23,824 nucleotides of DNA from Candidatus Methanomethylophilaceae archaeon (GCA_050944155.1 JBMNQN010000015.1:1-23824); one strand, 5' to 3'. Positions 1 to 23,824 are shown, counted from the first letter of the stretch. Program-made: numbers and translations. The notes: generated from the sequence alone by a model not told the origin.

Positions 1-734
1 GACGAGCCGGCGACGCACATGGATATTCCGGATATTATGATGGGTCTGAGCGCAATCCATACGCTTTCTTCCAGATCCGGGCGTATCATTTCGGAATTTT
101 CCAGTATGGTTTCCGCCGAATACAGCGACAGGGCGTAAGCGGAACGGCTGAATTCTTCGTTTCTGAGTCTGTTGGCGAATTCCCAATCTTTGATTGCGGT
201 AAGGTTCGATATGACGTCGGCGCAGCCCGAGGCCAGGAATCTGTAAGGCGCTTTGCATATCACTTCGGTGTCGGCAATCACGCCCAGCGGAGAGTTTGCC
301 GGAATGGACTGGGGGCCCATGTCCATTTTAAGGGTGGCTCTGTCCGAGGCTATGCCGTCGTGGGCCACGTTCGTGGGTATGCTTATGAAAGGTATTCCCA
401 GGTCGTCGGAAGCGATTTTGGAAAGGTCTATTTTGCTTCCTCCGCCCACCGCGAGAATGAAAGTCGCTCCGCATTCTTTGGCGGCGGTTTTCACTTCTTC
501 GAGAGACTTCAGGGTTGCGTTCCCGGTTTTGAGCACGGTAAGGTCGTACCTGTCTTCCATGTACCCTTCTATGGTTTTTCCTGCCGCCCCGTACGTGTTG
601 TTGCCGGTAACCATAAGGCCCGATTTCCCGAACATAAAGGAATCGCAGACGTCGGGAAGCTGATTCAGAACGTTGTGTCCGATCAGTACGCTGCGGGGGA
701 ACTCCATCATTTTGGCCTTGTCGAACGCTTCCAT
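1..734 (-). CDS. egsA: sn-glycerol-1-phosphate dehydrogenase (archaeal lipid backbone); 3' end runs off the window
   Basis: Absent from the ORF track; translated by hand from ATG at 734: MEAFDKAKMMEFPRSVLIGHNVL...AVGGGSKIDLSK...FISIPTNVAHDGIAS...GVIADTEVI...RFLASGCADVISNLTAIKDW...GISMCVAGS. GGG-x-x-ID, PT-x-x-x-HDG and AIKDW are G1PDH motifs. SD AGGTGA lies upstream on the minus strand. Confidence 0.93.
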   Translation of the reverse strand, partial: MEAFDKAKMMEFPRSVLIGHNVLNQLPDVCDSFMFGKSGLMVTGNNTYGAAGKTIEGYMEDRYDLTVLKTGNATLKSLEEVKTAAKECGATFILAVGGGSKIDLSKIASDDLGIPFISIPTNVAHDGIASDRATLKMDMGPQSIPANSPLGVIADTEVICKAPYRFLASGCADVISNLTAIKDWEFANRLRNEEFSRSAYALSLYSAETILENSEMIRPDLEESVWIALRPIIISGISMCVAGS

Positions 735-763
735 TTTACCGTCTCACCTTATGTTCTGAAAGA

Positions 764-770
764 TATAAAA
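764..770. promoter_or_regulatory. AT-rich TATA-like element between divergent egsA and the flavoprotein gene
   Basis: Reads TATAAAA on + and TTTTATA on -, about 23-30 nt from both start codons in a 58-nt intergenic region. Confidence 0.5.
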
Positions 771-792
771 GGAGCGCAGTGAATCGTATGCC

Positions 793-1344
793 GTGGGATT
801 TAAAACATTGGTGATATGCGGATGCGGAAGGCACGAGGGATTCACCTTCGGCATGTGTTCTTCGTTCTCGGAAGAACTTAAGAAAGCGGGTTCGGAAGTT
901 TCCGTTGTCTATCCGATCGATATGAAAATATCGCACTGCACCGGATGCGGCAGGTGCGAAAAAGAAGGAAGGTGCGTAATCCGCGACGACATGGACGCAA
1001 TATACGGAAAGTTCGCGGAAGCGGACGTCGTAGTATTGATTACGCCGGTGCATTTCAGCGGTCCCTCTTCCGTGATAAAGACGGCGATAGACAGATTCCA
1101 GACCGTCTGGTACTCCGGAAGAAAGGGTCCGAAGTACATGGCGGGCATAATGTCCGGAGGAAGTTCCGAACCGTATTTCGCCGGCACCCGCAGAACGTTC
1201 AAAGCTTTGGCGATTACCGCTGGTTCCGAATGGATCGGAGAACTTGAAATCCCGGGAACCGACTCCATGGATCCCGAAGAGGCATCCGCGGAGGCTGAGA
1301 AATTTGCCCGTTACGTCGCCTCTGCCGTCATACGAAAACCATGA
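793..1344 (+). CDS. Iron-sulfur flavoprotein / NADPH-dependent FMN reductase (flavodoxin-like fold)
   Basis: 183 aa, GTG start. Has the Isf-type Cys motif CTGCGRC-x5-C-x3-[15 protein letters not shown] and KTAIDR. Confidence 0.85.
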
Positions 1345-1405
1345 TTGTTGTTTTTGGGAAAACTTAATAGCGTTAATACGGCGATTCGGAACCGAGGTTG
1401 AAACT

Positions 1406-1789
1406 GTGGAAAAGAAAAGAACAGTATACTATTGCAAGAAATGCGGAAAGTATGTCGAGGTCCTCTACCCCGGCAAAGGAACCCTGGTCTGCTGCGGCGA
1501 ACCCATGGAAGCCGTAGAAATGAAAACCGCGGATTTCGCTCTCGAAAAACACGTCCCCTACATAGAGAAGAAAGACGGAGGAGTTCTCGTCAAGGTCGGA
1601 GAGGGCAACCCCCATCCCATGACCGAGGAACACTACATCGTCTACATCGAAATCTGCGCGGACGGAATGATCTACCGCAAGTATCTGAAACCCGGAGACG
1701 CTCCCGAAGCCTTCTTCGAAACGGATGCTTCCCAGATTTCCGCGAGAGAACTGTGCAACAAGCACGGCGTGTGGAAATACACCCAGTAA
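1406..1789 (+). CDS. dfx: Desulfoferrodoxin (2Fe superoxide reductase)
   Basis: N-terminal desulforedoxin motif YYCKKCG...LVCCGEPM, then SOR centre residues EKHVP, HPM-x3-HYI and CNKHG. Start moved to GTG 1406 (same frame as track ORF 1244), after SD GAGGT. Confidence 0.93.
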
Positions 1790-1799
1790 AATCACAAAC

Positions 1800-1822
1800 C
1801 AAACTTTTTATCAAACTTTTTA
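1800..1822 (+). terminator. Tandem oligo-T terminator-like repeat downstream of dfx
   Basis: CAAACTTTTTA occurs twice (1800-1810 and 1812-1822) just after the dfx stop. Oligo-T tracts act as archaeal terminators. Confidence 0.5.
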
Positions 1823-1858
1823 ACCGATACTTATTTTTCGTGAAGTTTATTTCGGATT

Positions 1859-2158
1859 ATGGCGAGTCAGAGCACGTACAAACCCAAGGCCGATAAGAGA
1901 CACGCAACAATCGCAAAGAGCAAAAGGGACGAAGAAGAGAATCTCAAATCCAGCGTCGCCGCCATCAAAGCAAAAAACAAGGACGTCGTAAAGAAACGCC
2001 GCGAAGAAATCAGGAAAATGCCCAAAGACGAACGTCCGGCTGCGAAAGAGGCTCTGGCAGCCGACATCGCAAAGATGAAAGAGGAAGAAAACGTGGCGCA
2101 GGAAAAATACAAAGCGTACATCAGGGAAAGGAAAGAAAGCGAGGCGCGTTCCCGCTGA
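1859..2158 (+). CDS. Hypothetical small, highly charged Lys/Glu/Arg/Ala-rich helical protein
   Basis: 99-aa ATG ORF filling the intergenic gap, followed by a T-tract. No motif recognised. Confidence 0.7.
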   Translation: MASQSTYKPKADKRHATIAKSKRDEEENLKSSVAAIKAKNKDVVKKRREEIRKMPKDERPAAKEALAADIAKMKEEENVAQEKYKAYIRERKESEARSR

Positions 2159-2209
2159 TTTTTCCCCAATCATTTTATTCGGAAAATATAGAATCGGGGC
2201 GTATTCCGT

Positions 2210-3823
2210 ATGCCGGACGGTAAAAACTTAATCATTCTGCTGTTCACCGCCGTATGCATGATTGCGGCCGGTTCGGTTTTTTACCTGGCAGCGGAAGATA
2301 CCGGCCGTGCGGAATACGACATAATTCTTCCCGAGGACCAGTGCGGTTACGTAATAACCTCGGACAGAACGAAAGTTGCGGACGGCGGTTCGTATAATCT
2401 TACGTACCGATGCAAACTCGGCTACGTCGACGAAGACATGGAGCTGACGATAAATTCCGTGCCTTACGTTTTGGACGGTTCCGGCAGAGTGAAAGTATAC
2501 GGCGCTCACGGAACGCAGACCGTAAAAGTAACGGGAGTCAAAAATCACGAAACACTGAATGTTACCGCGGAAGAAAATCCCGGAATAGAATTGACGGTTC
2601 CCGAGATCGTCCATAAGTAGGAAGGTTACGACATCGTATTTTCCGTAGAACACGGATACACCGTAAAAGACAACACGTTTTTGGTAATCAACGAAGAAAA
2701 GAGGCAGATCAAGAGGTACATCGGAGAAGACGGTTCCGGCGCATTCAGGGTGGAGAAGGCGGAAACGGATCAGAACATTTCCGTGACGAATCTGAATCCG
2801 GAGATATACACGGTGACTTCCGGAACAAACGTCCTCATAGAACTGAAGGGCTCCGGCGTTCCGCCCGGAAATTCGCTGGAGGCAACCGTGGAAGATACGG
2901 TGGTTGCGCATATCGCTCCCGGATACGGCTTTCCCGAAGGTTATTTCGAAAACATCGGAGGTCTGAGAAAACTGAAAGACGGATTCGGAATCGGAGGAAA
3001 TACCGAGTTTCCGTCGGTTTTCAGACTGGAAACCGGAGAGAACGTTCTGGTGAACGGAAAAAGAACTCCGGTAACATTTCTGACTCCCGCCGATTCCGTC
3101 GGTTTGGATGCGGCGGAAGGATATTCCCTGCCGGAGGGAAAAGATTTCTCTGTTTTCGAAAACATCGACGCCGGCGGAGGAAAATACAAGCTGAAAGGCG
3201 ACCAATCCGTTTCGGGTATTTTCAGGGCGGAATTCAGACTGAAATCCGGAGACGTATGCCGCACGGATTACTACTTCGGAGGAGACGGTCTGGTTCTTCC
3301 CGATTCGGAACACGTATGGACGCACGGAAATGGATACGCGATATCCGAAAACGTCTCGGTTTTTGAACGGGAAGCTTATAATGTGACGTTCAGAGGGGGC
3401 ATAAGGGCAATCATCGACGGTGTTTCGCACGATTTCTGGGAAGACACGGTGCTGAATCTGTACAATACGCAGAAAATACGGGTCCGTCCTCCCGTCGACG
3501 ATCCTCTCGCCGAATTTGCCGTGTACGTCCCGATCTGTGCGGAGCGGTTCTACGACGGGGAAGGAACATACTATCAGGTCAGGGGAGAAGCCGAATTCCC
3601 CTCCACGACTGTGGTGAGTTACGATTTCGGGTTCGGCGGAAAGAAAAAAATCCAGTACGTACACACAGGCGGAGAGTATACGCCGATCGAAGCGGAAAGG
3701 GAGAATTACGTGTTCGAGGGGTGGTACTTCGACCCCCTTTTCGAAACCAAATCCGACCCGGTGATTGCCGTCACCGAACCGTCGTATTCTCTTTATGCGA
3801 AATGGTCCGAAAAAAAGACCTAA
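2210..3823 (+). CDS. Surface/adhesin-like protein with N-terminal signal or TM segment and InlB-B / Listeria-Bacteroides-type repeats; in-frame TAG at 2618-2620 (candidate pyrrolysine, residue 137 of 537)
   Basis: Track ORFs 2210-2620 and 2681-3823 share a frame and are separated only by one TAG; the 20 codons between them are open (EGYDIVFSVEHGYTVKDNTF). N-terminus is hydrophobic (LIILLFTAVCMIAAGSVFYL). C-terminus RENYVFEGWY...SLYAKW is a typical Listeria-Bacteroides repeat. Confidence 0.75.
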
Positions 3824-3825
3824 TA

Positions 3826-3833
3826 TTTATATA
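3826..3833 (+). promoter_or_regulatory. Archaeal TATA box of the leu operon
   Basis: TTTATATA matches the archaeal TATA consensus. It predicts a transcription start near 3852-3858, just upstream of the leader ORF. Confidence 0.7.
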
Positions 3834-3872
3834 CGGCAGGTATAATCCTGAATCACCGTCTGAGGTCAGATT

Positions 3873-3917
3873 ATGAACTTCAAGCAGCACGCCGGACTTC
3901 TCCTTCTTAACGAGTGA
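3873..3917 (+). CDS. Leucine-rich leader peptide (leuL-like) MNFKQHAGLLLLNE
   Basis: ATG AAC TTC AAG CAG CAC GCC GGA CTT CTC CTT CTT AAC GAG TGA. It has its own SD (GAGGT, 3862-3866), four consecutive Leu codons (3897-3908), and ends 33 nt before the leuA ATG. Confidence 0.8.
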   Translation: MNFKQHAGLLLLNE

Positions 3918-3968
3918 GTCAGTGGAAGCTGTGACGGTTTGGTGGTTTTTATGAAAACTGAACAAACC
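3895..3968 (+). promoter_or_regulatory. Attenuator-like alternative RNA helices, including a hairpin that sequesters the leuA SD and start codon
   Basis: GGTTTG (3936-41) pairs with CAAACC (3963-68) and TGGTTTT (3943-49) with AAAACTG (3954-60), putting SD GGTGG in the stem and TATG in the loop. Competing helices lie upstream. Pairing done by eye; no energies computed. Confidence 0.6.
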
Positions 3969-5537
3969 AGTGTAAGCGCTGAAGATATGGAGAAAATGCT
4001 GGCAGTAAGTCCTTACAACCATATCGCTCTCGAAGGCACGGGTCATGTACGGGACGTCAGGATATTCGATACCACGCTGAGGGACGGAGAACAGGCCCCC
4101 GGAATAGCCCTGAGTTCCGAAGACAAGATACGCATAGCCGCCGCACTGGACGATCTGGGAGTCGACACGATCGAGGCCGGTTTCGCCGCATCGTCCGATG
4201 CGGAGAAGAATACTCTTTCCGAAATCGCCAGGATGAACCTGAACGCCGAGGTCTGCAGTCTCGCACGCTGCGTCAAAGGAGACATAGACGCAGTTCTGGA
4301 CACCGGACTGGGTTCCATGCACACGTTCATCGCGACTTCCGATCTGCACATGAAATACAAACTGAAGATGTCGCCCGAACAGGTGAAAGACAAAGCCGTT
4401 ACCATGGTGGAATACGCCAAGGACCACGGCCTGAAAGTTCAGTTCTCCTGCGAAGACGCAACCCGCAGCGACATGGATTTCATGAAAGACGTTCTCGCGG
4501 CCGTACAGGATGCCGGCGCCGATTCGATCAACATTCCCGATACCGTGGGAGTCATCATACCCAAAGCGATGTCCCACATAGTGAAAGAAGTGAAAACCGT
4601 GGTTAAGGTCCCCATATCGGTCCACTGCCACAACGACATGGGACTGGCGGTGGCCAACACCATGGCCGCCGTGGAAGCGGGAGCGACGATATGCCACGTG
4701 TGCGTCAACGGAATCGGAGAACGTACCGGAAATGCAGCTCTGGAAGAGGTCGCTCTGAACCTGTTCGCCAACTACGGCGTCCAGACTGTGGATCTGTCCA
4801 AAATAGGACAGACATCCAAGCTGGTGGAAAGGATAACCGGATTCCCCGTAGCCTACAATAAACCCATCGTGGGACGCAACGCGTTCGCACACGAGTCGGG
4901 AATCCACGTCCACGGAATCATGAATAACACGGCCACCTACGAGCCCTTCCTGCCCGAATTGGTGGGCGTGAACAGGCGCATAGTCATCGGCAAACATTCC
5001 GGGGTCCACTCCGTCCAGGGAAGACTGGACGCTCTGGGCATAAAGGTCCCGGAAGAACGCATGGACGAACTGATGGCTTCCGTCAAAGAAATTGCGGTGG
5101 GCGGAAAAGAGATCGACGACGACGAACTGGTAACGATAGCGGACCACGTAATGTGGAAAGATGCCCCCGACGAACACTCGGTAAAATTGGAAGAGTTCGC
5201 GGTTTTCACTGGGAAAGATATAACATCAACCGCCACTGTCACCGTGGACATCGCAGGCGACAGGAGAACCGTTTCCGAAACGGGAGTGGGTCCGGTGGAT
5301 GCGTCCATAAAGGCCATAAGGAAAGCCGTGAACGAACACATGTCCATGGAAGAATACAGGCTGAACGCCATAACGGGAAAGAGCGACTCCATATGCGAAG
5401 TCACCGTCATGGTGAAGAACGTCTGCGGAGAGGGAGGTCTCTCCGTGGGCAAAGCCGTGGGACTGGATATCGTGGAAACGTCCGTGGATGCAACGATGGC
5501 CGCCATCAACAAGGATTACGCCAAACAGAGGAAATGA
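3951..5537 (+). CDS. leuA: 2-isopropylmalate synthase
   Basis: Motifs DTTLRDGEQ, HCHNDMGLA, GIGERTGN and AFAHESGIH, plus the C-terminal regulatory domain (GVGPVDA). First gene of leuACDB, preceded by a Leu leader. Start placed at ATG 3951 after GGTGG; ATG 3987 is possible. Confidence 0.85.
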   Translation: MKTEQTSVSAEDMEKMLAVSPYNHIALEGTGHVRDVRIFDTTLRDGEQAPGIALSSEDKIRIAAALDDLGVDTIEAGFAASSDAEKNTLSEIARMNLNAEVCSLARCVKGDIDAVLDTGLGSMHTFIATSDLHMKYKLKMSPEQVKDKAVTMVEYAKDHGLKVQFSCEDATRSDMDFMKDVLAAVQDAGADSINIPDTVGVIIPKAMSHIVKEVKTVVKVPISVHCHNDMGLAVANTMAAVEAGATICHVCVNGIGERTGNAALEEVALNLFANYGVQTVDLSKIGQTSKLVERITGFPVAYNKPIVGRNAFAHESGIHVHGIMNNTATYEPFLPELVGVNRRIVIGKHSGVHSVQGRLDALGIKVPEERMDELMASVKEIAVGGKEIDDDELVTIADHVMWKDAPDEHSVKLEEFAVFTGKDITSTATVTVDIAGDRRTVSETGVGPVDASIKAIRKAVNEHMSMEEYRLNAITGKSDSICEVTVMVKNVCGEGGLSVGKAVGLDIVETSVDATMAAINKDYAKQRK

Positions 5538-5538
5538 A

Positions 5539-6792
5539 ATGGGAAAAACAATCGCAGAGAAGATACTTTCCGAGAAATCCGGCACCGATGCCCGTGCCGG
5601 TCAGATAGTCGTGGCCGAAGTCGATTACGTTATGGTAAACGACGTAACCGGGCCGATAGCCTTCAGGGAATTCGAGAAACTCGGCACCGACAAGATTTAC
5701 AGAAACCGCCTGGTTCTCATTCCCGACCACTACGTCCCCAACAAGGACATTCTTTCCGCCGAACAGGCCAAGGAAATGAGGGAATTCGCGTCGAAACACG
5801 ATATAAAGAACTACTACGAAGTGGGAAAAGGCGGAGTGTGCCACCAGGTCATGGTCGAAGAAGGATTCGCGGCTCCCGGAAGACTCATAGTCGGAGCGGA
5901 TTCCCACACATGCACGTACGGCGGAATCAATGCGTTCTCCACGGGAATAGGTTCAACGGAAGCATGCGCCGCGTTTGCGACGGGACGTCTCTGGTTCAAA
6001 GTTCCAGAAACGATCAAAGTGGAACTCACCGGAAAATTCAGAAAGAACGTGGGCGGCAAAGACCTGATAATCAAAATAATTACGGATATCGGAGTGGACG
6101 GAGCCAACTACAAAGTGCTGGAATTCCACGGACCCGGCGTAGCCAACGTTCCCGTTTCCGACAGACTTACGGTTTCTAACATGGCAATCGAAGCCGGTGG
6201 AAAAGCCGGAATATTCCCCTGCGATAAGCTGACCGAAGAATACATCAAAGACACGGCAAAGGGAGAGTGGAAAGCCGTTTCCGCCGATCCCGATGCGGAA
6301 TACTGCATGACGCTGAAGTACGATTTAAGCGAGATAGTTCCCATGGTCGCCTACCCCCACCTTCCGGAGAACGGAAGGCCGGTCAGCGAAGCCGACGTGA
6401 AAATAGACCAGGCTTATCTCGGTTCGTGTACGAACGGACGCATAGAGGACATGAGAATCGCTGCCGAAGTGATCAAAGGAAGGAAAGTCGCCGACGGAGT
6501 GAGGTTCCTCGTGGTTCCCGCATCCCAGAAAGTGTTCAGACAGATGATTGACGAAGGAATAACCCAGACTTTCCTGGATGCCGGCGCGTTCGTGTCCGGA
6601 CCCACCTGCGGAGCCTGTCTCGGAGGATACATGGGTATCCTCGCGGCGGGAGAGAAAGCGGTTTCCTCCACCAACAGAAATTTCATAGGAAGGATGGGCG
6701 ACAAGGCTTCGGAAGTCTATCTCGCCGGTCCCGCGGTGGTTGCGGCTTCCGCAGTGGCGGGGAAAATAGTGACCCCGGAACAGCTGGAGTGA
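5539..6792 (+). CDS. leuC: 3-isopropylmalate dehydratase large subunit
   Basis: MGKTIAEKIL start; GVCHQ, GADSHTCTYG, GSCTNGR, CGACLG and STNRNF aconitase-family motifs. Start moved to ATG 5539. Confidence 0.9.
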   Translation: MGKTIAEKILSEKSGTDARAGQIVVAEVDYVMVNDVTGPIAFREFEKLGTDKIYRNRLVLIPDHYVPNKDILSAEQAKEMREFASKHDIKNYYEVGKGGVCHQVMVEEGFAAPGRLIVGADSHTCTYGGINAFSTGIGSTEACAAFATGRLWFKVPETIKVELTGKFRKNVGGKDLIIKIITDIGVDGANYKVLEFHGPGVANVPVSDRLTVSNMAIEAGGKAGIFPCDKLTEEYIKDTAKGEWKAVSADPDAEYCMTLKYDLSEIVPMVAYPHLPENGRPVSEADVKIDQAYLGSCTNGRIEDMRIAAEVIKGRKVADGVRFLVVPASQKVFRQMIDEGITQTFLDAGAFVSGPTCGACLGGYMGILAAGEKAVSSTNRNFIGRMGDKASEVYLAGPAVVAASAVAGKIVTPEQLE

Positions 6793-6796
6793 TAGA

Positions 6797-7276
6797 ATGG
6801 ACGCAATCAAAGGAAAAGTATGGAAGTTCGGAGACAACGTTGATACCGATCAGATAATACCGGCGGAACGTCTGGTTTCCGGCAATCTGGGACATCTCAA
6901 TGATTTCATTTTCGAGAAGGTCAGGCCGGGCTTTGCGCAGGAAGTGAAAAAGGGAGACATCATCGTGGCGGGAAAGAATTTCGGATGCGGATCTTCCAGA
7001 GAACACGCTCCCCTCTCGCTGATTCAGGCCGGGGTCGCGTGCGTGATTGCGGAGTCTTTCGCCCGCATATTCTACAGAAATTCGATGAACATCGGACTGC
7101 TGCTCGTCGAATGCAAGACCGATATTAAAGAAGGAGACATTATCGAAGTGCGCCCGGACGACGGGAAAGTCATTGCCGGAAAAAAGATTTACACATTCCC
7201 CCAGTATCCTCCGTTCATCAGCGAGATGGTCAAAGCCGGAGGGCTTATGAATCTGGTAAAGGAGGGCAGACTGTGA
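6797..7276 (+). CDS. leuD: 3-isopropylmalate dehydratase small subunit
   Basis: GDNVDTDQIIP, AGKNFGCGSSREHA and SFARIFYRN motifs. Confidence 0.9.
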   Translation: MDAIKGKVWKFGDNVDTDQIIPAERLVSGNLGHLNDFIFEKVRPGFAQEVKKGDIIVAGKNFGCGSSREHAPLSLIQAGVACVIAESFARIFYRNSMNIGLLLVECKTDIKEGDIIEVRPDDGKVIAGKKIYTFPQYPPFISEMVKAGGLMNLVKEGRL

Positions 7277-8397
7277 AACATCTGGCTATTATTCCCGGAG
7301 ACGGAATAGGAAAAGACGTCATCGACGCGGGCATCGAGGTTCTGGACGCCGTATCGGAGATATCCACTTTCGATTACGACGGAGAAGTTTTCGACATCGG
7401 AGCGGAAAGGTACCTGAGAACAGGAGAGCTTCTCACCGACGAAGACATCGACAGTCTCAGAAAGAAAGACGCGGTATACTTCGGAGCCATAGGCGACCCG
7501 AAGGTTAAACCGGGCATACTGGAACAGGGCATTCTTCTCAAAATGAGGGCGGTCTTCGACCAGTACATAAACATGAGGCCGGTCACTTCCTGGTTCCCCT
7601 TCGTTCCCCTCAAGAGGGAAGTCCCGTTCAGCATGACGTTCCTGAGAGAGAACACCGAAGACTTCTACATGGGAGCCGGAGGAAAGTTCGGTCCCTCTGC
7701 CGGAGGAAAGAAATCCCGCATCAGGGTGAAAAGGGAACTTTACGATCTGGACGTAAAGATAGAAGCGGACGCTTCCGACGACGACGATTTCGCGTTCGAA
7801 ATAGGATTCCTCTCCCGCAGGGGAGTGACCAGATTCGCCGATTACGCATGCAGGTTCGCCCTCTCCAGAGGAGAGGACAAAGTGACTCTTGTCGACAAAG
7901 CCAACGTGATTACGGGAATGTACGGCATGCAGAGGGAAATATTCTCCGAAAAGGCCGAAGAGTACGGATTGGATCTGGAATTCATGTTCGTGGACGCCAT
8001 GGCGATGGCCATGATCGTCCGTCCCGAAACCTTCGGAACCGTAGCGGTACCCAACCTTTTCGGCGATATACTGACGGACCTGGGTGCACAGATCCAGGGA
8101 GGTCTGGGTATGGGATGCAGCGGAAACATTAATCCCGACGGACTGAGCATGTTCGAACCCATACACGGGTCCGCTCCCGACATAGCCGGAAAAGGCATAG
8201 CCAACCCCATAGCGGCAATCCTTGCGGCGCAGATGCTTCTCGAAGACCAGGGATACCCCGGCGAAGGAAAGATGATTCACGCGGCGGTTTCCGAATGTCT
8301 CAAGGAAAACAAAACCACCCCCGACCTGGGAGGAAAACTCACGACCAAACAGGTGGGAACGGCGGTGGCCGAGAAGATTCTCGCCGGGAAAAACTGA
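7273..8397 (+). CDS. leuB: 3-isopropylmalate dehydrogenase
   Basis: IPGDGIG, RENTED, DKANV, NLFGDILTD and FEPIHGSAPDIAGKGIANP motifs. GTG start overlaps the leuD stop (GTGA). Confidence 0.88.
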   Translation: MKHLAIIPGDGIGKDVIDAGIEVLDAVSEISTFDYDGEVFDIGAERYLRTGELLTDEDIDSLRKKDAVYFGAIGDPKVKPGILEQGILLKMRAVFDQYINMRPVTSWFPFVPLKREVPFSMTFLRENTEDFYMGAGGKFGPSAGGKKSRIRVKRELYDLDVKIEADASDDDDFAFEIGFLSRRGVTRFADYACRFALSRGEDKVTLVDKANVITGMYGMQREIFSEKAEEYGLDLEFMFVDAMAMAMIVRPETFGTVAVPNLFGDILTDLGAQIQGGLGMGCSGNINPDGLSMFEPIHGSAPDIAGKGIANPIAAILAAQMLLEDQGYPGEGKMIHAAVSECLKENKTTPDLGGKLTTKQVGTAVAEKILAGKN

Positions 8398-8657
8398 TGG
8401 CTAAGCTTACGCTTACCGCGGAGTACGATTCGGAAGAAACGGCCCGCTCGGTAGCCGAGGCACTGAATCCCGACAACGGGGATTACGTCCGAACAGACGT
8501 AAACGGAAAAACCGTAACCTTCTTCATGGAGGCGGCTTCGGCCGCTTCCCTGAGGAACACGGCCGACGATCTGCTTGCGTGTCTGAAGATAGCCGAAGAG
8601 GCTTCAGGAATCGTCGGAACCGCTTCTGACTTTGACGGCGACGCCCTTTCCGAATGA
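8397..8657 (+). CDS. pcc1: KEOPS complex Pcc1-like subunit
   Basis: 86 aa from ATG 8397 (TGATG overlap with leuB). Pattern ARSVAEALNPDN...SAASLRNTADDLLACLKIAE is typical of archaeal Pcc1. Confidence 0.72.
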   Translation: MAKLTLTAEYDSEETARSVAEALNPDNGDYVRTDVNGKTVTFFMEAASAASLRNTADDLLACLKIAEEASGIVGTASDFDGDALSE

Positions 8658-10538
8658 CATAATTTCCTTCTGGGTCATCATGGTTCTGCCTACGGCAAGA
8701 ACGTTATCGTTCCCGTCGGTGACTATGACTTCGTCCATGGGTCTTATTCCCGAATCGCACCCGATGACGAACCTGCAGAAGGCATTTCTTCCCTGGGAGA
8801 CGAAGGGAACCGAATCTTCGTTGACTATAACTCTCATATAAGGCGACGGAACGGCTTCGGCGATGCGTTTTGCGCCCTCCGTTTTCAGCGTATACATTCC
8901 GTCTCCCGCCCTCATGGAAAGGACGTGTTCCCCGTCGGAAATAACGTTCCTTATCTTTCCGGTCTTTCTGCTTTTCACCAGCTCGATTTTCCCGCGGAAA
9001 AGAGCCTTTGCGGCGGGAATTCCGAACTGATATCTGGCAACGGCCTTCGCTCTCAGCAGATCCCCGTCGTACTCTTCGTTTCCCGTGTCTTCCACTTCTT
9101 CTATTTTTTTGGTTGCTGCGAATCCGTGTCTTTCCAGGAAAGCCAGCGTAAGCGATGCCATGCGCTCTTCGGTATCCCCGTCCGTTATTCCCGGAAACAG
9201 GGACTGGGACAAAGGATACATTTCGTCCAGTTCGGCGGGAACGGGACCGAAGGGAGTCACTATCAACGGAACGTAACCGTTACGTCTGGCTATGTCGAAT
9301 TCTTTCTCGTAGTAACGTCCGTAGGGCTTGGAGTTGTTGTCTTCGAAAAGGACCGCCTTATCGGAAGAAGGAACGTATCTGGTCATTATTCTGGACGCGT
9401 AACGTTCGAAAACCGGACGGTTGTAGGTTTCGGGCCCGGTGTAGAACAACGCGCCGTCCCTGCTTATCGGGTCGTGCTCTTCCATGAAGCGCCTGTACAT
9501 ACCCAGACGCCTGAGTCCTTCGAGCATTGCGGGGTGCGCGCGGCACCTTATTTCCGCCAGTTCCCAAAGCCTGCCTTCCCGGATGTATCTTTTTATCGTT
9601 TCTATTTCCTGAATAATCTGATAAAGATTGTGTCTGGCTATGTGTCCTTCCCTTTCTTTTGCGGACATCTTTCTGAGGCCTTCGACGGTCTGTCCCCTGC
9701 ATGCGGGGCACTCGCAGTTCAGCGAATGCATGTCCTCCAGTCTGAAGGTCCCGTCGGTGAACATCATTCTTCCGTCCCTTGCGAATTTGGCGTAGGAGGC
9801 GGAATCGAAAAGATCGCATCCCATCAATGTTGCGAAGGCCAAAACCATGGGATGTCCGGCTCCGAAAAGGTGTACGGGCCGGGAGGGATTCATCCCTATC
9901 TTGGAATTCATCACCACGTCCGCCAATTCGGAATAGCGGTACTGTTCCATCAGGGGGACGACACCCCCTATCGGGTGCACGTCGACGTCCATGACGGCCA
10001 TTTTTTCTCCGCAGTATTTTCTCAGGTTGGGATATACGGAGCCCTGTATCACTCCGTTGATCAGCATGTCGCCCTTCATGCCGCAGGCTTCTTCCGTTCT
10101 CCTGAGGGTTTCTTCGACGGCCTCTCCGGTTTTCTCTTCGCTCCAATAAGGTTCGGTGAAAATATCCAGAACGGTTCCTATGTCGGTTCCTATGCTTTTC
10201 TGGTACTCCACGATTTCGGGATTCGTGAGTTCCACCTCTCCGTACATGTGGCTCTGGAAGGTTCCCGAATCTGTCATAATGATCCCGGGGAAATCCAGCA
10301 TTTTGTGCAGACCTTCGCTCTGCGCCTTTTCGCTCAGTTCCGGAGTGTTTTTTATGATGTACGAGTTTGTAATCAGGGCTCCGAATCCGAAATCGTCGTA
10401 AAGTTCTCTGGGAGAAACTGTGTTTATTTTCGGATTCACGACGGGAAGCAGAGCCGGCGTTTCTATCGAACCGGACGCGGTTTCGAAACGGCATATGCGG
10501 GCCAGCCCGTCCCTTCTCAGAAGTTCGAAACTTGCCAT
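8604..10538 (-). CDS. tgtA: Archaeosine tRNA-guanine(15) transglycosylase with C-terminal PUA domain
   Basis: IETPALLPVVNP, MTDSGTFQ, PIGGVVPLME, HLFGAGHP, DLFDSASY, Zn site CECPAC...HNL, and a PUA-like C-terminus. Confidence 0.95.
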   Translation of the reverse strand: MASFELLRRDGLARICRFETASGSIETPALLPVVNPKINTVSPRELYDDFGFGALITNSYIIKNTPELSEKAQSEGLHKMLDFPGIIMTDSGTFQSHMYGEVELTNPEIVEYQKSIGTDIGTVLDIFTEPYWSEEKTGEAVEETLRRTEEACGMKGDMLINGVIQGSVYPNLRKYCGEKMAVMDVDVHPIGGVVPLMEQYRYSELADVVMNSKIGMNPSRPVHLFGAGHPMVLAFATLMGCDLFDSASYAKFARDGRMMFTDGTFRLEDMHSLNCECPACRGQTVEGLRKMSAKEREGHIARHNLYQIIQEIETIKRYIREGRLWELAEIRCRAHPAMLEGLRRLGMYRRFMEEHDPISRDGALFYTGPETYNRPVFERYASRIMTRYVPSSDKAVLFEDNNSKPYGRYYEKEFDIARRNGYVPLIVTPFGPVPAELDEMYPLSQSLFPGITDGDTEERMASLTLAFLERHGFAATKKIEEVEDTGNEEYDGDLLRAKAVARYQFGIPAAKALFRGKIELVKSRKTGKIRNVISDGEHVLSMRAGDGMYTLKTEGAKRIAEAVPSPYMRVIVNEDSVPFVSQGRNAFCRFVIGCDSGIRPMDEVIVTDGNDNVLAVGRTMMTQKEIMSFGKGVAVKVRSGSDDS

Positions 10539-10542
10539 GAAA

Positions 10543-10932
10543 TCACATTATCCTGTTTTTTTCGGCATCCGCATAGGCTTTGGAAATCGCATTTTTCATG
10601 AGGATGTCGGGAATGTCTTCGATATATTCTTTTTTCCAGTCGAGAACCGGTCTTTCGAATTTTATCAGCGAGGGACGCGAGAGGTCGCAGGCGTCTTCGC
10701 TTTCCGGCATTATTATCTCCAGACCGTCGAGAATTTCTCTTACGTTCTTTCCGTTCACGAAAACGTCGTTTTTTCCTTCCGTTTCCGTGAATTTGGCGGA
10801 AATATCCGCGGAAAGCATCTCGTTTACGAGGCCCAGAAGATATCTCTTCATCTCTCCTGATGACTTTCTTCTGATAATCGCATTTTCGGGAGGTTCCGAC
10901 GAATGTCTGTATTCGATATCGACCATGGCCAT
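10543..10932 (-). CDS. Hypothetical protein, weakly DUF2703-like
   Basis: About 129 aa from ATG 10932 (or 10926). NDVFVNGKNVREIL and EDIPDILMKNAI resemble DUF2703 from memory. Ends 4 nt before tgtA, so probably co-transcribed. Confidence 0.6.
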   Translation of the reverse strand: MAMVDIEYRHSSEPPENAIIRRKSSGEMKRYLLGLVNEMLSADISAKFTETEGKNDVFVNGKNVREILDGLEIIMPESEDACDLSRPSLIKFERPVLDWKKEYIEDIPDILMKNAISKAYADAEKNRIM

Positions 10933-11038
10933 GACCCTTCTATATCGGAGCACGATAAAAGACTATTCTCCCGTACGGCTTTCGGGAAGCGGGAAAACAA
11001 AAGACTCAGTTAAATAGTCTTTAGGCGTACACGGGAGC

Positions 11039-11410
11039 ATGCCTCCCCGCGGATCGGACGGTTACAAAATGGTCGTTCTCGTAAGACACGATTTGGGTAT
11101 GTCCAAAGGCAAAGCGGCGGCGCAGGCGGCCCATGCGGCGGTGAACTGCGCATTCGCTTCCAAAAAGAAAGAGCCGTCCAAATTCAAAGAGTGGTACGAT
11201 TCCGGACAGGCCAAAGTCATCCTGAGAGTGGATTCCGAAAGAGATCTCTTCGAATACAAGGCTCAGGCGGAAGCTCTGGGTCTTGTGTGTTCCCTGATAT
11301 GTGACGCGGGAAGAACCCAGCTGGAACCCGGAACGTTCACGTGTCTGGGCATAGGTCCGGACAAAGAAGAAAACATCGATAAAATGACCGGGCAGCTCAA
11401 GATGTTCTGA
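11039..11410 (+). CDS. pth2: Peptidyl-tRNA hydrolase, archaeal/eukaryotic Pth2 type
   Basis: KMVVLVRHDLGMSKGKAAAQAAHAA, GQAKVIL and DAGRTQLEPGTFTCLGIGP. Confidence 0.95.
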   Translation: MPPRGSDGYKMVVLVRHDLGMSKGKAAAQAAHAAVNCAFASKKKEPSKFKEWYDSGQAKVILRVDSERDLFEYKAQAEALGLVCSLICDAGRTQLEPGTFTCLGIGPDKEENIDKMTGQLKMF

Positions 11411-12008
11411 TTCGCCTGCGGAAATTGGTTTTCAGTTCCCTCACGAGAACTTTGAGGTTGTCCCCGGTCATGAACTGGTGCGTTATGCACACTCCGGCGG
11501 CGCCCGCTTCGCCGACTCTGCTTATGTTGTACGGATTCACGCCTCCCGAAGCGTAAACGTCCACTTTCGAGGATTCGCAGATGTCCTGCAGCAGTTCCGT
11601 TCCCAGGCACTCCGCTTCCGGGTCGGTCTGGGAAGGGAATATTCTTCCCACAACCAGATAATCCGCTCCCAGATCCTGGGCGTGTTCCGCCTCGGTTACG
11701 GATTTCACGCGGACGCCCATGGTTGCTCCGCCGTACAGTACGTTTCCGCGGAGAAATTCTTCGTAATTAAGCAGGAGGCTGTCCGCCCCGGTCTCTTTGG
11801 CCACGGAGAAGTGGTTCTCGATTCCGAACTTTATTCCGTTTTCCAGACACACGGGTCTGCATTCGATAGCCAGATACTTCATTTCGGGAATGGAAAGGTC
11901 GGGTTCGTTTAGAATTATCATATCCGGTCCGACTTCCGCTATGGCCGCAAGTCTTTCGCAGAAAGAATTACGTACGAGTTTTCTGTCGGTAACGGCTATA
12001 ATTTTCAA
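11397..12008 (-). CDS. Thiamine-phosphate-synthase-family paralog (TenI-like)
   Basis: TTG start after a strong SD (AGGTGAT). Has IIAVTDRKL, GADYLVVGRIF and VYASGGVN, but the canonical ThiE motifs are degenerate. Confidence 0.7.
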   Translation of the reverse strand: MKIIAVTDRKLVRNSFCERLAAIAEVGPDMIILNEPDLSIPEMKYLAIECRPVCLENGIKFGIENHFSVAKETGADSLLLNYEEFLRGNVLYGGATMGVRVKSVTEAEHAQDLGADYLVVGRIFPSQTDPEAECLGTELLQDICESSKVDVYASGGVNPYNISRVGEAGAAGVCITHQFMTGDNLKVLVRELKTNFRRRIRTS

Positions 12009-12026
12009 AGAATCACCTTTATGCGT

Positions 12027-12839
12027 TCATATCCGGCGGATTTCCAGTATTTTTTCTCTCTCTTCCAGGTCGTAGGATTTCTGATGGTACATTGCGTCGA
12101 AAAGCAGCTGTCTGAAGGTTCCAGGACCCGCGCTTTTTTCGGCAGCGATTTCTCCTGCTATGTTGTACGACGTTATTCCTCCGACCGCGGCTTCGAACGG
12201 GTTGTCCCAGGAACCGAGACAGCATCCGACGACGGCGGACGCCATGCATCCGGAACCGGTGATGAGGCTGAGCAGAGGCGTTCCGTTTCCGAGTTCCGCG
12301 TACATGCCGTTTCCGCACACCCTGTCCACCTGTCCGGTGGATACCGCGGTGCATCTCCATTTTCTTGAAACTTCCCTTACGGCTTCGGCGGGGCTGTCGC
12401 TTCCGGCGGAATCGACTCCGCGGACTTTTCCCCCCATTCCGGAAAGGAAACCGATTTCCCCTTCGTTTCCTTTGATTATGTCCAATTTGACGTTTTTGAG
12501 AATCTTATCGGCGGTTTCGCTTCTGAAAGGAGTGGCTCCCGCGCCCACCGGGTCGAAAAGAACCGGAATTCCCGCGGAGTTTGCGGCCTTTCCGGCAGCA
12601 ATCATGGATCTGACGGTATTCTCGTTCAGAGTACCGATGTTAAGAATCAGGCAGTCGGAAACGGCAACCATGTCCTCCACGTCGTGTATGGAATCCGACA
12701 TTATCGGGGACCCGCCCGCGCATATGGTGATGTTGGCACAGTCGTTTACCGTGACGTAATTGGTAATCTGATGCACGAGGGGAGTTTTCTTTCTGACGGA
12801 TTCCGTTATTTCTGCTGTTCGGATTTCCATGGTTTTCAC
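12027..12839 (-). CDS. thiM: Hydroxyethylthiazole kinase
   Basis: PLVHQITNYVTVNDCAN, LNIGTL, DPVGAGAT-x-FR, IKGNEGEI, ITGSGC and GPGTF. Start is GTG 12839 (overlapping the thiE stop) or ATG 12830. Confidence 0.93.
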   Translation of the reverse strand: MKTMEIRTAEITESVRKKTPLVHQITNYVTVNDCANITICAGGSPIMSDSIHDVEDMVAVSDCLILNIGTLNENTVRSMIAAGKAANSAGIPVLFDPVGAGATPFRSETADKILKNVKLDIIKGNEGEIGFLSGMGGKVRGVDSAGSDSPAEAVREVSRKWRCTAVSTGQVDRVCGNGMYAELGNGTPLLSLITGSGCMASAVVGCCLGSWDNPFEAAVGGITSYNIAGEIAAEKSAGPGTFRQLLFDAMYHQKSYDLEEREKILEIRRI

Positions 12840-13495
12840 TTTTTCAGTTTTCTTTTCGCCGATCGCATTTCCGACTTGACTTTTACGATCTGTTCCGTAA
12901 GTCTGCGGGCCGCTTCCACGGGGTCGTCTTGGTTTACCACTGCGGAAACCACCGCGGCCGAGTCGGCTCCCGCCTTTATGACGTCGCTGACGTTTCCCAG
13001 ATTGATGCCGCCTATGGCGACTATCGGGATGTCGGGAACTGCTTCGCGGATTCCGGTTATGAGATCCAGGCCGAGTCTCTGAAACCCGCCCTTTTTGGTG
13101 TTGGTGCTGAATATGGCTCCGGGGGATACGTAATCGGCACTGTTTTCGTAAGCTTCCACGGCCTGTTCCACAGTGTTTACGGATATTCCGATGATTGCGC
13201 CGTCTCCGATAATCTCCCGGGCATAGGTGAGAGGTATGTCTTCCTGACCCAGATGTACGCCGTCGGCTTCGGACGCCATCGCAATGTCGACCCTGTCGTT
13301 CACGATGAACAGTTTGCCCATTTCATCGGCTATTTCTTTGATTTCTTTGGCCTGTGCCAGCAGTTCTTTTCCGAGAGCGTCCTTCATCCTGAGCTGCACT
13401 ATGTCGGCCCCGCCCTCGTATGCCATTCTGGCAATCTCGGGGTTGGTTCTTCCGCGGGAAAGACCGCGGTCGGTTACAACGTAAAGGTCTATCAT
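12836..13495 (-). CDS. thiE: Thiamine-phosphate synthase
   Basis: LYVVTD, VQLRMK, IVNDRVDIA, GVHLGQED, STNTK and VAIGGIN. SD GAGGAGG. Confidence 0.93.
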   Translation of the reverse strand: MIDLYVVTDRGLSRGRTNPEIARMAYEGGADIVQLRMKDALGKELLAQAKEIKEIADEMGKLFIVNDRVDIAMASEADGVHLGQEDIPLTYAREIIGDGAIIGISVNTVEQAVEAYENSADYVSPGAIFSTNTKKGGFQRLGLDLITGIREAVPDIPIVAIGGINLGNVSDVIKAGADSAAVVSAVVNQDDPVEAARRLTEQIVKVKSEMRSAKRKLKK

Positions 13496-13523
13496 CCGTA
13501 CCCTCCTCGGCGTTTATCGGGGT

Positions 13524-15359
13524 TCACAGTACGCAGCGGGCGCTGAGATCCGAAGGCATGTACATGGGGCGGAAGGGCTTTCCTTCCGTTTCCTTCTTTA
13601 TGCGGGATATCAGTTCTTCCGCGGTCATCTCTATGTCGGTGTTTTCGGATCTGACGTAAACTTTCAGTTTTCCCGTCTCGATCTCTTTTTCTCCCACGAC
13701 GGCCGCGTAGGAACACCAGTCCTGCTTGGAAAGTCTTACTTTCTTTCCCACGGTGGCGTCCGTATCGTCCACGGAAACTCTGATGTCCGCGTTTCTTATT
13801 TTCGCGGCGATTTCCTTTGCCGCGGGAACACACTCTTCGTTTTTGGCCATGATTCTGACCTGTTCGGGATTAATCCAAACGGGCAGATATCCGGGAACTC
13901 CGGTCTTTTCGATTCCCACGGCGGTGTCGAACAGGGTGTACATCCATCTTTCGATGGAACCGATAACGGCGCAGTGCAGGATGACGGGGTACTGTTTTTC
14001 TCCCTTCTCGTCGGAATACGTGATGCCGAACCTGTGTGCGTTGCCCACATCGATCTGCACGGTTCCGATCTCTCTGGGTCTGTTCATCTGGTCGAGAATG
14101 TGGTATTCGATATTCACGGTCCAGTAGTAGTTGATGCCTTCGGGATAGATGTGTACGAGAGCGTCTCTTTTGTGATCGTTGCACAGTTTCACGATAAGCT
14201 CCTTGTTCTCTTCGTAGGCTTTCCTGGAAGAGAAGTTGACCAGCATTTCGTAGTCCCTTCCGATCTTTCCGATTTCGCCGTAAATCTTTCCGTCGAGGAA
14301 GCGGAATCTGTCTCTGGCATCGGGTTCGGAAGCACAGAGAACGTGGAAGTCGGGCATGTTGAGCCTTCTGGTTCTGAAGCAGAGCATACACTCTCCGGAC
14401 TGTTCCATTCTGTACGAGTCGGCGATTTCCAGAGCTCCCATGGGGAGGTTTTTGTAACTTATGTTCCAGTTGCGCATCATGGCGAACTGCTGGTGGCACG
14501 CAGCATACCTCATGACGAACTTTTTCTTTCCGGTGTCAATCGTGTAAAGCCTGTCGCCGAAAAGGTCGGCGTGTTCTTTCACGGCAGGCTCGCTGAGTGA
14601 GAACATATTGGTTCCTTTGACGTTGTAAACGTTGAATCCGGATCCGTTAACCACTTTGGAAGCGTAATCTGCAATCAGGTCGAACATCATGGCGCCGTGG
14701 GGAGCGAGACACATATGTCCCGCGTCGGACATGGCTTCCCACTGTATTCCGAACTTTTTGCAGAGTCTCAGGTATTCTGGTTCCTTTACGGCGGGAGCCT
14801 CCATTCCGAGGGCTTCCTTCTGAATCATGAACCTCATGCACTCGGAACCGTTTTCGTAGCTCTCGGCGGGAATTTCTTTTCCTTCGGGGGTGAGCACGAA
14901 GTAGGTGTCCCCGCCTTTGGGCGCGGCTTTCTTGGCTTTTCCCTCGAAGTCCCTGGAAAGTTCGGAGAGGGGATGTCCCTTGCATTTGATTTCGAATGCC
15001 TTGTACCATCCGAAAGGAGCTCTGATTACCTCGGTGCCCGCCTCGGAAACGGCTTTTTCGATCATATCCAGAATCTTTATTCCCGCTTTGGGTTCGGCCA
15101 GATCTTTGCTCAGATGGGCGTAGGGGTAAAGCATCACTCTTTCGGCGCCCACTTTTTCTTTCGTCGAAAGAATGTCTTCGGCGGCTTCGGTCGCCACATC
15201 GGCGGCGGAATCCTCGTCTTTGCTCTCTACGCTTATGAACGCAACCAGAACTTCCTTCATATTTCCGCTGCGGAGGTTCTCGGGTATGTCCTCGGCGACT
15301 TTGGTCTTGTCTTTGGCTTCGAACTCCATGGAGTCCGCGTGAATATACAGCGCTTTCAT
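13524..15359 (-). CDS. thrS: Threonyl-tRNA synthetase, archaeal type
   Basis: Archaeal N-terminal editing domain (YPYAHLS, APFGWYKAF, CKGHPLSELSR); catalytic domain RYAAC, SYRMEQSGE, MPDFH, ILHCAVIGSIER; C-terminal anticodon-binding domain. Confidence 0.96.
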   Translation of the reverse strand: MKALYIHADSMEFEAKDKTKVAEDIPENLRSGNMKEVLVAFISVESKDEDSAADVATEAAEDILSTKEKVGAERVMLYPYAHLSKDLAEPKAGIKILDMIEKAVSEAGTEVIRAPFGWYKAFEIKCKGHPLSELSRDFEGKAKKAAPKGGDTYFVLTPEGKEIPAESYENGSECMRFMIQKEALGMEAPAVKEPEYLRLCKKFGIQWEAMSDAGHMCLAPHGAMMFDLIADYASKVVNGSGFNVYNVKGTNMFSLSEPAVKEHADLFGDRLYTIDTGKKKFVMRYAACHQQFAMMRNWNISYKNLPMGALEIADSYRMEQSGECMLCFRTRRLNMPDFHVLCASEPDARDRFRFLDGKIYGEIGKIGRDYEMLVNFSSRKAYEENKELIVKLCNDHKRDALVHIYPEGINYYWTVNIEYHILDQMNRPREIGTVQIDVGNAHRFGITYSDEKGEKQYPVILHCAVIGSIERWMYTLFDTAVGIEKTGVPGYLPVWINPEQVRIMAKNEECVPAAKEIAAKIRNADIRVSVDDTDATVGKKVRLSKQDWCSYAAVVGEKEIETGKLKVYVRSENTDIEMTAEELISRIKKETEGKPFRPMYMPSDLSARCVL

Positions 15360-15487
15360 CGAATCTGTCCTCTTTCCGTCCTCGCAGAAAGGGCGGTACC
15401 TTAAATGCGGATAAGATGGGATGTATTAAAAAGTGTCCGAAATTCCTCGTCAGATATTAATACAGGGGTTTCTTTTCTCGTTTCGGC

Positions 15488-16366
15488 ATGGCAAGGGATT
15501 CTGCAAAGAAGAGGGATATCGAGCCCATCTTCGCCATAAGCATGGTAGTGTTTTTGATTGCATCGGTTGCAGTCATAGGCGTGTTTATCGACGACAGATA
15601 CGTAAGCGGTCCCAACAGAGAGGTTCCCGTAATCACCGCGGGTTCCGTGGTAGAAGTGGATTACACCGGTTCCCTGTATGGATATTACGACAAAGACGGG
15701 TCGCTCATTTTCGACACCAGCGTAAAGCAGAATTCCGTCGATTATCCGACGATTGCGGATTACAAGAGAACTTCGTTCTCCACGTTTAAGGTGACGCCGG
15801 GAAGCGGCGGGGCTCTGGAGGACTTCGAAAAAAAGCTGATCGGCAAGAAAGTCGGCGACACGGTACGCGTAACCGTGGAACCTGCGGACGGATATCCCGC
15901 CGAGAATAAAGATGTCGTAAAGGCGGCAGAGATACCGGTGCTGCAGACCATGACCAAAGAAGAGTTCGGCAATCTTTACGACGAGACCCTTCCCGCCATG
16001 GGAACCGTAACGATAACCACCGTATACGGATGGAAAGCGTCCGTTTCCGTCGACACCATAAGCGATACGGTCAAGATCGAACACAAGCCCGAAGAGGGAG
16101 AATCCTACGATCTTAAAAACAACGAAAAGAACGAGTACGGCAAGGCAACCGCCGAAGTGACCGGCATCGATTCCGGAAAAATCAGTTATAAACTCGGCGT
16201 TAGAGACGAAGTTGCTTCCGGCGACGGATTCAAGATGATTTGGTTCGACCTCGGAAACACGAAGTTCTACGCCTTCGGAGACGACGGAACCGTGCTCAAG
16301 ACCACCGAAAACCCCGCTGCCGGAGCGAAGCTGTACTTCGTCATCAAAGTTATTTCATTCACATGA
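15488..16366 (+). CDS. Membrane-anchored FKBP-type peptidyl-prolyl isomerase (SlyD-like, with insert domain)
   Basis: N-terminal TM segment (IFAISMVVFLIASVAVIGVFI), then VEVDYTG...IFDTS, FEKKLIGKKVGD-x4-TVEPADGY and C-terminal NPAAGAKLYFVIKV. Confidence 0.8.
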   Translation: MARDSAKKRDIEPIFAISMVVFLIASVAVIGVFIDDRYVSGPNREVPVITAGSVVEVDYTGSLYGYYDKDGSLIFDTSVKQNSVDYPTIADYKRTSFSTFKVTPGSGGALEDFEKKLIGKKVGDTVRVTVEPADGYPAENKDVVKAAEIPVLQTMTKEEFGNLYDETLPAMGTVTITTVYGWKASVSVDTISDTVKIEHKPEEGESYDLKNNEKNEYGKATAEVTGIDSGKISYKLGVRDEVASGDGFKMIWFDLGNTKFYAFGDDGTVLKTTENPAAGAKLYFVIKVISFT

Positions 16367-17149
16367 GACGTCCGGATTGACAATTTCGTCACCCTTTCCC
16401 GCGGAGTACTGGGTCTCTATGGATTTCTGAATCATTGCTCTGGATTTCAGGACGGATTCTTTCAGATCCCTTCCGGACGCCAGGTGCGCCGTTATAAAAG
16501 ACGAGAGAACGCATCCGCTTCCGTGTCCGGAAACTCCGATCCTGGGATATTCCGTTTTAATGAGTTCCGAACCGTCGTACAGATAATCGGTAACGGTTTC
16601 GGTTTCCATGTGCCCTCCTTTGAGATATACGGGGCAGATTTCTCCGATTTTCTCGCATGCTCTGACTGCATCGTCTTCTGTTCTCACGGAAAATCCCGTG
16701 AGGAGTTCGGCTTCGTATCTGTTGGGAGTCACGAGACGCCCCAGAGGGAGAAGTTCCTCCTTTATTGCTTCTGCGAGACCCTTCCTCGAAAGGGAACCCC
16801 CTACTCCCGCCGCGGTGACGGGATCGATGACCAGAGGAATTTTTTTATCTTCGAAAACTCCGGCAACCGTGCGGACGGTTTCGGGACTGTAAAGCATACC
16901 GGTTTTGGCGGCCTTTATGTCAAAATCGGAAAGAACGGATTCAAACTGTGCCAGTATCATATTCTGAGGAACCGGAAACACTTCGGAAACCTTCACGGTG
17001 TTCTGGGCGGTTACCGCGGTTACCACGCACGCGCAGTGCACTCCGCAGGCTTCCATGGCCTTTACGTCTGCCTGAATTCCTGCTCCTCCCGCGGAATCGG
17101 AGCCCGCCGCGGTCAGTGCGGTTATTTTTCTGCGTTTTCCGCTTTCCAT
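16355..17149 (-). CDS. thiD: Hydroxymethylpyrimidine / phosphomethylpyrimidine kinase
   Basis: AGSDSAGGAGIQADVK, TAVTAQNT, KTGML, TPNRYEA, LKGGH and HGSGC. 264 aa, no ThiN fusion. Confidence 0.92.
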   Translation of the reverse strand: MESGKRRKITALTAAGSDSAGGAGIQADVKAMEACGVHCACVVTAVTAQNTVKVSEVFPVPQNMILAQFESVLSDFDIKAAKTGMLYSPETVRTVAGVFEDKKIPLVIDPVTAAGVGGSLSRKGLAEAIKEELLPLGRLVTPNRYEAELLTGFSVRTEDDAVRACEKIGEICPVYLKGGHMETETVTDYLYDGSELIKTEYPRIGVSGHGSGCVLSSFITAHLASGRDLKESVLKSRAMIQKSIETQYSAGKGDEIVNPDVSCE

Positions 17150-17198
17150 GCTTACGCAATGACAAAAGAGATTAATAAAGTGACCAGGATTACGGGGC

Positions 17199-17564
17199 GT
17201 GAAAGTCTACAGCACTCATTTTGTTTTAAAAGGAAAAGCGAGCTACAAGGATTTGGCCCCTGTGTTCCCGCAGATTCTGGAGGTGCTGCTGGATAAAATC
17301 GACCAGCTTCCCGAAGAAGAGGAAATCATGCAGATGTACATCACGCAGAACATGGACGATCTTCTGAAGGACCGCAAACCCGAAGGTTACAACCGCAAAG
17401 GAAAGATCAGACTGATTTTCCCCATCGGCAGCAAAGAGTTCTATCTCAAGAGCTACAGCAAAAACACCGACCTGCTTACGGTATCCGATAAAATTTCCGA
17501 GATTCTGACCGGAGCGGGAATCAAATTCGAAACCAGGCAGGACGACCGCATCGATTTTGAATGA
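17199..17564 (+). CDS. Hypothetical protein
   Basis: 121-aa GTG ORF that fills the gap between thiD and argH. No motif recognised. Confidence 0.7.
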   Translation: MKVYSTHFVLKGKASYKDLAPVFPQILEVLLDKIDQLPEEEEIMQMYITQNMDDLLKDRKPEGYNRKGKIRLIFPIGSKEFYLKSYSKNTDLLTVSDKISEILTGAGIKFETRQDDRIDFE

Positions 17565-19010
17565 TTACGCGAGAAGTTTCGACCAGCACCTTTCGTTGGC
17601 ACGGTTCATGGCGGTAACCGCGTTCATCGTTTTCTCTATCGACTCTCTGGCATCCTTAATTTGTACCGAAACCTGAACCGGAGACGTTCCTCCGAGGGAG
17701 TTTCTGCGTTTCACGCACTGTTCCACCGAAAGCACATTGTAAACGTCTTCTTCGATTGCGTTGGAAAACTTTTTCAGCTCTTCGATTTTCAGTTCTTCGA
17801 GATTCTTTCCGGAGGAGATGCAGTAGCGGACGGCCGCACCTACGATTCCGTGGGCCTCCCTGAAAGGTATCCCTTTGACCGCAAGATAATCCGCAAGGTC
17901 GGTTGCGTTGATGTATCCCCCCGAAAGGACTCCGCGCATTCTCTCTTTGTTGACTTTCATCGTGGAAATCATGCTGTACATCATGTCGAGACAGTCGGCA
18001 ACGGACTGCAGGGAGGAGATAACGGGACCTTTGTCTTCCTGCAGATCTCTGTTGTAGGTCAGCGGAAGTCCTTTCAGCATAGTCATAATCGAAACAAGAT
18101 ATCCGATCGAATTTCCCGTGCGCCCCCTAATCAATTCGGCAATGTCCGGATTCTTTTTCTGGGGCATTATGGACGAACCGGTGGAATAGCGGTCGTCCAT
18201 TTCCACGAATCCGAATTCCTGGGACGACCAAAGTACCAGCTCCTCGGAAAGAGAGGAAAGGTGGTCGGCAATCATCGCCGAGCAGAATGCCAGTTCGGCG
18301 GCGAAATCCCTTCCGCTCACCGAATCCATGGAGTTGTCCGTGGGTTTTCTGAAACCCAAAGCGTCGGACGTCATTTTTCTGTCTATGGGATACGTGGTTC
18401 CGGCGAGAGCCGCTGATCCGAGAGGACACTCGTTCATTCTTTCGTAACAGTCCAGCAGTCTTTCCGAATCCCGTCCGAACTTCCAGACATATGCCATCAG
18501 ATGATGTGCCAGCGTAACCGGCTGGGCGTGCTGCATGTGGGTAAATCCGGGCATTACGGTTTCCGTGTTGCGTTCGGCAACGTCGGTCAGACCGGAGCGG
18601 AGTTTTTCGATTTTTTCCACGATTTCCAGAACGGCGTCCCTGAGGAACATTCTGAAATCCGTGGCAACCTGATCGTTCCTGCTTCTTCCGGTGTGGAGTT
18701 TTCCCCCGGCGGGACCTATCAGTTCGGTGAGTCTGAATTCGACGCAGGTGTGAATGTCTTCCAGGGAATCGTCTATTTCGAACGTTCCCTTATCCATCTC
18801 TTCGGCGATTTTTTTGAGTCCTCCGATTATGGAATCGGCGTCTTCCTCCGGAATCACGGCGCATTTTTTCAGCATTTTAACATGTGCCAGAGACCCCATC
18901 ACGTCGTAGAATCCCAGAGCCGCGTCTGTATCGAGAGAGGACGTGAACGAAAGCGTGGACTCGTCCGCCTCGCCTTCGAACCGTCCCGACCAAAGAGCCT
19001 GCTGCGCCAT
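17565..19010 (-). CDS. argH: Argininosuccinate lyase
   Basis: LWSGRF, EDIH, HTGRSRNDQVATD, PGFTHMQHAQP, GSSIMPQKKNPD and YNRDLQEDK. Confidence 0.97.
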   Translation of the reverse strand: MAQQALWSGRFEGEADESTLSFTSSLDTDAALGFYDVMGSLAHVKMLKKCAVIPEEDADSIIGGLKKIAEEMDKGTFEIDDSLEDIHTCVEFRLTELIGPAGGKLHTGRSRNDQVATDFRMFLRDAVLEIVEKIEKLRSGLTDVAERNTETVMPGFTHMQHAQPVTLAHHLMAYVWKFGRDSERLLDCYERMNECPLGSAALAGTTYPIDRKMTSDALGFRKPTDNSMDSVSGRDFAAELAFCSAMIADHLSSLSEELVLWSSQEFGFVEMDDRYSTGSSIMPQKKNPDIAELIRGRTGNSIGYLVSIMTMLKGLPLTYNRDLQEDKGPVISSLQSVADCLDMMYSMISTMKVNKERMRGVLSGGYINATDLADYLAVKGIPFREAHGIVGAAVRYCISSGKNLEELKIEELKKFSNAIEEDVYNVLSVEQCVKRRNSLGGTSPVQVSVQIKDARESIEKTMNAVTAMNRANERCWSKLLA

Positions 19011-19014
19011 TTTC

Positions 19015-20253
19015 TCACTTTTTGTTCTGTCTCTGCACTTCGGCGTAGGTTCTTCCCGGCAGGCCCCAGCAGTAGATGAATCCCAGAGCCGCGTTGTGGT
19101 CGAAAGTGTCTCCCTCCGCGTACGTGGAAAGTCCTATGTTGTACAACGATCTGTCGGATTTCCTGCCCACCGCAGTGCATTTGCCTTTGAACAGTTTCAT
19201 GCGCACGGTTCCGGTAACGTCCTCCTGGGTTCTGTCCACGAAGGCGGAAACCGCCTCTCTGAGGGGGCTGAACCAAAGTCCGTCGTAAATCAGCTGGCAC
19301 ATCTTCTGTTCCAGTATGCGTTTGAATTCGACGGTGTCCCTGGTGAGGGTGAGATGTTCCAAAGCTCTGTGCGCTTCGATGAGAGTGACGGCTGCGGGAC
19401 ATTCGTAAGTTTCCCTGCTCTTGATTCCCACGAGGCGGTCTTCCACATGATCGATGCGTCCGACTCCGTGTTTACCCGCGATTTCGCCCAGTTTTTCAAC
19501 GAGTTCGGTGCCCTTCATCTTCTTTCCGTTGAGAGCGACGGGAACTCCTTTGACGAACTCGATTTCTATGTACTCGGGAACGTCGGGCGCTTTTTCGGGA
19601 TCGGTGGTGTTTACCCACACGCCTGCGGGAGGCTCGGCCCACGGGTCTTCGAGAGCGCCGCATTCGCAGGAAGATCCCCAGAGATTTTCGTCTCTGGAAT
19701 AGGGACTTTCCTTTTTCACGATGATCTCGATTCCGTTTTCCTTGGCGTACTCTATTTCTTCTTCCCTGGTGACGGGGCATTCCCTCATGGGAGCTATGAT
19801 TTTAAGGTCCGGATTCAGAGAAACGATTCCCACGTCGAATCTTACCTGGTCGTTTCCTTTTCCGGTGCACCCGTGCGCTATGTATTTCGCGCCTTCTCTG
19901 TTTGCGACCTCCACCAGTTTCTTGACCATAAGGGGTCTCGCCACCGCGGTGCTGAGAGGATACACGCCCTGGTACATTGCGTTGGACTTCAGCGCGGCCC
20001 AGGCATATTCTTCTATGAATTCGTCTTTTGCATCGACGAGTTCCGCCTTTATCGCTCCGTTTCTCAGAGCGCGGGCGATGATGTCGTCGCTTCCCGGAGG
20101 CTGTCCGATGTCGATTGATACGGCGATAACGTCCAAATCGTATTTTTCCTGAATCCAGCGTATGGCCACGGAAGTGTCCAGTCCGCCGGAGTAAGCGAGA
20201 ACAACTTTGTCCCGCTTTCCTTTGGTTCCACCAACATCGTTTTTAGGTGCCAT
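19015..20253 (-). CDS. argG: Argininosuccinate synthase
   Basis: VVLAYSGGLDTS, HGCTGKGNDQVRF, YSRDENLWG and EDRLVGIKSRETYE. Confidence 0.97.
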   Translation of the reverse strand: MAPKNDVGGTKGKRDKVVLAYSGGLDTSVAIRWIQEKYDLDVIAVSIDIGQPPGSDDIIARALRNGAIKAELVDAKDEFIEEYAWAALKSNAMYQGVYPLSTAVARPLMVKKLVEVANREGAKYIAHGCTGKGNDQVRFDVGIVSLNPDLKIIAPMRECPVTREEEIEYAKENGIEIIVKKESPYSRDENLWGSSCECGALEDPWAEPPAGVWVNTTDPEKAPDVPEYIEIEFVKGVPVALNGKKMKGTELVEKLGEIAGKHGVGRIDHVEDRLVGIKSRETYECPAAVTLIEAHRALEHLTLTRDTVEFKRILEQKMCQLIYDGLWFSPLREAVSAFVDRTQEDVTGTVRMKLFKGKCTAVGRKSDRSLYNIGLSTYAEGDTFDHNAALGFIYCWGLPGRTYAEVQRQNKK

Positions 20254-20289
20254 GCTCCGCTCGATGGCTGTTTTTATTTATATTACTGT

Positions 20290-20440
20290 GGTCGCCGCGA
20301 CGCAAAGAAGACTTTGTTGCAACAGCGTTACCGGGTCCGCCGGACATCCCTGGACAGAAGAGTAAGAAAACGGGCCCGTCTTCTCTGGGTATGCGTTTCA
20401 ACGGAGCCAATCTGTTACTTTGTCTACGTGCTCCGGCACT
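20290..20440. ncRNA. Candidate structured RNA element in the argG/argC divergent intergenic region
   Basis: GC-rich core with several inverted repeats, flanked by AT-rich blocks (20271-20285 and 20441-20490). I recognised no known RNA family. Confidence 0.3.
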
Positions 20441-20517
20441 TATGTCTGAAATCAAACAATATCTTTTTTAACAGTATCATTATGCAATAGTCATCGCGTT
20501 CGCGTTCGAGGTTATAC

Positions 20518-21522
20518 ATGAAGAAGATAGGTATCATAGGAGGCACGGGGTACACGGGAGGAGAGCTCGCACGTATACTCTGCACCCATCCGGATGTGGA
20601 ATTGGTATCCATGACTTCCCGCCGGAGCGCCGGAAGCAAAGTCAGCGACCTCAATCCCGGTCTGAAAGGCTACGTGGATCTGGAATTCACCGAAAAGGTT
20701 TCCGACGATGCCGATCTGGTTTTTGTCGCAGCCCCCCACGGAGCTTCCATGAAAATCGTCCCCGAACTGATGGACACCGGTGTAAAAATCGTGGACCTTT
20801 CCGGAGACTACAGGTTCAAAGACGTTTCCGTTTACGAAAAATGGTACGGTTTTGAACACACGGACAAAGACAACATTCCTGAGGCGGTCTACGGACTTCC
20901 CGAATTCTACAGGGACGAAATAAAGAAGGCAAAACTCGTGGCAAATCCCGGTTGTTACGCAACATCTGCAATCCTCGCGATAGCTCCGATTATCGGTCTC
21001 ACCGACGGAAACGTGTTCGTGGACGGAAAAAGCGGAACTTCCGGAGCGGGAATGACTCCGAATCAGCGTCTCCATCATCCCACGTGCGGCGAATCCGTGA
21101 TACCGTACAGTGCGGGAGCCCACCGCCATTCTCCCGAAATCCAGGAAATCGTGAACGATGTTTCCGGAAAGAATCCGGGAATAATGTTCGTTCCCCATCT
21201 GGTGCCCATAGTCCGCGGAATAATCTCGTCCTGCTACTTCCGTCTGAACGACGGAGTTACGCAGGAAGACGCAGATAAGGCATATTCGGAAGCTTACGGA
21301 AAGGAGTTTTTCGTGCGTTACGTTAAAAATCCGTCGATACGCGCCGTCGTTGGATCCAATCACGCGGAAGTTTCCTGCGTATGCAAAGACGGAAACGCCG
21401 TATCCTTCGGCGTTTTGGACAACTTAATGAAAGGAGCGTCCGGGCAGGCGGTTCAGTGCATGAATCTGATGCTCGGATTCAAAGAAACCGACGGGCTTAA
21501 AATACCCGGACTCGGAGTGTGA
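20518..21522 (+). CDS. argC: N-acetyl-gamma-glutamyl-phosphate reductase
   Basis: IIGGTGYTGGEL, DLSGDYR, VANPGCY, SGTSGAG, HRHSPEI and DNLMKGASGQAVQ. Confidence 0.96.
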   Translation: MKKIGIIGGTGYTGGELARILCTHPDVELVSMTSRRSAGSKVSDLNPGLKGYVDLEFTEKVSDDADLVFVAAPHGASMKIVPELMDTGVKIVDLSGDYRFKDVSVYEKWYGFEHTDKDNIPEAVYGLPEFYRDEIKKAKLVANPGCYATSAILAIAPIIGLTDGNVFVDGKSGTSGAGMTPNQRLHHPTCGESVIPYSAGAHRHSPEIQEIVNDVSGKNPGIMFVPHLVPIVRGIISSCYFRLNDGVTQEDADKAYSEAYGKEFFVRYVKNPSIRAVVGSNHAEVSCVCKDGNAVSFGVLDNLMKGASGQAVQCMNLMLGFKETDGLKIPGLGV

Positions 21523-21526
21523 AGAA

Positions 21527-22750
21527 ATGAACATAATCGAAGGTGGAATTACTACGCCGGTGGGATTCAAAGCCGCAGGCGTGCACAGCGGAGTCAAATA
21601 CCGCTCTCTGGATTTGGGACTGGTTTATTCCGAATCCCCCGCGAATGCTTTTGTCGGTTATACGAGCAACAAAGTCAAAGCCGCGCCGGTCCAGGTGATG
21701 ATGAAGCAGAATTCTCCGATTCTTTCCGCAGTCGTCGTGAACAGCGGAAATGCAAACGCGCTGACCGGCCGCCGGGGAATCGAAGACGCAATAAGCATGC
21801 AGACCGCCGCCGCAAACGAACTGGGAATCAAACCCGAAGAGGTCGGCGTCATGTCCACGGGTCTCATAGGCCGTTTCATGGACATGCACAAAGTCCGCTA
21901 CGGAATAAGCCGCGCGGCGAAAGAACTCTCGGACGGAAGGGAAGCCGACGCGAAACTCGCCGAGGCGATAATGACCACCGACACGATGAAAAAAGAGTTC
22001 GCCGCCAGCGTCCGCCTCGAAGACGGAACGTTGGTTTACATATCCGTCGTGTCCAAGGGAAGCGGAATGATTGCTCCCCACATGCGGGTTATGCAGGGAA
22101 CGACCCTTTCCATAGTCACAACGGACGCCAAACTTTCGCCGGCGTTCGCTCCCGTTTGGCAGGAGATTCTGGACGATACCATGAACATGGTGTCCGTGGA
22201 CGGAGACCAGTCCACCAACGACACCTGCATGCTTCTTGCCAACGGCATGTCGAAAAGCGGCGTAGCCGACAACGATCCCGAATTCATCGACGCCCTGCGC
22301 ATTCTCATGACAAAGACCGCGAAAGCAATCGCCACCGACGGCGAGGGCGCGACCAAGATGATAGAAGTGGACGTTTCCGGAGCCAAGAGCAAGGAGGATG
22401 CCCGTAAGGTTGCGAAAACCATAATCAACTCCCCGCTGGTGAAATCGGCCATATTCGGTTCCGACCCCAACTACGGAAGGATAATGATGGCCATCGGAAA
22501 CAGCGGATGCGATTTCAATCTCGAAGAGATGCGTCTGACCATCAAAGGCGGCGATATGGAAGTCCCGATTCTCGACGGAGGTTCTCCCGTTTTCCAGGAG
22601 GAACGTTCCGTCGAAGTCGTGCGCATGGCAATGGACAACAGGGAAGTCACCATCATAGTGGACCTGGCGGTGGGCGAAGAATCCGCCGTAGGGTGGGGAT
22701 GCGATCTCACTTACGATTACGTCCGCATCAACGCGGAATATGCCACCTGA
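21527..22750 (+). CDS. argJ: Ornithine acetyltransferase / N-acetylglutamate synthase ArgJ
   Basis: NSGNANA, STGLIG, IMTTDT, KGSGMI-x-P, VDGDQSTND, DGEGATK, SPLVK and GCDLTYDYVRINAEY. Confidence 0.95.
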   Translation: MNIIEGGITTPVGFKAAGVHSGVKYRSLDLGLVYSESPANAFVGYTSNKVKAAPVQVMMKQNSPILSAVVVNSGNANALTGRRGIEDAISMQTAAANELGIKPEEVGVMSTGLIGRFMDMHKVRYGISRAAKELSDGREADAKLAEAIMTTDTMKKEFAASVRLEDGTLVYISVVSKGSGMIAPHMRVMQGTTLSIVTTDAKLSPAFAPVWQEILDDTMNMVSVDGDQSTNDTCMLLANGMSKSGVADNDPEFIDALRILMTKTAKAIATDGEGATKMIEVDVSGAKSKEDARKVAKTIINSPLVKSAIFGSDPNYGRIMMAIGNSGCDFNLEEMRLTIKGGDMEVPILDGGSPVFQEERSVEVVRMAMDNREVTIIVDLAVGEESAVGWGCDLTYDYVRINAEYAT

Positions 22751-22758
22751 GGGAATAC

Positions 22759-23565
22759 ATGCTGTATCTGATTAAATTCGGGGGCAGTGCCATAAGCGAC
22801 GGCAGAGACCTGTCCCGCATATGTTCGGAGATATCCGAGATGAAAAAGAGCGGGGCATCCGTCATCGCGGTGCACGGAGGCGGACCTGAAATTTCCAGGG
22901 AAACCGAACGTCTGGGTCTTAAACCCGAGAAGATTAACGGAGTGCGTGTCACCGATGCGGACGTTCTCGAAGTCGCTTCCGGCGTCCTGAAGAAAATCAA
23001 CGGCAGGGTATGCGGATACATGGAAGAAGCCGGAGTCCGCCCGGAGGGCATGGGAGCTTTTGAATGCACCCTGTGCAGGAATATGGGTCCCGTAACATAC
23101 ACCGAAGACGGGATGAAAAAGACGGCGGATTACGGATTGGTGGGCGAAGTGGTATCGGTGAAAACCGAAAAGCTGTCGGAAATACTGGATTCCGGAAAGG
23201 TTCCGGTAATCTACCCGATAGGTTCGGACGGAAAAACGAAACTCAACGTCAATGCGGATACGATGGCGGCAGGAATCGCCGCGGGAATGAAGTGCGACGA
23301 GATGATCGCCGTAACGGACGTTCCGGGGGTTCTCCGTGACGTGAAAGACCCTTCTTCCAAATTCGACACGTTGACCAAAAAAGAAATACTGGCACTCATA
23401 GAAGACGGAACCATTTCGGGAGGAATGATTCCCAAAGTCGAAGCCTGCATAAAGGCTGTGGAAGCCGGCGCCAAGGCGGTCCGCATGGTGAACGGCAAAG
23501 ATCCCGACAACATCTTTTCGGACGTTGCCGGAGGAAAAGTAAAAGGAACTTTAATTACGGGGTAA
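22759..23565 (+). CDS. argB: Acetylglutamate kinase
   Basis: Start moved to ATG 22759. IKFGGSA, VHGGGPEI, GVRVT, LNVNAD, TDVPGV and GGMIPKV. Confidence 0.94.
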   Translation: MLYLIKFGGSAISDGRDLSRICSEISEMKKSGASVIAVHGGGPEISRETERLGLKPEKINGVRVTDADVLEVASGVLKKINGRVCGYMEEAGVRPEGMGAFECTLCRNMGPVTYTEDGMKKTADYGLVGEVVSVKTEKLSEILDSGKVPVIYPIGSDGKTKLNVNADTMAAGIAAGMKCDEMIAVTDVPGVLRDVKDPSSKFDTLTKKEILALIEDGTISGGMIPKVEACIKAVEAGAKAVRMVNGKDPDNIFSDVAGGKVKGTLITG

Positions 23566-23570
23566 TCTCG

Positions 23571-23824
23571 ATGGATTTCGACGAAATCAAGGAAATAAGC
23601 GGAAAATATCTCTTTCAGAATTACGGACGCGCCGATCTGGCATTCACTCACGGAGAGGGGATGTACCTTTACGGCACCGACGGAAAAAAGTATCTCGATC
23701 TTGTGGCGGGCATAGCGGTAAACGCTCTCGGCTACGCCAACCCGGAATGGGTTAAGGCAGTGCAGGAACAGGTTTCCCGCATGACCCATGTTTCGAATCT
23801 CTACCATGTGAAAGAACAGGCGGA
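23571..23824 (+). CDS. argD: Acetylornithine aminotransferase; 3' end runs off the window
   Basis: Translated by hand: MDFDEIKEISGKYLFQNYGRADLAFTHGEGMYLYGTDGKKYLDLVAGIAVNALGYANP...HVSNLY. Class III aminotransferase N-terminus, directly after argB. Confidence 0.9.
   Translation, partial: MDFDEIKEISGKYLFQNYGRADLAFTHGEGMYLYGTDGKKYLDLVAGIAVNALGYANPEWVKAVQEQVSRMTHVSNLYHVKEQA

Follow-up and report, generated by a model that had tools for sequence, protein, structure and literature searches.

A leucine- and isoleucine-rich leader ORF conserved before leuA in Methanomassiliicoccales, a candidate ribosome-read attenuator in Archaea

Leader-peptide attenuation is a textbook bacterial mechanism which depends on coupled transcription and translation. 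The locus described here raises the question of whether an archaeal leucine operon may be controlled in a comparable way. The window, a stretch of 23,824 nucleotides, is an entire contig of a Candidatus Methanomethylophilaceae genome of 1.04 Mb that is 92% complete. In its first-pass annotation a TATA box, a Shine-Dalgarno (SD) sequence GAGGT, a 14-codon ORF containing four Leu codons and a 33-nt spacer had been picked out ahead of leuA, and all of these are indeed present where that annotation placed them. The promoter, the leader ORF and the genes that follow are these, in window positions:

3826-3833, + strand: TATA box of the leu promoter, TTTATATA, read in the sequence
3862-3866, + strand: SD of the leader ORF, GAGGT, 6 nt upstream of the leader ATG
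3873-3917, + strand: leader ORF, MNFKQHAGLLLLNE and stop, 14 codons, from ATG at 3873 to TGA at 3915-3917
3897-3908, + strand: CTT CTC CTT CTT, a run of four Leu codons near the tip of hairpin P2 (see below) that may do the sensing
3941-3945, + strand: SD of leuA, GGTGG, read in the sequence
3951-5537, + strand: leuA, 2-isopropylmalate synthase, NCBIfam NF002085, 632.6 bits against a cut-off of 517
5488-6792, + strand: leuC-like gene, passing the subfamily model, with an equivalog score below cut-off
6797-7276, + strand: leuD-like gene, passing the subfamily model
7273-8397, + strand: leuB-like gene, with an equivalog score below cut-off

The TATA box starts 2 bases past the stop codon (3821-3823) of an upstream ORF at 2681-3823. 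The leader peptide has the residues M N F K Q H A G L L L L N E, and its stop codon is separated from the leuA ATG at 3951 by the 33 nt of 3918-3950. The 16S rRNA of the same genome ends in ...GGATCACCTCCTAA, and at the position of the leuA SD relatives have GGTG or GAGGTG. The NCBIfam match bears out the identity that had been given to leuA, and the sole other LeuA paralogue in the genome scored as a homocitrate synthase. From their annotation, we propose that the genes at 3951-8397 are the leuACDB operon which the leader regulates.

Short ORFs are common, and the ORF at 3873 might simply have arisen by chance in a pyrimidine-rich spacer. A crude scan of the whole 1.04 Mb genome for intergenic ORFs of 6-35 codons gave 3110, and a run of at least four Leu is present in five of them; two of these five are nested versions of one ORF, and only the ORF at 3873 has both ATG and SD. 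The predicted fold of the leader taken on its own is also of unremarkable stability (z = -0.96 and -1.24), as a chance origin would allow. That explanation is in effect refuted by conservation throughout the order, combined with synonymous change and a strict association with leuA, and its probability is negligible. As judged from these comparisons, the leader ORF is not a chance occurrence, conservation in relatives being a stronger argument than the genome scan.

Conservation was assessed first within the family. LeuA is present in 56 of 61 relatives searched, and their loci were pooled with further public loci; removal of duplicates and of loci cut by contig ends left 52 unique Methanomethylophilaceae loci with at least 130 nt upstream of leuA. 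In 47 of the 52 there is an ORF with an ATG start and 10-18 codons whose end lies 22-54 nt upstream of leuA, and the entire element is absent from the other five (L027, L028, L077, L080 and L095). Related genomes are non-independent samples in this and all other counts given here. The leader has 13 codons in 30 of the 47 loci and 12-14 codons in 44. At least three consecutive Leu or Ile residues are seen in 43 leaders, LLL in 29 and LLLL in eight, and Leu or Ile occupies the four positions ahead of the last codon in 33, 41, 44 and 45 of the 47. Across all leader residues (n = 618), Leu accounts for 27% and Ile for 15.5%, compared with 7.1% and 5.3% of codons, respectively, in the long ORFs of the genome. 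All six Leu codons are used (CTT 98 times, CTA 30, CTC 15, and CTG, TTA and TTG eight times each). The reading frame is preserved across indels, and 45 of the 47 leaders contain a stop in the +1 frame. The N-terminus reads M-I-F or M-I-C, with Ile at position 2 in 42 leaders, while residues in the middle of the peptide vary. Examples are MIFAQHIGLLLIE, MIFTLHTELLLE and MISALHTELLLLE, as well as MIFKLTTDELILLK, MICNAFIGLLLLLE and MVAIYDISEILLL.

The pattern extends beyond the family. In the other families of Methanomassiliicoccales a short ORF precedes leuA at all 58 unique loci sampled, as in MSIIIVDGHGLLRA, MNAQRLGLLLLLRLVPAPLL and MCIIATKLALILREY; 44 of these have a Leu/Ile run of at least three residues, and 55 combine [LIF]-L-R with a UUUUGCG that is invariant inside the ORF. 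An ORF of this kind adjacent to leuA was found at none of 17 loci from Asgard archaea, Nitrososphaeria, Thermoproteota, Brockarchaeota and Altarchaeum. The comparison of orthologous leaders suggested by the first-pass annotation thus gave a positive result, since short ORFs containing a run of Leu, or of Leu and Ile, are kept throughout the order and their Leu codons vary synonymously. The description of the element as a leucine leader needs widening: the run is conserved, but what is kept in it is Ile as well as Leu.

Could the peptide itself be the product, either as a hydrophobic, trans-acting micropeptide of 13 residues or as an arrest peptide by which free leucine is sensed within the ribosome tunnel? 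The conserved N-terminus (M-I-F or M-I-C), the C-terminal pattern and the retention of [LIF]-L-R in the other families of the order would be consistent with this. Against it, the middle of the peptide varies freely, and pairing with the leader SD in hairpin P0 (see below) also explains the conserved N-terminal codons. We regard a functional peptide as very improbable.

The association of the element with leuA was examined using R1, a covariance model made from the 47 family leaders. Within the genome of origin R1 has a single match, at 3849-3989 (E = 2e-28), with no other at E of 1 or below. In a sample of 151 genomes from the order, R1 matched 44 of 63 genomes of the family, once per genome except for G330 with two matches, and none of 87 genomes of the other families. 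LeuA is found in 50 of the 63, and the 13 genomes without it have no R1 match. Six family genomes have LeuA and no R1 match, of which three (G029, G035 and G331) are cut by contig ends and three (G023, G295 and G332) are truly leaderless. The ORF is present in all ten new R1 matches outside the training alignment, with a GTG start in one, and eight of the ten have the Leu/Ile run. The leader element is conserved and specific to leuA, and is very likely regulatory.

The idea that analogous leaders might be found elsewhere in the genome was not borne out: no leader ORF was seen before ilvB or hisG, and trpE (chorismate-binding) was not found in the 92%-complete genome. The genome's other short ORFs with runs (IIII, VVVV, TTTT and so on) lie on the strand opposite a gene, in rRNA or before unrelated ORFs, and were set aside.

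A translated upstream ORF need not sense anything. It might serve for constitutive reinitiation, loading ribosomes at leuA 33 nt further on, or for unfolding of the leader, or as a shield against 5' exonuclease. In most leaders of the family the distance from the leader stop to leuA stays within 28-38 nt, as might be expected of such a role, and the leuA start, which is always structured, may need the help of upstream ribosomes. Re-initiation has been proposed at bacterial leader peptides, according to the accessible text of PMC4833913. What a non-sensing ORF leaves unexplained is why codons 9-12 should be Leu or Ile, and why, in this genome, such an ORF should stand before the leucine operon only, ilvB and hisG being without one. 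We consider this explanation decidedly unlikely.

The position of the promoter suggests that the leader ORF is transcribed with leuA. Spacing was counted in 46 of the 47 aligned loci, those with a TATA score of at least 6. In 33 of the 46, an 8-mer resembling a TATA box is found 21-22 nt upstream of a conserved ACCGUC block (arm a of the fold described below), counted to its first base; the full range is 18-27 nt. The usual archaeal spacing from TATA box to start places the start of the mRNA at, or next to, the A of ACCGUC. The predicted transcription start is thus near 3855, upstream of the leader ORF; arm a would then form the 5' end of the mRNA, probably the very end, and the leader ORF would lie within the transcript. 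Four metatranscriptome runs were available as assembled contigs, which carry no information on start, end, strand or growth conditions. A contig from one (X3) covers 3907-4086 with zero differences, joining the 3' part of the leader to leuA. One from another (X2) begins to match at 3962 and is unlike the window before that point. Positions 3000-3906 are covered by none of the four contig-level runs, and missing cover at this level is uninformative.

Folding and comparison of the leaders point to a set of RNA helices in and around the ORF, in the following positions:

3855-3860, + strand: arm a, ACCGUC, 5' strand of helix P1 (MFE fold, pair counts)
3861-3882, + strand: hairpin P0, leader SD against leader codons 2-3 (MFE fold)
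3884-3932, + strand: hairpin P2, b:d plus c:c' (MFE fold)
3933-3938, + strand: arm e, GACGGU, 3' strand of P1, with GGU in common with arm f
3936-3941, + strand: arm f, GGUUUG, 5' strand of helix P3 (RNAalifold, pair counts)
3946-3950, + strand: U5 tract immediately 5' of the leuA AUG, a candidate pause or termination signal
3963-3968, + strand: arm g, CAAACC, leuA codons 5-6, 3' strand of P3
3968-3981, + strand: small hairpin P4, CAGUG UAAG CGCUG, leuA codons 6-11

In the MFE fold the leader AUG lies in or near the loop of P0, and P2 pairs leader codons 4-10 with the region of the stop codon and the next 15 nt. Arm e ends 2 nt before the leuA SD. The seven core pairs of P1 are formed in 44, 46, 47, 46, 46, 44 and 32 of the 47 leaders, with compensatory changes in four of the pairs; whole arms have been exchanged with pairing kept, from ACCGUC/GACGGU to ACCACCU/AGGUGGU or AGCCACU/AGUGGCU. 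P3, formed by arms f and g, was chosen unaided by RNAalifold from 23 sequences, with no broken pairs and with compensatory changes in two pairs, and is 97.5% paired over the 47, where GGUUUG/CAAACC becomes GGUUCG/CGAACC or GGCUUG/CAAGUC in compensatory variants. It encloses the SD and AUG of leuA, folding them against leuA codons 5-6. The third-codon positions within arm g are near-invariant, the commonest pair being present in 44 and 46 of the 47 leaders; this points to selection at the RNA level. The same GGU belongs to both arm e and arm f, so that P1 and P3 compete, and predicted energies with P1 or P3 enforced are within 2 kcal/mol of each other in 32 of the 47 leaders.

Support for the remaining helices is of different kinds. 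The equivalent of P0 is 76% paired over the 47 sequences, with five of its seven pairs varying on one side only. In a count on fixed alignment columns just 41% of P2 cells are paired over the 47 sequences, since the register of the helix slides between genomes. When each leader's own b and d windows are paired, the mean helix is 6.02 bp against 5.29 bp for cross-pairs, and none of 2000 permutations reaches the mean for own windows. The U5 tract also forms the 5' strand of an inner hairpin, P3b, in the fold, its partner being AAAAC at 3954-3958 in leuA codons 2-3, and this helix is 81% paired. P4 is 96% paired with no pair changed on both sides, and is better described as conserved sequence than as proven structure. 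Controls with slid partners are 32-46% paired compared with 66-73% for the stated structures, and the covariation score was matched by none of 500 shuffles, although kinship of the sequences inflates such figures. Three blocks around the ORF are conserved at the nucleotide level. Conserved sequences include ACCGUC, GACGGUUUGGUGG and, in leuA codons 5-8, CAAACCAGUG, and CAGUG is repeated, once after the leader stop and once after arm g. Elsewhere in the order, outside the family, the enclosing helix has a 3' arm that runs up to or into the leuA SD.

The fold P1/P0/P2/P3/P4 might then be a binding site, for a protein, a tRNA or a small ligand, through which leuA is controlled, the ORF being merely tolerated or auxiliary. 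In a T-box-like version, the Leu codons would be shown in the P2 loop and UGGU would lie beside the leuA SD. The conservation at nucleotide level of several blocks beyond coding need (ACCGUC, GACGGUUUGGUGG and CAAACCAGUG among them) would be readily accommodated, as would the UUUUGCG that is invariant inside the ORF at 55 of 58 loci of the other families, and one genome, G237, keeps the RNA arms while the Leu run is absent. For the superficially similar actinobacterial LEU element, a protein is the regulator favoured by the authors in the accessible text of PMC1262725. On the other hand, codons vary synonymously while the ATG start, its spacing from the SD, the reading frame and the Leu/Ile run at the C-terminus are all preserved; the frame survives indels, and 44 of 47 leaders keep to 12-14 codons. 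Furthermore, the ORF persists at 58 of 58 loci in families where R1 recognises nothing (0/87). A permissive Rfam cmscan of 3500-4300 gave only two unrelated, chance-level matches (E = 0.94 and 6.3), with no leader, T-box or riboswitch. Overall, a binding site with an incidental ORF seems rather unlikely.

We consider it likely, instead, that 3826-3981 comprises the promoter and 5' leader of leuACDB and acts in cis as a ribosome-read sensor of charged Leu-tRNA and, probably, of charged Ile-tRNA. Judging from the geometry, a ribosome on the leader ORF would have to melt P0, P2 and very probably P1, and P2 and P1 would be unable to form while it is there. When Leu-tRNA is scarce, the ribosome would linger on codons 9-12 and the leader would stay unfolded for much longer. 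The mixture of Leu and Ile codons would, we conjecture, fit a situation in which LeuCD and LeuB also serve isoleucine synthesis via citramalate; no threonine dehydratase scored above its cut-off in the genome.

How might such a sensor act on leuA? The original reading, a ribosome-mediated attenuator, is favoured by the conserved leader ORF, but the classical terminator/antiterminator set expected of it is absent after the ORF. Neither the folds of individual sequences nor a pattern scan revealed a 1:2/2:3/3:4 hairpin set, and the pattern scan found no local GC-rich hairpin with a T-run on the + strand. A + strand scan for sigma-70 promoters and bacterial terminators had no match, the scan being of bacterial and not archaeal design.

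If the element is a sensor, the chance that it works by transcription attenuation falls a little short of even. P1 followed by UUUGGUGGUUUUU would be a site of premature pausing or termination which a stalled ribosome suppresses. With the ribosome absent or finished, P1 would fold and transcription would stop; with the ribosome stalled, no P1 would form and the polymerase would read through. T-runs of at least four are present in 34 of the 47 leaders and of at least five in 22, against background frequencies of 4.4% and 1.3% at 929 SD-bearing ORF starts in the genome of origin, an enrichment of about 10-fold. In the accessible part of PMC7515710, archaeal terminators are described as U-rich tracts, two of them consecutive in Methanococcus maripaludis, and a need for a hairpin in archaeal termination as not established. 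However, the U5 tract stands 7 nt beyond the end of P1, a T-run of at least four is missing from 13 of the 47 leaders, which keep the ORF all the same, and the T-run could owe its conservation to pairing with the A-run in leuA codons 2-3 and not to termination.

A second output for such a sensor would be translational attenuation, which is possible although we would not expect it. Here P1, and the competition between P1 and P3, would set the access of ribosomes to the leuA start. The position of the 3' arm of the enclosing helix at the leuA SD in the other families fits occlusion relieved by a resident ribosome. In the Methanomethylophilaceae leaders, freeing arm e completes P3. Predicted costs of opening the leuA SD and AUG depend on the window used. 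In a narrow window the median cost is 8.2 kcal/mol over the 47 leaders, and an equilibrium model with a stalled ribosome makes it lower in none and higher in 13. Forbidding pairs that span the ribosome raises the narrow-window median from 8.2 to 11.2 kcal/mol, with a higher cost in 36 of the 47. The same constraint in a wide window gives a lower cost in 27 of the 47; there the cost goes from 14.3 kcal/mol to between 13.7 and 11.9 kcal/mol according to the position of the ribosome, a relief of 0.6-2.4 kcal/mol. The rest of the probability goes to further effects that depend on the ribosome, for instance shielding of the 5' end against decay.

Comparison with known systems shows where the archaeal leader is familiar and where it is not. 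Like the enterobacterial leu leader (leuL) and like trpL, hisL and pheL, it is a small ORF that has a ribosome binding site of its own and stands directly before a biosynthetic operon; codons for the end product occur in tandem towards its 3' end, alternative helices overlap, and a U-run precedes the first structural gene. Unlike leaders of the leuL type, it is found in an archaeal host, where the promoter has a TATA box and both polymerase and termination are of the archaeal kind. The 5' end of the mRNA closes a single long hairpin in which the whole ORF is contained, the second helix extends into the leuA coding region and holds the SD and AUG, and Ile codons stand alongside the Leu codons. 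The archaeal leader resembles bacterial attenuators, but two defining features of the classical family, the 2:3/3:4 hairpin set and a compact, GC-rich terminator hairpin, were not found in it.

In the translational attenuators of resistance genes of the ermC and cat type, a hairpin sequesters the SD and AUG of the gene behind the leader ORF; the input is stalling of a ribosome in the leader, which frees the partner strand of that hairpin. The archaeal locus has the same order of leader ORF and sequestered SD and AUG, and a ribosome stall is again the proposed input. It differs in that the partner strand, arm g, lies downstream within leuA and that our models show no clear opening on stalling; the proposed signal, moreover, is tRNA charging and not an antibiotic. 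In pyrBI, a closely trailing ribosome blocks the terminator hairpin and the signal is pausing of the polymerase at low UTP. Transcription attenuation at the archaeal leader would likewise have a ribosome inside a hairpin that blocks the hairpin before a U-tract, with no need of a separate antiterminator helix, but the proposed signal is ribosome stalling on amino-acid codons. The actinobacterial LEU element, as described in the accessible text of PMC1262725, is also compact, with a closing stem beside the leuA SD and no obvious terminator; in it the run of Leu codons is paired with the leuA SD, and a pseudoknot has been proposed. In the archaeal leader, by contrast, the Leu codons are apical in P2, and the stem on the SD side (a:e) is made by the 5' end of the mRNA. 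No sequence similarity between the two was detected.

The first-pass annotation also knew of no characterised archaeal leucine attenuator. Consistent with this, no archaeal leader-peptide attenuator was found in the literature searched, which covered subscription journals thinly, so that an older report is possible. According to the accessible part of PMC8448881, attenuation and antitermination are not known from archaea. In a study of the Haloferax small proteome, as far as its accessible text goes, upstream small ORFs are merely called reminiscent of leader peptides (PMC10117724). The element described here looks like an archaeal counterpart of the bacterial leader-peptide attenuators, and the first such. 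A stronger and more tentative claim, which we consider doubtful, would be that it represents the first family of ribosome-mediated attenuators in Archaea, extending throughout Methanomassiliicoccales, in which a ribosome stalled on Leu/Ile codons, in a hairpin closed by the 5' end of the mRNA, decides whether the polymerase stops at the U-tract that immediately precedes leuA. The family is possibly wider than the order, with one further case (G067) in another class of the phylum.

If the termination reading is true, the leader would provide direct natural evidence of transcription-translation coupling being used for gene control in archaea. Were the output translational or based on decay, it would still be the first time that an upstream ORF is proposed to sense amino acids in an archaeon. 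A conserved and easily mutated element of 130 nt offers a test bed for asking whether an archaeal ribosome steers termination by the polymerase or access to a start site. The element also bears on how methanogens of the gut and of digesters sense branched-chain amino acids, and suggests that ORFs below the size limit of gene callers can be regulatory in archaea.

In a sample of 201 genomes from the phylum, LeuA (E of 1e-120 or below) is found only in the families of Methanomassiliicoccales and in one other genome, G067. In that single genome, from another class, there is a 29-codon ORF rich in Leu, Val and Ile, followed by U-tracts.

Elsewhere in the Methanomassiliicoccales, outside the Methanomethylophilaceae, a stretch of seven bases, UUUUGCG, is invariant within the leader ORF at 55 of 58 loci (other-family leaders of the order, L168-L227 and L033-L052). 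It is translated as x-Leu-Arg and is common to families of the order whose leaders otherwise differ. Its invariance would reflect either a constraint at the nucleotide level or a requirement for the UUG codon specifically.

Within the Methanomethylophilaceae, the synonymous sites of leuA codons 5-10 (CAA ACC AGU GUA AGC GCU) hardly vary. LeuA (window 3951-4050) is extended at its N-terminus by some 30 residues that precede the part covered by the family profile, which matches from residue 32-36 onwards. The pentamer CAGUG occurs twice, at 3920-3924 after the leader stop codon and at 3968-3972 after arm g, the 3' strand of helix P3. A contig from X2, one of the four metatranscriptome runs, matches leuA from 3962 on and carries 30 unlike letters 5' of that position. 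This suggests that the contig is chimeric or that it comes from a co-occurring strain or relative whose leader or leuA 5' end differs.

One member of the family, L145 (G237:C1:485770-486270), retains arms a and e, which form helix P1, as well as arm g. Its leader is a weak match (E 7e-6) to R1, the covariance model built from family leaders, and the stretch enclosed by the arms is GC-rich; the sole ORF there begins with GTG, spans 18 codons and has no Leu run. It is possible that this leader has decayed or been rewired.

Two other kinds of leader were seen further afield. In a single genome from another class of the same phylum (L138, G067:C93), the region about 170 nt upstream of leuA contains a TATA box and, with an SD of its own, an ORF of 29 codons, MKNVELATRIGCESLLVLGLVVLVSLISH*, whose product has many Leu, Val and Ile residues; U4, U3 and U5 tracts lie between the ORF and the leuA SD, and this looks like a multivalent branched-chain leader. 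Records of Brockarchaeota, Thermoproteota and 'Thaumarchaeota' (L085, L086, L088, L089, L090 and L096) have a leader of another kind, roughly 130 nt upstream of leuA, which is likewise structured and conserved and in which a GCCC-AAAGG-GGGC hairpin sits inside a long helix, GGAGGUGU...ACACCUCU, followed on the 3' side by UGUUGAAAAACA and the SD GGAGG. The short Leu ORF is absent from these six leaders, and their structure matches nothing in Rfam at gathering thresholds. It could be an unrelated RNA element of the leucine pathway.

The only LeuA paralogue in the source genome is a homocitrate-synthase-like protein of 392 residues (nifV model, 481 bits against a cut-off of 463), whose gene adjoins pelota:

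G000:C8 (L002:406-1584), minus strand, homocitrate-synthase-like LeuA paralogue (nifV model)

Of the enzymes that could open a route to isoleucine, no threonine dehydratase scored above the model cut-off in the same genome, and no citramalate synthase was seen as a separate protein.

Upstream of the leu promoter, an ORF of 380 aa (window 2681-3823) ends two bases 5' of the TATA box. Its product is probably a surface protein, since it carries a C-terminal Listeria-Bacteroides repeat (TIGR02543, E 4e-8).
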